From NCBI GenBank assembly GCA_963808625.1, contig CAWEHK010000018.1:96001-160000 (forward strand): DNA of 64,000 nucleotides. Direction: 5' to 3'. The stretch is from an uncultured delta proteobacterium (GTDB taxonomy: Bacteria; Desulfobacterota; Syntrophobacteria; Syntrophobacterales; Syntrophobacteraceae). Position numbers and translations under genes: made by a program. The notes beneath the pieces are model-generated. The model had not been told where the DNA came from. It did no database searches and was given only the letters and a program-made list of their open reading frames with translations. Positions 1 to 64,000 of the stretch are shown here, one piece after another. Numbering within the stretch: position 1 is the first letter of the stretch; the number at the start of each line of letters is the position of its first letter.

Positions 1-11
1 AAGGAGGGAAA

Positions 12-815
12 ATGATCTCACGAAGAGCCGGCATGATGTTGCTGTTTGCGACCACAGTAATTGTGGCTGTGGTCGCTCTCTTGTTGCCACCAATTCCGCA
101 GCCGCAGTCATATCACATGTTCGCTGACCAGCGCGGTTTTCTGGGCTTTCCCAATTTTGGTGACGTGGTTTCCAATCTGGCTTTCGCAGTAATTGGATTG
201 TGGGGTCTGGTTTTCTTGCTGCGATCCAACTCCGAACAGATTCCAACACATTTTCTTGACAGGCGAGAACGCTGGCCATTCCTGTTTGTTTTTGCCGGCA
301 TGCTGCTCACGGCATTCGGTTCCTGGTACTATCATCTTCATCCAAGCAACGCATCCCTCGTCTGGGACAGATTGCCGATGACGATAGTGTTCATGTCGTT
401 AGTGGCGGCCATAATCGCAGAGCGCATCAGCCTGCGAGCCGGTCTCTGGCTGTTGCCGGTACTTCTGCTAATCGGCCTGAGCAGCGTGTTGCATTGGTAC
501 CTGAGCGAAGTGCGCGGTGCCAGCGATTTGCGCTTTTATGCCGCGGTGCAGGCGTATTCGATTCTCGTGCTCTTGATCGCACTTGTTCTTCCGCCGCGCT
601 ACACGCGAGGATCAGACCTGGCGGCGGTGGTGGGTTTCTATGCCCTCGCGAAAGTCCTGGAGATTCTTGACAAGCCGATTTTCGGGATAGGACACATCGT
701 CAGCGGCCACACCTTAAAGCATCTGGCGGCCGCAGTCGCCGGCTACTGGATTTTGCGCATGTTGCAGAAGAGACGGCCGCTCCCGAGCCTCTCTTCCGCC
801 TCTTCCGGTTCTTGA
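12..815 (+). CDS. Alkaline ceramidase-like (CREST-type) multi-pass membrane protein
   Basis: 267 aa; RBS AAGGAGG at 1-7; about 7 TM segments; motifs SNLAF, GSWYYH, WDRLPM, GHTLKH. Confidence 0.75.
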   Translation: MISRRAGMMLLFATTVIVAVVALLLPPIPQPQSYHMFADQRGFLGFPNFGDVVSNLAFAVIGLWGLVFLLRSNSEQIPTHFLDRRERWPFLFVFAGMLLTAFGSWYYHLHPSNASLVWDRLPMTIVFMSLVAAIIAERISLRAGLWLLPVLLLIGLSSVLHWYLSEVRGASDLRFYAAVQAYSILVLLIALVLPPRYTRGSDLAAVVGFYALAKVLEILDKPIFGIGHIVSGHTLKHLAAAVAGYWILRMLQKRRPLPSLSSASSGS

Positions 816-841
816 CGTCATCGGGGAACGGCACGCCTCGT

Positions 842-1465
842 TCAATGCGCCGCTGTGGAAGACGTTGCCAATTCCGGTGACAATCGCATGGTTCGGGAAA
901 GAAGCAGGAGCCCGAAGATCAAGGCGAAGATATCGCCTCCAAGGGTCAGGATCACCGACAGCAGGTTCATCATGTCCACCGCGGAGACCCAGCTGGCGAC
1001 CCCACTGGTGGTGGTCTGTACGGTCGGCAGACCCGCCTGTGGCGCCGATAAAAAATAGAAGAGCAGCGTACCGACTTCGAACAGCAATACCAGCATCGAG
1101 AAGAAGATGGCCAAGATCGTCGCGACAAGTCCAGTCCTTACGGTCCTGCGCAAGGAAGACTCGGACGGCCGCGATGCTGGGTCCTGAATGCGCCTGGCAA
1201 TGCGCGTGTACCGGTAAAACCAGAGGGCGATGAAGACCGAGAGCAGCAAGCCAACGGTCGACAAGATTTGCACGAAGGGCAGCCCGGAACGAGAGCCTCC
1301 GGATGGCCTGCCCGTAAATACAAAAGTGTAGAACATGATGATGATGGGAAGCGCGCCCATCACCACCAGTGCCCAAAAACCACACCAGCCCAATCGCGAA
1401 AAGGCTTTGTCAAGATTATCGGTTTTCAACGTCTGCCGACCTTCCGTCATGTTATCCAGCATCAC
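842..1465 (-). CDS. DUF3611-like membrane protein
   Basis: 207 aa, 4 hydrophobic segments, 'FSRLGWCGFWA' and 'WVSAVD' patterns. Confidence 0.6.
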   Translation of the reverse strand: MMLDNMTEGRQTLKTDNLDKAFSRLGWCGFWALVVMGALPIIIMFYTFVFTGRPSGGSRSGLPFVQILSTVGLLLSVFIALWFYRYTRIARRIQDPASRPSESSLRRTVRTGLVATILAIFFSMLVLLFEVGTLLFYFLSAPQAGLPTVQTTTSGVASWVSAVDMMNLLSVILTLGGDIFALIFGLLLLSRTMRLSPELATSSTAAH

Positions 1466-1539
1466 ACGGTTCCTTCTTACCCCCGTCGGGGATTGGGAGA
1501 AAAACCTTCGCCTTCAGGCGCACACCTCGGGTGCCTTGC

Positions 1540-2022
1540 TTACCCCTCGAGCACCTGCCGCAGCCGCTTCTCATCGTCGATGGTGAGGGAGGTCTTCAGG
1601 ACTTTGCCCTTGAAGCCTTGCAGGCGTTCCAGCACCTTGTCCTCCGTGGCCGTGCGAAACAGCACGAAAAGCGCCGAGGCGCCGGGCGTGAAGTCTTTGC
1701 TGAACTCTTTCATGAATTTGTCGTCGATACCGATGTCCGTGAGCTTGCCGCTGAGGGCGCCGGCGCCGGCGCCCACGGCAGCGCCCAGCAGGGGGTTGAG
1801 AAAGAGAAGGCCGATGAGCATTCCCCAGAAGCTGCCGCTCACGGCTCCCGTCATGGTCAGGTTGACGGCCTGATGCAGCTTGACTTTGCCCTTTTCATCC
1901 TTGGTGACCACCACCACGTCTTTCATGTCGATCAGATACTCTTTCTGCATCTTGGCCAATTCCGCCCGCACGGCAAAAGCGGTGTGCTCGTCATGAAATT
2001 CGATTGCGACCAGTTGGGACAT
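1540..2022 (-). CDS. DUF1269 family membrane protein
   Basis: 160 aa; glycine-zipper 'GAVSGSFWGMLIGLLFLNPLLGAAVGAGAGALSGKLTDIGIDDKF'; RBS AGGAGG. Confidence 0.85.
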   Translation of the reverse strand: MSQLVAIEFHDEHTAFAVRAELAKMQKEYLIDMKDVVVVTKDEKGKVKLHQAVNLTMTGAVSGSFWGMLIGLLFLNPLLGAAVGAGAGALSGKLTDIGIDDKFMKEFSKDFTPGASALFVLFRTATEDKVLERLQGFKGKVLKTSLTIDDEKRLRQVLEG

Positions 2023-2401
2023 GGAGACCTCCTTTGGTTGAATGGAGTTGCAAAAAAGATTGCGTCATTCACGGTGGACAACCACGGCTGACAATGCGCC
2101 GGGTTTCCCGCAATCGGGTAAAGCCGAACACTCGAAAACCCCAAAAAAATAAGATCAAATCCGACAATAAGCAAGGCTTATGTTTCTTTATTGCATGAGT
2201 GGGATTACCCCGATGCCCTGCTCTCCGGGTGTTGACCATCCCGTGCTGTCGTTTCCACAATCATTGGCGCTATCCATCCACGCCGGCACCCGTGCCTGAA
2301 CTTAGCGCCCTTCGGGTGAATTTTCTTTGACAGGATTTATTTAGAAAAATGGAAATTCCTATACGGTGAACCTCTTGGGCGAACTTTAATCAAACAACTC
2401 A

Positions 2402-2474
2402 CCACGAAGAGCACGAAGGAATGCTTTCACAATAATCTCTGTGCTCTTCTTCGTGATCTTCGTGTCCTTCGTGG
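2402..2474. repeat. Intergenic inverted repeat built from 9-bp-period units
   Basis: CCACGAAGAGCACGAAG (2402-2418) pairs with CTTCGTG x3 (to 2474). Confidence 0.7.
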
Positions 2475-2546
2475 CAAAAAAAAAATTCAAATTACTATAC
2501 GGTCAAGGTACGCGCAAGACGGGTTGTACCGCTGTCCCCCCACCGG

Positions 2547-3742
2547 TCAGCGGCCTCGCGTCAGGATCCAGTAAACCGAGCCGTTGGGTGCTTCGACCGC
2601 ATAGATCAGTCGGCTCCGGGGGGTCTCGGTGTTGGTAAGCCGCAGGAATAAATCGTCGAAAAACTCCGGCGTTTCCAGGCTGAAATTGTGGAAATTGCGC
2701 GTGCGGTTAACCGGTGTCACATCCACCACGGTCACGTCCTCGCTGTCCGGATCGATCGAGTCCGTCACGCGCACGGCCTCTTCCAACTGGCGCGGGCTGA
2801 GGGTGCTTTCGCCGCGCCGTCGTCCCCAGTTGAGGAGGCGGCTTGCCAGCAAGGCCCTGTCGTTGGAGGAAACGTAGATCGTGGTCTTGCGGGCCAGGGC
2901 CTTGAGCGCATGCTTGAACTGGTCGTTGAACTCATTGTAATCGACGTCCGGGGCGGTCAGCACGACGTCTTCGATCTCGGTCTTGGCGTCGGCCAGGTCC
3001 GTCTGCTCGTAGAGCAGGCGGAAGGCATCGACGGCGACCTGGGCCCCCATGCTGTTGGCTATCAGCCACAGCCGCTCGGGCCGGATGTCCCGAATGGTCA
3101 GCTCCAGGGTGCGGGCCAGGTCCGCCCCGGACGCTTCGGCGACCCGGCGCGCCGCTGGTAGCCGCCCGGCGAACTGCCCTGGTTGCCGGGCCAGTCGAAG
3201 AGGAGAACCGGCGAGTTGATGTCCAGCACGTGGCCGAGGAAAGCGGTCTTGCGCAGGCCGGAGGGGAAAGCCTCCCTGAAGCCGTGCACGACGACCAGCA
3301 ACGACCGGAGCGGAGATTCTTTGACGCGCTCTTGCACCTGCGCGACAAAGCTTGCGGGATCCAACTCCTGCACCGCCGTGAGCTTGATTTCCTCATTCTG
3401 GAACCACTCGGTCGGGTTGATGAGCATGCCCAGGCCCAGAGAGGGTTCAATCTTGACATCAAAGTATCCGAACGTGAGGGTTTCCTGTCGTTCTATCCCG
3501 AAACGCTCCTCGATCGGCCCGGCGTTGCTTTCCGGGCGGCGGTTCGTGACGAAGAAAAACCGATACTCCCCCTGCCGGCTCAGTTGGGCGACCTGCATGC
3601 GCCGGAACAAAAAGGCCTCGGCGCGCTGCAACGCGTAGCTCGTCGAAGCAAAATAGACCTTGTAGAACCAGACCCCCAGCCCCACCAAAACCACCAGCGT
3701 CAACCCCATGCCGATCAGCACGCGTCGTTTCAAGCGGGTCAT
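2547..3742 (-). CDS. DUF900-like alpha/beta hydrolase with N-terminal TM anchor (one frameshift near 3153)
   Basis: ORFs 3098-3808 (VVVHGF, FDWP) and 2547-3050 join. One added G restores GYQRARRVAEASGADLARTLEL...LIANSMG (nucleophile elbow), then LTAPDVD and SSNDRAL. Confidence 0.75.
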
Positions 3743-4143
3743 GGCATCTCCTCCTGCACCCGATCGGTGCCGTTTCAAACTTGGCGCCCGGGCGGTATTC
3801 GTCTTCACGACGGATCAAGCACAATGTTGACAAAAATGGCAGCAAACTTGCAGCGGCAGGTCCGGGGTCGACAACAGGTGATATGGAATCGTTTATTGCA
3901 CGCCGAACCATGTCATCGAGCGAGTTTATATCCGCACCGTTCTTATACCGCTGCTATTCTATGCCTGTCAACTGCTCGACATTGATCAGCAACGCCGGAC
4001 CTTTGTTTTTCTTCACCCCTTTTTCGTCTTTCAGAGGGGTTGCCCGGAAGCATCAAAGCCGGACCTTCCAGCCCGAGTCTGCGTCCATTGCCGGTTCGAA
4101 GAGGGTTGCATTCATGATTGGCTCTCCTTGTGCGGCAGGCCTT

Positions 4144-5103
4144 TCAGGACAAGGCCTGCTTGGCGGCGAGGCGGCGGCTGCCATAAATGTTGGCATACGC
4201 ATACGAGAACTCGCATCCCAGGAAGAAAATCTGACAGGCCAGAAAAATCCACAGCATCAGAATCATCACACTGCCGATCACCCCGTAGGACAGGAACCGG
4301 CTGAAAACGGAAACAACGCTGCCGGTGGCGAGTTGCTGCAGCCCGGCCAGCAAGACCGCCGTCATCAGCGCCCCCATCCAGACATCCCGCCACTGCGGGC
4401 GGACGGAGGGCAGCACTTTGAACAGCACGCACAGGGTGAGGCTCAGAATAAAAATGGTCGAGCCGATCTGCAAACCTCGCGTCAATTGCAGCTCGTCCAC
4501 CCTTTGAATCCAGGCGAAGGTTTCCTGAAAGCGGGATAGCAGATCGAGGACGGTCCTGATAAAAATGTTCGCTACCAGTGACGTCAGCAGCAGCAAGGCC
4601 GTCCCCACCACGAGCAAATACGCCACCAGCTTGTTGACGATGAGGAATAAAACCATTTTGGGGACCGAGCCCGCATCGGAGACACGGTTGGGGGACTCCC
4701 AGATTTTGTTGACCGACTGCCGGAGGATCGCAAACAAGGTGCTGGCCGCAAAAAAGAGCAGCATGAAGCCCACGATCCCGGCGCCGACACTGGTTTCGTT
4801 GAGGGCAATGATCGTGCCGACAACCATGCTTTGCACGTCCGGCGGCAAGTCCCGCACAATCATAGACTGGATGTATCGGAACGCCTCCGTGTCCGGTCCG
4901 ATCAGGGCGCCCACAATACTCAGGATCACCAGCAGCAAGGGGAAAAGGGAGAACAGCGCGTAGTACGAGAGGGCGGCGGCCATGCCGGGGCAGTTATCGC
5001 GGTCCCACTTCAGCCCGGTTTGAATCAGCAGCTGCGCCGGTCTCGATGGCAGAACGACTGAACGCAGGTACGGCCAAACGATGGTTTGAAGGCGTCGCAT
5101 CAT
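4144..5103 (-). CDS. YihY/virulence factor BrkB family membrane protein
   Basis: 'AAALSYYALFSLFPLL' and 'YGVIGSVMILMLWIF' motifs; start placed at MMRRLQ because the ORF extension overlaps the next gene. Confidence 0.85.
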   Translation of the reverse strand: MMRRLQTIVWPYLRSVVLPSRPAQLLIQTGLKWDRDNCPGMAAALSYYALFSLFPLLLVILSIVGALIGPDTEAFRYIQSMIVRDLPPDVQSMVVGTIIALNETSVGAGIVGFMLLFFAASTLFAILRQSVNKIWESPNRVSDAGSVPKMVLFLIVNKLVAYLLVVGTALLLLTSLVANIFIRTVLDLLSRFQETFAWIQRVDELQLTRGLQIGSTIFILSLTLCVLFKVLPSVRPQWRDVWMGALMTAVLLAGLQQLATGSVVSVFSRFLSYGVIGSVMILMLWIFLACQIFFLGCEFSYAYANIYGSRRLAAKQALS

Positions 5104-5192
5104 AAGGTTTCTTTGGGGGCCATCCGGCACCCGAATTTGTCGATCACAGGTGAAAAGGACTTTTGCAAGAGGCTCTCTTGGCAACAACACTA

Positions 5193-6542
5193 TTAGCGGC
5201 CGGTAAAGTAGAAGAGACCCAAAACATACAGAGCCGAGACAACCAGCTGGCAGATAGTCAGGGGCACGCCGTACCGCATAAAGGTTACAAATGATATCGG
5301 CTTGCCCTGCGAGGCGCAGATCCCGCTGGCCACCACATTGGCCGAGGCGCCGATGAGGGTGGCGTTCCCTCCCAGGGTACCGGCGAACATCATGGCCACA
5401 AAGACGGGTAGAACATGCGTCGGCCACTCTGCAAAGGACCCAGACAGCGCCGTCTCAGGAACAAATTGGGCAGTCACCAGATACCCCTTGACCATGAGCA
5501 GCATAATGGCGACCACGGGAATATTGGCCAGCAGGCTGGAGGAGAGACCAACAAAGGCCAGGACGAACAGGCTGATGAGGACGAGTTCGGTGCCGAACCA
5601 GGTGTAGAGGTACTGTGACATTCCCTGGAGAATCCCGGTCTTGGAAAATGCCTCCACCAGGCAGAAGAGGGCAAGGAGAAACAGAATGGTCCGCCAATCC
5701 ACGTCCTGGAGCACCTTGGTGACCGGTTCGACGTCGGCTTTATAGACTAACAGCAAAGCCAGGGCCGCGGCAATAATGGCGACGGCCGGGGGCACGATCC
5801 TGGAGGGCAAGAAATCGCCAGCCACAAATAATACCACCATGAAGGCCAGGATCAGGAGAGCAAAGAGGCACAGGTAAGGACGCTGCAAGGGTTCGGGTTT
5901 GAGGTCGGTTGGCAGGGTGCGTTTCGCCTGCCACAGGTCTTTCATCAGCCAGGGCAGGAGGGGCACCAGGACCAAGACCGAGAAGAGACCGCCAAGACTC
6001 ACTCTCTGGAGATACTGAATAAAGGTCATACCGATACTGCTGCCCACCAGAAAGGTCGCCGGATCGCCCACGAGGGTGAGCAGGCCGGCCGAATTGCTGA
6101 TAATGGCAGTGACAATCATGGGTCCCACAAAGTCTACCTCCAGGGCCCGGGTCACCCGGATGATGATGGGCGCCAGGAGGATCACCGTGGTGGCATTGGG
6201 CAGCATGGTGCACAGTGGCCCCACCAGCAGGAACAGACTCAGGAGAAACCGTTTGCCGCTGCCTTTGGTGGCTAACAGATACCGCGAGCCGATATACTCG
6301 AAGATACCGGTGGGCACCAGGACCCGGGCCACCACCATGCCGCCGAACAGCAGCGCCAGCGGACCGCCGGCGGTGCGGGTGACGTTCAGAATGTCCTGCT
6401 GGTTAAAAACGCCGAAGACAATCAGCACGCACACCCCCAGGAGCGCGGCGAGAAGCATGTCGACAACATCAAAAGCAATGGCGGCAATAACGCCGAGGAA
6501 GACCACAATGATGACAATATTCTGGACAGATTCAGTCAGCAT
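5193..6542 (-). CDS. ArsB/NhaD/SLC13-type ion transporter (IT superfamily) permease
   Basis: 449 aa, about 12 TM; 'NATTVILLAP', 'SNSAGLLTLVGDP', 'GTLGGNATLIGASAN' motifs. Confidence 0.85.
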   Translation of the reverse strand: MLTESVQNIVIIVVFLGVIAAIAFDVVDMLLAALLGVCVLIVFGVFNQQDILNVTRTAGGPLALLFGGMVVARVLVPTGIFEYIGSRYLLATKGSGKRFLLSLFLLVGPLCTMLPNATTVILLAPIIIRVTRALEVDFVGPMIVTAIISNSAGLLTLVGDPATFLVGSSIGMTFIQYLQRVSLGGLFSVLVLVPLLPWLMKDLWQAKRTLPTDLKPEPLQRPYLCLFALLILAFMVVLFVAGDFLPSRIVPPAVAIIAAALALLLVYKADVEPVTKVLQDVDWRTILFLLALFCLVEAFSKTGILQGMSQYLYTWFGTELVLISLFVLAFVGLSSSLLANIPVVAIMLLMVKGYLVTAQFVPETALSGSFAEWPTHVLPVFVAMMFAGTLGGNATLIGASANVVASGICASQGKPISFVTFMRYGVPLTICQLVVSALYVLGLFYFTGR

Positions 6543-6613
6543 GGCAACCGCCTGCTAAGGAATAGCACCGTGAGATTCCTTCGTGGGATGGCAGAACTGA
6601 TGGCAATGGCGGT

Positions 6614-7639
6614 TTAGCGGAAAGGCGGGGCATACAACAAGCCTCCTTGGGTCCAGAGACGGTTGAGTCCCCGGTCGAGTTTAATCTCGCTTTTAGTTCC
6701 CAGGTGACGCTCGTAGACCTCGCTGTAGTTGCCCACCGCCTCGATGACCCGGACAACCCAGCCGGGTTTGAGCCCTAAAGCCTTTTCCGGTAAGCCGTCG
6801 GAGGCGAGAAAACGACGTAGCCCGGGGTCGGGGGAGGTTTCTACCAGGGTGCGCACATTGGCCTGGGTGATACCACGCTCTTCCGCTTCGATGAGGGCAT
6901 AAAGCACCCATTTTGTGAGCGTCAGCCAGGCCTCGTCATCCTTGCGGACAACCGGCCCCAAGGGTTCCTTGGAGATGGTTTCAGGGAGGATGACATATTC
7001 TTCGGGGCCGCCAGGGGCCAACGTGCGGATGCCGATTAACTCCGCCCGATCTGCGGTTAGAGCCTGGCAGCGGCCCTGAAAAAAATTATCTCGCAACTCC
7101 TGGAGGGTATCCACGGGCATGGGGGTAAAAGACCATCCCTGCTGATGAAAGTAGTCCCCCAGATTGATCTCATGGGTGGTCCTTCTGGCCAGGCAGATGG
7201 TGGCGCCACTTAAATCCGCGAGTCGGTGTATACCGCTGGTTCGGGGGACCATGAAGGCTTGGCCGTCGTAGTAGTAGATACCGGCGAAGCGGACCCCGAT
7301 GGCAGCTTCACGCTCGAAAGTATAGGTCGTGTTGCGCAGGAGCAGGTCAATCTTGCCGGCGAGCAGCACCGGGAACCGGCTGGCTGAGGTCACCGGCACA
7401 AAGGCCACCTTATCAGCCTGACCCAGGGCCGCGGCAGCCACGGCGCGGCAGAAATCGATTTCAAAACCCTGCCAAAGGCCGGCCTCGTCTTGCCTGGAAA
7501 ACCCGGGCATGTCACCACTGACACCGCACCGGACCACACCGTTGGCCCGTACCAGGTCCAGGGTTGGGCCTGCCAGGGCCGCGGCGGGATGCAGCACCTG
7601 CAGCCACAAAAAGCACGCTATGAGAATCAGTCGCATCAT
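6614..7639 (-). CDS. General L-amino acid ABC substrate-binding protein (AapJ/BztA-like)
   Basis: Signal peptide; 'GFEIDFCRAVAAA', 'YYDGQAF', 'ISKEPLGP', 'GLNRLWTQGGLLYAPPFR'. Confidence 0.85.
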   Translation of the reverse strand: MMRLILIACFLWLQVLHPAAALAGPTLDLVRANGVVRCGVSGDMPGFSRQDEAGLWQGFEIDFCRAVAAAALGQADKVAFVPVTSASRFPVLLAGKIDLLLRNTTYTFEREAAIGVRFAGIYYYDGQAFMVPRTSGIHRLADLSGATICLARRTTHEINLGDYFHQQGWSFTPMPVDTLQELRDNFFQGRCQALTADRAELIGIRTLAPGGPEEYVILPETISKEPLGPVVRKDDEAWLTLTKWVLYALIEAEERGITQANVRTLVETSPDPGLRRFLASDGLPEKALGLKPGWVVRVIEAVGNYSEVYERHLGTKSEIKLDRGLNRLWTQGGLLYAPPFR

Positions 7640-7786
7640 ACGTCCCCTGCTTCGGCTTGCCGGAAGGCCTGGTCAATAAACTTGGCCAAGATGGCCTCAG
7701 ATGTATTTATAATACTTCGCCGGCAAACAACAAGCGTTTTCATCCACGGTGAACCGGTTCAGCGTGAGTCGGCACCTGAAACCCCC

Positions 7787-7816
7787 TTGACAGCATCCAC
7801 GGCAGGTGCTATCCAA
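7787..7816 (+). promoter_or_regulatory. Putative sigma70 promoter with dyad in the spacer, upstream of the UPF0182 operon
   Basis: TTGACA (7787-7792), 17 nt, then TATCCA preceded by TGC; spacer contains AGCATC-N7-GGTGCT. Confidence 0.45.
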
Positions 7817-7864
7817 ATAAATCTTAAAAAGTGATTTTTTACCCCCTCATCAGGAGACCCTGAT

Positions 7865-10459
7865 ATGCATCGCTTAAAACGCTTGATCATTATCCTCGCA
7901 GCCACGTTCCTGTCTTTAGGCGCTCTCTATGGGTTGTTCGGATTGGTCTTCACCGACTTTCTGGTTAATGAATGGTGGTTCCGATCCTTGGGGTTCGGCT
8001 TCTATTTCTGGCAGAGACTGCTGTACCGTTACCTGGTGTTTGCGGGGTTTACCCTCCTGTTCTTTCTGGTCATTTTTATCAATTTCTGGGTGGCCACGCG
8101 GTTTCTGGGCGAGGCGCCCACGGGTGAAACCAAGCCGGAATCGAGGGTCCGCCTCGGGTACCGGCAGCTGTTGGAGAACTTTCGCCGGCGGTCGCTAAAA
8201 TTTTACTTCCTCTTCTCTCTTGTTGTTGCGGTCTTCATCGCCTTTCCCCTCTACGGCCATTGGGAAGATGCCCTGCTCTTCCTGTTCGCTCCCCCAGCCG
8301 GCCTCCAGGACCCGGCTTACGGCAAGGACGTGAGCTACTTCCTCTTTTCCCTGCCCATCTACCAGCTTCTCCTGCAGGAACTGTTGTTTGCTGTGGTGTT
8401 CATGTTCCTGGGGTCAGCCCTGCTTTACTGGCGGGAGAACCACCTGCTTGGCGGTCAGGGGCTGCACCTGCCGTGGGGGGCCAAGGTTCACCTCAGCGGG
8501 TTGGCCTGCCTGGCCTTTCTCATAGGCGCCTGGTTTTTCATGCTCCAACGGCACAACCTGCTTTACGACCAGACCCATACCCCCCTGTTTTTCGGCCCCG
8601 GCTACGCCCAGATGCGCGTGGTCCTGCCCCTCATCTGGCTGTCCATCGTTTTCCTTCTGGGAGTCGCAATCTCCCTCATTTTCTTCATTCATACGCGCAA
8701 GGGACTAAGAGTATTTATTGCTTCCACCGCATTGTTTTTTCTGGCCCTGGGGGCGTTATACTCTCCGTTTTTACCCAATCTGGTTCACGAATACATCGTG
8801 GCTCCCAACCAAATCGTCCGGGAAAGACCCTTCATCAATCACAACATCCAGGCAACTCTGGCCGCCTACGATCTGACCGGGGTGGAAACCCGAAATTACC
8901 CCATCAGCGACCTTCCCTTGGACATCCGGTCACCCAAGCTCCAGATGTCCCTGCGCAACATTCCGGTATGGGACGCGGAGATGCTCAAGGATGTTTTTCA
9001 GCCACTCCAGGCGCTGCGCACGTATTACGCTTTCGAGTCCGTGGACGTGGACCGCTACACCGTTGGCGGTGTCTATCAGCAAGTGTTTCTCTCGGCCCGC
9101 GAATTGGATCACCAAAAGCTGCCTCCCGCGGCCCAAAACTGGGTGAACGAGCGCCTCAAGTACACACACGGCAACGGGGTGGTGATGATCCCGGCGGCCC
9201 AGCGGGGCGAGGCCCCCATGACCTGGTTTCTTCAGGACATCCCACCATGGTCCGGCTATGGCTTGCAGATCGAGCAGTCTGCCATCTATTACGGCCTGGG
9301 GGCGTATCCTCCGGTCATCGCCCCGAATGATAGCGGAGAGATCGGCTCTCCCCTCAATGGCACCAACGCCATCGTAAATTATAGCGGCACGGGCGGGGTG
9401 CCGGTCTCCTCCTTTTTCCGGAAGCTCATCTTTGCCCTGTATTTCAAAGAAAAGGACATCCTTTTCACCACTCAGACCAACGCCAAGAGCCGCATGCAGT
9501 TCCATCGCAACATCGTGGAGCGGATCAAGATCCTGACCCCCTTTTTCCTGCTGGATAAAGACCCCTATATCGTGGCCACTTCCCAGCGGCTCTACTGGAT
9601 ACAGGACGCCTACACCGTGTCCAACCGCTATCCCTACTCCCAGCCCTACAACGACGAGATCAACTATATCCGCAACTCCGTCAAAATCGTGGTGGACGCC
9701 TATGACGGTACCGTGGACTTTTACCTGGCGGATCCCCGGGACCCCATCATCCAGGCTTACAGCCGCATCTACCCGGGGCTCTTCAAAGGACTGGATCGCA
9801 TGCCGGCTGAACTGCAGGCGCACATCCGGTATCCCAAGGATATTTTCGATATTCAGATGAGTATTTTCACCAAGTATCACCAAACCGACCCGGAGGTCTT
9901 TTTCAAACAGGAAGACATCTGGGAGTTTCCCACGATTTCCTCTCATGGCAAGTCGACCAGAATAGAGCCAAACTACCTGACCCTCAGCATCCTGGAAAAA
10001 GAGAAGGACGAATTCATCCTGCTCACCTCCATGATTCCCAAGGCTCGCACCAACCTCCGGTCATTGGTCGTGGCGGGATGCGATGGCCCCAACTATGGGA
10101 AAATCGTGGTTTTTAGTTTTCCCAGAGGCACCCTGGTCTTCGGTCCCCAGCAGGTGGATGCCTTTATCAATCAGGATACCGCCATGTCCCAATCTTTCAC
10201 CCTGTGGAACCAGATGGGCTCCCGGGTGAACCGGGGCAAGATGATCATTCAGCCTATTGGAGAGGCTATCGTCTATGTACAGCCCGTGTATCTGGAAGCC
10301 ACGCAGGGCACCGGGATTCCCCAGCTCAAACGCCTGATTCTGTCCAAGGGGGAAACCGTCGTCATGGAACCCTCGCTGGAACAAGGGCTGGAGGCTCTGA
10401 ATGAGCGTATGCGGGTATCAACGGAGCCGGAGAAAAGACTCGCGCCTCAATCGCCCTGA
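7865..10459 (+). CDS. UPF0182 family membrane protein
   Basis: 864 aa; N-terminal TM block; 'DVDRY', 'YTHGNG', 'NYIRNSVKIVVDAYDG', 'YVQPVYL'. Confidence 0.9.
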   Translation: MHRLKRLIIILAATFLSLGALYGLFGLVFTDFLVNEWWFRSLGFGFYFWQRLLYRYLVFAGFTLLFFLVIFINFWVATRFLGEAPTGETKPESRVRLGYRQLLENFRRRSLKFYFLFSLVVAVFIAFPLYGHWEDALLFLFAPPAGLQDPAYGKDVSYFLFSLPIYQLLLQELLFAVVFMFLGSALLYWRENHLLGGQGLHLPWGAKVHLSGLACLAFLIGAWFFMLQRHNLLYDQTHTPLFFGPGYAQMRVVLPLIWLSIVFLLGVAISLIFFIHTRKGLRVFIASTALFFLALGALYSPFLPNLVHEYIVAPNQIVRERPFINHNIQATLAAYDLTGVETRNYPISDLPLDIRSPKLQMSLRNIPVWDAEMLKDVFQPLQALRTYYAFESVDVDRYTVGGVYQQVFLSARELDHQKLPPAAQNWVNERLKYTHGNGVVMIPAAQRGEAPMTWFLQDIPPWSGYGLQIEQSAIYYGLGAYPPVIAPNDSGEIGSPLNGTNAIVNYSGTGGVPVSSFFRKLIFALYFKEKDILFTTQTNAKSRMQFHRNIVERIKILTPFFLLDKDPYIVATSQRLYWIQDAYTVSNRYPYSQPYNDEINYIRNSVKIVVDAYDGTVDFYLADPRDPIIQAYSRIYPGLFKGLDRMPAELQAHIRYPKDIFDIQMSIFTKYHQTDPEVFFKQEDIWEFPTISSHGKSTRIEPNYLTLSILEKEKDEFILLTSMIPKARTNLRSLVVAGCDGPNYGKIVVFSFPRGTLVFGPQQVDAFINQDTAMSQSFTLWNQMGSRVNRGKMIIQPIGEAIVYVQPVYLEATQGTGIPQLKRLILSKGETVVMEPSLEQGLEALNERMRVSTEPEKRLAPQSP

Positions 10460-10507
10460 ACCTGATCAGAAAAGCCGGAAGAATTTCTTAGGGTAGGCCC
10501 CAAAATA

Positions 10508-11521
10508 ATGGGTGATAAAGTTGTCAACGTTCTCGTCATCCTGATCACGGCGGCTGTATTCGTCATAATTGTTGCCGGGATGCGTGCCGCTGCTTCAATC
10601 ATCAATCCTTTCCTGATAGCGGTTTTTCTCTCTTCCCTCTGTGCGCCCCTGCTTTATTGGCTGCAGCGCCGGGGTGTTCCGAATGGCTTGGCAGTTGCCG
10701 CCATTGTCTTGGGACTTCTGGTGGTCGCGCTCCTTCTCATGATATTTACGGGGAGATCGTTGAATACTCTGGCGCAGCAAGTTCCGGTGTATCAAGAACG
10801 CCTTACGGAGCTCATAGCCCAGGTCTTCGACCGGCTAAACAATCTGGGTTTGGATATGACCCTATCGCCGTTGACCGATTTTGTCACCCCGGGAAGAGTC
10901 ATGAGCCTGGTTTCCTATTGCCTGTCGATCTTCAGGGCTTTATTTACGAACATGTTTCTGATTTTGCTCTTCGTCCTCTTTATTCTGCTGGAGACGGCGG
11001 GGTTTCCCCGGAAGCTGCAGGCTGCCTTTCCCGATCCGGAAGGAACCCTGGGCCATTTCAAAACCATGACGGCAAATGTAAATCGTTATATGGGATTTAA
11101 AGCGCTCTTCAGTCTGGCCACCGGGGTTTCTCTGTGGATCCTGTTGGCTCTTATCGGGGTCGAGTTCGCCGGGACCTGGGGGATGCTGGCATTTTTTTTG
11201 AACTTTATCCCGGCAATCGGTTCATTTATTGCCGCAATACCACCAATGATCTGGGCTTTGGTTCAGCTGGGTCTTCCCTCCGCCTTGTTCACTTTGCTGG
11301 CGTTTCTTGTCGTGAATATCGTCATCGGCAACCTCCTGGAACCAAGATTTATGGGGCACAGGTTGGGGTTGTCTCCTCTGGTCGTGATTCTTTCGATGAT
11401 ATTCTGGGGGTGGGTTTTGGGCCCCATCGGGATGGTGCTTTCAGTTCCACTCACCATGATCGGCAAAATAGCGCTTGCCACCAATGAAGACACCCGGTGG
11501 ATTGCCGTTATGCTGGAATAG
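10508..11521 (+). CDS. AI-2E (PerM/TqsA) family transporter
   Basis: 337 aa; 'LNFIPAIGS', 'GNLLEPRFMG', 'FWGWVLGPIGMVLSVPLT'. Confidence 0.9.
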   Translation: MGDKVVNVLVILITAAVFVIIVAGMRAAASIINPFLIAVFLSSLCAPLLYWLQRRGVPNGLAVAAIVLGLLVVALLLMIFTGRSLNTLAQQVPVYQERLTELIAQVFDRLNNLGLDMTLSPLTDFVTPGRVMSLVSYCLSIFRALFTNMFLILLFVLFILLETAGFPRKLQAAFPDPEGTLGHFKTMTANVNRYMGFKALFSLATGVSLWILLALIGVEFAGTWGMLAFFLNFIPAIGSFIAAIPPMIWALVQLGLPSALFTLLAFLVVNIVIGNLLEPRFMGHRLGLSPLVVILSMIFWGWVLGPIGMVLSVPLTMIGKIALATNEDTRWIAVMLE

Positions 11522-11613
11522 GGCCTTATCCCGGCAAACCCCGCCATGAAAAGCATCATTACCGATCTTGCCGGAACGGGCTCGGTCCTTACCCACTCCG
11601 AAAGGAAACGACC

Positions 11614-12907
11614 ATGCCCATGACCTATTACTTCATCAGCGATCTGCACATCGGGGGCGATGAGGCCCTCGGCGTCTGTGATTACGAGGCAGAGCTGATC
11701 GAGTTCCTGGAAAAGCTCGCGGGGCAGAAGGAAGACGCCGAACTCCTGATTATTGGTGATATCTTCGGCCTGTGGGAATTTACCGACCTCAAGGGGCCGG
11801 AGAAGCTCAAGGCGGTAATGGATCAGTTCCCAAATATCTTCAAGGCCTTACAGAATACCGGAAAGACGGTTGGGATCACCATGCTGCCCGGAAATCACGA
11901 CTATGAAATCGCCTGCTACCCTGAGTTCGTGGAAATGTTGAAACCGTATCATATCCACTTGGAGCAAACCCCGGCGATAACCAGAGAGATCGCGGGCAAG
12001 CGGATCTGGATCGAGCACGGCAACCAATACGATGCCTACAACCATATGCCCGACTTTGGCAACCCCCATGCCCAGCCGATCGGTTATTTCATTACCAGCA
12101 GTGTAGTCAGTACCGCCGGAAAACATTCGAAATTCGGAAAATACAATTGGTTAAAAGATATCCAGTCGGTCTATCCCTCAGAGCAAATTCCGTATTGGGT
12201 TCTGTCGAATTACTTCTACCAGGAGATGAGTCCTTTGCTGCGCTGGCTGATCCTGCCATTCGTGTTCTTGGCCGGATTCGAGATTTTCGTTTTGGGCGGG
12301 GCCGCGCTTGAGTGGCTTGGCAAAACCGATACCAATATCTTCCTCAACAACCGGCTGTTTAGTGCTCTGGGCATCGTCGGCAACCTGGTGCAGATGATCC
12401 TCATGGTCAACACCGTCCTTTTTGTGAACTTTGTCGCCCTGGCGGTGCCGCTCTACCTGATTTGGCGGGACTTCAAGGCAACCTTGCAACGATTTCGGAT
12501 CGTGTTGGATCCATCCGAACTGAGCAGCGAAAAAGAACAGCAATACTTGGAGGCGGCCCAAAAAGTCTTCGATCAGGATCCGGACACCAGCAATCTTTAT
12601 TTACGGCCACACCCATTTTCCCTCGCTGCGAAAATTCGGCCATCGGGTGGTGATCAACACCGGTACCTGGCTGAAAAGGCTTGATGATGTGCCAACCCGC
12701 TTCCGCTTCTTGCCCAAAATCTATGTTCCATTCTTTTGTCTTAACTATTTCAGGATCAGCGAGATCGAGGGCAAGATCGCCATCGACTACCACAGGATCG
12801 ACAAGGAGCAGCCAAAAGATTTGAGCTTTTTGCAGCGTTTGTTGATTTTCAAAAGACGCCGCCGGTCACCGGACCCCATTCCTGAGCGAACCTTGCTTGA
12901 GACCTGA
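11614..12907 (+). CDS. Calcineurin-like metallophosphoesterase with internal TM insertion (frameshift near 12589)
   Basis: Motifs SDLHIG, GDIF, GNHD, EHGN in ORF 11497-12684. Removing one base gives AIFIYGHTH...VINTGTW, continuing into ORF 12647-12907. Confidence 0.75.
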
Positions 12908-13116
12908 GGCTGCAATATTTGTCCAAGTCAACTCTTTGAGCGGGTCCGCGCCGGGAATGGTGTAGGCATGCTGAACCGAGAATGCTCCTGTCATCAACTT
13001 GACAAACTGGCAGAAAGTCCCCAAATGGCGTTTCCCCGATCTTTAAACCCCATTGAAATTTGACGGTCTTGTATCCATCATCACTTGCCAGACACATCAT
13101 GGCGCCTCGAATCCCA

Positions 13117-13141
13117 TTGACAGCATCCATGAATAGGTGCT
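13117..13141 (+). promoter_or_regulatory. Second copy of TTGACAGCATCCA...AGGTGCT motif upstream of the sulfatase operon
   Basis: 13 bp identical to 7787-7799, plus AGGTGCT. Confidence 0.4.
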
Positions 13142-13398
13142 GACTGAAATCTCTATTGGTTGGGCCAGGAGTTCAAACGAAACGCCATGTAATGGAAAGA
13201 GGCCTTGAAAAGTTCGCTCTATGACCTGGAACCATGAATTTCGAAAATCCAGCCACAAACTATACTTATGGCCAAGAACTGCACTTGGATTTCATTGTGG
13301 GCCGGCATTTGCCCAAAGGTTGCCCCGGGCCTGGCCGGCTATTTCTATCAGCAGGCGACCGGGGACAGCGGCAAAGGGGCCAACTTTAGGAGCTTGTC

Positions 13399-14746
13399 AT
13401 GACCGGCGCCGCGATACCTCCTCGAATTCACGTCTTGGCCAAGCCCACCGGGGCAATATGTAATCTTAAGTGTTCCTACTGCTTTTTTCTGAACAAGGAG
13501 CGTCTCTATCCCGGCAGTCACTTTCGCATGAGCGATGAAGTGCTGGAGACCTACATCCGCCAGCTCATAGAGTACCATCGCAGCCCCCAAGTGACGGTTT
13601 CCTGGCAGGGGGGGGAGCCCACTTTGATGGGGATCGACTTCTTCCGGCGGGCCATCGACCACCAGTATCGATACAAGAAGCCCGGCATGGTCTTCGAGAA
13701 CACCCTGCAGACCAACGGCACGCTCTTAAACGAGGAGTGGTGCGAGTTTTTCAAAGAACATAACTTCCTCATCGGCATCAGCATCGACGGGCCGCGCCAC
13801 CTGCACGATGTTTACCGGCGGGACAAACAGGGCCGACCGACTTTCGACAGGGTAATGCAGGGCCTCCGGTTGTTGCAGAAGCATGGGGTTGAGGTACAAC
13901 ATTCTGATTACCGTCAATCGCATCAATGCCGACCATCCCCTGGAGGTCTACCGGTTCCTGCGGGATGAAGCCGGCACCACCTGGATCCAGTTCATTCCCG
14001 CCATCGAGCGCCTGAGCGAAGGGAAAGTCACCATTTACCAGGAAGGGACGACGGTCTCGGAGCGCTCGGTCAAACCGAAGCAGTTCGGCCATTTCCTGAT
14101 CACTATTTTTGATGAATGGGTGCGCCACGACGTGGGCACGGTGTTTGTGCAGACCTTCGAGGCCGCGGTGAGGAATTGGCTGGGGCTGCCCTCCTCCGGC
14201 ATGTGTGTCTTCAATGCCACCTGCGGCCACGGGCTTGCCCTGGAGCATAACGGGGATCTCTACGCCTGCGACCATTTCGTGGAGCCCAAATATCTTCTGG
14301 GCAATATCCAGCAAAGCCACCTGCTGGAGTTAGTGGCCTCCGAACCGCAGCGCACCTTTGGCCGCAGCAAGCTGGAGGCCCTGCCCCGCTCCTGCCGGGA
14401 ATGTGAGGTCTGGTTCGCCTGCAAGGGGGAATGTCCCAAGAACCGGTTTCTCACCACCCCGGAGGGGGAGCCTGGACTGAACTATTTGTGTGCCGGCTAT
14501 AAGGCCTTTTTTCGCCACATCGACCGGCCCCTGAAGATCATGGCTCAATTGCTGCGCAAGGAACAGCCGGCCGCTCTGGTGATGGAGGTCCTGGCCGCAG
14601 AGGAAGCCCGACAGGCTTCTGTTCGGGGCAAGGTGGGGCGCAACGATCCCTGTCCGTGCGGCAGCGGGCTCAAGTTTAAAAAATGCCACTGCCACAGTAA
14701 CCCTGCCGAACCCGAGAAGAGCCTTCCGCAGGGGAGTCGCACTTAA
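13399..14746 (+). CDS. Anaerobic sulfatase maturase (anSME, radical SAM/SPASM) with C-terminal SEC-C motif (frameshift near 13894)
   Basis: CNLKCSYC, WQGGEPTL, SIDGP, SPASM cysteines (C..CG, YACDH, CRECxxxxACKGECPK, NYLC) and KVGRNDPCPCGSG; one extra G splits ORFs 13399-13968 and 13883-14746. Confidence 0.9.
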
Positions 14747-14856
14747 TCTTGGGATCAAGGAAAAGTGATGTCGCCAAACCCATCAGGAAAGACCTGGAGC
14801 AGGACTGGCGGACTCGTGATTAAAGTTCACCGTTAACCACACAGCAAGGAGGAGTT

Positions 14857-16347
<1,491 letters not shown>

Positions 16348-16850
16348 CTTTTCTGCCAGGCCCTGTCCCTGGCGAAAGGGAACAATCCCCCGTAAGTCCT
16401 TGACCCCGTCTCTGAGCATGGGTCGCCATGCCTTCCCTCAAACAACCCGAACAGTTGCCCGGGCCGCAAAGAGCCCGAATCTGCAAGGCTGGGAGTTGGA
16501 GGATTGATGATGGACCTTGAACGTTTCATAGGTTTTGATGTCTCTAAGGAGCTGCTGGAGATTGCCATCTTGCCTGAAAAGGAGACATGGAGCAGTAGGA
16601 ATGATGAGGCAGGAGTCGAGGCATTGGTCAAACGGCTCAAAGGACTTAGTCCGAGTCTCATCGTGCTTGAGGCCACAGGCGGGCTAGAGACACTCGTATT
16701 GGCCTCCCTGGCCGCGGCCGGTCTTTCAGTGTGCATCATCAACCCGCGCCAAGTCCGCAGATTGCCAAGGCAACGGAGACGTTGCCAAAAACGGATAGAA
16801 TCGATGCCAACATATCAGCCCAGTTTGGCCAGAAGCTTCTTACACCCGCC
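16348..16850 (+). mobile_element. Truncated IS110-family element: non-coding left end plus frameshifted N-terminal DEDD recombinase fragment
   Basis: ORF from 16504: 'IGFDVSK', 'IVLEATGG', 'INPRQVR'; shifted frame continues AKATETLPKTDRIDANISAQFG; the C-terminal half is absent. Confidence 0.85.
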
Positions 16851-17029
16851 TCATTGCAGCGGGCAAAGGAGTCAAGGTGGCATTGACGGCATGTATGAGA
16901 AAGTTACTCACAATCCTTAATGCCATAATTAAAAAATCATAAACCCTGGCAACAATCTTTCGCCGCCACCGTTGACAATTAATACAGTTGCTCAGGGCGA
17001 ACGGACTTTTGCATGCATAAGGTGCTGAA

Positions 17030-17085
17030 TTTCCGTTCGTGGTGAGGTATCGAACGACGAATGGAAATAGTTCTGCAAGAGGCTC
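17030..17085. repeat. REP-like hairpin followed by an IS-end-like 12-mer
   Basis: TTTCCGTTCGT...ACGAATGGAAA stem around GGTGAGGTATCGAACG; TGCAAGAGGCTC at 17074-17085. Confidence 0.5.
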
Positions 17086-17281
17086 CCCTTTCTGTTATGA
17101 TTTCATTGTCCACCCGGAGGATCGGGCTCTGCTCGGGAGCAACCCGAGCGCCGAGGTGGGTGAACGACGAAGGGGCAGGTCACCTCCCTCGTTCCCTTTA
17201 AGGAATTAGGCCGACCCAGGGCCAAAAGACGGAGCCCCTGAAGACATCGCAGAATCTCCCCCAATGGAAAGGTAATATGAT

Positions 17282-17806
17282 ATGAAGATCGCATCCCTGT
17301 TGGCAATGCTTGTGTTTGGCTTCGCATGTACGGTATCCAGAGGGCCGGGTTATAGTGACCAGGCGGTGGCGAGGGTCGACCTGGAGCGCTACATGGGGAA
17401 ATGGTACGAGATTGCATCTTTTCCAGCCTGGTTTCAACGGGACTGCTTCTGCACGACGGCGGAATATGAGCTCAGAGGAGATCATGTCTGGGTCAAAAAC
17501 AGTTGCCGCAAGGGGTCCCCGGGCGGGGATCTCGACGTTGCGACGGCAAAGGCTTTCGCCGTTGCCGGCAGCAACAATTCCCGCCTCAAGGTACAGTTTT
17601 TCTGGCCTTTCAAAGGAGACTACTGGATCATCGCCCTTGATGACAATTATCAATATGCCATGGTGGGTCACCCCGACAGGGAGTATTTGTGGATCCTGTC
17701 GAGGACTCCGGAGATGCCGGAGAATGTGTACCTGAGCTTGGTTGAGACCGCTCGCGAAAAGGGATATGACGTAACGAAACTCAGGAAGACACTTTGTGCC
17801 GATTAG
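17282..17806 (+). CDS. blc: Bacterial lipocalin (Blc-like lipoprotein)
   Basis: Lipobox-like 'GFAC'; 'VDLERYMGKWYEIA', 'LKVQFFWPFKGDYWII', 'YLWILSRTP'. Confidence 0.88.
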   Translation: MKIASLLAMLVFGFACTVSRGPGYSDQAVARVDLERYMGKWYEIASFPAWFQRDCFCTTAEYELRGDHVWVKNSCRKGSPGGDLDVATAKAFAVAGSNNSRLKVQFFWPFKGDYWIIALDDNYQYAMVGHPDREYLWILSRTPEMPENVYLSLVETAREKGYDVTKLRKTLCAD

Positions 17807-18071
17807 GGGGATATGCAGCACGTTGAGGCTGATGAAGCACTCCGGGGCCGCAGGTTTTCCGGTAATCGGCCAAGTGAAAGCTTTTGTAGATGATGTTGCC
17901 CACGGTCTCTTCCCGGGAAGAGACTTTCACCTTGGCATGGCCTCTTCCATGAGCCGAAGTTTAGCCAAGAACGCTTGCCGAAACGAGGGCAAGAGGCTAA
18001 GATCTCTCACGTCTTAGAATTATGCGTCAACAGTTGACGGCATCTTCGGGAAGAACAAGGGAGCAATCTCC

Positions 18072-19109
18072 GTGCGCTATCTCCCCCTGGGAAAAACCGG
18101 GATTGAGGCCTCCGAGGTCGGTTTCGGCGGCATCCCGATCATCCGCCTATCCACTGATGAGGCAATCCGGGTGCTTCGACGGGCCTTTGACCGGGGAATC
18201 AATCTTTACGATACCGCCAACATGTACCTCGACAGCGAGGAAAAGATCGGCCTGGCCTTCGATGGTCTGCGCCATCAGGTGGTCCTGGCCACCAAAACCA
18301 TCAAGCGCGACGCTGCCGGTGCTGCGGCCCATATCGAACAAAGCCTCCGCTTGTTGCGCACCGACTACCTGGACCTCTTTCAATTCCATCAGGTTTCTCA
18401 GGAAGCTGACTATCAAGCGCTTATCGGGCCGCAGGGTGCCCTGGAAGCCGTCACCCGCGCCAAACAATCCGGCGAGATCAGGCACATAGGGTTCTCATCC
18501 CACAGCCTTGAGATGGCTACGCGGCTCATCCGGACCGGGTTGTTCAGCACCGTCCAGTTCCCCTTCAATTTTCTGGAGGATGCCGCCGGGGAGGTGCTGC
18601 ACCCAATGGCAAGGGAGCTGGGCGTGGCTATTTTAGCGATGAAACCCTTTGGCGGCGGAATGCTTGAGAACGCCGGGCTGTGCTTCAAATTTCTGCGACA
18701 ATGGCCCGACGTCATCCCTTTGCCCGGTTTCGAAACCGTGGCAGGCGTCGATGAGATCGTCGCTTTCTATGATACCGAGAACGTAGTATCTCCGGAAGAT
18801 CTGGCGGCTATGGAGCGGTGCCGGCTGGAAATCGGGCAGCAGTTTTGTCGGCGCTGCGAATACTGTCAGCCATGCCCCCACGGGGTCATGATCACCCCGT
18901 CCATGATCTATCCGGTGATTGCCCATCGGATGTCTCCCGCCAAGGCCGCCCGCTTTTCCGCAAAAGCCATGGAATCGGTCGCGAACTGCATCGAATGCGG
19001 CGAGTGTCTCGAGCGCTGTCCCTATGGCCTGCCCATTCCCGAGATGATTCGAAGACACTACGCCATGTTTGAGGAGCACCTTGCCTGGGCGGAAAGGGCC
19101 GCGGGATAG
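18072..19109 (+). CDS. Aldo/keto reductase with C-terminal 2x[4Fe-4S] domain
   Basis: GTG start; 'LGKTG', 'GINLYDTANMY', 'AMKPFGGG'; CRRCEYCQPCP and CIECGECLERCP. Confidence 0.9.
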   Translation: MRYLPLGKTGIEASEVGFGGIPIIRLSTDEAIRVLRRAFDRGINLYDTANMYLDSEEKIGLAFDGLRHQVVLATKTIKRDAAGAAAHIEQSLRLLRTDYLDLFQFHQVSQEADYQALIGPQGALEAVTRAKQSGEIRHIGFSSHSLEMATRLIRTGLFSTVQFPFNFLEDAAGEVLHPMARELGVAILAMKPFGGGMLENAGLCFKFLRQWPDVIPLPGFETVAGVDEIVAFYDTENVVSPEDLAAMERCRLEIGQQFCRRCEYCQPCPHGVMITPSMIYPVIAHRMSPAKAARFSAKAMESVANCIECGECLERCPYGLPIPEMIRRHYAMFEEHLAWAERAAG

Positions 19110-19149
19110 CGGCTGTTAATCCGAAACCGACACTGAGAGAGGAGGGTTT

Positions 19150-19761
19150 ATGCGTCGTTTTGGCATGATGATTTTGGGGTTCTTGATGGTGTTGTCCCTC
19201 TGTGCCGCAGCTTGGGCGGCAAGCGAGCAGGCCGTGAAACTGCGAGGCCGGAATGCCTTGTCCGAATACATGCCGCCCGAGGCTTTTCTTTCAGGCAATT
19301 TTGTGGCGGATGAGGTCGAACCGGTCTTCATTTTCGGAAAGGTGAGGGATTTTGCCAAAGCGCGCTCCTGTACGACCACCTGGCTGATCGAAGAGGGAGA
19401 AAAAAAACGGGTCGCGGCCTGGGACCGCCAAGCGGGCCCGATCGAGTACACCCTTTACCTGGAGGAAGACTGTCCGGGACAGGTCGCCTACTACGTCTTC
19501 GTCGACAGGTCTGAGGCCAATCTCAGCCAATGGATGAACTGGCGCCAGCAGTTTCACAAGAGCAAGACGGAGCCCCAGTACGGCACGGTCAAAACCGGCC
19601 TTGAACAGGCTGCTCAAACCGGGTTCCCTGTGGCCGCCGAGTTGCGCTTTGTCGAAATCAACGGCGATTTGTCGCTGAAGAAACCTGAAGAAGTTTTGAT
19701 CGCCGAACTCAAAGTGCAACCACTCTACGATCTTAAGCAGGGCAAAACGCTAACCAAATAA
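19150..19761 (+). CDS. Hypothetical exported protein
   Basis: 203 aa, RBS GGAGG, signal peptide ending AWA; co-oriented between two AKR genes. Confidence 0.7.
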   Translation: MRRFGMMILGFLMVLSLCAAAWAASEQAVKLRGRNALSEYMPPEAFLSGNFVADEVEPVFIFGKVRDFAKARSCTTTWLIEEGEKKRVAAWDRQAGPIEYTLYLEEDCPGQVAYYVFVDRSEANLSQWMNWRQQFHKSKTEPQYGTVKTGLEQAAQTGFPVAAELRFVEINGDLSLKKPEEVLIAELKVQPLYDLKQGKTLTK

Positions 19762-19854
19762 CCGAAACCGGCTCGGTCCCGTCGGCCTTTTGCCGCAAGC
19801 CTATGTGCTGAACCGCAAAAAGCCCGGACCTTTAATTACTTGGAGGTGGCTGTT

Positions 19855-21080
19855 ATGGCAGAGAAGGAATCAAAAGAGGGGTTGACCCGTCGAAACTTCA
19901 TCAGGACTGTCGGACTTGGCGGGATAGCGGCAACAGGCATCGAGATCGACCGGGCGATGGCGGCCCCGGCGCAGGCTGCGGGCCAGGCCCAAACCGTACC
20001 CAAGCGAAAGCTGGGGAAAACCGGGGTCGAGGTCTCTGATTCTCTGTTTGGGCGGGATGTTTGACACGATCAACAACCAGTTGCTGCTCAAACAGGCCTA
20101 CAACTGGGGAGTGACTTACTGGGACACGGCCGAAGGGTACGGCAACGGCAGAAGCGAAGAGGGCTTCGGCCGCTTTTTCAGCCGAAATCCCGAAGCCCGC
20201 AAGGAGATTTTCCTCGTCACCAAAACCCGTCCCGGCACGCCCGAGAAAATGACCGAGCAGCCTGGAGAAGAGCCTGAAAGAAATGCAGACCGATTACGTG
20301 GATATGTTTTTTGTCCACGCTATCACGGCTTCCAGTGAGCTTGGCGACCCCATCAGGGAGTGGGCGGCGAAAATGAAGAAGGCCGGCAAAATGAAGTTTT
20401 TCGGGTTCAGCACCCACACCAACATGGAGGATTGCCTGCTGGGCGCGGCCAAAATGAACTGGATCGACGGGATCATGTTTTCCTACAATTTTCGACTCAT
20501 GAACACCCCGAAAATGAAAGAAGCGCTGGCCGCCTGCGTCGACGCCGGCATCGGCCTGGTAGCCATGAAGACCCAGGGCAGCGGACCGGCCAAGGCCGAG
20601 AGTGAGATCGAATTGCAGGCGGTCAATAGATTCCTCGAACGCGGATTTACCGACAAGCAGGCCAAGCTGAAGGTCGTGTGGGAAAATCCCCACATTGCCA
20701 GCATTTGTTCTCAGATGCCCAGTCTGACCATCCTTTCGGCCAACGTGGCGGCCGCCCGGGACCTCACCAAGATGGGCCGCAGCGACCTCGATCTGTTCGA
20801 GAGGTTCGCCATGGATACCTGCTCAGGGTATTGCGCCGGTTGCGGCCGCATCTGCCAGGAGGCTGTGGGCGGGGCTGTACCGGTGAGCGATGTGATGCGC
20901 TGCTTGATGTACTACCGGGATTACGGCGACCGCGATCTGGCCCGGAATGTCTTTGCCGGTCTTTCCGGGGAAGCCAGAGCAAAACTGACCGAAGTTGACT
21001 ATGCCGGGGCCGAAAGGGCCTGCCCTCAGGGATTGGCCATCGCCAAACTCATGCGTGAGGCTGCACGCGTGCTGGTTTGA
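19855..21080 (+). CDS. Tat-signal aldo/keto reductase with C-terminal Fe-S cysteines (frameshifts near 20038 and 20261)
   Basis: 'LTRRNFIR' twin-arginine motif; 'LGKTG', 'YWDTAEGYG', 'VAMKTQ', CAGCGRIC and 'ERACP'; three ORF pieces each joined by removing one base. Confidence 0.8.
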
Positions 21081-21112
21081 CGGTCTGCATCTCATCTGAC
21101 CGTTCACAATGG

Positions 21113-21162
21113 CCGCGGATAAACAGATGAGGACGCAGATCTTTGCTCCGCTTTATCCGCGT
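21113..21162. repeat. Intergenic inverted repeat between convergent genes
   Basis: CGCGGATAAA...TTTATCCGCG enclosing CAGAT units. Confidence 0.5.
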
Positions 21163-21210
21163 CTCCGTGATGACACCATGAACGAACTCTAGTGGTTTGT
21201 AGTGGGCGCT

Positions 21211-22436
21211 TCAGCGCTTGTTCTTGCGGGGTACTTTGAGCATAACGATCAGCCCCGCAATGAAGAAAACTTCAAGAGACAGGATGGCGATACGGGGGTT
21301 GTTTGTCTGCTGTGAGATGACCCCGTAGAGCAAAGGCCCGAAGATCGCGGCAACCTTCGAGCCGAAGGTCATGAAGCCAAAGAACTCGCCCTGCTTTTCA
21401 GGGGGCGACTCAAGTGCGATGAAGCTCCGCGCGGTCGCCTGGGTCCCGCCCAGAACCAGCCCTGCGCAAACCGAAAGCACATAGAAGGCGGAAGTGCTGG
21501 AGAAGGCAAAGATCCCGAGAAGTGCCCCAATCCACACCACGATGGTCAGGATCACCGTCTGCAGGGCGCCGATTCGTCTGGCGATGAATCCCGTGGCGAT
21601 TGACCCGGCGGCGGCGGAGAGCTGGATGATCATGAGCAGCATAACGTTCTGCCGCACACTGAAATGAAGGGTGTGTACGGTGTAGGAAGAAAAGAAGACG
21701 ATGATGGTCGACATCGCGTCGCTCACAAAGAAATATCCGAGAAGAAAGACGAAGACCGTTCGGAACGATCGAATTTCCTTAAAGGTCGCGAGGATGCGGA
21801 GAAAGCCGTCCTTGATGGAGGCGCCCTCGATTCTTGCCGAATTCGGGGAGTCTTTCAAAACAACGAATGCAGGCAGGGCGAAGACGGCGAACATAACCCC
21901 CGTGAGCAGGATAATGGCTTTTCCCTCGGCAACGCTCGGCACCATAAACACCATACACAAAAGCGCGGTCAGACCGCCGATATAGCCCAATCCCCAGCCA
22001 AGGCCCGAGAGTTTCTCAATCGATTCGGCCCCGGCAATCTCGGGGAGGAAAGCGTTGTAGAAGGTCATGGCGAGCGTGTAGCCCGTATAACCGGTGATCA
22101 CCAGAAGCATTGCCGGCAATACCGTGTCCGGTCCGGTGAAGTACAGGAGAACCGTGCTGACGATCGATACCCCGGCAGCCGCAGCCAGGAAGGTCTTCTT
22201 CTTTCCCCGCATGTCGGCTACCGCTCCCAGCAGAGGTGAGAGCACCACCGAGAGCAGCATGGCGGTGGAAACCGCGATCCCCCAAAGAAAATCCCCGTGC
22301 CCCTTGTCCCCTCCGACCACCACTTCTTTGAAATAGAGGATGAAGTAAGCGGTGATATGACCATGGAGAACCAGGCCATGCCGAAATCATAGAGAATCCA
22401 AGCGATGATTGCTGACGACGGCCTGGTTTTAGCCAT
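21211..22436 (-). CDS. MFS transporter (UMF1/Atg22-like; frameshift near 22355)
   Basis: 'AWILYDF' N-terminus in ORF 22218-22478; 'SPLLGAVAD', 'FYNAFLP', 'SGLGWGLGY', 'GEFFG' in ORF 21211-22323. Confidence 0.8.
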
Positions 22437-22519
22437 GGTATTCACCTGTGTCGGGGGGTGGGAAATGGTGCCGGGCATGGAACTCCCGGGTCATTTTCAG
22501 CTGAACCTCTTGAAAGAGT

Positions 22520-24336
22520 TCAGACGTTACGCCCCTCAAGGACCTCCCAGCGCCGGTAAGCGTCCTCCAATTCCCGTTCAAGGGATTCCAGGCGGGCTTT
22601 GGCCCCGGCGATCTCGGCACCGGGTCGCTGGTAAAAAGACGGGTCGGAGAGGGATGCGTACCACTTTGCTTGTTCTGCTTCAAGGGTTTCAATGTGCGGC
22701 GGCAGGGCTTCGAGTTCGCGTTGTTCCTTGTAACTCAGTGATGGGCGGCGTTCCGGCCGGGGCCGCTGCGGCACCGTCGCGGCTGCCGCTTTTTCGGTGC
22801 CCGACGGGGGCAACGGGCCGTCGCTGGCGCAGCCAGTCGTCATAACCCCCGACATATTCACCGACACGGCCCTCGCCTTCAAGCACGAGCGTGCTGGTCA
22901 CCACATTGTTAAGAAACGTCCGGTCATGACTCACCAGGAGGAGAGCGCCCGGATAGTCGAGGAGCAGTTCTTCGAGCAATTCCAGAGTCTCGGTATCGAG
23001 GTCGTTGGTCGGTTCGTCCATGACCAGAACGTTGGACGGTTTGGTGAAGAGCCGCGCCAATAACAGCCGATTCCGTTCTCCGCCGGAGAGGATGCGAACG
23101 GGAGACCTGGCACGTTCCGGGGAGAAAAGGAAATCCTCCAGGTAGCCGAAAATGTGCCGCGGCCTGCCATTGAACACGATGACATCGTTTCCTTCGCCGA
23201 CATTTTCAAGCACCGACTTATCCTCTTCCAGTTGCGTCCGGAGTTGGTCAAAATACGCTATTTCCAGGCGGACGCCGTGGCGCAGCCTGCCCTCCTGCGG
23301 CGGCAACTCCCCGAGAAGGAGGCGGAGCAAGGTGGTCTTCCCGGAACCATTCGGGCCGATGATTCCCACTTTGTCGCCGCGCATGATGAGCGTCGAAAGA
23401 CCGCGGACAACAGGCGTTTCTTTGATGTAGCCGAAACTCACGGCTTCCGCCTCGACGACCAGTTTTCCGGAACGCCCGGCCTCCTGGGTGCGCATCCGCA
23501 CCGACCCGGTGAGTTCACGCCGAGCGCGCCGGGCTTCCCGCATCCTTTCCAGGGCACGAACTCTGCCCTCATTGCGCGTGCGCCGGGCCTTGACTCCCTG
23601 GCGCAGCCAGGTTTCTTCGCGAGCCAGTTTCTTGTCGAACTGGGCCCACTGTTCAGCCTCGGCCTCGAGAAGAGCTTGCTTGCGTTTCTGGAAGTTCTCA
23701 TAATCACACGCCCAGTCGATAAGGCTACCTCGGTCCAATTCAACGATACGCGTTGCGAGTTTTTGCAGCAACAAGCGGTCGTGAGTGACAAAAAGCAGAG
23801 TCCCCCCGGAGCGCAGCAGGAATTCCTCCAGCGACTCGATGGCTTCCACGTCCAAGTGATTGGTAGGTTCGTCCAGGAGCAGAAGGTCGGGATCACGCAC
23901 CAGGCCCCTGGCCAGCATGACGCGCCGCTTAAGACCTGCAGAAAGGGTTTCGAAGGACGCCTGAGGGTCAAGGTTCAAGCGCGAGATGGTTTTCGCCACT
24001 TGCTGATGCTTACGCCATTCAGCCTCATCCTCTCGGGAGAACAAAGCAGCGTTCGAATCATCCAGGCCGCCGGCGACGATATCGGACAACGTTTCCCCAC
24101 AGCCCCTGCGGGACCTCCTGAGGGAGGAGACTCAGGCGCAGACCCTGCTGTCTTGTGATCTCGCCGTCATCCGGAATAAGCTCGCCAACCAACAATCTCA
24201 TCAAGGTGGACTTGCCCGTTCCGTTTCTGCCGACCAAACACACCCGTTCCCCGCGCTCGATTTGAAAGTTGATGCGGTCGAGCAACGGCGGACCCCCGAA
24301 GCTCACACTCACATCCTGCATGCTGATCATCGCCAT
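22520..24336 (-). CDS. uup: ABC-F family ATPase Uup (frameshifts near 24095 and 22765)
   Basis: Two ABC domains (GRNGTGKST, LSAG, DEPTNHLD; GPNGSGKTT, LSGGE, DEPTNDLD), 'KARRTRNEGRVRAL', C-terminal 'LSYKEQRELEALP' coiled coil. Confidence 0.85.
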
Positions 24337-24352
24337 ACGGACTTCATCCCTC

Positions 24353-25258
24353 TCATTCAGGACCCTCAGACCTGAGTCCAGGGGGAGGACAGCACCAGAC
24401 CTCGAAGATTGATTCCGTTGCCGGATGGCGCAGGTGAAGACGTTCGGCATGGAGGAGATAGCCGCAATCTCCGGGAAGTGCGTCGCCCCCGTTCAGCAAT
24501 CCTCCGCCCGCCGCATAGAGAGGATCACCCACCAGCGGGTGCCCCGCGGCGGCAAGATGAATGCGGATTTGATGGGGCCTTCCGGTCTCGATCGACACCT
24601 GCAGGAGGGAGGTATCGGCACGGCGCTCAAGAATGCTGACCCGACTCAGTGCGCGCTTACCCGTCGGACAGGCGGCGTGGATCGTCCCCAGGAGCGCGTG
24701 AGGCACCGGCCCGATGGGCGAGGTTATGGAAAAATCGGCCACGGCCGGAATGCCACAGGCCAGAGCCCGATAAACTTTGGTTATTCTATTCTGCCGCATG
24801 GCTGCACAAAGAACGGATCTGGCCCGGGCGGTGCGGGCAAAGAGGACCACTCCCGAAGTGCCCCGCCCGAGGCGATGGATGGGCGTGGCTTCAGGGTAAC
24901 GCTTTTGCACCAAACTAAGGAGCGTGTGCTCAAGGAATCCGCCGCCGGGAATGGTGGGAAGTCCGCAAGGCTTGGCCACTGCCAGCAACTCTTCGTCTTC
25001 GTACAAAACAGCGCAGGCAAGCGGCACATCAGCTTCATTCCAGGGTGGACGGCGCCAAATGAGCATCTGGCCATGTTTCAAAACGGCGTCGCCTCGCGCC
25101 TCGAGACCATCCAGAGCGATTTCACCGTTCGCGATGCGCTCCTGCCAGTCGTCTCGGGAGGAATGGCGATACGCCCGACTCAGATAGGCCAGGACCGCAT
25201 GCCCGTTGCCGCGATGGTCGATTCTTTCCCGATACTCATATCCCCGGTTAAAAGCCAA
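24353..25258 (-). CDS. RluA-family RNA pseudouridine synthase
   Basis: 'KPCGL', 'HRLGRGTSG', 'TGRPHQIRIH', 'PLVGDPLY'; note Gly at the usual catalytic Asp position of HRLD. Confidence 0.82.
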   Translation of the reverse strand: MAFNRGYEYRERIDHRGNGHAVLAYLSRAYRHSSRDDWQERIANGEIALDGLEARGDAVLKHGQMLIWRRPPWNEADVPLACAVLYEDEELLAVAKPCGLPTIPGGGFLEHTLLSLVQKRYPEATPIHRLGRGTSGVVLFARTARARSVLCAAMRQNRITKVYRALACGIPAVADFSITSPIGPVPHALLGTIHAACPTGKRALSRVSILERRADTSLLQVSIETGRPHQIRIHLAAAGHPLVGDPLYAAGGGLLNGGDALPGDCGYLLHAERLHLRHPATESIFEVWCCPPPGLRSEGPE

Positions 25259-25360
25259 TCAGCGAACCTTCCCGCTCTATCTTCATCATAAACTCGGTCT
25301 GACGCCGCTTTTTCACGTGCCCGGTGATCGAAAAGCGAACCCGGCGCATTATGCCCGGGG

Positions 25361-26263
25361 CTAACGGGACGGGGCATCTGCCGGCATGACCCCGTGACCC
25401 GCCGGCGGCAGGAGCGTTTCAATCAGATTGTCTTTTTCCGCCCAAAGGGTGTTCAACCAGTTGTTGAAACGCCGGCGGAATTCCTTGTCCCCAAGATAGT
25501 CCCCGAACAATTCCGGCGTAACCGGCAGCTCTCTCACCCGCACCTTGACGGTCATCGATCTGCAGCACAGAAAGGACCATATGCCCTGAGCGCCCTCCGG
25601 GTAGACGATGGTCACATCCAGGATGGAGTGAAGTTGTTTCCCCAAAGTGTCGAGCACTATCGCCGTGCCGCCGGCTTTGGGTTTCAGCAGGTTTTTGAAG
25701 GGTGAATGCTGCTTCTCCCGCTTTTCGCTGGTGAACCGCGTCCCCTCGATGAAGTTCATGACCGACACCGGAACGGCTTTGAATTTCTCACAGGCATTCC
25801 GGGCCGTCTCGAAGTCTTTCTGCACCGAGGAACTCCTTCGCATAAAAGGGAAATCCAAAACCCACCAGACGATTCCAAGAACCGGAACCCAAATCAGTTC
25901 TTTCTTTAAGAAGAATTTCAAAAATGGGATTTTACGGTGGAAAACCTTTTGCAGAACCACAATATCCACCCAGGTCTGATGGTTGGCCAGCACCAGGTAC
26001 CAGGCATTCGGTTTAAGCGTGTCGACGCCTTCAACATCCCAGTCGATCTTCTTGGTGAACTGCAAGCCTAAGTTGTTGCACATAATCCAATTCCGACCGA
26101 TGGCATTCAACAGCTTACTGCAGAAGGTCCGCCAGCCTTGCGAGGGAATGGCCCATTTGCACAGGGCGACGAAGAGCAACAGGGACGACCAGAAGACGGT
26201 GTTCACAGCCACAACCAACAGCGAGAACCAACCACGGACGGGATCCGGCACGGATTCTAACAT
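25361..26263 (-). CDS. PlsC-type acyltransferase (YihG-like)
   Basis: 'NHQTWVD', 'FFLKKEL', 'FIEGTRF', 'LLKPKAGG'. Confidence 0.88.
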   Translation of the reverse strand: MLESVPDPVRGWFSLLVVAVNTVFWSSLLLFVALCKWAIPSQGWRTFCSKLLNAIGRNWIMCNNLGLQFTKKIDWDVEGVDTLKPNAWYLVLANHQTWVDIVVLQKVFHRKIPFLKFFLKKELIWVPVLGIVWWVLDFPFMRRSSSVQKDFETARNACEKFKAVPVSVMNFIEGTRFTSEKREKQHSPFKNLLKPKAGGTAIVLDTLGKQLHSILDVTIVYPEGAQGIWSFLCCRSMTVKVRVRELPVTPELFGDYLGDKEFRRRFNNWLNTLWAEKDNLIETLLPPAGHGVMPADAPSR

Positions 26264-26421
26264 GGTCTCTATAGGTTCCTTTCAACAGGGGTACACAGTT
26301 CTGCCGCCATCTCTGGATGGCGTTTCAGCACGGAAAACCTTTCAAAGCCTAAAATCTTCCTGGCGTCAAGATCTAAACCTCGAAAAACAAGCACCTTCCG
26401 CAAACCACAAGCGCGTCGTGG

Positions 26422-28693
26422 TCACGGTTTTTTCAAAGCCGCTTCGAAAGGATTATTGAACCCGCCTTTTCCGGGAGCAGGTTTCCCTTGATCAGCGCGT
26501 TTCTTGGTGGGGGCCGATCCCTTGGTTTGGGATAGTTCCGCCCGGGGCGCCGAAGATGACTTCAAGGAAAGGGAGATGCGGCTTCTTTCCAGGTCCACTT
26601 CGAGGACCGTCACCGTGACCCGCTGGTGAACGCGTACCACCTGCCGGGGGTCGCTCACGAAGTGGTCGGAAAGCTCGCTCACGTGAACCAAACCGTCCCG
26701 GTGCACGCCAATATCCACAAACGCGCCGAAAGCCGTCACATTGGTCACGATTCCGGGGAGCTTCAGGCCCGGCCTGAGGTCCGCCACTTTCTCGATTCCC
26801 GGAGCAAAGGAAAAAGCTTCGAAGGTCTCCCGCGGATCGCGGCCCGGTTTCGCAAGCTCTGAAAGGATATCCTGAAGGGTCGGGAGCCCGGCTTCTTCGG
26901 TTACGTAGCGTGAGGGGTCAATGGCCTGGCGGAGCGTCGCCTCGTGCATCAGGTCGCTCGACCGACAGCCAAGGTCCCGCGCCATGTGCTTTCAACAATG
27001 GGATACGCTTCGGGATGAACGGCGCTCGCATCCAGAGGGTTCGTTGCCATCCCTGATGCGCAGGAAACCCGCTGCCTGCTGGAAAGCTTTGGGACCCAGG
27101 CGCGGGACCTTTTTGAACTCCTCCCGCGAGCCAAAAGGGCCGTGATCATTCCGATAGGTCACGATATTCTTCGCCAGCTGCGGCCCCAGCCCCGAGACAT
27201 AGGCCAGGAGGTGAGGACTTGCGGTATTGACTTCAACGCCTACGGCATTCACACAGCTCATGACGGTGTCGTCCAGGCTTCTCTTCAGAGCACTCTGATC
27301 GACATCATGCTGGTACTGGCCCACCCCGATGGCCTTGGGATCGATCTTCACCAGCTCCGCCAGAGGGTCCATCAGGCGCCTCCCGATCGAAACGGAGCCG
27401 CGAACGGTCAGGTCGTGCTCGGGAAATTCCTCACGGGCCACGCTGGATGCCGAATACACCGACGCCCCGCTTTCATCCGCCATGATGACCTGAATGTCGG
27501 ATCGGCAGACTGAGACTGCGGACAAAAGACTCCGTTTCCCTTCCCGCCGTGCCATTGCCTATGGCAATAGCTTCAATGTCGTATGCGACGGCAAGGCTCT
27601 CGATGCGCTCGGCAGCTTTGACCGAGGACTGGACCCCGGAATGCGGATAGACGGTCTCGCTGTGGATGAGCTTTCCCTGGGGATCCAGGCAGACCACTTT
27701 GCACCCGGTACGGAACCCCGGATCGATGGCCATGACCCGCCTCGGCCCCAAAGGAGGCGCCATTAAGAGATGGCGGAGATTATCGACGAAGATCTGAATC
27801 GCCTCTCGATCGGCCCGCTCCTTGGACCATTGCTTCGCTTCGGTTTCCAGGGAGGGTTGAAGAAGCCTCTTGTAGCTGTCGTGCACCGCAGCCCTGACCT
27901 CCCGGCTTGCGGCCGCCCCCTCGCCCTTTACAAAGAGCCCCTCCAGAATGGACAGAGCCCGCTCTTCGGGAGGTCCGATGTGGACGGTGAGAAAGCCCTC
28001 CTTCTCGCCGCGCCGCACGGCCAGAATCCTATGCGACGGAGCTTTCCCGAGGGATTCCTCCCAATTGTAATAGTCGCGGAATTGGATACCCTCGCCCTCT
28101 TTCCCGGAAATCACCCCGGCGCGGATGACTCCCTGATCGTCAAAAAGCGCCCGCAGTCTTGCCCGAGCTTCGCTATTTTCGCTTACCCACTCGGCAATAA
28201 TATCGCGCGCACCGGCCAGGGCATCTTCTGCGGAGGAGACCCCCTTTTCCGGATTTATCCAGCGGCTCGCTTCAGCAAACGGGTTCGTGGCAGGGTCCTG
28301 AGCGAAGAGCAGATGAGCCAGGGGTTCCAGCCCCTTTTCCCTCGCCATGGAGGCCCTGGTGCGGCGCTTCGGCCGGAAGGGCAAATAGAGGTCTTCCAGG
28401 ACCGCCAGAGTTTCAGCGCCGAGGATCTTCGCTTTGAGCTCGTCGCTCAGGTTGTCCTGGTCTTCGAGGGACTTTAAGACCGCCGCCCGGCGTTTATCGA
28501 GAGCCTCGAGTTGCTCCAACCGATCGCGGATGGCGGTTATCGCGGTCTCATCCAGGGAGCCGGTGGCTTCCTTGCGGTATCGAGCAATGAAGGGAATGGT
28601 AGCCCCATCTTCCAGGAGCTGGGCCGTTGCCCGGACCTGATGGGGCGAAATCTGAAGTTCGCGGGACAGGAGAGCAAGATGCTGTTCGTTCAT
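26422..28693 (-). CDS. tex: Tex-family RNA-binding transcriptional accessory protein (frameshifts near 27505 and 26990)
   Basis: '[16 protein letters not shown]', 'DPGFRTGCK', 'GASVYSAS', '[10 protein letters not shown]', C-terminal S1 'FGAFVDIGV'. Confidence 0.9.
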
Positions 28694-29158
28694 TTGATTT
28701 CATTAATCCTCAATGAATTACCGGATCGAGAGTCAACCCAGCCGGACCGAAGCGAAGTAGTTCTAGCAGATAACCTCGATGATGGGGAGAGTCGCCAAAT
28801 CATGCCTTGCTTTGCGGATATCCGGTCGATGACTCTCATCCTTTGCCCAAATTGGCATAGAGCTCGTCACTACGTGCCGGATCCGGCAAGTAGATTCCGA
28901 TACCTTGATGACGGGGACATGAACATGCATTCCGCTTTCACCGGAATGGCAGTGGAGCATCATGAGCTGAGCCCTTTATACGAACCGGCCCGAGCACCGC
29001 GTCAACAAGCAGGGTCCGGGTGCTTGAGGAAACCGTGACATTCGGGTTAAATTGAATTGCGCCACCAGGGCCTGAAATGATAAGTCATGGTGGCCTATAT
29101 GCTTATGGACCTTTCCCCATTATGCTTGTTCTAAACCGGATGACAGGAGGGTGCGCAC

Positions 29159-29491
29159 ATGGGGCCAAAGAATACACGGGCGGAGCTCGAGAAGACCTAT
29201 CGGGAGCGGGCGCTCAAGATCCTGCCGTGGATCTGCGCGCGGTGCGGGCGTGAGTTCACCGGCAAGAAGCTGCGGGAACTCACGGTCCATCACAAGGACC
29301 ACAACCACCAGAACAACCCGCCTGACGGCAGCAATTGGGAGCTGCTCTGTCTGTACTGTCACGACAATGAACACTCACGGTCGCTGGACGGGGAATGGTA
29401 TGACGACGTGACGCCGGGCGGTGATCAGGAGCCGAGATCCACCTTCAAGCCCTTTGCAGGCCTTGAAGCCTTGCTGAAAAAGAAAGAATAG
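29159..29491 (+). CDS. yajD: YajD-family HNH nuclease
   Basis: 110 aa; CARC, 'LTVHHKDHNH', 'NWELLCLYCHDNEH'; RBS AGGAGG. Confidence 0.85.
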   Translation: MGPKNTRAELEKTYRERALKILPWICARCGREFTGKKLRELTVHHKDHNHQNNPPDGSNWELLCLYCHDNEHSRSLDGEWYDDVTPGGDQEPRSTFKPFAGLEALLKKKE

Positions 29492-29584
29492 CCGTCACTT
29501 TCCGTCTTCGACGGTCAATCCTTGGCCAAGCCAAAAAATACAGCGCGCAACTCCTCTGAGCATGAAGATCTTGGTGCACGTCGC

Positions 29585-30520
29585 TCAGGGGGCGGAACCG
29601 AGGAGTTCGATGGCATTCGATACGGTCTTGAGCGGCATCTTTTCGAACGGTCTCCGGCAGAAGTCGATCTTGATCCGGTATCTCCCCTCGCGCAGATTCG
29701 GCGGCAGCATCAGGGTGATAAAGTGTGATGTCTTTCTATCGGATATCACCGTGCAGTCGGCGCCGTCCGGTGATATAATCTGAGTCGTTGCCATCGTTTT
29801 GTTGTCGTCGCCGTCAGCGACGAGGGCCACGGACCGCTTGACCCCGAAACCAAAGGTGCTTGCCGAAGCGAACGAAAGCCGCACGGGGTCCCCGGCCCGG
29901 TAACGGTCATAATCGGTGGCAAGATAAATACGCTGGTTATAGTCGCTTTCTCCCGTCCTGACCTGCGAGGTCGCCGCCTCCCAGAACCTCGGCTTTGCCG
30001 CATCGAGGTGGATGCTCGCCCCGCCGTAGTGACCGACGCCGCAGCAGTCCTTGCTTTTGACGAGTTCCCACAGCTTCTTGCCGCTCACCCCTTCGATGCT
30101 GAAATCGAGCGCCATGCCATCCATGTGGATGCTCGTTTTCGCGACATTCCCGCCCCCGTTTCTGAGAGTCGTATTGTACTCAGGGCTGCGATAGCCTGAT
30201 TCCATTTTGATCAGTTTTCCCGGGGCAACCAGGTCGGAAAAATAGTCGAGCATGAAGAGCAGCCGTGGCGAGATGTGTTCGCCCCTCTCCTTTGTCGGAA
30301 ATTCGAAGACCTCGTCGATTTTGGCAAACCCCTCATCGTTCAGGGAACCATCAGGGTTGACAAGGGTCGCCGAAGCCTGCTGTCCGGTATGCATGTTCTT
30401 GATCTGAATCCGCCCGTCACCCATCAGGAAAAATCGACCGGGTCCCGCGTCGGCCGAAACGAGGAAGGGCAGCGTTAACAGTATGAGACAGGACAGAACG
30501 GCTTGAAGCCAAGCCGACAC
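29585..30520 (-). CDS. DUF882/YcbK-like peptidase M15 with C-terminal extension, exported
   Basis: Signal peptide; 'SGYRSPEYN', 'SIHMDGMALDF', 'GVGHY', 'IHLD'. Confidence 0.8.
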   Translation of the reverse strand: MSAWLQAVLSCLILLTLPFLVSADAGPGRFFLMGDGRIQIKNMHTGQQASATLVNPDGSLNDEGFAKIDEVFEFPTKERGEHISPRLLFMLDYFSDLVAPGKLIKMESGYRSPEYNTTLRNGGGNVAKTSIHMDGMALDFSIEGVSGKKLWELVKSKDCCGVGHYGGASIHLDAAKPRFWEAATSQVRTGESDYNQRIYLATDYDRYRAGDPVRLSFASASTFGFGVKRSVALVADGDDNKTMATTQIISPDGADCTVISDRKTSHFITLMLPPNLREGRYRIKIDFCRRPFEKMPLKTVSNAIELLGSAP

Positions 30521-30807
30521 TGTACTCCGGAAGAGAGTGCCACGGATCGGTTGCCTCCGTTCTTCCTGATTTCGTCATGCCGCGCTCATCCATCTGGATA
30601 TCTCCTCGGGTTTCCAATTATGTCTGATACGCCTTCACCATCACGCACAAAAATGCTGAACCGAGCCTCTTCCCGTGGAGAGCGGAAATTCCATAGAAGA
30701 TCTCCGTTTATACGAAAGATCCCGGGAAAAGCTCGCCAACCGGATTGGCGGAACGCACATCACCTTCGGCGAATCAAGGCCTGATCCCGATCCAAAAGGG
30801 TTTTCGA

Positions 30808-32424
30808 TTACTCGGGATGGAAGTCCCACAACAACTCCCCATGAGAAGAGAGTTGGACCTGAAGGTGTCCCCGCCAGTTGTCATCATCCTGTTCCGGAAA
30901 ATCCTCTCGAAAATGAGCGCCTCGGCTCTCACAACGGCGCAGGGCCCCTTCAAGAATAAGCGCCGCCACTCTGGCGGCCGAGTGGAGTTCCACAATTCTT
31001 GACGGGTCACTGCCGCCGTGCCGGGGAGGAAAGTCCTTCAGCGCATCCGACATTTTTTTCACCGCAGTGGCCGCACTGACCAGGCCTTCCCGGTTTCTTA
31101 TGATACCGCCATCCCGCCACATTATTTCTCGGAGCCTTTGTCGCAAATCGACATCGGGACCTTGAGCCCTCTCCCAGGCCAATGCGCGTTCTCTCAACAG
31201 CCCCGAGAGCAATCGCTGATCGCCGCCGCCGCTCCTCTTTGCCCAATCCGCGGCCGCATCGCCGGCCCTGGCCCCAAAGACCAGGGTCTCGCTCAGGGCG
31301 TTCCCTCCCATTCGGTTGGCCCCGTGAAGCCCCCCGGCAACTTCTCCGGCCGCAAACAACCCGGGAACGGTGGTCGCCCCCAGACGATCAATCAGAACGC
31401 CACCCATCACATGGTGCGCCACGGGAGAGACACGCACCGGTCGATGCTTTGCCCCGTATCGTTCGCCGAGAAGAGGACTCAGGGCCGCAGAAAATGGATC
31501 GGCGCGCCAGACCTCGTCGGAGAGGCCTTCAAGATGCAGCAGGACTTCGAGACCGTTTCGATAAATCTCCATGAAGATGGCCTGAGAGAGCTTATCCCGG
31601 GCCCTTTCGGCGGCCGGGCGCTCCTCTATTCCATATTTGTCAAGGATGGGTTCCCCGAGGCTGTTTACGAGTCGACCGCAATCAGCCAATCGCGGGGGGA
31701 CCACAAGAGGCGGCCGTCCGGGTTCGGCCAGGGCCACAGGATAGAACTGCACAAATTCCATATCCTGAAGAGCCGCTCCGGCCTCCAGAGCCAAGCGGTA
31801 GCCGTCTCCCAGAATCCGTTTCGGGTTGTCATGGCGAAGATAGAGGGCGGAGGCCCCACCCGTCGCCAGGATGACAGCTTTCGCGGTAACAGCCAGCCAC
31901 CTGCGCGAAACTTCCTCGTAGGCGTTGACCCCAACCGATCCGCCCTTCACGACTAAATCAGCGACCAGCAGGTTCCCAGTGAAGCGGGTCCCCAATGCCA
32001 TATTTCTTTTGAGAAGACAGCGGACCAGTTCCTCGCCCAGGACGGGAGGACGGCCTTTAGAGTACAGATATCCATGCTGAAATTCGGCATGAATACCCCA
32101 CTGCATGAGCTCATTCAATCGCAGAGGAGCTTCGTCAACGAGAATTTCAACCAGTTCGCGCTGGTTTGTCCCCCGGCCCGCCATGAGGGTGCGCTGCAAA
32201 TGGCCGTCCGTCGCTGCCCCATCGGCCGTTCCGGCCATCACCCCGCCACTGAACCAGGTGCAGGTTGACTTGCCCGGCACGCCTTTGGAAGCAACCAGGA
32301 CCTCGAGGCCTTTCTCTCGTGCCGCTATCGCTGCTCTCAAGCCCGCAGCGCCGCTGCCCAGCACCAGGACATCGCAGCCAAGATGATCCACGCTCACCTC
32401 CTCGATGTGAAAATAACCCTCCAC
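30808..32424 (-). CDS. FAD-dependent oxidoreductase, SdhA/FrdA/NadB superfamily
   Basis: GSGAAG, 'ATGG', 'DMEFVQFYP', 'HHVMGG', 'GLHGANRMGGNAL', 'ESRGAHFREDFP'. Confidence 0.88.
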   Translation of the reverse strand: MEGYFHIEEVSVDHLGCDVLVLGSGAAGLRAAIAAREKGLEVLVASKGVPGKSTCTWFSGGVMAGTADGAATDGHLQRTLMAGRGTNQRELVEILVDEAPLRLNELMQWGIHAEFQHGYLYSKGRPPVLGEELVRCLLKRNMALGTRFTGNLLVADLVVKGGSVGVNAYEEVSRRWLAVTAKAVILATGGASALYLRHDNPKRILGDGYRLALEAGAALQDMEFVQFYPVALAEPGRPPLVVPPRLADCGRLVNSLGEPILDKYGIEERPAAERARDKLSQAIFMEIYRNGLEVLLHLEGLSDEVWRADPFSAALSPLLGERYGAKHRPVRVSPVAHHVMGGVLIDRLGATTVPGLFAAGEVAGGLHGANRMGGNALSETLVFGARAGDAAADWAKRSGGGDQRLLSGLLRERALAWERAQGPDVDLRQRLREIMWRDGGIIRNREGLVSAATAVKKMSDALKDFPPRHGGSDPSRIVELHSAARVAALILEGALRRCESRGAHFREDFPEQDDDNWRGHLQVQLSSHGELLWDFHPE

Positions 32425-32640
32425 GATTCAATAGCGCAGAATGCACAGATGAAAATCTCGAACCGCTCCCATCAAGGTATCAAGAGCGCAATCACCATGC
32501 CACCGATCATGGTGCAACCGGTTCAAAAACAAGAGAGCCGGTCCCAGAAATCCATTTACCGTTTCCATCGGGGAGACTATTCTATCGTGGCCGCGCTCGC
32601 AACAGACAAGTTTCCTGAGAGAGAATTCAAGGAGAGATCG

Positions 32641-33354
32641 ATGAAGACCATACCGCTTGATGAACGCATCATCTTCGCACTCGATGTGGATTCCGTCAAA
32701 GTTGCGGAAGCATGGGTCGAACGCCTGGAATCCCATATTGGATTCTACAAAGTCGGATTACAGTTGTTCCTTGCCGGCTGGTTTCACATCGTCGACTGGA
32801 TCATTAAGCGCAACCATAAAGTCATGCTGGACCTGAAGTTCTTTGACGTTCCGGAAACGGTGAAACTGGCGGTGAGGCAACTCCGGGACCGGGGTGTCAC
32901 CTTCGCCACCGTTCATGGCAACGACCCGATCCTCAGAGCAGCAGCCGAGGCCAAAGGTGATGTTAAGATCCTGGCGGTTACGGTGTTGACCAGTTTCGGC
33001 CAGGAAGATATGCAGGAAACGCTGGGGGGGCCGGTGAATATTGAAGATCTAGTGTATATCAGAGCGAAGCGAGCCCTGGACTTGGGCTGCGATGGAGTGG
33101 TGTCGTCCGGTCTGGAAGCAAAACGGCTGCGAAGCCAACTCGGAGAGCGTTTCCTGGTGGTGACTCCCGGGATACGGCCCGGAGTCAACCGGGAAATCAA
33201 TCAAGACGATCAGAAGCGCATCGTCACCGCCGGCGAAGCCATGGCAAACGGCGCGGACCACATCGTGGTGGGGAGACCGATCAGCACGGCCACAGACCCC
33301 ATTGCTTTAGTGGAATTGATGCAAAGAGATATCGCATTGCATACCCGAGTGTGA
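32641..33354 (+). CDS. pyrF: Orotidine-5'-phosphate decarboxylase
   Basis: 'IFALD', 'KVG', 'DLKFFDVPETV', 'VTPGIR', 'DDQKR', 'VVGRPI'; start at ATG after GGAG. Confidence 0.95.
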   Translation: MKTIPLDERIIFALDVDSVKVAEAWVERLESHIGFYKVGLQLFLAGWFHIVDWIIKRNHKVMLDLKFFDVPETVKLAVRQLRDRGVTFATVHGNDPILRAAAEAKGDVKILAVTVLTSFGQEDMQETLGGPVNIEDLVYIRAKRALDLGCDGVVSSGLEAKRLRSQLGERFLVVTPGIRPGVNREINQDDQKRIVTAGEAMANGADHIVVGRPISTATDPIALVELMQRDIALHTRV

Positions 33355-33522
33355 AGACGGAGGACCCTCGACGCAGGCCGGCTCCTCTCGACGCCACCGG
33401 TGCGCAGGTCGAACAGGCTTGATCTTTTTGTCCCGAGATTGTATTCGAAGCAGGACTGGTGAGGGGAATCAATGATGGGATTTTGAGGACCTGCAGTTCG
33501 AAATATCTGGGTGAAGGGGGAG

Positions 33523-34296
33523 ATGATGAAAGGAGAGCTTTTGAGATTCAAACTGGTTATGGTGGCACTCACGGTCTTCGTTTTTCCGGTACTCGCCGGT
33601 GCTGATGTCTTCATGAAGGAAAAGCACCACACGGACGGCATGACGATCATGGGGCATGCGCAGCCCCCGCAGGACACCGTGGCCACCGTGTGGATTGCCA
33701 AGGACAAGATGCGCCGGGACCAGGGAGAAATGTCAAGCATCGCCCTGGTGGAAAAGGATAAGGTGGTGATCTATCAGATCAACCACCCGAAAAAGACCTA
33801 TATGGAATTGTCCCTCGGATCCGATGCCGTTCAAGATATGGCTTCGGCCATGGCGGGAGAAATCAAGGTAAAGGTCACGCCAACCGGCGAGAAGAAGAAG
33901 ATCGGCCAATGGAATTGCACGAAATACATCCAGGAAATGGACATGGGCATGATGCCGATGACTTCCGAAATTTGGGCGAGCGAAGACATCAAGATCCCTT
34001 TCCAGGAAATCTATGAGAAGCTTTCCGCAGCCATGACGGGGCAACCCCCGGGATCGCAGAAGTCCATGGAGGCGATGCAGGCGGAAATGAAAAAGATCAA
34101 AGGGGTCCCGGTGCTTACCGTCACCACCACGACGGTGATGAAAGACGCAACCATGAAAAGCTCGCGCGAATTGCTGGAGGTGAAAGAGGACACGGCACCG
34201 GCGGGCATTTTTGATCTCCCCGAGGGATATGCCAAGCAGACTCTGCCTCAGGGCCTGGGTGAGCGCAAGAAACCCGGAAAACAAAAAACCCAATAG
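33523..34296 (+). CDS. DUF4412-like exported protein
   Basis: Signal peptide; 'TGEKKKIGQWNC', 'EIWASEDI', 'FDLPEGY'. Confidence 0.7.
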   Translation: MMKGELLRFKLVMVALTVFVFPVLAGADVFMKEKHHTDGMTIMGHAQPPQDTVATVWIAKDKMRRDQGEMSSIALVEKDKVVIYQINHPKKTYMELSLGSDAVQDMASAMAGEIKVKVTPTGEKKKIGQWNCTKYIQEMDMGMMPMTSEIWASEDIKIPFQEIYEKLSAAMTGQPPGSQKSMEAMQAEMKKIKGVPVLTVTTTTVMKDATMKSSRELLEVKEDTAPAGIFDLPEGYAKQTLPQGLGERKKPGKQKTQ

Positions 34297-34326
34297 GGGA
34301 AACGATTCAGAAACCGCGGGAGGGCA

Positions 34327-35907
34327 TCAGAGCCTGACCTGCTGCACCGAGATGATGTTGGGGTGGTTTCGGAGAGCATCGAGTGCCTCGGGAGGGGCCT
34401 CTTCGTCCAGACGCACGATAGCAACCGCCCGGTCTCGCTGTGGCGTCCGCGCCAGGTGCATGTTCGCAATATTGGCCTGGAAGGCGCCGAGGGTTGTCCC
34501 GATGAAGCCGATCGTCCCCGGCTTATCGAGGTTTTGAATGATCAGGTTGACCCCTTCCAACTCGGCTTCCAGGCGGTAATCGTTCAGTCGAACAAGCCTT
34601 GTTTCATCTCCCGGGAACACGGTGCCGGCAGCGGAAGACTCGCCCTTCTTCCCCTTCACCCGAACCGTGATCAGGCCGGTGTATCCCTTGGTCGCTGACA
34701 AGCTGGAGGCAATAAGGTCAATCTGACGCTCTTTGAGGAGCAGCGGGGCATTTACCAGATTCACGTTCTCAGCCAGAATGGGATCCAAAAGTCCTTTAAT
34801 AACGGTGTGCGTCAGCGGCTGCAGGTTTACCTCCTGCAGGTCCGCGCCGCTGTATTCGATCTCCAGGCGCTGAATGGGAGTGAGCAGCTGTCCCTGCAGG
34901 CTGCCCAGCTTCTCGGCCAGGGTCAAGTAGGGGCGAATCTTTTCAAAGTCCTTGGCGCGCATGGAGGGGAAGTTCACGGCGTTGCGGATGACGCCCAGCT
35001 GCAGGTAATCCAGGATCTGGGAGGCGATGGCTTTGGCCACGTTGGCCTGAGCCTGGACGCTGGATGCCCCGAGATGCGGGGTGCAGATCACATTGGGCAG
35101 CGTCAGCAGGGGATTGCCTATGGGGGGCTCCTGCATGAACACATCCAGGGCTGCACCGCCGACCTGTCCCGCCAGAAGAGCTTCGTAAAGAGCTTGTTCG
35201 TCGACAAGGCCGCCTCGTGCGCAGTTGATGATCCGCACACCGGGTTTCATTTTCGGGATGGTGGTACGGTTGACAATCTGGCGGGTCTCATTGGTGATGG
35301 GCGTGTGCAAAGTTACGAAATCCGAGCGAACCAGAAGGTCATCCAGCGAAACCAGTTCCACGCCGTGGATGGCGGCCACTTCAGGGAGGACATAAGGATC
35401 GAAGCAAATGACGTCCATCTTCATTCCCAGGGCTCGATCCGCCACAATGGTCCCAATCCTCCCCAGACCGATAACCCCGAGGGTCTGCCCATAGAGCTCG
35501 GTACCCATGAAATCTTTCTTTTCCCATTGCCCGTTGTGCATGGACTGGTTAGCCTGCGGGACATGGCGGGCAAGGGCCAGCATGAGCGCCAGGGTATGTT
35601 CGGCGGCAGCCATGGCATTGGCGCCGGGAGTGTTCATAACCAGGACGCCGCGGGCGCTTGCGGATTTTACATCGATATTGTCAACGCCGGTACCGGCACG
35701 GCCGATAACCTTCATCCGGGGAGCATGCTCCAACAGCTCCGCCGTCACCCGGGTGCGGCTGCGAACGACCATGGCATCATATTCGTGCAACCTGGCCTTG
35801 ATCTCTTCCGCACTCAGCTGCTCATAGGCATCCACGGTGATGCTTTCGGCCGCCGCGAAAAGCTCCAGACCGCTCTCATGCAGTCCGTCACAAACAAGAA
35901 TCTTCAT
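34327..35907 (-). CDS. serA: D-3-phosphoglycerate dehydrogenase (with ASB/ACT domains)
   Basis: 'GRAGTGVDNID', 'GLGRIG', 'NCARGG', 'TPHLGAS', C-terminal 'DKPGTIG'. Confidence 0.95.
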   Translation of the reverse strand: MKILVCDGLHESGLELFAAAESITVDAYEQLSAEEIKARLHEYDAMVVRSRTRVTAELLEHAPRMKVIGRAGTGVDNIDVKSASARGVLVMNTPGANAMAAAEHTLALMLALARHVPQANQSMHNGQWEKKDFMGTELYGQTLGVIGLGRIGTIVADRALGMKMDVICFDPYVLPEVAAIHGVELVSLDDLLVRSDFVTLHTPITNETRQIVNRTTIPKMKPGVRIINCARGGLVDEQALYEALLAGQVGGAALDVFMQEPPIGNPLLTLPNVICTPHLGASSVQAQANVAKAIASQILDYLQLGVIRNAVNFPSMRAKDFEKIRPYLTLAEKLGSLQGQLLTPIQRLEIEYSGADLQEVNLQPLTHTVIKGLLDPILAENVNLVNAPLLLKERQIDLIASSLSATKGYTGLITVRVKGKKGESSAAGTVFPGDETRLVRLNDYRLEAELEGVNLIIQNLDKPGTIGFIGTTLGAFQANIANMHLARTPQRDRAVAIVRLDEEAPPEALDALRNHPNIISVQQVRL

Positions 35908-35956
35908 CTATTTGTCACCTTGGCACGACGCATTATCAAATCGTCGACAAACAACC

Positions 35957-36026
35957 TCACGCAGAGGCGCAAATACGCAGCTAAAACGAGCAAATTCTAT
36001 CTCTGCGCCTCCGCATCTCTGCGTGA
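35957..36026. repeat. Intergenic inverted repeat with 8-bp-period units
   Basis: TCACGCAGAG-GCGCAAATACGCAG ... CTCTGCGC-CTCCGCAT-CTCTGCGTGA. Confidence 0.7.
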
Positions 36027-36054
36027 ACCAATAGAAAATTCTCAAGCCATCAAG

Positions 36055-36768
36055 CTATCCGCCCAAATAGGCTTCCTTGACCTGAGGGTTGCGGGCAATT
36101 TCCTCGGCTGGCCCGGAGAGGACGATTTGGCCGGTTTCCAGTACGTAAGCACGGGACGCATACTGGAGGGCCATGTGGGCATTCTGTTCGACCAGCAGGA
36201 TGGTGATCCCCTCATTTCGGTTCAACTGCAGAATCACATCGAAGATCAGCTCCACCAGGACCGGCGCCAGCCCCATGGAGGGTTCATCCATGAGCAGAAT
36301 CTTGGGTCTGAGCATCAGGCCCCGAGCGGTGGCCAACATCTGCTGTTCTCCACCGGAAAGCGTGCCGCCCTTTTGGGTGAGCCGCTCCTTCAGGCGTGGA
36401 AACAGTTCGAAAACGGCCTCCATGCGTCGTTGGACTTCACTGCGGGAATGGATTGGAAAGGCGCCGATCTCCAGGTTCTCCCTCACCGTCAGCCGGGGAA
36501 AGACACCACGGCCTTCCGGCACATGACCCACACCGGTCAACACGATCTCATGGGGTGGCAAGTTGGAGATATCCTGACCGGCAAAAAACACTCTGCCTTG
36601 ACGGGCGCGCACCAGGCCCGAGATCGTGCGAAGAGTGGTGCTCTTGCCGGCGCCGTTGGCTCCGATCAAGGTGACGATCTCCCCCTCCTCGACCGAGAGT
36701 GAAATGCCCTTCAGAGCGTGGATCTTGCCGTAGAAGGTGTGGATGTCTTCGAGCTTCAGAAGCGACAC
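36055..36768 (-). CDS. livF: Branched-chain amino acid ABC transporter ATPase
   Basis: GANGAGKST, 'VPEGRGVF', LSGGEQQM, DEPSMGLAP; GTG start. Confidence 0.92.
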   Translation of the reverse strand: MSLLKLEDIHTFYGKIHALKGISLSVEEGEIVTLIGANGAGKSTTLRTISGLVRARQGRVFFAGQDISNLPPHEIVLTGVGHVPEGRGVFPRLTVRENLEIGAFPIHSRSEVQRRMEAVFELFPRLKERLTQKGGTLSGGEQQMLATARGLMLRPKILLMDEPSMGLAPVLVELIFDVILQLNRNEGITILLVEQNAHMALQYASRAYVLETGQIVLSGPAEEIARNPQVKEAYLGG

Positions 36769-36772
36769 GAGT

Positions 36773-37567
36773 TCACCCCACCACGATGTTTTCGGTCGCC
36801 GCGCCACGCCCCAGATAGGCCTCGATGACACGGGAATTGGAGCGAATCTCAGCCGGCAAACCCTCGGCAATCTTCTGGCCGTAATCCATCACCGTGATCC
36901 GATCGGAAATCGTCATCACCACCCTCATGTCGTGTTCGATGAGCAGGATGGTGATTCCGAGTTCATCGCGCAATCGCTGGAACAGGAGCATGGCTTCGCG
37001 CGATTCATTGGGGTTCATGCCCGCGGTGGGTTCGTCCAATAGGAGCAGCTTTGGTTCCGAGGCCAAAGCACGCGCGATTTCGATTCGCCGCTGGGCACCG
37101 TAGGGGAGGTTGCTGGCGAGTTCGTCGGCGCACCCTTGCAAACCGACATAGTCTATCATTTGGTGAGCTTTGGTCAGTGCCCGGTCTTCTTCCGTTAGGA
37201 AGGCTCTGGTGCGCAACAGAGCGCCCAGCATGGTCTGTCCCAACCGCTGGTGCATGCCCACCCGTATGTTTTCACTGACCGTCATGCCCCCGAACAAGCG
37301 AATGTTTTGAAACGTACGCGCGATGGCACGGGCGTTGATCTGGTCCGGTCGCAACCCCAACAGTGAATTGCCCTCGAAGAGGATGCGCCCATCGTCCGGT
37401 TGGTAGATCCCCGTCAGTGTATTGAAAAAAGTGGTCTTTCCGGCACCATTGGGACCGATGATGCTGTAGATGGCTCCCTCTTCGATGGCAAAGTCCACCT
37501 CTGCGACTGCAACCAGACCGCCAAAGCGTTTGGTAACACCAATGGTCTCAAGCAGGGGCATCTGCAT
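36773..37567 (-). CDS. livG: Branched-chain amino acid ABC transporter ATPase
   Basis: GPNGAGKTT, 'RTFQNIRLF', 'LPYGAQR', DEPTAGMN. Confidence 0.92.
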   Translation of the reverse strand: MQMPLLETIGVTKRFGGLVAVAEVDFAIEEGAIYSIIGPNGAGKTTFFNTLTGIYQPDDGRILFEGNSLLGLRPDQINARAIARTFQNIRLFGGMTVSENIRVGMHQRLGQTMLGALLRTRAFLTEEDRALTKAHQMIDYVGLQGCADELASNLPYGAQRRIEIARALASEPKLLLLDEPTAGMNPNESREAMLLFQRLRDELGITILLIEHDMRVVMTISDRITVMDYGQKIAEGLPAEIRSNSRVIEAYLGRGAATENIVVG

Positions 37568-38969
37568 CCTCCGGCGGCTCGGGGGGGGCTTCCGAGCGAC
37601 TGCCGCTATTCTCGGGGTCGTGAGTGCTCAATTCCCGCTTGCGTCGTTCGGCCGGGATCAGGCCGGCCGGCCGGTAGATCATCATGAGCACCAGTATGAT
37701 CCCAAAAAGCATGCGCTGGTACTTGGCCGGGTCGAGCTGGGTGGAGAGGTTTTTCCAGGCGAAGTTGATGATAGGAATCACCGCGTCACTTTGGCGCAGC
37801 TGGCTCAAGTATAACGAAAGGCCCATCAGCACCTGGAGATTGAGGATGATGACTACGGTTGCTCCCAGGATCACCCCGGGAATGCTTCCGAGTCCTCCCA
37901 GGATCACCATGGAAAGCACACCGATGGACTGCATGAACGAAAAGGATTCGGGACTGACAAAGGTGCGGCTGGCGGCGAACAACACCCCCATCACTCCGGC
38001 AAAGGAGGCCCCCGCGGCAAAAGCCATAAGCTTCATCCGCACCAGCGGAACCCCCATGGCAACGGCCGCCACTTCATCCTCGCGGATGGCAGTCCAGGCC
38101 CTGCCGATCTTCGAGTCGTCCAGCCGCATGGCCACGACAATCGCCACCACCACCACGAAGAGCGCCGCCAGGTAGAAAAAGAGGTTGTAGAAATCTCCTT
38201 CACTGATTGGGTGCTGCACCAGGGGATCGAGAATGGCCGAAAGCGCGTTGCGCAGCGGTTCCGGCAGCGATGGGCGCTGGATGGGGGTGATTCCCTGAGG
38301 GCCGTTGGTGAAATTGAGGGGTTTATCCAGGTTGTTGGCCAGAACCCGAATGACTTCGCCAAAGCCCAGCGTGACGATGGCCAGGTAGTCGCCCCGCAAC
38401 CGCAGCACCGGCAGGCCCAGAAGGATTCCGGTAAACGCCGCGACGATGACGGCCAGGAAAGCGAACAGGTAGAACATGTCCGCCGGCAGAAAGAAGGGAG
38501 TACCGGGAGGTGCCGTGCCGGGTATGTAGTGCAGCAGGTAGGGTTGCTGAGATCCAAAAAAAGCCCACAAATAGGCGCCGACCGCGTAGAAAGCCACATA
38601 GCCCAGATCAAGCAGGCCGGCAAAGCCGACGACGATGTTGAGTCCCAGGGCCAGAGCGGTGAAGACGCTGATCTGGAAGATCACTTCCAGATAGAAAATA
38701 TTGCGGATGCCGACGATGGGGACCAGAACAAGCAGGGCAAAACCAGCCAGCGCCAGTTTGAATCGTGAGTCCATTTTCAAGTAGTAGACCACCAGGGCTG
38801 TGGACAGAAAAAAGATGAAGGCGATCAAGCTGCGTGGACTGAAAAACACCGAGGCGGTTCCCAGGGCCAGGTAGACGCATGTGAAGGCGTATGGTCGTTT
38901 GCCCTGCTGAAGCCAATGCTCACATTGGCGGGCAGCACCGGAAAGCAAGGATTTGATCGTGGCTATCAT
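37548..38969 (-). CDS. livM: Branched-chain amino acid ABC permease
   Basis: 'LGLNIVVGFAGLLDLGY', 'LRGDYLAIVTLGFGE', 'AIREDE'. Confidence 0.9.
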   Translation of the reverse strand: MIATIKSLLSGAARQCEHWLQQGKRPYAFTCVYLALGTASVFFSPRSLIAFIFFLSTALVVYYLKMDSRFKLALAGFALLVLVPIVGIRNIFYLEVIFQISVFTALALGLNIVVGFAGLLDLGYVAFYAVGAYLWAFFGSQQPYLLHYIPGTAPPGTPFFLPADMFYLFAFLAVIVAAFTGILLGLPVLRLRGDYLAIVTLGFGEVIRVLANNLDKPLNFTNGPQGITPIQRPSLPEPLRNALSAILDPLVQHPISEGDFYNLFFYLAALFVVVVAIVVAMRLDDSKIGRAWTAIREDEVAAVAMGVPLVRMKLMAFAAGASFAGVMGVLFAASRTFVSPESFSFMQSIGVLSMVILGGLGSIPGVILGATVVIILNLQVLMGLSLYLSQLRQSDAVIPIINFAWKNLSTQLDPAKYQRMLFGIILVLMMIYRPAGLIPAERRKRELSTHDPENSGSRSEAPPEPPEDADAPA

Positions 38970-38975
38970 ATGCGC

Positions 38976-40178
38976 CTACGCCTTTTGTTCGACTTGTTCG
39001 CCAAGCAGTCCTGCAGGTCTGAAAATCAGGACCACAATCAGGATTCCGAAGGCCAAAATATCTTTGTATTCGGCCCCGAATGCGCCCATGGTGAAAACGG
39101 AAAGATAAGATCCGGCAAAGGTCTCCAGCAAACCCAGCACAATCCCCCCGAGCAGGGCGCCGGTGAGGTTGCCGATTCCCCCCAGAACGGCGGCGGCAAA
39201 GGCCTTCAAACCAGGGAAGAAACCCACAAAAGGATCGATCCGGGTAAACTTCAGCGCGTATAGCACCCCGGCGGCGCCTCCGAGCGCACCTCCGACGAGG
39301 AAGGTCAGGGAAATATAGCGATTCACATTGATCCCCATAAGGCTTGCCGTGGGTCGATCCTGAGCCACGGCCCGGATGGCCATCCCCATTTTGGTGGCGT
39401 TCACCAGATAATTCAAGAGCATCAGCATCATGACAGCGGCCACGATGACGACGATGGACTTGTATTGCATGTTGAGACTCATGGTGGTGGCGCCGATGGA
39501 AAACTGGCCGATGGATAACCGCTGGTCGAAATTACCGAAGGTGGGGAAGATTCGATGAAACTGGCCCGTGGTGAGGCTTTCCACCAAACGGATGGCGTCC
39601 TGGAGGAAAAAGGAAACGCCGATAGCCGATATAAGAGGGACGAGACGTGGTGCCCCCCGTAAGGGACGATAGGCCGTCATTTCCATCAAAGTAGCCGTGG
39701 CACCGGCAAAGACCATCGCAACCACAATGGCGAGGGCCAACCAGGCATAGGCTCCCCAGAGGGGAATGGAACTCAGCTGTCCCACCCCGGCGAGGGCGAT
39801 GAGCAGTTCGACGCCAACAAAGGCCCCAATGGCGAAAATCTCGCTATGGGCAAAATTAATGAACTCGAGCACGCCGTACACCATGGTGTAGCCCAAGGCG
39901 ATGGCGGCATAGACAAAGCCCAGGGTGACGCCGTCTATAAGGACCTGAGGCAGGTTCTGCAGGGTATAGACGAAAATGTCAACCTTGTAGTGGCTCAGGG
40001 TGAGCTGGTTGACGGCGGTTCCACGAAGCAGAAAGGCCAGGAGCAGGATCAAGATCGAGAGGACCACACTGCTCGCGGTGACAAAAACGGCAATCTGCCC
40101 CAGTGGGCGAAGCAACTCACGTAAAGCGGCAGATTCGTAAAACCGTCGCATCGGAACTCCGGAAGCCGAATCGGGCAC
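38976..40178 (-). CDS. livH: Branched-chain amino acid ABC permease
   Basis: 'ALGYTMVYG', 'INFAH', 'AIRAVAQD', 'AAVLGGIG'. Confidence 0.9.
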   Translation of the reverse strand: MPDSASGVPMRRFYESAALRELLRPLGQIAVFVTASSVVLSILILLLAFLLRGTAVNQLTLSHYKVDIFVYTLQNLPQVLIDGVTLGFVYAAIALGYTMVYGVLEFINFAHSEIFAIGAFVGVELLIALAGVGQLSSIPLWGAYAWLALAIVVAMVFAGATATLMEMTAYRPLRGAPRLVPLISAIGVSFFLQDAIRLVESLTTGQFHRIFPTFGNFDQRLSIGQFSIGATTMSLNMQYKSIVVIVAAVMMLMLLNYLVNATKMGMAIRAVAQDRPTASLMGINVNRYISLTFLVGGALGGAAGVLYALKFTRIDPFVGFFPGLKAFAAAVLGGIGNLTGALLGGIVLGLLETFAGSYLSVFTMGAFGAEYKDILAFGILIVVLIFRPAGLLGEQVEQKA

Positions 40179-40242
40179 AGGGGGTTATCAGCGGCGCAGT
40201 GGACGCGGCGCAGCATCACTACCGTAAGCCGATGGGCAAGAT

Positions 40243-40278
40243 GAAAAGAACTGACCCTCTCCGATGGGAGAGGGTCAG
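40243..40278 (-). terminator. Hairpin/partial terminator after livK
   Basis: 12-bp stem CTGACCCTCTCC-GATG-GGAGAGGGTCAG followed on the minus strand by TTCTTTT. Confidence 0.7.
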
Positions 40279-40293
40279 GCTAGACCTTAACCG

Positions 40294-41475
40294 TTACATG
40301 GGTGGGGCGATATCCAGAGTTTTGTCGATTTTGTTGTCATTCCACTTGGCTGGATCCGCCGAGGTGACCTGAATAACAAAATACTTGGCCACGGTCATGT
40401 CACCCTTGGTATTGAAATTGATGGTACCGGTGATGCCGGGGAAATCCTTGACCGCCCGGACTGCTTCAGCCACAGCCTTGCGGGTGGGCATCTTGCCGTC
40501 GGCTTTGGCGGCGTTCTCGACCCCTTTCAGGCAGAGGGCCATCGAATCGAAGCCCTGGGCTGCAAAGGGCTTGGGATCAGCGCCGTACTTGGCCTTGAAA
40601 TCAGTCTGGAATTTGGCGGTACCGGGATAGAGCTTTGCTGGTCCGGCCACGGTGGCATAGTAAAGGCCGCCGCCATCGAGGAGGGCCGGTCCGCCGATAT
40701 TGATGGCCTCGGGGGAGTCAAAGCCGTCATCGCTGATGAACATGCCCTTGTAACCCTTTTCGCGCGCTTGTTTGAAGAACACCGCAGCCTGATCATAAAT
40801 GCCTCCGAAAAAGATCACGTCGGGGTTGGCGGCGATGACCGGAGCCAGGATGGCATCAAAATTGGCCTTCTCCTCGGTGCCCTCAAAACCCGGAACGGTC
40901 ATGCCCAGCTTCTCGGCTTCCTTCTTGAAGAAGGTGGCGATGCCCTGTCCATAGGCGGTTTTGTCATGCAACACATAGGCGCTCTTCATCCCCTTGGAAT
41001 TGGCGAACTGAGCGGCAACCACCCCCTGAACGTCATCGCGGCCCACAATGCGGCTGACTTCAAGGTAACCGCGATCGGTGACTTTGGGGTTGGTGTTGGC
41101 AGGGGAAACATTGGCAAGGTTGGCGGCATGGTAGTTTTCCGACGAGGGGATCTGCACGCCCGAGTTGTAATGGCCGACAACACAAAGGATGGAGGGGTCG
41201 GCCACAATGTTCTTGGAGTTGGCAACACCGTTGTCCGGGTTGGCCTGATCATCGTAGGGTGCCAGTTCGATCTTGAATCCCATGGCTTCAATGGGCGCTT
41301 TCATCTGCTCCAAGGCCAGCTCCGCACCATTCTTTATGTCCACCCCGATGGCGGACTGCCCTCCGGATAAGGGGGACTGGGTTGCAATCTTGATCGTGCC
41401 CTTGTCCCCACTGGCTGCCAGCAGCGGGCTGGCCATAAGGAGTACCAGAAAAACCGTGAAAAACCTTTTTCCCAT
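40294..41475 (-). CDS. livK: Branched-chain amino acid ABC substrate-binding protein
   Basis: Signal peptide MGKRFF...; 'DDQANP', 'VVGHYNSG', 'HDKTAYGQG'. Confidence 0.88.
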   Translation of the reverse strand: MGKRFFTVFLVLLMASPLLAASGDKGTIKIATQSPLSGGQSAIGVDIKNGAELALEQMKAPIEAMGFKIELAPYDDQANPDNGVANSKNIVADPSILCVVGHYNSGVQIPSSENYHAANLANVSPANTNPKVTDRGYLEVSRIVGRDDVQGVVAAQFANSKGMKSAYVLHDKTAYGQGIATFFKKEAEKLGMTVPGFEGTEEKANFDAILAPVIAANPDVIFFGGIYDQAAVFFKQAREKGYKGMFISDDGFDSPEAINIGGPALLDGGGLYYATVAGPAKLYPGTAKFQTDFKAKYGADPKPFAAQGFDSMALCLKGVENAAKADGKMPTRKAVAEAVRAVKDFPGITGTINFNTKGDMTVAKYFVIQVTSADPAKWNDNKIDKTLDIAPPM

Positions 41476-41621
41476 GCTGTTTCTCCTTCCCTGATTGATG
41501 GTGTAAAAAATTTGGAATCTCTCACGATGGCAAACTTGGGCCATCGCACGCCCGAATGGATAAGTGAGATTTTGTACACGATTCGTTTGGAATAATCAAG
41601 CCGCGGAGTTGTTCTTGCACG

Positions 41622-41850
41622 GTGAAGCTGTTCAGCGAGCATATGCGATCTTTGCCTCAATTTTTCCGCAATATCCCCGACCCCCCGCCGTGTGCAAGGA
41701 CAGCCGCCACAGGCTTCCAACCGTGCTCGCGATTGCCGCCGGCGCGGTTTTGCGCGGGATGTGAGGCTATGATGTGCAACGCCATCGATGAGCAAGGATA
41801 TCAAACCCACATCATGAGTACCATCGGCCATCAGACCAAGAATTGGGATA
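41622..41850 (+). pseudogene. ISAs1-like transposase remnant
   Basis: Across frames: LPQFFRNIPDPRRVQGQRHRLPTVLAIAAGAVLRGM*GY, then MCNAIDEQGYQTHIMS; has frameshifts, an in-frame stop (41762-41764) and an apparent internal deletion. Confidence 0.65.
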
Positions 41851-42219
41851 CTGAAATCCAAAGCTACATCCACCGTCGCACAGAACGGCAACTCACACCC
41901 AACGTCCGCTTGGTTTTCGATTACTTGCGAATGACCAGAGACTCGCACCCCATGCAAACCCTTGAACGAGAAAAAATTTACCGTGGCTTTGAGCCGAAAA
42001 CATCGTTGCCTGCATGAGGCATACGCTCATCTACGAATGGGAAATTGATTTTTTTCAATGCATTTTTTGTGGTATTGTATTCGGATAGCGGTTGAGTGAG
42101 GCAGGCCACCGTCGGTCGTCTTGCGCAGCGTCTGGGCAGTGGACATTCATTTTGCGTGTTCGAGGGATCATGAACGAGTCAAGGAAATAGGTTTCGAAGA
42201 GAGGAGAAAAGGAGACGAG

Positions 42220-42780
42220 ATGTTCAAAAAAGCTTCGAGCAAGGTTGATGTTGATAAAGTTAAAGCAGCCGAGAAGAGCTTTCTTCATGGCCTCAAGATC
42301 TTTGAGATCATTTTCGTTGTCCTCATGGTGCTTGCAATCATTGGCGTTGGGATCACGGATTTCTCACCGGCCCGCAGCTATTGGTATTGGCTTGCCATGG
42401 CTCCCGTTTTTGCCTGCGCCTGCCTCATCATTGAATGGACCCGTGTGCGCAGTGAAGGAAGGAGTTGGTTGAGCATCCTCCGGACTCAGTTGCTCACCTG
42501 GTTTGGCCTGCTGGTTGCCGTCCAACTGGTGTACTTGCTTCTGCGCGCGGGACGTTTGACCTACGAGAGCACTGGCCTGATAATCCTTCTGCTGCTGGCG
42601 CTGACGACGTTTATCGTGGGGATCCAACTCGGCTTCGAGCTATGCGTGCTGGGGGCTTTCCTTGGGCTCACCCTTTTGTTTGTTGCTTTCCTGGAACAAT
42701 ACGTCTGGGTGATCGCGTTTGTGGCGATGCTCGGGGTAATCGCCACTTTCTTTGTGCTCAAACGAAGACGCAGTCAGTGA
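42220..42780 (+). CDS. Hypothetical multi-pass membrane protein
   Basis: 186 aa, about 6 TM segments, RBS AAGGAG. Confidence 0.75.
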   Translation: MFKKASSKVDVDKVKAAEKSFLHGLKIFEIIFVVLMVLAIIGVGITDFSPARSYWYWLAMAPVFACACLIIEWTRVRSEGRSWLSILRTQLLTWFGLLVAVQLVYLLLRAGRLTYESTGLIILLLLALTTFIVGIQLGFELCVLGAFLGLTLLFVAFLEQYVWVIAFVAMLGVIATFFVLKRRRSQ

Positions 42781-42943
42781 AAGCGGGAGCCGCTGCACAT
42801 TTCAGATACGAACCTTAGCGGGAAGATTACTCGACGTGCCGTTTTGAGCGGCCTTGACGAGCCTTGACGCGCGTGGATAGCGACGGTTCGCGACAGCCGA
42901 GGCAGGCTGCTCCAGCACACTCCGGCAGAGGGAGAGCACAACC

Positions 42944-43145
42944 ATGCACAATGACGAATCGAGGAGAAAAGGCTGCACCAGAACTGGCGGACATGGTTGG
43001 TCGTCGGCTTGATGCTGATGGCGATAGGCATGTACGTCTTACTTTGGACGATTCGATCGTTCCGGTCAGCCCAAGCGGAAGCAATGCCCGGGTATCGACC
43101 GCACTCCGAAACCATAACGCAGAGGGCTCCGGCCGGCTCCCTTGA
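42944..43145 (+). CDS. Possible small single-TM protein split by indels
   Basis: RBS GGGAGAG + ATG 42944; pieces 'LHQNWRTWLVVGLMLMAIGMYVL' and 'TLDDSIVP' lie in different frames. Confidence 0.3.
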
Positions 43146-43480
43146 AATCGCCATGGCGCCTCGGACAGGCAACAGGATTAACCCTCAAGGTCTCAGGGTG
43201 AATCGCTGGTTTAGGGTTCTGCCACAGCCCTTTGACGATGATGCTGTGACAGACCTCGGTTTTGGTTATTCTTGGCCGGACGAGATGCGATGAGTCTCAG
43301 GATTCCCCTTGCAATTGCATTATTTGCGGCTATAATTTTATTAAGTTTCAAAGAAATATACGGTTCGGTATTTTCGAGTTATCACGGGAATCGGTCTTTC
43401 GCCTTCTCAGAACGGTTCTGGAGTGGCTCCGAAGTAACGGGCCCTTTTCGTGACCCTTGTACAAGGAAAGGATTGTATTC

Positions 43481-43681
43481 ATGGCGGAAGGTCGAGTGAA
43501 GTGGTTCGATCACAAGAAGGGCTATGGGTTCATCACGGCGGACACCGGAAAGGAACTCTTTGTTCATCACAGTGCCATCGAGGGGCAAGGCTTCAAGAGC
43601 CTGGAAGAGGGTGAACGGGTGAGTTTCGACGAAGAGCGGGGAGCAAAGGGACCTCAGGCCGTAAGGGTGAAAAAGCTTTAG
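43481..43681 (+). CDS. Cold-shock domain protein
   Basis: '[15 protein letters not shown]', 'LFVHHSAI', 'KGPQA'. Confidence 0.95.
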
Positions 43682-43723
43682 TGGCTTGTTGAAATACTCC
43701 GATAATCTTACGATGGACAACAG

Positions 43724-43749
43724 GCCGGAGTAAAGCTCCGGCTTTTTTT
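43724..43749 (+). terminator. Rho-independent terminator
   Basis: GCCGGAG-TAAAG-CTCCGGC followed by T7. Confidence 0.85.
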
Positions 43750-43823
43750 AGTTTTGCCTGACAGATCGCGCTACGCTGAATGCGGTTTCCCGTGGACGCA
43801 TCCGAAGGCTTCTGGAGTTTATA

Positions 43824-44090
43824 ATGCAGGCTACTAAGCTATATGTTGGAAACCTTGTTTTTTCCCTAACCAATAAGGACCTGGAGGATCTTTTCTCCCA
43901 ATACGGAACCGTGAAGGAAGCCAAGATAATTCAGGGCAAGGGTTTTGCGTTTGTGGAAATGTCCAGCCAATTGGAAGCCGAAAGGGCCAAGGCGGCCCTG
44001 GACAACTTTGAATTTAAGGGGCTCAATCTGAAAGTCCAGTCCGCCAAGCCCCCCAAGAAACAGTCATCGCGAAGAGGTTTCAGAAGATAG
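43824..44090 (+). CDS. RRM (RNP-1) RNA-binding protein
   Basis: 'KLYVGNL' (RNP2), 'KGFAFVEM' (RNP1), basic tail. Confidence 0.92.
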   Translation: MQATKLYVGNLVFSLTNKDLEDLFSQYGTVKEAKIIQGKGFAFVEMSSQLEAERAKAALDNFEFKGLNLKVQSAKPPKKQSSRRGFRR

Positions 44091-44244
44091 CCGCAGGCTT
44101 CTCCAGGCCAGGCGTCGATAAAGCCCCTGCAAACGACTGCTGCAAGGCTGTCGTTTCCCGATGGAGCAAGGCCGCGACAAGCGGATCCGGCAAGGGGCCT
44201 TGATCCAGAACAGACAACGCAACGATTGATCCGGAGCTAAGATT

Positions 44245-45376
44245 TTGACTATTCCTAACCTTAAAATTAAAGATTTAGTTGCCAGGATCCCCATCATTCA
44301 GGGTGGCATGGGAGTGGGCATTTCCCTCTCCGGTCTCGCTTCAGCCGTCGCCAACGAGGGAGGAATCGGGGTGATTGCCGCCGCCATGATCGGTTTGCAT
44401 GAGACCGACATCTGCTCCAATTTCAGAGAGGCGAACATCAGGGCCTTGCGGAGGGAAATCAGAAAGGCCAGAGAAGCCACCAAAGGCATCCTCGGCGTGA
44501 ATATCATGGTTGCCCTGACCAATTTTGCCGACATGGTCAAAACCTCCATCGAAGAAGGAATCGACATCATATTCTCGGGCGCCGGCCTTCCTATGGATTT
44601 GCCAAAGTATTTAAAGGATGAATTCGAGACCAAGCTGGTGCCGATAATCTCTTCGGCGAGGGCGGCGAAGGCCATCTGCAAGCGGTGGCTGTCACGCTTC
44701 AACAGCCTCCCGGATGCCTTCGTGGTGGAGGGACCGATGGCCGGAGGACATCTTGGCTTCAATGCCGACCAGCTAAACAACCCCGACTTTAGCTCTGGAA
44801 AAGCTTGTCCCGGAAGTCGTGGCGGCGGTGATCCCGTTTTGCGAAGAACATAATGTCGAGATCCCGGTGATCGCTGCGGGGGGAATCTACAGTGGGGCCG
44901 ATATCCACCACTTTCTGCAGCTCGGAGCGGCGGGCGTCCAGATGGCCACCCGCTTTGTTGCCACCCACGAATGTGATGCCGACATCCGGTTCAAGCAATC
45001 TTTCGTGGATGCCCAAAAGCAAGATCTGGTGATCATTGAAAGCCCCGTGGGAATGCTGGGACGGGCAATTCGCAACCGGTTCATCGACGACGTGGAAGCG
45101 GGGCGAAACAAGCCCTTCAAGTGCCCCTATCACTGCATCACCTCCTGCAATTGCACGGACAGCCCTTACTGCATCGCTCTGGCCCTGGTCAATGCCAAAA
45201 GAGGGAACCTGAAACGCGGTTTCGCCTTCGCCGGCGAAAACGCTTACCGAGTCGATCGGATCATGTCCGTTAAGGAATTGATCTCGTCTCTGCTGGACGA
45301 GTACCGGAGGTTTTCCTACGGCCCTGCCGCAAGCCGGCAGCCCGAGCAACTGCTGAGCGCTTCAGGCACGGGTTGA
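44245..45376 (+). CDS. Nitronate monooxygenase/FabK-like flavoprotein (frameshift near 44790)
   Basis: 'PIIQGGMGVGIS', 'EGPMAGGHLG', 'IAAGGI', 'GVQMATRF', 'CPYHCITSC'. Confidence 0.85.
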
Positions 45377-45469
45377 AGGGCAGACAGGTGCGAAAGGCAG
45401 GGGACGGCACAATCAAGCCTTAAGGCAGATTAACCAGCCTTGATGACTGGTGGGTCACAAAAAAGCAGA

Positions 45470-45503
45470 AATCCCCCCTGCCCCCTTTAGAAAAGGGGGG
45501 ATT
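45470..45503. repeat. Palindromic intergenic element between convergent genes
   Basis: AATCCCCCC...CCCCCTTT-AG-AAAAGGGGGGATT. Confidence 0.55.
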
Positions 45504-45620
45504 ATCAATGATCCCCTCTACCAATAGGGTTGCGCGTTCATCACAGCCATTTTCATGGTTTAGGGTGTCCCGAAGGGACATGAACAAATGCTTTGCTTGA
45601 CACGTTAGCGCAAAAAACCG

Positions 45621-46229
45621 TCATTTCCCTTTCAGAAGCGTGACTCTGCCGTCTTCAAGGTCATATTTGGCGCCCACTATCTTCACCTTCCCCGCATCAG
45701 CCAGCTCTTTAATAACTTCCGATTGTGTGCTTAACGAGCGGCAGACCAACCTGATGTTGCCGTCGATGGCTGCCTCCACCAGTTCCGCCCCGTCCCTGCC
45801 GGCGCCTTCCTTTTCAGCCTGACTCACCGCCGGGGCGATAGCTTCGAGAATGGCACCGATATTGCCCTCGTGCGGCTTCCCGCGGGCGGCAACGGCTGCG
45901 GTCACGGCCCCGCAACGCCCGTGTCCGAGAACCATGATCAGAGGAGAACCCAGGTGCTCGGCCGCATATTCAATGCTTCCCAGAACGATGGGATCGGGAA
46001 CGTTGCCGGCGACCCTGACGACAAAGATCTCCCCCAGGCCCTGGTCGAAAATGATCTCGGGCGGGACGCGGGAGTCGGAACAACAAAGAATGATCGCATG
46101 GGGGCTCTGCCCCTTGGTTAGAGAATGACGGGTCGTCGCGTCACAAAGCTTCCGGCCGGTCATTTGATTGACAACATAGCGGTGATTTCCATCCAGCAGT
46201 TTCTGCAGTGATTCATCGGCGGTCATCAA
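45621..46229 (-). CDS. Beta-class carbonic anhydrase
   Basis: CSDSR, 'RVAGN', 'GSIEYA', GHGRCGAV zinc ligands. Confidence 0.93.
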   Translation of the reverse strand: MMTADESLQKLLDGNHRYVVNQMTGRKLCDATTRHSLTKGQSPHAIILCCSDSRVPPEIIFDQGLGEIFVVRVAGNVPDPIVLGSIEYAAEHLGSPLIMVLGHGRCGAVTAAVAARGKPHEGNIGAILEAIAPAVSQAEKEGAGRDGAELVEAAIDGNIRLVCRSLSTQSEVIKELADAGKVKIVGAKYDLEDGRVTLLKGK

Positions 46230-46345
46230 TTCGTCAACTCCTTCCTGATTCAGACAGATAATTGCTTTTCATCGTTCGAGAATGTCTTCCGCGGCATGAC
46301 AACATCCATCGCTTTCGCGACCATCGAGCTTGATGGCCGGCTCCC

Positions 46346-47771
46346 TTAATTTTTGAATTGCATTGACTTGATTTCGAGGAATTCCTCCAGGCCGAATTTA
46401 CCCAGTTCCCGCCCGTTGCCGGATTGCTTGTATCCGCCGAAGGGGGCGTATAGGTTGAACGGGCCGCCGTTGATGTCGACCTGACCGGTGCGCAGGCGGC
46501 GGGCCACCCGCTCGGCCCTTGCGGTATCGCCCGACCATACTCCTCCCGCCAAACCGTAAATGGTATCGTTGGCGATGCGCACGGCATCGTCTTCATCGCT
46601 GAAGGTGATTATGGCCAGCACCGGCCCGAAGATCTCTTCTCTCGCTATGGTCATCCCGGGGTCCACACGACCGAAAACGGTCGGCTTCACATAATACCCC
46701 TTGTGCAGCCCGTCCGGCGCTTCCGGGCCACCCAGTGAGCAGTTCCGCCCCTTCCTCGATTCCCTTGCGGATGTAGCTTCTTACGCGATCCCGCTGAGCC
46801 GCCGAAACGAGGGGGCCGATTCTCGTCTTGTCGTCAAGAGGATCGCCCGGGACGAAGGTCTTGCAGATTTCCAGCACCAGGCCTTTGATCTCTTCGTAGC
46901 GGTTCTCCGGCACCAGCATCCGGGTGTGGGCGGTGCAGGTCTGGCCCGAGTTAAGAAAACAGGCGGCCAGGGTGCTCCTGACGGCGGAGGGCAGATCCGC
47001 GTCATCCAGAATGATCGAGGCCGATTTGCCCCCCAGTTCCAAAGCGACGCGCTTGACGGTCTCCGCAGCCAGCACCGACAGGCGTCTTCCCGTAGCCGTG
47101 GAGCCGGTGAAGGAGATCATGTCCACCTCCGGGTGGAGGGCGAGGGCTTCTCCCACAACCCCGCCGGGACCGCTGACGAGGTTGAAGACACCGTGCGGAA
47201 GGCCGGCTTCATCCGCTATTTCAGCCAGGATGAAGGCCGTAAGCGGCGCTTCCGAACTGGGCTTCAGGACCACGGTGCAGCCGGCGGCAAGGGCGGGCGC
47301 AACTTTCGCCACGGTCTGGTGAAGGGGGTAGTTCCAGGGAGTGATGCAGGCCGCCACGCCGATCGGTTCCCGAACGATCAGCGAGTTCCCGATCCGTTCC
47401 TCGAATTGGTAAGCGGCGACCAGCTTCGCGTAGCTCTCCATCACCGCCGCCGGAAGACCGGCCTGGATACGCTGCGAAAGCTTAAAAGGCATGCCGACTT
47501 CTCCGGCCACGGTGCGTGCGATCTCGTCAGTCCGCGCGGCAAGTCCCTGGTGAAGCTTGCGTAGATATTCCGAACGCGTTTCCACGGGTGTCGAACCCCA
47601 TTCGGTAAAGGCAGCGCGAGCGGCGGCAACGGCCCTGTCAACGTCTTCCCGGGTTCCGGCGGGAACCCGCCCCATGATCCCTTCGGTTGAGGCGTTGATG
47701 ACCTCGATAAAAGACGAACTGCCGGCCGGCGTCCATTGGCCCCCGATGTAAAGCTTGTCGTAGATTACCAT
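46346..47771 (-). CDS. Aldehyde dehydrogenase (frameshift near 46735)
   Basis: 'ITPWNYP', 'FTGS', 'LELGGKS', 'NSGQTC', 'EEIFGPV', 'PFGGYKQSG'. Confidence 0.9.
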
Positions 47772-48035
47772 GCCAACCTCCAGCTGATAGGAAATTACTT
47801 TTCCGAGACTTGTCGATATCAGCCTCTGCGAAACCGGTCAAGGACATTTTCGGTGGAGTTTCCGTTGAATTGCGCGCAAATCACCATGGTACCGGGCTCC
47901 TGCTTGACGAATCAGCGGTCGGATTACACGTTCATTGGTGAGCCCCGTTTTTCTCGAGGGTCATAAAGGATTGGTCGCCAAAGGCAATCTGTATCAAAAC
48001 ATCAAACGCCCCTGCACCATCAGCCGGATGCTGAA

Positions 48036-48970
48036 TCAATCCTCATCTTCTTCGTCCGGGTCATAGCGCTTTTTCCTGATCATGAGGCGAACGAAGGCCA
48101 CTATCGTCAGGATCGCAGCCAGCAGGAACAGGAGTTCATAAAGGTTCTGGCTGGCCCAAAGCAGCCACATGTTCTTGCTGCGCAACTCTTCCAGCCATTC
48201 ATCCTCAAGGTTTTGGAGAGACTTTGAGGTCGCTCCGGAGATGGCTTGATCAATCGACAATCCTTCACGCAAATGCTGCAAGACCCTGAGAAGGCTCTCT
48301 TTGCCGTAACGGGCCACCAGATATTCAACAAACAGACGACTTTCCACATACGCCTGGATGAGTGAATCCTTGTCTTTCGGGAAACTCACCGCCAGCTGCC
48401 GCAAGGGGATGGGATGACGCGCCGGATTGATCGCGCCGGCGGCAACTCCCTTGCCAACCAGGATTTCCCCCAGACTTCCGCTTACCCACTGGCAAATTCC
48501 CTCATCCAGCCATCGGGGAAGGAACATCCTCCTTGATGTGGTCATGAAGGAGAAGATGGCAGAGCTCATGTTCGAAGGTCTCGCGCAAAAGGTAGGGTTC
48601 GGAGACGGCGGGAGACAGATGAATGACAATGGAATGTTGCGAAGGGACCGCGAAAGCTGAGATCAGAGGATTCCCGCTCATTTTCTCGAAAGTCTCTCGA
48701 TCTGCGACCAACAGCACCCGTGGGTGGCGAGCGGAACTTCCAGCCCAGAGTGTCCTCAACATGAGCCCTGATTTCGGGGTAGATCTGCTGGAGGTGCCTG
48801 GCCTGAACCCCTAGCGGCTCATCACCGGCAATGACGAGTTCTTCACTTCTCTCCTCTGCTCCCGGCAAGTCAATAGAAGTGAGAGCGCAGGCGATACAGG
48901 CAAGCAAAAAGAGCACCATTTTAGGTGCCTGTTTATTTGCCTCGGGGTGCTTTCCGCGGATCGTCCCCAT
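48036..48970 (-). CDS. Peptidase MA-like (gluzincin) membrane-anchored protein (frameshifts near 48720 and 48530)
   Basis: HELCH followed by 'PRWLDEG'; N-terminal hydrophobic segment and C-terminal TM; three ORF pieces. Confidence 0.65.
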
Positions 48971-49004
48971 CAAAATCCTGCGAATACGGCTTATGAAAGG
49001 CTTC

Positions 49005-49448
49005 TCATGGGCTGGAAGTAGACCACTCCCGGGGCATTTTGAGGATTTGTTCGTAATGGCCGGTTTCAATTCCCGACATATAATGGACAATATCAAAGCT
49101 GCACAGGATGCCGATGGGGCGCCTCGGTCCTGCGTGCGGGTCGACGATAATCAGGTGCTCATACTTGGTCCGCTTCATGAGCTCGATCGCCTTTTCAATC
49201 GGCCATTGGGGATCCACCTCAATCCGGTAGGGCCGCATGACATCCTCGGCGCGTGTTTGCTCCAGATCCTCTCCGTAAAACCGAATGACCGCCAGCCTCG
49301 TAACAATGCCCCAAACCTCACCGCTTTCATGCACCACTACCACCGGGCGGAATTGATTGGCTTTCATCATCCGCACCACATCCTTCACGCTGTCGTCCGG
49401 ATAGCAGAAGATAACATCACGATCCATAAGGTCACAAACGCGCATCAT
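49005..49448 (-). CDS. CBS-domain protein
   Basis: Two CBS repeats ('RVCDLM', 'GIVT', 'RAEDVM', 'IGIL'). Confidence 0.85.
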   Translation of the reverse strand: MMRVCDLMDRDVIFCYPDDSVKDVVRMMKANQFRPVVVVHESGEVWGIVTRLAVIRFYGEDLEQTRAEDVMRPYRIEVDPQWPIEKAIELMKRTKYEHLIIVDPHAGPRRPIGILCSFDIVHYMSGIETGHYEQILKMPREWSTSSP

Positions 49449-49849
49449 GACGGTTGCCTTTCTTCATCCCGCGCCATTCTGTCGACGATGTCTTCCACAT
49501 GAAGCAACCCAAGGATGGCTTTGCTTCCGGGGCGGTCCGAAACCACAATCAGATGTTCGATCTTCCGTTTATCCATTAACTGAATGGCCTCCTTGAGCGG
49601 AGTGCTGGGGGTAATCGTGAAGGTATAGGGCACAAGAATATCCTTTGCTTTGGTTTGATCAAGGTCCCTGCCAAAGGCCTTCAGAATACTCCGGGCGGAA
49701 ATGATCCCCATGACTTCGTGGTTTTGGTTCATCACCGTACAATAGTGCGTTGAGTTCACCACCATGATTTGAGCCACATCCCTGATGCTGGTGTCTTCGC
49801 TGCAAGCCAAAGACCCTTTCTGCATCAGGCGCATCACCCTCTCTTCCAT
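49445..49849 (-). CDS. CBS-domain protein
   Basis: Two CBS repeats; overlaps the next gene (ATGA-type coupling). Confidence 0.82.
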   Translation of the reverse strand: MEERVMRLMQKGSLACSEDTSIRDVAQIMVVNSTHYCTVMNQNHEVMGIISARSILKAFGRDLDQTKAKDILVPYTFTITPSTPLKEAIQLMDKRKIEHLIVVSDRPGSKAILGLLHVEDIVDRMARDEERQPS

Positions 49850-50341
49850 TGCTTGCCTTTCCTATAATATTCTAGAAGTTCGCCCTAATTAAAAACACTC
49901 CGAGGTCAAAAGCAATGCCCTCGAAGCAAAAAAAGCCAAACGCCCCGGTTCAGGCATTAAAGCGCTGCAGCTTTTCTCTGTGCAGTTGCAACAATTCCTC
50001 CCGCCCGATCTCATAACATTCTTTGCAAACATGAGCTACCAGGAAGTCAACAATATCATGAATAATTGCACAAAAGCTTCGCTGCCAAGACTTTGATGCC
50101 TCCGGAATTGCAGACTTAGTGATGAAGAGCCTTGATCACGCGCCACCAGCAAACCACTCTTTTACGAATCCATCAACGTTAACTTCAAGACACGTCCGAA
50201 AGAAACACAAGACCCTTTCGGTTTTTGACCTGACAGCGCCACAACAGGGTTTGGGGACCGGAAAAAAGTCTTGACACAATCCGCTCTCCTCCGACCGTAT
50301 CATCTATACCTACATGGGGGTGCTGCAACCGAAGATGCGGA

Positions 50342-50458
50342 ATGCGAATTACTGTGGCGAGGCCGGAAATGCGGGTTTCCTTTGACCAGGACAAGTGCAT
50401 TGCCTGTGAGCTCTGTGTCCCCGCATGTCCTTACAGGGCGGTAGAGATCATTTCTTGA
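50342..50458 (+). CDS. 38-aa [4Fe-4S]-motif peptide (ferredoxin half or remnant), absent from the ORF track
   Basis: Hand translation: MRITVARPEMRVSFDQDKCIACELCVPACPYRAVEIIS*, with CxxCxxCxxxCP. Confidence 0.55.
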   Translation: MRITVARPEMRVSFDQDKCIACELCVPACPYRAVEIIS

Positions 50459-50542
50459 GACCCTCAGGATTTCGGAACGGAGATCGAAGGTATCGAAATC
50501 CGCTTTCCGAAATCCGTGAGTCATGCGCTGCATGGGACTCCA

Positions 50543-50836
50543 TCAGGCACTGAAATAATAGGGTGCTCCCATTTCTTCGAACGCAAAGTTAAGAAAAACG
50601 TGATGTCCGTCGATGTCCAGTATGCGCAGGTCGTCGGTTTGAGAGAGGTCGCCGGTGATCACCGAAAAATGGGTGCCGTACCGCTGTTTGACTTTCTCCA
50701 AAGGAACTTCATAAGCAATAAACTTTTTCATTCCTCTGGCCTTGAGCTTCTCTGCCAGCCGGGGTTCGCTCAGTGAATCGTAGGTCGTTAAGATGAGAAT
50801 CGGCCCTGTTCCCGTGAAAATAATCCCTGCTTTCAT
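50543..50836 (-). CDS. Conserved hypothetical cytosolic protein
   Basis: 97 aa, RBS AAGGAG, normal composition. Confidence 0.7.
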   Translation of the reverse strand: MKAGIIFTGTGPILILTTYDSLSEPRLAEKLKARGMKKFIAYEVPLEKVKQRYGTHFSVITGDLSQTDDLRILDIDGHHVFLNFAFEEMGAPYYFSA

Positions 50837-51147
50837 CTCATTGCTCCTTTCTCTGTTAGTTGATCACATGACTGACCCACCAACCATGCCGCCCTTTCCT
50901 GTATCGACTGCCACGTTCAGGAGCAAAACAAGAATCAATTTGAAGACCTATCAGCTCACCGGATGAACTTTCGAGCTCGACAATGAAAATGATAAGCTTT
51001 TAGATTAACTCTATGACAGGATCGCCTTTTGTCAAGAAGCTTTGATACTATGACCAGGGCATCCGGATGCCCCGCTGCTCTTTGCGGCAAGGTTCCACAT
51101 AACGGGCGTTTTGGAATCAGATTACTTGCGGAAAGGAGGATAACACA

Positions 51148-52074
51148 ATGACCGACATCTTCTCCGACATCACCCTGACTGTAGGCAGGACTCCCCTGGT
51201 GAGGTTGAACGCGATTGCCGGCGGCCTGCAGGCGGAAATTCTGGCTAAGCTCGAATTCCAGAACCCGCTCGGAAGCATCAAAGACCGCATCGGGGTAGCC
51301 ATGATCCAGGCTGCCGAGGCACAGGGGCTCATTCAGCGCGACACCCTGATTGTTGAACCGACCAGCGGCAACACCGGTATTGCCCTGGCTTTTGTGTGCA
51401 CGGTCAGAAAATACCGCCTTTTGTTAACCATGCCGGAAACCATGAGCATGGAACGGAGGAAATTGCTCAAGCACCTCGGGGCCGAGGTCTTCCTCACGCC
51501 GGGAAGCGAGGGCATGAAAGGGGCTATCGGCAAGGCCCGGGAGATCGTCGCGCAGGACCCTCGTTCGTTCATGCCCGACCAGTTCGCCAATCCGGCAAAT
51601 CCCGAAATCCATCGCCGCACCACTGCCGAGGAGATCTGGCAGGACACGCGCGGGGCCGTCGACATCCTGGTTGCCGGTGTGGGAACGGGGGGAACGATCA
51701 CGGGTATCAGCGAAGTCATTAAACAGCGCAAGCCCTCTTTCCGGGCTGTTGCCGTGGAACCGGCCTCCTCCCCCGTGCTGTCCGGAGGCAAGGCCGGACC
51801 TCACAAGATCCAGGGAATCGGGGCAGGCTTCGTTCCCGCCGTCTTAAATACCCGCATCATCGATGAGATCATTGCCATCACCAACGATGAGGCTTTCGAG
51901 ACCGCAAGGGCAGTAGCGAAAGCCGAAGGGATCCTCTGCGGGATTTCTTCAGGCGCCTCTGTCGCTGCGGCCCTTCAGCTGGCCGCGCGAACGGAAAACA
52001 AGGGCAAACTGATTGTAGTCATCCTGCCGAGCACCGGTGAGCGGTATTTGAGCACGGACCTTTTTCAGGAATAG
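51148..52074 (+). CDS. cysK: Cysteine synthase A
   Basis: 'NPLGSIKDR', 'EPTSGNTG', 'GVGTGGT', 'HKIQGIG', 'GERYLST'; RBS AAGGAGG. Confidence 0.95.
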
Positions 52075-52080
52075 CGTCTT

Positions 52081-53037
52081 TTAAGAATCCACCAGACAGA
52101 GCATCGCGCCCGTGAGGTTCTGTAGGATCTTGTTGGCATGACTGCCCAGCAGAAAAGGCTTTCTTTCCTGAAAACTGCGCTTGCCGATGACGACCAACTG
52201 GTATTTGTTCGACTCAATCTCATTGAGCAGGTCGCGGGCAATGCCCTCTTTGGTGGTTTGAACAATCACGGTCACATTCTGCTCCGGCACACCCTTTTCA
52301 AGAAGCGATATACAGCCTTCGGCCATAAATTGTTCGGCTTTTTGGCGGTACTCGGAACGCCACTTTTCGACCCTGCCCTGGCGGTCTCTCTGCTCCGGTG
52401 GACTCAGGACGTGCCCGTCATCCCAGAACGCAGGGGGTATCGGGGGCATCAGGTGGAAGAGGGTGTATTTCAATCCGGGAATGAGAGCAACGGACTCCGC
52501 CAGGTAAGTCGTTAAGGCACGCACATCGGCAGTGCCTTCCACGGGCACCAGCACTTTTCGCGATTCCCGAACCGGGGTGTCAACGATCCAAACCGAGTGG
52601 TGCTGCGCGTAATGCGCCACCTTGCTGGAAACACTCCCCAGGAGCAGGGTCTTTACCGGGCTCAGGCCGCGACGCCCCAGGGCAATAGTTCGCATCTTTC
52701 CGCTCTCGGCCTCAGTTTGAATATCGATCGCCGGATCAACGCCGACCGCCTTCAGCTTAAATTCCATTCTGTTTTCAGGAAATCCGACTGCCAGGAGACG
52801 GCGGCGGCCTTCCTCGAAAATCATGCTTCCCAACCGTTCCTGATCAGCCGGCTTGAGCAGGCATTTTGCCTCCAGGCCGACACACAGTTCACCGGGTAAC
52901 AGTCCCGACAGCTCCTGTACGCAATGGAAGAGGTACAGGTGCAAATCAGGATGGTCTTTGACAAGGTTTCCCACAATCGAGACCGCATCAAACCCTCTCT
53001 TCGACCCGTCAACTGCCACCAAAATCTTCTCTGCCAT
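52081..53037 (-). CDS. Tandem universal stress protein
   Basis: 'KILVAVDGS', 'LGRRG..LLGSVS', second 'GKRS..LLGS'. Confidence 0.88.
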   Translation of the reverse strand: MAEKILVAVDGSKRGFDAVSIVGNLVKDHPDLHLYLFHCVQELSGLLPGELCVGLEAKCLLKPADQERLGSMIFEEGRRRLLAVGFPENRMEFKLKAVGVDPAIDIQTEAESGKMRTIALGRRGLSPVKTLLLGSVSSKVAHYAQHHSVWIVDTPVRESRKVLVPVEGTADVRALTTYLAESVALIPGLKYTLFHLMPPIPPAFWDDGHVLSPPEQRDRQGRVEKWRSEYRQKAEQFMAEGCISLLEKGVPEQNVTVIVQTTKEGIARDLLNEIESNKYQLVVIGKRSFQERKPFLLGSHANKILQNLTGAMLCLVDS

Positions 53038-53049
53038 GGCTGGCCTCCA

Positions 53050-55008
53050 TTACGGCGATGCACCCCGACCGCCGGGGCAGTCGGGCAAAAGTCCCCGGGA
53101 GAAGAAAGTGCCGATCTCATCTCTCTCGTGAACAACGCGACAGGGGGGCAGGCTCTTGAGGAACATCTGACCATAGCTTTTGGTAAGCAGACGGACGTCG
53201 AATATGGCAATAACACCTCGATCTTGAGTAGAGCGAATGAGACGTCCCACTCCCTGTTTCAGCTGAATAATAGCCCTTGGAACCTGATAATGGAAGAAGG
53301 CATTCTTGCCTTGCTTGGCTAGATGGTCCATCCGGGCGGCAATCAGCGGGTCGTCCGGCACTTCGAAGGGGAGCTTGTCAATCAGCAGGCAACTCAAGGC
53401 CTCACCGGGAACGTCAACACCCTGCCAGAACGAACTGGTAGCGAGCAGGACCGAATCCACCTTCTCCTTGAATTCGGCCAGGAGAATGCGCTTTGGCTTC
53501 TGCCCTTGCATGAGCACGGTGAAGGGAAGATGATCCCGGAGCTCTTGATGGACTTCGTTCATGTTTCGATAACTGGTAAACAAAAGCAGGGCACGCCCTT
53601 GGCTTTTCATGAGAATTTGCAGGGCCTCGCGGGACAACTGCGAGCAAAAGCGAGGGTCCTGCGGCTCAGGGAACTGCGAAGGAATATATAAGAGCGACTG
53701 TCTTTCAAAGGAGAACGGTGACGAGAGCACTTTTTCTTTACTCTCCGGCGGAACACCGAGGGCATCCCGGAAGAAGCTAAAAGCTCCACCGACCGACAGC
53801 GTGGCTGATGTGAAGACCGAAGAGGGTGTTTTGGCGAATATTTCCTCTTGCAGGATGGAGTCTATCCGAACCGGAGTACCATGAAGGAAAACGGCATGTT
53901 GATTCACTTCATACCAGTATACAAGGGATGGGTTGCGTTGTTCGAGGATGTCCCGAATCGCCGAGGCCGCTTCGAGACCGCGGTTTATCAACGATTCACA
54001 GAGCGGGTGCTGATCGACCGAGGGAGACAGGAGAGCACTCAGTTGTTCGAGAGCACCCACCGTCTGCTGTGGAATCACAGGAAACTCCTGCCCGACCCGG
54101 TCGAGAGCCAAAGGGTAGCGCCCGGGAGACTTGTGCAGGCGCTGAAACTGATGATGCAGTTGACGGCCCAACACCTCCAATTGCCTGGCGATGTTTCGAA
54201 TCCCCTGGAGGTTGGCGGCATTTTTGAGTTCCTTTTGGCAACACCGGTCAAGATCGTGCACCAGTTCGGAAAGCCTGAGGTTGCTGAACTGCAGGCCGAA
54301 GTAGACCCCGACGATGTCTTCCAGTTGGTGGGCTTCGTCAAAAATAACGGCATCGTAGTGAGGGAGCACCCCTGCTCCTCTTTTTCGCAAGGCCAGATCG
54401 GCAAAAAAGAGATGGTGGTTGACCACCACCAGATCAGCCCGGGAGGCTTGGCCGCGAATCAGGCTGAGGAAACAGTGGGGTTGATCTTCGCATTTCTGTC
54501 CGAGACACTGATCACTGCTGGAACTCACTTCATTCCAAAATTGATAGTGGTCGGGGAGCCATGGAATCTCCGAGCGGTCTCCGGTTTTCGTGCGGGTGGC
54601 CCAACTCTGGAAACGATGGAAAGATTTGGCTTCCTCCCGGTTCCAGAAGGTCGGCTGATAGGTGAAATCCTTGAACCGGCGCAAGCAGAGGTAATTTTTG
54701 CGCCCTTTCAGGCAGACCGCCTGCAATCGAGGAGAAATGACTCTCTTGAGGACGGGAATGTCATGGTCCAGAATCTGGTCTTGCAGGGTTTTGGTGCCGG
54801 TGGAGACAATGGTCTTTTTCCCGCTCAGAATTGCCGGGATAAGATAGGCCCAAGTCTTGCCGGTCCCGGTGCCTGCTTCGACCAGCAGGGGTGTGCCCCC
54901 GGTCAGGCAGTCGAACACCTCGCTGGCCATTTCCTGCTGTGAGGCCCGGAATTCGAAAGTAGGGATCTTGGTGGAGAGCAGTCCTTCAGGACCAAAATAC
55001 CGCTGCAT
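53050..55008 (-). CDS. DinG/YoaA-family ATP-dependent DNA helicase
   Basis: 'EAGTGTGKT', 'KGRKNYLC', Fe-S cysteines, DEAH, 'TSATL', 'QGVGRLIR'. Confidence 0.92.
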   Translation of the reverse strand: MQRYFGPEGLLSTKIPTFEFRASQQEMASEVFDCLTGGTPLLVEAGTGTGKTWAYLIPAILSGKKTIVSTGTKTLQDQILDHDIPVLKRVISPRLQAVCLKGRKNYLCLRRFKDFTYQPTFWNREEAKSFHRFQSWATRTKTGDRSEIPWLPDHYQFWNEVSSSSDQCLGQKCEDQPHCFLSLIRGQASRADLVVVNHHLFFADLALRKRGAGVLPHYDAVIFDEAHQLEDIVGVYFGLQFSNLRLSELVHDLDRCCQKELKNAANLQGIRNIARQLEVLGRQLHHQFQRLHKSPGRYPLALDRVGQEFPVIPQQTVGALEQLSALLSPSVDQHPLCESLINRGLEAASAIRDILEQRNPSLVYWYEVNQHAVFLHGTPVRIDSILQEEIFAKTPSSVFTSATLSVGGAFSFFRDALGVPPESKEKVLSSPFSFERQSLLYIPSQFPEPQDPRFCSQLSREALQILMKSQGRALLLFTSYRNMNEVHQELRDHLPFTVLMQGQKPKRILLAEFKEKVDSVLLATSSFWQGVDVPGEALSCLLIDKLPFEVPDDPLIAARMDHLAKQGKNAFFHYQVPRAIIQLKQGVGRLIRSTQDRGVIAIFDVRLLTKSYGQMFLKSLPPCRVVHERDEIGTFFSRGLLPDCPGGRGASP

Positions 55009-55036
55009 GGTTCAGCTTTCGGGGAAGCGCCCGTGG

Positions 55037-57412
55037 TCAGAACAGGTCGGACTTGAAAAAGGATTCCGAAGCCGAGGCGGGGGTATAGGGTCTCCCCCCC
55101 ATTTCACCCTGCTGACCGGCTTCCGAAGGTGGCCCTCCTGAAAACGCTGCATAAACCCCGTTGGGATCATCGGCGCGTGTGACCATGCCGGAGTAGGAAT
55201 TCACTCTGGCAAACACCACCCCGGGGGGAATGGGAAAGCTTTCGAGGGGTTCATTTTTCAGCCATTCTTTCATGAAGTACAACCAGATCGGGCAGGCTGC
55301 CCGGCCTCCGGTTTCGCCCTTGCCCAGAGATAGCGTATGGTCGTCATAACCGACCCAGACCCCGGCGAGGGTCGAAGGAGTGTAGCCGACGAACCAGGCA
55401 TCTTTCATTTCGTTCGTGGTTCCTGTCTTTCCGGCTGCGGGTCGGCCGAGTTCCTTGGCTTTTTGACCGGTGCCTTCCTCGACCACGCCCTGGAGTAAAT
55501 TCGTCATGATGTAAGCCGTTTGCGGCGAAATCACACTCTCCCGCACCACCTGGTGCTCTTCCACCAAGCGACCTTTGCGATCAAGTATTTTTTCAATCAA
55601 ATAGGGCTGAACCCGTTCGCCCTGGTTGATGAAAGGCGTATAAGCGGTGATCAACTCCTCCAGGGTGACCCCTGAAGAACCCAGAGCGAGCGCCAGAGTA
55701 GGCGTTAAGGGGGACGTGACGCCCAGTTGTCTGGCGTAGTTTATGGCATAGTTGACGCCGATCTGCCCCAGGAGTTTCACAGTCACCACATTTCGGGAGT
55801 GGATCAAAGCCTTCCTGAAAAGAATCGGCCCCCAAAACTGCTGGTCGTAGTTGGCTGGTTTCCAGGGGCCTTTCAGGCTTCGATCATCCAACACGATCGG
55901 TGAATCGATGAGGATGGAAGCCTCCGTGAACCCTTTATCCAGAGCAGCAGCGTAAATAATCGGCTTGAAGGCGGAACCCGGCTGCCTGACCGCTTGCGTG
56001 GCACGATTGAACTGGCTCTTTTCGAAATCCCTGCCGCCAACCATACAAAGCACTCTGCCGGTTTCAGGGACCATCGCCATCAGCGCCCCTTCCATGCCCG
56101 GGTCCTGCTCCAAAACCGCCAGCCAGCTCTTATCATCCAGGAGCTTGTCGAGATGCACTCTGACGACATCTCCAACTCGAAACATCTTCGTCGCACGCTT
56201 GTCGGAAACCTGCGTCCATTGCCAACCCGACGGCGGCAGCTTGGCCGAAACGTCACCCAACCGAAGCAGGCATGTCTGGGTCTTGGGATCGTAGGCAGTC
56301 ACCAGGGCGGCAACGATTTTGCCCTGAGTCAGATCACCGTTTCTTTCCGTCAAGACTTTCAAAGTTGTCGGCCAGTCTTCTTTCGCTACGTTAAGATTGA
56401 CACCTCGATAACGACTGTGGCGTTTGTCCAGTTCCCTCAACCCGGCATCCAGGGCCTTTTGGGCTATTTCCTGAGCCCTGACATCCATGGTGGTATAAAT
56501 GGAGATGCCCTGTTTGTAGAGACCATCACGCCCATAGCGGGCTTCCACCTGGCGGCGGACTTCTTCGGTAAACGAGTTGAGTGCCTTCAGGGTCCAATGC
56601 TTCGGTTTGGCGAAATGCAGGGGCTGGGCAAGGGCTTTTCGCGCTTCCTCGGAAGTGAGGAATCCAACTTCCGCCATTCTCTTCAAAACATATTCCTGGC
56701 GATCTTTGGCCACAGAAAAGTTCTGAAGCGGCGAAAAGCGGCTCGGCGCCTTGGGCAGACCTGCCAGCATGGCACCCTCGGCAAGGCTCAGATCCCCAAC
56801 ATGCTTGTCGAAATAGGTCCGAGCGGCGGCTTCCACACCATAGGCGCCCGCCCCGAAATAGATCTGGTTCAGATAAAGGTAGAGAATCTCGTCCTTGCTC
56901 AACGAATGGTCGATCCGATAGGCGAGCGCGGCTTCCTTCAGCTTGCGCATCCAGGTCTTCTCGGGCGAGAGGAGCAGTGATTTAACCACCTGCTGCGTGA
57001 TGGTGCTCCCGCCCTGGACTATTTCCCCGGCTTCAAGATTCTTCAACGAGGCCCGGATGATTCCAAGCAGATCCACCCCTCCGTGCTCATAAAAGCGGGC
57101 GTCTTCCGAAGCGAGAAAAGCCTTCACAACGTAAGGAGGAACTTCCTGCAGCGGCACCAGGAAGCGACGCTCCGTATAGAATTCGCCGATCAATGACCCA
57201 TTGGCGGCGTAGACGCTGGAAACCAAAGGCGGATGGTAGTTCCTGAGTGACTGGGTGCTCGGGAGGGAGCGGTCCAGTTCGATGTAAAAAACTATAAGCG
57301 CAAGCCCGGCGGCAACCACCAAGCCCGTAACGAGAGTCAAAAAGCCAAATGCAAGCCAGCGTATGGGGCCCTTTTTCGCAGGCATCCTTTTGCGCGGTGA
57401 TGCACGTCTCAT
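55037..57412 (-). CDS. mrcA: Penicillin-binding protein 1A
   Basis: EDARF, GGSTITQQ, YLNQIYFG; SAFK, SRN, KTGT. Confidence 0.92.
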   Translation of the reverse strand: MRRASPRKRMPAKKGPIRWLAFGFLTLVTGLVVAAGLALIVFYIELDRSLPSTQSLRNYHPPLVSSVYAANGSLIGEFYTERRFLVPLQEVPPYVVKAFLASEDARFYEHGGVDLLGIIRASLKNLEAGEIVQGGSTITQQVVKSLLLSPEKTWMRKLKEAALAYRIDHSLSKDEILYLYLNQIYFGAGAYGVEAAARTYFDKHVGDLSLAEGAMLAGLPKAPSRFSPLQNFSVAKDRQEYVLKRMAEVGFLTSEEARKALAQPLHFAKPKHWTLKALNSFTEEVRRQVEARYGRDGLYKQGISIYTTMDVRAQEIAQKALDAGLRELDKRHSRYRGVNLNVAKEDWPTTLKVLTERNGDLTQGKIVAALVTAYDPKTQTCLLRLGDVSAKLPPSGWQWTQVSDKRATKMFRVGDVVRVHLDKLLDDKSWLAVLEQDPGMEGALMAMVPETGRVLCMVGGRDFEKSQFNRATQAVRQPGSAFKPIIYAAALDKGFTEASILIDSPIVLDDRSLKGPWKPANYDQQFWGPILFRKALIHSRNVVTVKLLGQIGVNYAINYARQLGVTSPLTPTLALALGSSGVTLEELITAYTPFINQGERVQPYLIEKILDRKGRLVEEHQVVRESVISPQTAYIMTNLLQGVVEEGTGQKAKELGRPAAGKTGTTNEMKDAWFVGYTPSTLAGVWVGYDDHTLSLGKGETGGRAACPIWLYFMKEWLKNEPLESFPIPPGVVFARVNSYSGMVTRADDPNGVYAAFSGGPPSEAGQQGEMGGRPYTPASASESFFKSDLF

Positions 57413-57783
57413 GAATGGCACCTCATGAGGAACGATACTATCAGAACTGCGGCAGCAGAGGTCGGAAATCCGAAATAACCGCTCCGACATGCGGAACCCC
57501 GAATCAGAGGAAAGTCCGGAGCAACCTCTGCTAGTCCTCGAATGCGGCTTCAATGCATATTCTCCCCGAATGAACAACGAATTATCACGCCTTTCCAGTC
57601 AAGATATCGACCAAAGACAAGAACCCGCCATGGCTTTGCGTCGGCCGGCCGTTCCCGTTAAAGGAACATGCTTAGAACCAACTCAACCCTATATATCTAC
57701 CATATTCTATATTCGAGGAAAAGCACCTGAATCTAATGAAACCTCGAGTACTCAGTGAGGAAACAGAGGGCAACGCCATTTTC

Positions 57784-57812
57784 TTGACATTCGAGGACGC
57801 GGTCTCTAGCAT
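57784..57812 (+). promoter_or_regulatory. Sigma70 promoter for the precursor-maturase operon
   Basis: TTGACA (57784-57789), 17 nt, TAGCAT (57807-57812); RBS GGAG at 57866-57869 before ATG 57877. Confidence 0.75.
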
Positions 57813-57876
57813 GATTTGCAGGCGGGGAGGATAGAATACGATTTGAGAAAAACCAGCTGACCGATGGAGCAAGAGC

Positions 57877-58191
57877 ATGGACACTAAGGAACTCAAGAAA
57901 GTTCTCGCCGGGTTGTGCTTTGCAACCCTGCTGTCCGGGGCCGGCCTTACCGCCGCAGGAGCAGCGAGCGGGTGAGGTGCAGGCCAGTCCGGCGCCGGCG
58001 GCGCCCAACCTCCCAAAAAAGAAGCTGGAAAAAGTGGGTGAGGAGGGACCCAACCCAGCGCAGTTAGCGTTGGAGAAAAAAGCAAAGAAGCGACTAAGGG
58101 TGACGGAAATGCCACCAGGTCCGGAACGGGTGGTGCAGAAGAGCAGAAGAAAGTCCCCGGCAAGAGCGGCTGAGGCGGGAGCAAGCAATAG
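57877..58191 (+). CDS. sbtA: SbtA-family (selenobiotic) RiPP precursor with three putative selenocysteines (U33, U55, U99)
   Basis: Hand translation MDTKELKKVLAGLCFATLLSGAGLTAAGAASG*GAGQSGAGGAQPPKKEAGKSG*GGTQPSAVSVGEKSKEATKGDGNATRSGTGGAEEQKKVPGKSG*GGSKQ-TAG. TGA at 57973, 58039 and 58171, all S-G-*-G; the leader matches the family; rSAM gene adjacent. Confidence 0.85.
57991..58005 (+). promoter_or_regulatory. Candidate SECIS for UGA 1
   Basis: GGCGCC-GGC-GGCGCC; loop begins 21 nt after the UGA. Confidence 0.5.
58055..58073 (+). promoter_or_regulatory. Candidate SECIS for UGA 2
   Basis: CCAGCGC-AGTTA-GCGTTGG; loop begins 20 nt after the UGA. Confidence 0.6.
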
Positions 58192-58212
58192 TGCAGGTTG
58201 CACTGGCCCCGC
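58175..58212 (+). promoter_or_regulatory. Candidate SECIS for UGA 3
   Basis: AGTGCA-GGT-TGCACT upper stem, loop 22 nt after the UGA; lower stem GCGGG/CCCGC; resembles the fdhF-type GCAGGU apex. Confidence 0.7.
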
Positions 58213-58341
58213 TTGTCAGGACATACCCTTCATTGCAGAAGAGAGCGAAGGTTACCGGTTTAACCGGGTGTTTCAGCACGATGTTTGTATTTTGGCCGTG
58301 TTCTATCCTCCCCCCGAATCAAACGACGAAAGCCTCGACCC

Positions 58342-59942
58342 GTGTATCAAGAGACTACGGATAGGATTGAAGCGATATATCCCGGATGCCGGCAGATTAT
58401 TCCATCCGACGCATGGGATCGTCTTGCAGGCGCCTGTGCCGCGGGCCGTGGACCGGAAGAACTGCCTCAGGTTTTGTCTCGGCAAGCGGATATGCTTTCC
58501 CTCCCCGGTTATTTGCCGGAGCTTGCGCTTCTGGAGTGGGCCCTCTTCCGAGTGAAAACCATTGAGCCCGATTACTCCCTGCCGGGCAATTCAATTGATA
58601 TCAACCCTTCTCTCCAGTTGCTCCGCTTCTCCTGGAAAAACCTGACGTTTCTGCTGACTGCCGCTGAGAATGACCCTTCTCCCCTCACGGAACCAGGTGA
58701 AGAATACGTGCTCGTCTGGCGGCATCCGAGAACCGTGAGGCCCTGGTCTGCCCTGCCACTCACGAAGATCTCCTGGTGCTCAAAATGGCGGCTGAGGAGA
58801 TCGATCCCAAACAGGTGGCCGCTGCCGGCAGGGTTACCCTTCATCAACTCGATTCAGCCATCGATCGAGCAGTGGGGAAGGGGTTGTTGATTGCCCCACC
58901 TTCGGGCATTCGGCGTGATCCCTCTTGTTTCCTTATGGATCATGAGATCGAGGAGGATTTCCTGTCGTCTCCCGTTTTCACCCTCCAATGGCATATCACC
59001 GGGGCTTGCGACCTTCACTGCAGGCACTGCTATGATCGGAGCGGCACGCATTCCCTCGAACCGGAACAAGCGCTGAAGGTCCTTGATGGACTCTCCGAAT
59101 TCTGCCGGAGCCGAAAGGTCAAGGGGCAAGTCTCCTTCACCGGCGGCAACCCCATGCTCTATCCCGCCTTCCTGGAGGTCTACCGGGCTGCCTCCGAGCG
59201 CGGCTTCGGCCTCGCCATCCTCGGCAATCCGGCGCCCCGGGAGCTGATCGAAGAACTGGTCGCCGTCGAGCCGCCCCTTTATTATCAGGTGAGCCTCGAA
59301 GGGCTGCGGGAACACAATGATTATATTCGCGGGCGCGGACATTTCGATCGCGTGCTTGAATTTCTCGAGGTGTTGCGCCATCTCGATATTTACTCAATGG
59401 TTATGCTCACGCTTACCAGGGACAACCTCTCTCAAGTGCTGCCTCTCGCTGAAATGCTTCGCGGCCACACTGACTTATTCACTTTTAACCGCCTCTCCCT
59501 GGTGGGCCGGGGCGCCGCCCTCAAACTCCCCTCCAAGAACGACTACAGGGTCTTTCTGGAGGCTTATTCGGAGGCTGCAGAGCGCAACTCCGTCTGCGCT
59601 TTGAAAGACAATCTGATCAACATTATCCATCACCAAAAGGGCTTGCCCGCCTTTGGCGGATGTACCGGCTATGGATGCGGAGCCGCCTTCAACTTCATTT
59701 CTCTTCTGGCGGATGGGAGCGTCCATGCCTGCCGCAAATTTCCGTCACCCATCGGAAACATCCTTCACACCAGTCTCGGGGAACTCTACGACTCCGAACC
59801 CGCCCGGCGCTACCGTTCCGGCTCCCGTGCCTGCCGGTCCTGTGCCATAAAGCCCGTATGCGGGGGCTGCCTGGCGATCGCTCACAGCTTCGGACTTGAC
59901 GTGTTTGAAGACCGCGACCCCTATTGCTTTATCGCGGAGTGA
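58342..59942 (+). CDS. sbtM: SbtM-family radical SAM/SPASM peptide maturase (frameshift near 58735; start uncertain)
   Basis: 'FTLQWHITGACDLHCRHCY' (CX3CX2C), TGGNP, QVSLEG; SPASM 'GGCTGYGCGAAFNF', 'HACRKF', 'CRSCAIKPVCGGCLA', 'DPYC'. One added G joins the N-terminal ORF (RTGEALVCPATHEDLLVLKM). Confidence 0.88.
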
Positions 59943-59997
59943 TCGGACTATAGCCTCCTGCAACCGCTCGGGAGCAGCAAGCCTTCTCGATCCTCAC

Positions 59998-61155
59998 TCA
60001 CGCAAAAAGGTCCTGTTTCTTCATGAGTTCTCGGAAGATGATCAGTTTCTGCACGTCCTGGGTGCCCTCGCCCAGCGATGCTGCCCAGGCATCCATGGGG
60101 TACTTATGGATAGGATGTTCGAAGATGACCGAGGCAGCACCAAAAAGGTCCGCAGCCCACACCCCGATCTCTCTTGCCGCCTCCACCGCAAGGTATTTCG
60201 CCACGGATGATTCCAGACGAAAGTCCAACCCCTGATCTTTAAGCCAGCAAGCCTTCCACAAGGTCAGCCCGGCGGCTTCGATCCTGCTGAAGAAGTGCGC
60301 AGCTTCGAACGATTTGGCCTGGAAATGGACTATGCTCTCATCGAACACCTTCCGCTTTCGAGCGTGTTCAAGGCCTTGTTCAAAAGCCCCCCTGGCCGTC
60401 CCCAACGTCAGTGCACTGATCGCGATCCGGCTGTGCGTGAAAATGTTCAGGACCTGCTGCAAGCCTTTGCCCCGTTCACCAACCAGGTTCTCATCGGGAA
60501 CATAGGCATCCTTGAAACGGAGCCGGGTAAGATCGGAAGGAATCCACACCCTTTTGTTAAGCTTCGTTCGGGAAATCCCCTGAGCCGACAGGTCCACCAG
60601 GAACATGGATAATCGCTGGTTTCTCGGGGCTTCCGGATCGGAAACGGCAGTAATGAGAGCCAAATCGCTGATGGTCCCATTAGTAACGTATGCTTTGGTT
60701 CCGTTCAGTAACCATCCGCCCTCAATGCGATCAGCCCTGGTCGCAATGCCGGCCACATCACTTCCGGCGGTGGGTTCCGTGTTGCCAAGGCACATCAGAG
60801 TTTCCCCGAGAATGGCCGCAGGCAGAATGCGGGCGGCTTGCTCGGCATTCCCGCACAGGTAAAGTCCTTTAACCCCGAGGGAGATCTGCACGGCAACGGC
60901 AACGGCAACCCCCGGCGACAGCCTTGCCAGACATTCCATCAGGACGGCCTGTTTCAAGGCGGATTCCTCCTGTATGCCCTCATCGCCGGCAACGAAACCC
61001 AGCCAGCCAGTCCCTCCCAGTTCCTGGAAGAAATCACCCGGAATGACCCCGTCTTCATACCATTGCGATAGCCGCGGCCGAAGACGCTTATCGAGAAAGG
61101 CCTGAAAACGATTCAGCTCTTCACTTATCTCTTGCGGCAAGGAAAAGTTCATCAC
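59998..61155 (-). CDS. Acyl-CoA dehydrogenase
   Basis: 'TEPTAGSD', 'LNGTKAYVTNG', 'GERGKG', 'GEGTQDVQ'. Confidence 0.9.
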   Translation of the reverse strand: MMNFSLPQEISEELNRFQAFLDKRLRPRLSQWYEDGVIPGDFFQELGGTGWLGFVAGDEGIQEESALKQAVLMECLARLSPGVAVAVAVQISLGVKGLYLCGNAEQAARILPAAILGETLMCLGNTEPTAGSDVAGIATRADRIEGGWLLNGTKAYVTNGTISDLALITAVSDPEAPRNQRLSMFLVDLSAQGISRTKLNKRVWIPSDLTRLRFKDAYVPDENLVGERGKGLQQVLNIFTHSRIAISALTLGTARGAFEQGLEHARKRKVFDESIVHFQAKSFEAAHFFSRIEAAGLTLWKACWLKDQGLDFRLESSVAKYLAVEAAREIGVWAADLFGAASVIFEHPIHKYPMDAWAASLGEGTQDVQKLIIFRELMKKQDLFA

Positions 61156-61243
61156 GCGACTCCTGTGTTAGAGTTCAGTGGGTGACTATCTCGAAACCCC
61201 TTTCAGCCGAGGAAATACTTCGTTTCAAGAAACCACGGCAACG

Positions 61244-61302
61244 GCGCAGAGGTCGCGGTGACAACAGGACCAAAGAGTTTTGCGTCCTCTGCCTCTCTGC
61301 GG
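61244..61302. repeat. Degenerate CGCAGAG/CTCTGCG inverted repeat
   Basis: GCGCAGAGGTCGCGG ... TTTGCGTCCTCTGCCTCTCTGCGG. Confidence 0.55.
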
Positions 61303-61337
61303 CACAAGAAGAACTCCTCCAACCAAAATCGGCACAA

Positions 61338-62603
61338 TTACTTCACCAGCAAGAGGCTCAGCGGAGGGAAGAAGGTGATGATCGCGAGAGCCACCAGGAG
61401 GATGGCAATGAAGGGAAGGGATGCGTAATAAAGATAGATAACCGATTTTTCGAACCTCAGGCTCGCAATGAGAAGGTCCATGCCGATCGGAGGAAGCGAA
61501 TAGCCGATTTGGAGGTTGGTGAGAAAGATGATCCCCAGGTGCAGCAGGTCCACTCCATAGCTCTTGGCAATGGGTACGATTAGAGGCACCACAATAACCA
61601 GGGCGGAGAAAATGTTGAGGACGCAGCCGACCCCGAGCAGGAACAGGTTCAAGATGAAGAGAAAAGCGACCTTGCTTTCGACGTGGGCGCGCATGAAGCT
61701 CAAAATCTTGTTCGGCACCTGCTGGTCGATCAGGAAGCTGTTGAAGGCAAGAGATGCGCCCAGAATCACCACAATGGCGCCCACCATCATTACCGTTTTC
61801 ATGATGGTGGACGGCAAATCCTTTATCTTGATTTCCCGGTGGATGGCCATCTCCACAAAGAGCACATAAATGGCCGTAATCGCTGCGGCTTCACTCAGTG
61901 CCAGGTAACCGCTGAAGATCCCGCCCAGGACTACCACGGGAAGAAGGATTTCCCAGAGGGCTTCGCGGAGGGCCGCGAGGATTTCGCGGAAACTGAAATT
62001 GTCATGGGCGCCGGTGGTTCCGCACCGAATGCCCTGGACCATGCCGTAGAGGGAAAGCAGAACCAGCATGAGCACACCGGGCAAAACCCCCGCCAGGAAA
62101 AGATCGGCGGTATTGATGTCGGCGACCATGGCATAGATGATCAGAGGAAGGCTGGGAGGGAAGAGCAGTCCGAGGCTTCCGCAGGTGGTCAGCAGCCCGA
62201 GGGAGAACTTTTCCGGGTACTTGTCGGCGATCAGTGCAGGCAGCATCAACCCGCCGAGGGCGACAATGGTAATTCCGGAAGCGCCGGTAAGCGCCGTAAA
62301 AAAAGAACAGGTGATGAGCGAGACGATGGCCAATCCTCCGGGCGCCCGCCCCATGATCGCCGCCGATAGCCTGACCAGCCTCCTGCTGGCCTGGCTTTCC
62401 CCGAGCACGTATCCGGCGAAGGCAAAAAGCAGGAGGGCAATCAGAATGGGACTGGCCGCCAGGCGGTACATTTCGATGATGACTGCGGAGAGGTCCACGC
62501 CCAGGGAATGCAGGCACAACAGGGCGCCGGCGGAGATCACCAGGAACAGCGGGGCCCCGGAAAAAGCCACCAGGATCAGCAAGACAGTCAGCAGCAGCGT
62601 CAT
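61338..62603 (-). CDS. dctM: TRAP transporter large permease
   Basis: 'TGASG', 'GSLGLLFPPS', 'LFLAGVLPG', 'PPIGMDL'. Confidence 0.9.
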   Translation of the reverse strand: MTLLLTVLLILVAFSGAPLFLVISAGALLCLHSLGVDLSAVIIEMYRLAASPILIALLLFAFAGYVLGESQASRRLVRLSAAIMGRAPGGLAIVSLITCSFFTALTGASGITIVALGGLMLPALIADKYPEKFSLGLLTTCGSLGLLFPPSLPLIIYAMVADINTADLFLAGVLPGVLMLVLLSLYGMVQGIRCGTTGAHDNFSFREILAALREALWEILLPVVVLGGIFSGYLALSEAAAITAIYVLFVEMAIHREIKIKDLPSTIMKTVMMVGAIVVILGASLAFNSFLIDQQVPNKILSFMRAHVESKVAFLFILNLFLLGVGCVLNIFSALVIVVPLIVPIAKSYGVDLLHLGIIFLTNLQIGYSLPPIGMDLLIASLRFEKSVIYLYYASLPFIAILLVALAIITFFPPLSLLLVK

Positions 62604-63109
62604 TCGCTCAGGTCACCATGGCCCATACTTAGCTTTCCAATGAACTGATAACCAAACCGTAACGTCATGAGCGCGAAACTGAGCGGAAAAACCGTCTCCA
62701 GCCACCAGTTGGGAATGCCAACGAAGGCCATGGTGCCCGAGCTCATTTCCATTTGGACAAAGATGAAGGAGGCATAAAGGAGCGTGGCGGAAACCAGCGT
62801 TGCGAAAAGGTTGCTGATAATACCGAGGGCTCGGGCGCTTGCAGCGGGCAGCAACTTCGGGAGGAGATCAATTTGGATATGCTTATTTTCAGCAGTGGCT
62901 CGCGCCGCCCCGAGCAAACTGACCCAGAGTACGATTTGCCGCAGCAAGGTATCACCCCAGATGACGCCGGTTGAAAAGAAATTGCGGAGGATGATTTGGA
63001 CCATCGAGAACAGGACTAGAAATATCACCAGCGAAGCGATCAACCCGTTTTCGAGCAGTCCGAACCAGCGGCTCAACTGCAATATGCTGTTTCGCAGGGA
63101 AGACTTCAT
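62600..63109 (-). CDS. dctQ: TRAP transporter small permease
   Basis: 4 TM; 'QIILRN', 'KHIQID'. Confidence 0.88.
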   Translation of the reverse strand: MKSSLRNSILQLSRWFGLLENGLIASLVIFLVLFSMVQIILRNFFSTGVIWGDTLLRQIVLWVSLLGAARATAENKHIQIDLLPKLLPAASARALGIISNLFATLVSATLLYASFIFVQMEMSSGTMAFVGIPNWWLETVFPLSFALMTLRFGYQFIGKLSMGHGDLSE

Positions 63110-64000
63110 TGTTTTTTGGGAGATCGCGCCCGGTATTCGGCAAGTTCGGCCTGGATCTTCTTATAGGTGGCCATAGGAAACTCCTTCGGGCCAATGTCAG
63201 CCATAGCCTTATCGGTGAGTTCCTTAAAATCCTTGATCTGGTTCGGGTCCGGAGTCACCTTCTTCACCCCCCGCTTAAAAATGATCTCGAGGGCATCGGT
63301 GTTATCTTTCCTGGTTTGCTCAACGACCCGCTGCAAATATCTGGCAGAGACTTTTCTCAGGGTCTCCTGAAGAGGAGCCGGGATTTTGGCAAGAAATTTT
63401 TTGTCCATCACCAGGACCCCGCCGACATAGGAAACCGGAGCGTCGGTAAGGTACTTGATCTGGGTGTACCACTGGGTGATCAGCGCATAGTAGGGTGAAT
63501 TGTACACCACTTCGAGGAGGTTGGTCTGGAGGGCCATGAGCACATCCGGAGCGTTAATGGCGACGGTGGAAACGCCGACCTTTTCCATGATCGCCTGCAG
63601 CATGGGGGCGTTGGACTTGCCCCAGACTTTCTTGCCCTTGATGTCGTTCAGGCCGGCAATAGGAGTTGTCGACATAAAATAGAGAAAGCCAAGCTCCGGC
63701 CAGCCCAGGATTTCAAAACCCTTCTCGGCAAACCCGCGCTTCAAGTCGGGTTCGAGCTTAGCCATGACATAGTCGACTTCCTGGTAATTGTCGAAAAGGA
63801 AAGGAACAAGGAGCGCACGCAGATCATGATTGACATCGGTGAGTCCGGACGCGGTGAAGGCTGCGCCGTGCACCATGCCAATGCGAAGCTTCCTCAGCAC
63901 ATCCTCTTCATCGCCCAGGACAAAGCCGGCGAAGAGTTTGAAGCCCACTTTGCCTTCGGTTTCCTTGAGCAGTTCCGCATTCATCTCATTGAAAATCTGC
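63106..64000 (-). CDS. dctP: TRAP substrate-binding protein (5' end outside the window)
   Basis: 'LGDEEDVLRKL', 'PFLFDN', 'DIKGKK', 'ALQT'; frame open to the window edge. Confidence 0.85.
   Translation of the reverse strand, partial: QIFNEMNAELLKETEGKVGFKLFAGFVLGDEEDVLRKLRIGMVHGAAFTASGLTDVNHDLRALLVPFLFDNYQEVDYVMAKLEPDLKRGFAEKGFEILGWPELGFLYFMSTTPIAGLNDIKGKKVWGKSNAPMLQAIMEKVGVSTVAINAPDVLMALQTNLLEVVYNSPYYALITQWYTQIKYLTDAPVSYVGGVLVMDKKFLAKIPAPLQETLRKVSARYLQRVVEQTRKDNTDALEIIFKRGVKKVTPDPNQIKDFKELTDKAMADIGPKEFPMATYKKIQAELAEYRARSPKKQ

Follow-up and report, generated by a model that had tools for sequence, protein, structure and literature searches.

An SbtA family gene with three in-frame TGA codons in an uncultured delta proteobacterium: predicted tandem core and SECIS cassettes and a putative decayed fourth

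In bacteria, SECIS elements of the E. coli fdhF type are short hairpins whose apical loop contains a G; they overlap the coding sequence and follow the UGA codon at a short, constant distance on its 3' side. The closest described systems for the gene reported here are the SbtA precursors (TIGR04081, thio(seleno)oxazole RiPP precursor) and their radical SAM/SPASM maturases SbtM (TIGR04082). In PMC9204691 and PMC11002830, SbtM is described as acting in vitro on Gly-Cys or Gly-Sec with a change of -4 Da to form a thio(seleno)oxazole, selenooxazole formation being demonstrated for another family member than the one studied here (PMC9204691). PMC9204691 also gives the SbtA precursor as likely to contain "at least two" Sec residues and leaves the biological role of the product open, and a table in PMC13188914 enters TIGR04081 as "Selenobacteriocin" with the core SGUG and 2 Sec. 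The bufferins form a second point of comparison: according to bioRxiv 10.1101/2024.03.18.585515 and PMC12452194, they carry signal peptides, are made with DUF2063-RRE partners, and bind copper through thiooxazoles, and NGO1945 is the partner type of the signal-peptide-bearing bufferins (PMC12452194). A limited literature search matched no paper on multi-UGA SECIS RiPP repeats or on DUF2063 with radical SAM, and both may already be covered in print.

The sbtA gene lies at positions 57877-58191 of the forward strand of the window, i.e. the whole stretch of 64,000 nucleotides analysed, and has 104 codons once TGA is read as U (Sec). Its in-frame TGAs (57973..57975, 58039..58041, and 58171..58173) are codons 33, 55, and 99, and the terminator is TAG at 58189-58191. 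The ORF scores 44.3 bits against TIGR04081 (cut-off 30.5), with the match at leader residues 1-26, the three cores ASGUG, KSGUG, and KSGUG are of the SG-(U/C)-G type with an in-frame UGA, and the next gene downstream is sbtM. sbtA is a member of the already described SbtA family, and its three UGAs are predicted to be read as selenocysteine; gene callers of the standard kind end at codon 33, and the gene is overlooked. Two orthologues, L040 from the same genus (80/104 aa in common) and L172 from a metagenome, are colinear with sbtA and keep all three TGAs. The leader (57877..57966) has the shape of an export signal peptide, with a basic start, a hydrophobic core (best 11-residue hydropathy 2.47), and small residues at the end. 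Upstream are a GGAG resembling a ribosome binding site, read from the sequence 7 nt 5' of the ATG (57866..57869), and a sigma-70-like promoter match (57784..57812; 10/12 consensus matches, 17-nt spacer), which has the consensus match as its support, two such sites being found against 0.5 expected in shuffles. The flanks are housekeeping genes, all on the minus strand: a divergent PBP1A gene (55037-57577), a convergent acyl-CoA dehydrogenase gene (59998-61155), and a TRAP transporter (61338-63999). In leader family, SGUG core, UGA with a downstream SECIS-like hairpin, and an adjacent radical SAM/SPASM gene, the locus resembles known SbtA/SbtM systems; unlike the SbtA with 2 Sec entered in the table of PMC13188914, it has three Sec codons and what appears to be a decayed fourth site, and its sbtM is split in the assembly.

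The sbtM gene (58285..59942, forward strand; start uncertain, TTG at 58285 or GTG at 58342) encodes a radical SAM/SPASM maturase whose N-terminus is a DUF2063-like and RRE module. It matches TIGR04082 in two pieces, of which the 3' one scores 644.5 bits and the 5' one 68.5 bits (cut-off 350), and is split in the assembly by a one-base frameshift near 58733. If the gene is truly broken, the locus would be a decaying relic of past selection whose peptide is unmodified or not made; we consider this unlikely, on the following balance. Both sbtM copies of the genome are split, as is the L040 copy (at other places than the window copy), an sbtA match was found in only one of the seven other genomes of the genus, and no tRNA-Sec was found in the 84.6%-complete assembly by Rfam, Aragorn, motif scans, or blastn with the tRNA-Sec of five relatives. 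On the other hand, a contig of run X1 that differs by 19 substitutions in 1,719 nt carries an extra base in a short C run at the break, which leaves its sbtM frame open, the L172 frame is intact, sbtA itself is free of lesions, and the aldehyde dehydrogenase gene of the window is likewise split. Because the X1 contig and L172 frames are open and another window gene is also split, the break in sbtM probably arose as a slip in the assembly; a check of the frameshift rate of the assembly, in which two of eight genes were split, sbtM itself among them, was too small a sample to inform on this point. The aldehyde dehydrogenase gene (46346-47771, minus strand) is probably split by an assembly indel, and a peptidase MA-like gene (48036-49096, minus strand) appears to be spread over overlapping frames, probably also as a result of assembly indels. 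The second sbtM copy, at the end of another contig (G000 C44, 95036-95937, minus strand), is approximately 69-75% identical with two frameshifts, and its 5' end and any precursor would lie past the contig end.

The selA, selB, and selD genes of the host all score over their cut-offs, and selD has an in-frame TGA of its own. In the Rfam search for tRNA-Sec, the best match among the 150 of 734 candidates scored was tRNA-Trp; tRNA-Sec is present in all five relatives checked. Three genomes of the genus (L045, L047, and G000 C43:77177-78121) also contain a different radical SAM gene that has a single in-frame TGA and may encode a selenoprotein.

Behind each of the three TGAs, at +14 to +32, lies a predicted SECIS hairpin with a stem of 6-7 bp and a G-containing loop. 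Hairpin 1 (57991..58005; 6-bp stem, 3-nt G loop) encodes GAGGA and has a folding energy no better than shuffles (z 0.13); one of its C-G pairs is U-A in L040. Hairpin 2 (58055..58073; 7-bp stem, 5-nt loop; z -2.0) encodes PSAVSV, and L040 has U-A in place of one of its C-G pairs, a compensatory change; the swaps in both hairpins also alter a residue. Hairpin 3 (58189..58205; 7-bp stem, 3-nt G loop; z -1.85) begins at the stop codon, in non-coding DNA; its sequence does not vary among the window, L172, and L040, although the flank differs. In being short, with a loop G at a set distance 3' of the UGA and an overlap with coding sequence, these hairpins resemble SECIS elements of the fdhF type, with the difference that there is one hairpin per tandem repeat and that the last is located in the 3' untranslated region.

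To place the hairpins in the family, a leader profile from 34 seeds was run on 251 loci and gave 177 hits, of which 160 precursors were left after removal of incomplete and out-of-range ORFs and 129 after reduction below 90% identity; a hairpin rule was used to trim 11 ORFs, because a TGA stop that comes after U-S-G looks like a core and inflates the Sec count. A family hairpin (at least 5 bp, G loop, +18 to +28 from the TGA; derived consensus RGYGC-loop-GCRCY) is present behind 293/329 motif-defined TGA sites, the hairpin-blind figure (293/317 is biased upward by the trimming), among them 84/86 terminal sites, versus 5/66 cysteine cores, 4/16 TGA stops, and 78/600 other codons. At 195 sites picked by the peptide motif alone, five stem positions pair in 99.4% (slid controls 17-51%), and the stem swaps are extensive and two-sided (e.g. 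A-T/G-C 94/81 and T-A/C-G 97/91). The peptide motif [GSD][AT][GV][GS] follows 197/218 internal Sec sites (197/235 before trimming) and none of 56 cysteine cores. All of these counts overstate independence because the sequences are related, and the curation was our own. In 12/13 pairs of Sec codons only 3-8 residues apart (L011, L014, L015, L016, L018, L020, L022, L138, L157, L158, L167, and L205), the first codon lacks a separate hairpin at the usual distance. A single SECIS may act on both UGAs; if SECIS spacing in bacteria is strict, that would be out of the ordinary.

These figures bear on a 20-residue repeat that an earlier note, made from the sequence without database searches, had flagged in sbtA: copy 1 (residues 38-57, 57988..58047) consists of the hairpin 1 footprint, a linker, and core 2, and copy 2 (residues 82-101, 58120..58179) of a relic hairpin footprint, a linker, and core 3. 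The note had read the repeat as a recognition-plus-core cassette, of which the SGAGG part would be the recognition half; on this reading GAGG, SAVS, and SAGS would be peptide recognition elements for SbtM, with the hairpins secondary. In its favour, copy 2 retains SGTGGA in spite of a broken hairpin and no preceding Sec (pS 0.83, pN 0.08 for this zone), and unit 3, as delimited below, is well conserved against L040 (dN/dS 0.06); since the copy 2 residues are kept without the hairpin, some protein-level constraint remains. Several observations weigh more heavily on the other side. The motif is carried by none of the 56 cysteine cores (drawn from at most 17 loci), and a cysteine paralogue at L207 is without it where Sec relatives retain it; synonymous positions covary with pairing preserved; and at 84/86 terminal Sec sites the hairpin is present as 3' UTR RNA, outside any coding sequence. 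For the first and last of these reasons, the SGAGG part is best explained as mainly the coding footprint of the predicted SECIS hairpin that belongs to the Sec codon before it, contrary to the earlier note, and SbtM recognition as its principal function appears improbable, slightly more so than the decay of the whole locus.

Selenium would be dispensed with altogether if TGA stood for Trp or Gly genome-wide (code 4 or 25) or were read through non-specifically, with which the failure to find tRNA-Sec in the assembly and the GGA codon at the dead site would agree; this is very improbable, as TGA terminates neighbouring genes (e.g. sbtM, 59940-59942), the tRNA-Trp anticodon is CCA, homologues have Cys in these cores, position-fixed covarying hairpins are restricted to these TGAs, and selA, selB, and selD are present.

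The earlier note had counted 14 of 20 residues common to the two copies, 10 of the 14 through different synonymous codons, and our recount agrees exactly. The 22 nucleotide differences fall 4/3/15 at codon positions 1/2/3 (pS 0.92, pN 0.19; Fisher p 2e-7), and when placed at random they reach 14 identities in 2/100,000 trials, a figure which is optimistic because the segment compared was picked after the repeat was seen. Synonymous sites between the copies are saturated and the duplication is therefore old, as the note had supposed. The signal is kept, and the selection argument is independent of the SGAGG zone, when the hairpin-coding codons are omitted (residues 44-57 vs 88-101: pS 0.98, pN 0.22, p 1e-4), and the core residues 51-57 vs 95-101 show five synonymous and no non-synonymous changes. 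Between orthologues, dN/dS over residues 34-104 is 0.17 for window-L040 (p 7e-8), 0.25 for window-L172 (p 0.002), and 0.13 for L172-L040 (p 1e-9), with no indels; the exception is unit 2 (residues 56-77), where dN/dS is 0.42-0.57 and not significant (p 0.17-0.32). Purifying selection beyond the first TGA, which the note had deduced from the two copies, is thus seen both between copies and between orthologues, and neither of the outcomes that the note had set against it, an equal synonymous fit in another frame or strand and frame-breaking indels in homologues, was observed. Other frames give 3/19, 3/19, 4/20, and 3/19 identities between the copies, and the chance that the pattern belongs to one of them or to the antisense ORF of 170 codons (57672-58184) is close to nil, since that ORF, although open in the window and L172 and with 10/19 identities between copies, shares third codon positions with sbtA, gives a weaker orthologue signal (pS 0.42, pN 0.19; sense frame pS 0.56, pN 0.16), and is interrupted by two stops in L040, which already contradict it there.

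The residues U33, U55, G77, and U99 are spaced exactly 22 codons apart, and the nucleotide autocorrelation of sbtA has maxima at lags of 66 and 132, which makes the flagged copies units 1 and 3 in a tandem arrangement. The "recognition-plus-core cassette" of the earlier note stands as a duplicated cassette and fails in the unit it named, the true unit being this 22-codon tandem. In the unit between them lies KGDG (residues 74-77, 58096..58107), with codon 77 exactly 22 codons from both Sec55 and Sec99; the note had speculated that this may be a fourth site in decay. In the four-Sec relatives L036 and L037, the third Sec core is what KGDG aligns with. Codon 77 (GGA) is one base from TGA, and the 12 nt of KGDG are 3-5 changes from the live cores; in unit 2, 9/22 positions agree with unit 1 or 3 (shuffle p 0.003). 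The hairpin behind KGDG (58123..58137, encoding GTGGA) is eroded, with stem positions pairable by hand count at 3/5 in the window, 2/5 in L172, and 4/5 in L040, where it is not the minimum-energy fold, compared with 99.4% at live sites. To judge from this alignment and the eroded hairpin, KGDG is a decayed fourth Sec site, as the note had guessed, and since it is identical in all three orthologues the loss is old. Similar orphan hairpins were observed in L078, L105, L140, L155, and L156, some of which may be due to sequencing errors.

The number of Sec codons per precursor (n=129) is distributed as follows: none in 10, one in 4, two in 54, three in 42, four in 17, and five and six in one each (L082 and L138, respectively). 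With two to four Sec in 113/129, three Sec codons are ordinary in the SbtA family and sbtA is an ordinary member; 91/198 Sec-to-Sec intervals in the family are of 19-23 residues. TIGR04081 matches were found in 30/401 genomes sampled in the phylum and in 17/96 in the order, with the genome studied here (G000) included. Two tandem genes with sbtA leaders are found at L205, L207, L012, L021, L022, L085, L202, and L217; the pairs at L205 and L207 combine one Sec-type gene with one Cys-type gene without the hairpin motif, and some tandem partners are without any core.

We propose, with high confidence in the explanation as a whole, that sbtA is a selenopeptide precursor made of tandem 22-codon core and SECIS cassettes, one of four having been lost. 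Each cassette would consist of a (K)SG-UGA-G core, then, approximately 15 nt on, a G-loop hairpin of 5-7 bp as SECIS, and then a charged linker. The ribosome, SelB, and Sec-tRNA would insert Sec at codons 33, 55, and 99, which we strongly infer, and SbtM would convert each Gly/Ser-Sec to a selenooxazole. The ancestor would have had four cassettes, the third of which lost its UGA (to GGA) and core while its hairpin eroded and its linker was kept. The precursor would probably be exported by way of the signal-like leader and the product would be a periplasmic soft-metal binder; this role, the most likely one for the product, is the weakest step of the scheme and we would put it at somewhat below an even chance.

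Export is suggested by the hydrophobic core found in 129/129 family leaders. A lipobox-like Cys at residues 27-33 was observed in 28/129 precursors (e.g. L006, L077, and L083) and suggests lipid-anchored forms. No transporter or protease gene is conserved near sbtA across 80 loci, and neighbour clustering of the same 80 loci showed no accessory gene common to the family; the largest of the real clusters comprise 8-11 loci. The N-terminal 193 residues of the L172 SbtM were modelled (pLDDT 93), and the model matches NGO1945 (3DEE) with a Foldseek E of 1.4e-6 and TM of 0.64, and with a Z of 13.9 and rmsd of 3.2 over 162 residues in VIA, followed by TglHI entries (Z 12.0) and then RRE domains. At the sequence level, a profile search of the SbtM N-terminus against PDB gave no match (best E 0.91), and Pfam found DUF2063 in 1/55 and NGO1945_C in 1/55 members, below cut-off. 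The SbtM N-terminus is thus predicted, by its model, to fold like the bufferin partner NGO1945, which hints at an exported, metal-binding product.

The likeness to the bufferins and the EGKCG-repeat oxazolins (MNIO/DUF692 with a DUF2063 partner) extends to the signal-peptide-like leader with its lipoprotein minority, as seen in hydropathy and lipobox pattern, to the repeated small Cys/Sec cores with a thiooxazole-type product, and, by predicted fold, to the DUF2063-like and RRE partner module, which is here fused to SbtM and whose sequence match stays below the Pfam cut-off. Unlike in bufferins, the maturase is a radical SAM/SPASM enzyme in place of MNIO (DUF692), the genes flanking sbtA being those of PBP1A, SbtM, and acyl-CoA dehydrogenase, and selenium takes the place of sulfur. 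We tentatively suggest, by analogy and with rather less than even confidence, that SbtA products may be what anaerobes have as a selenium-based equivalent of bufferins, namely multivalent metal chelators that act through selenooxazoles and are either exported or anchored to lipid. They would be made by a radical SAM enzyme convergent on the same heterocycle with the DUF2063-like and RRE module fused to it, and the number of metal sites would be tuned by gain and loss of core-plus-SECIS cassettes.

For the family, approximately 300 natural, covarying, tandem SECIS hairpins would offer a model for the recoding of several UGAs in one short message, and the putative dead fourth cassette gives a view of a recoding signal eroding once its UGA has been lost. 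The predicted fold shared by SbtM and the bufferin partner leads to a testable idea, that the product of this pathway may chelate metal in the periplasm.
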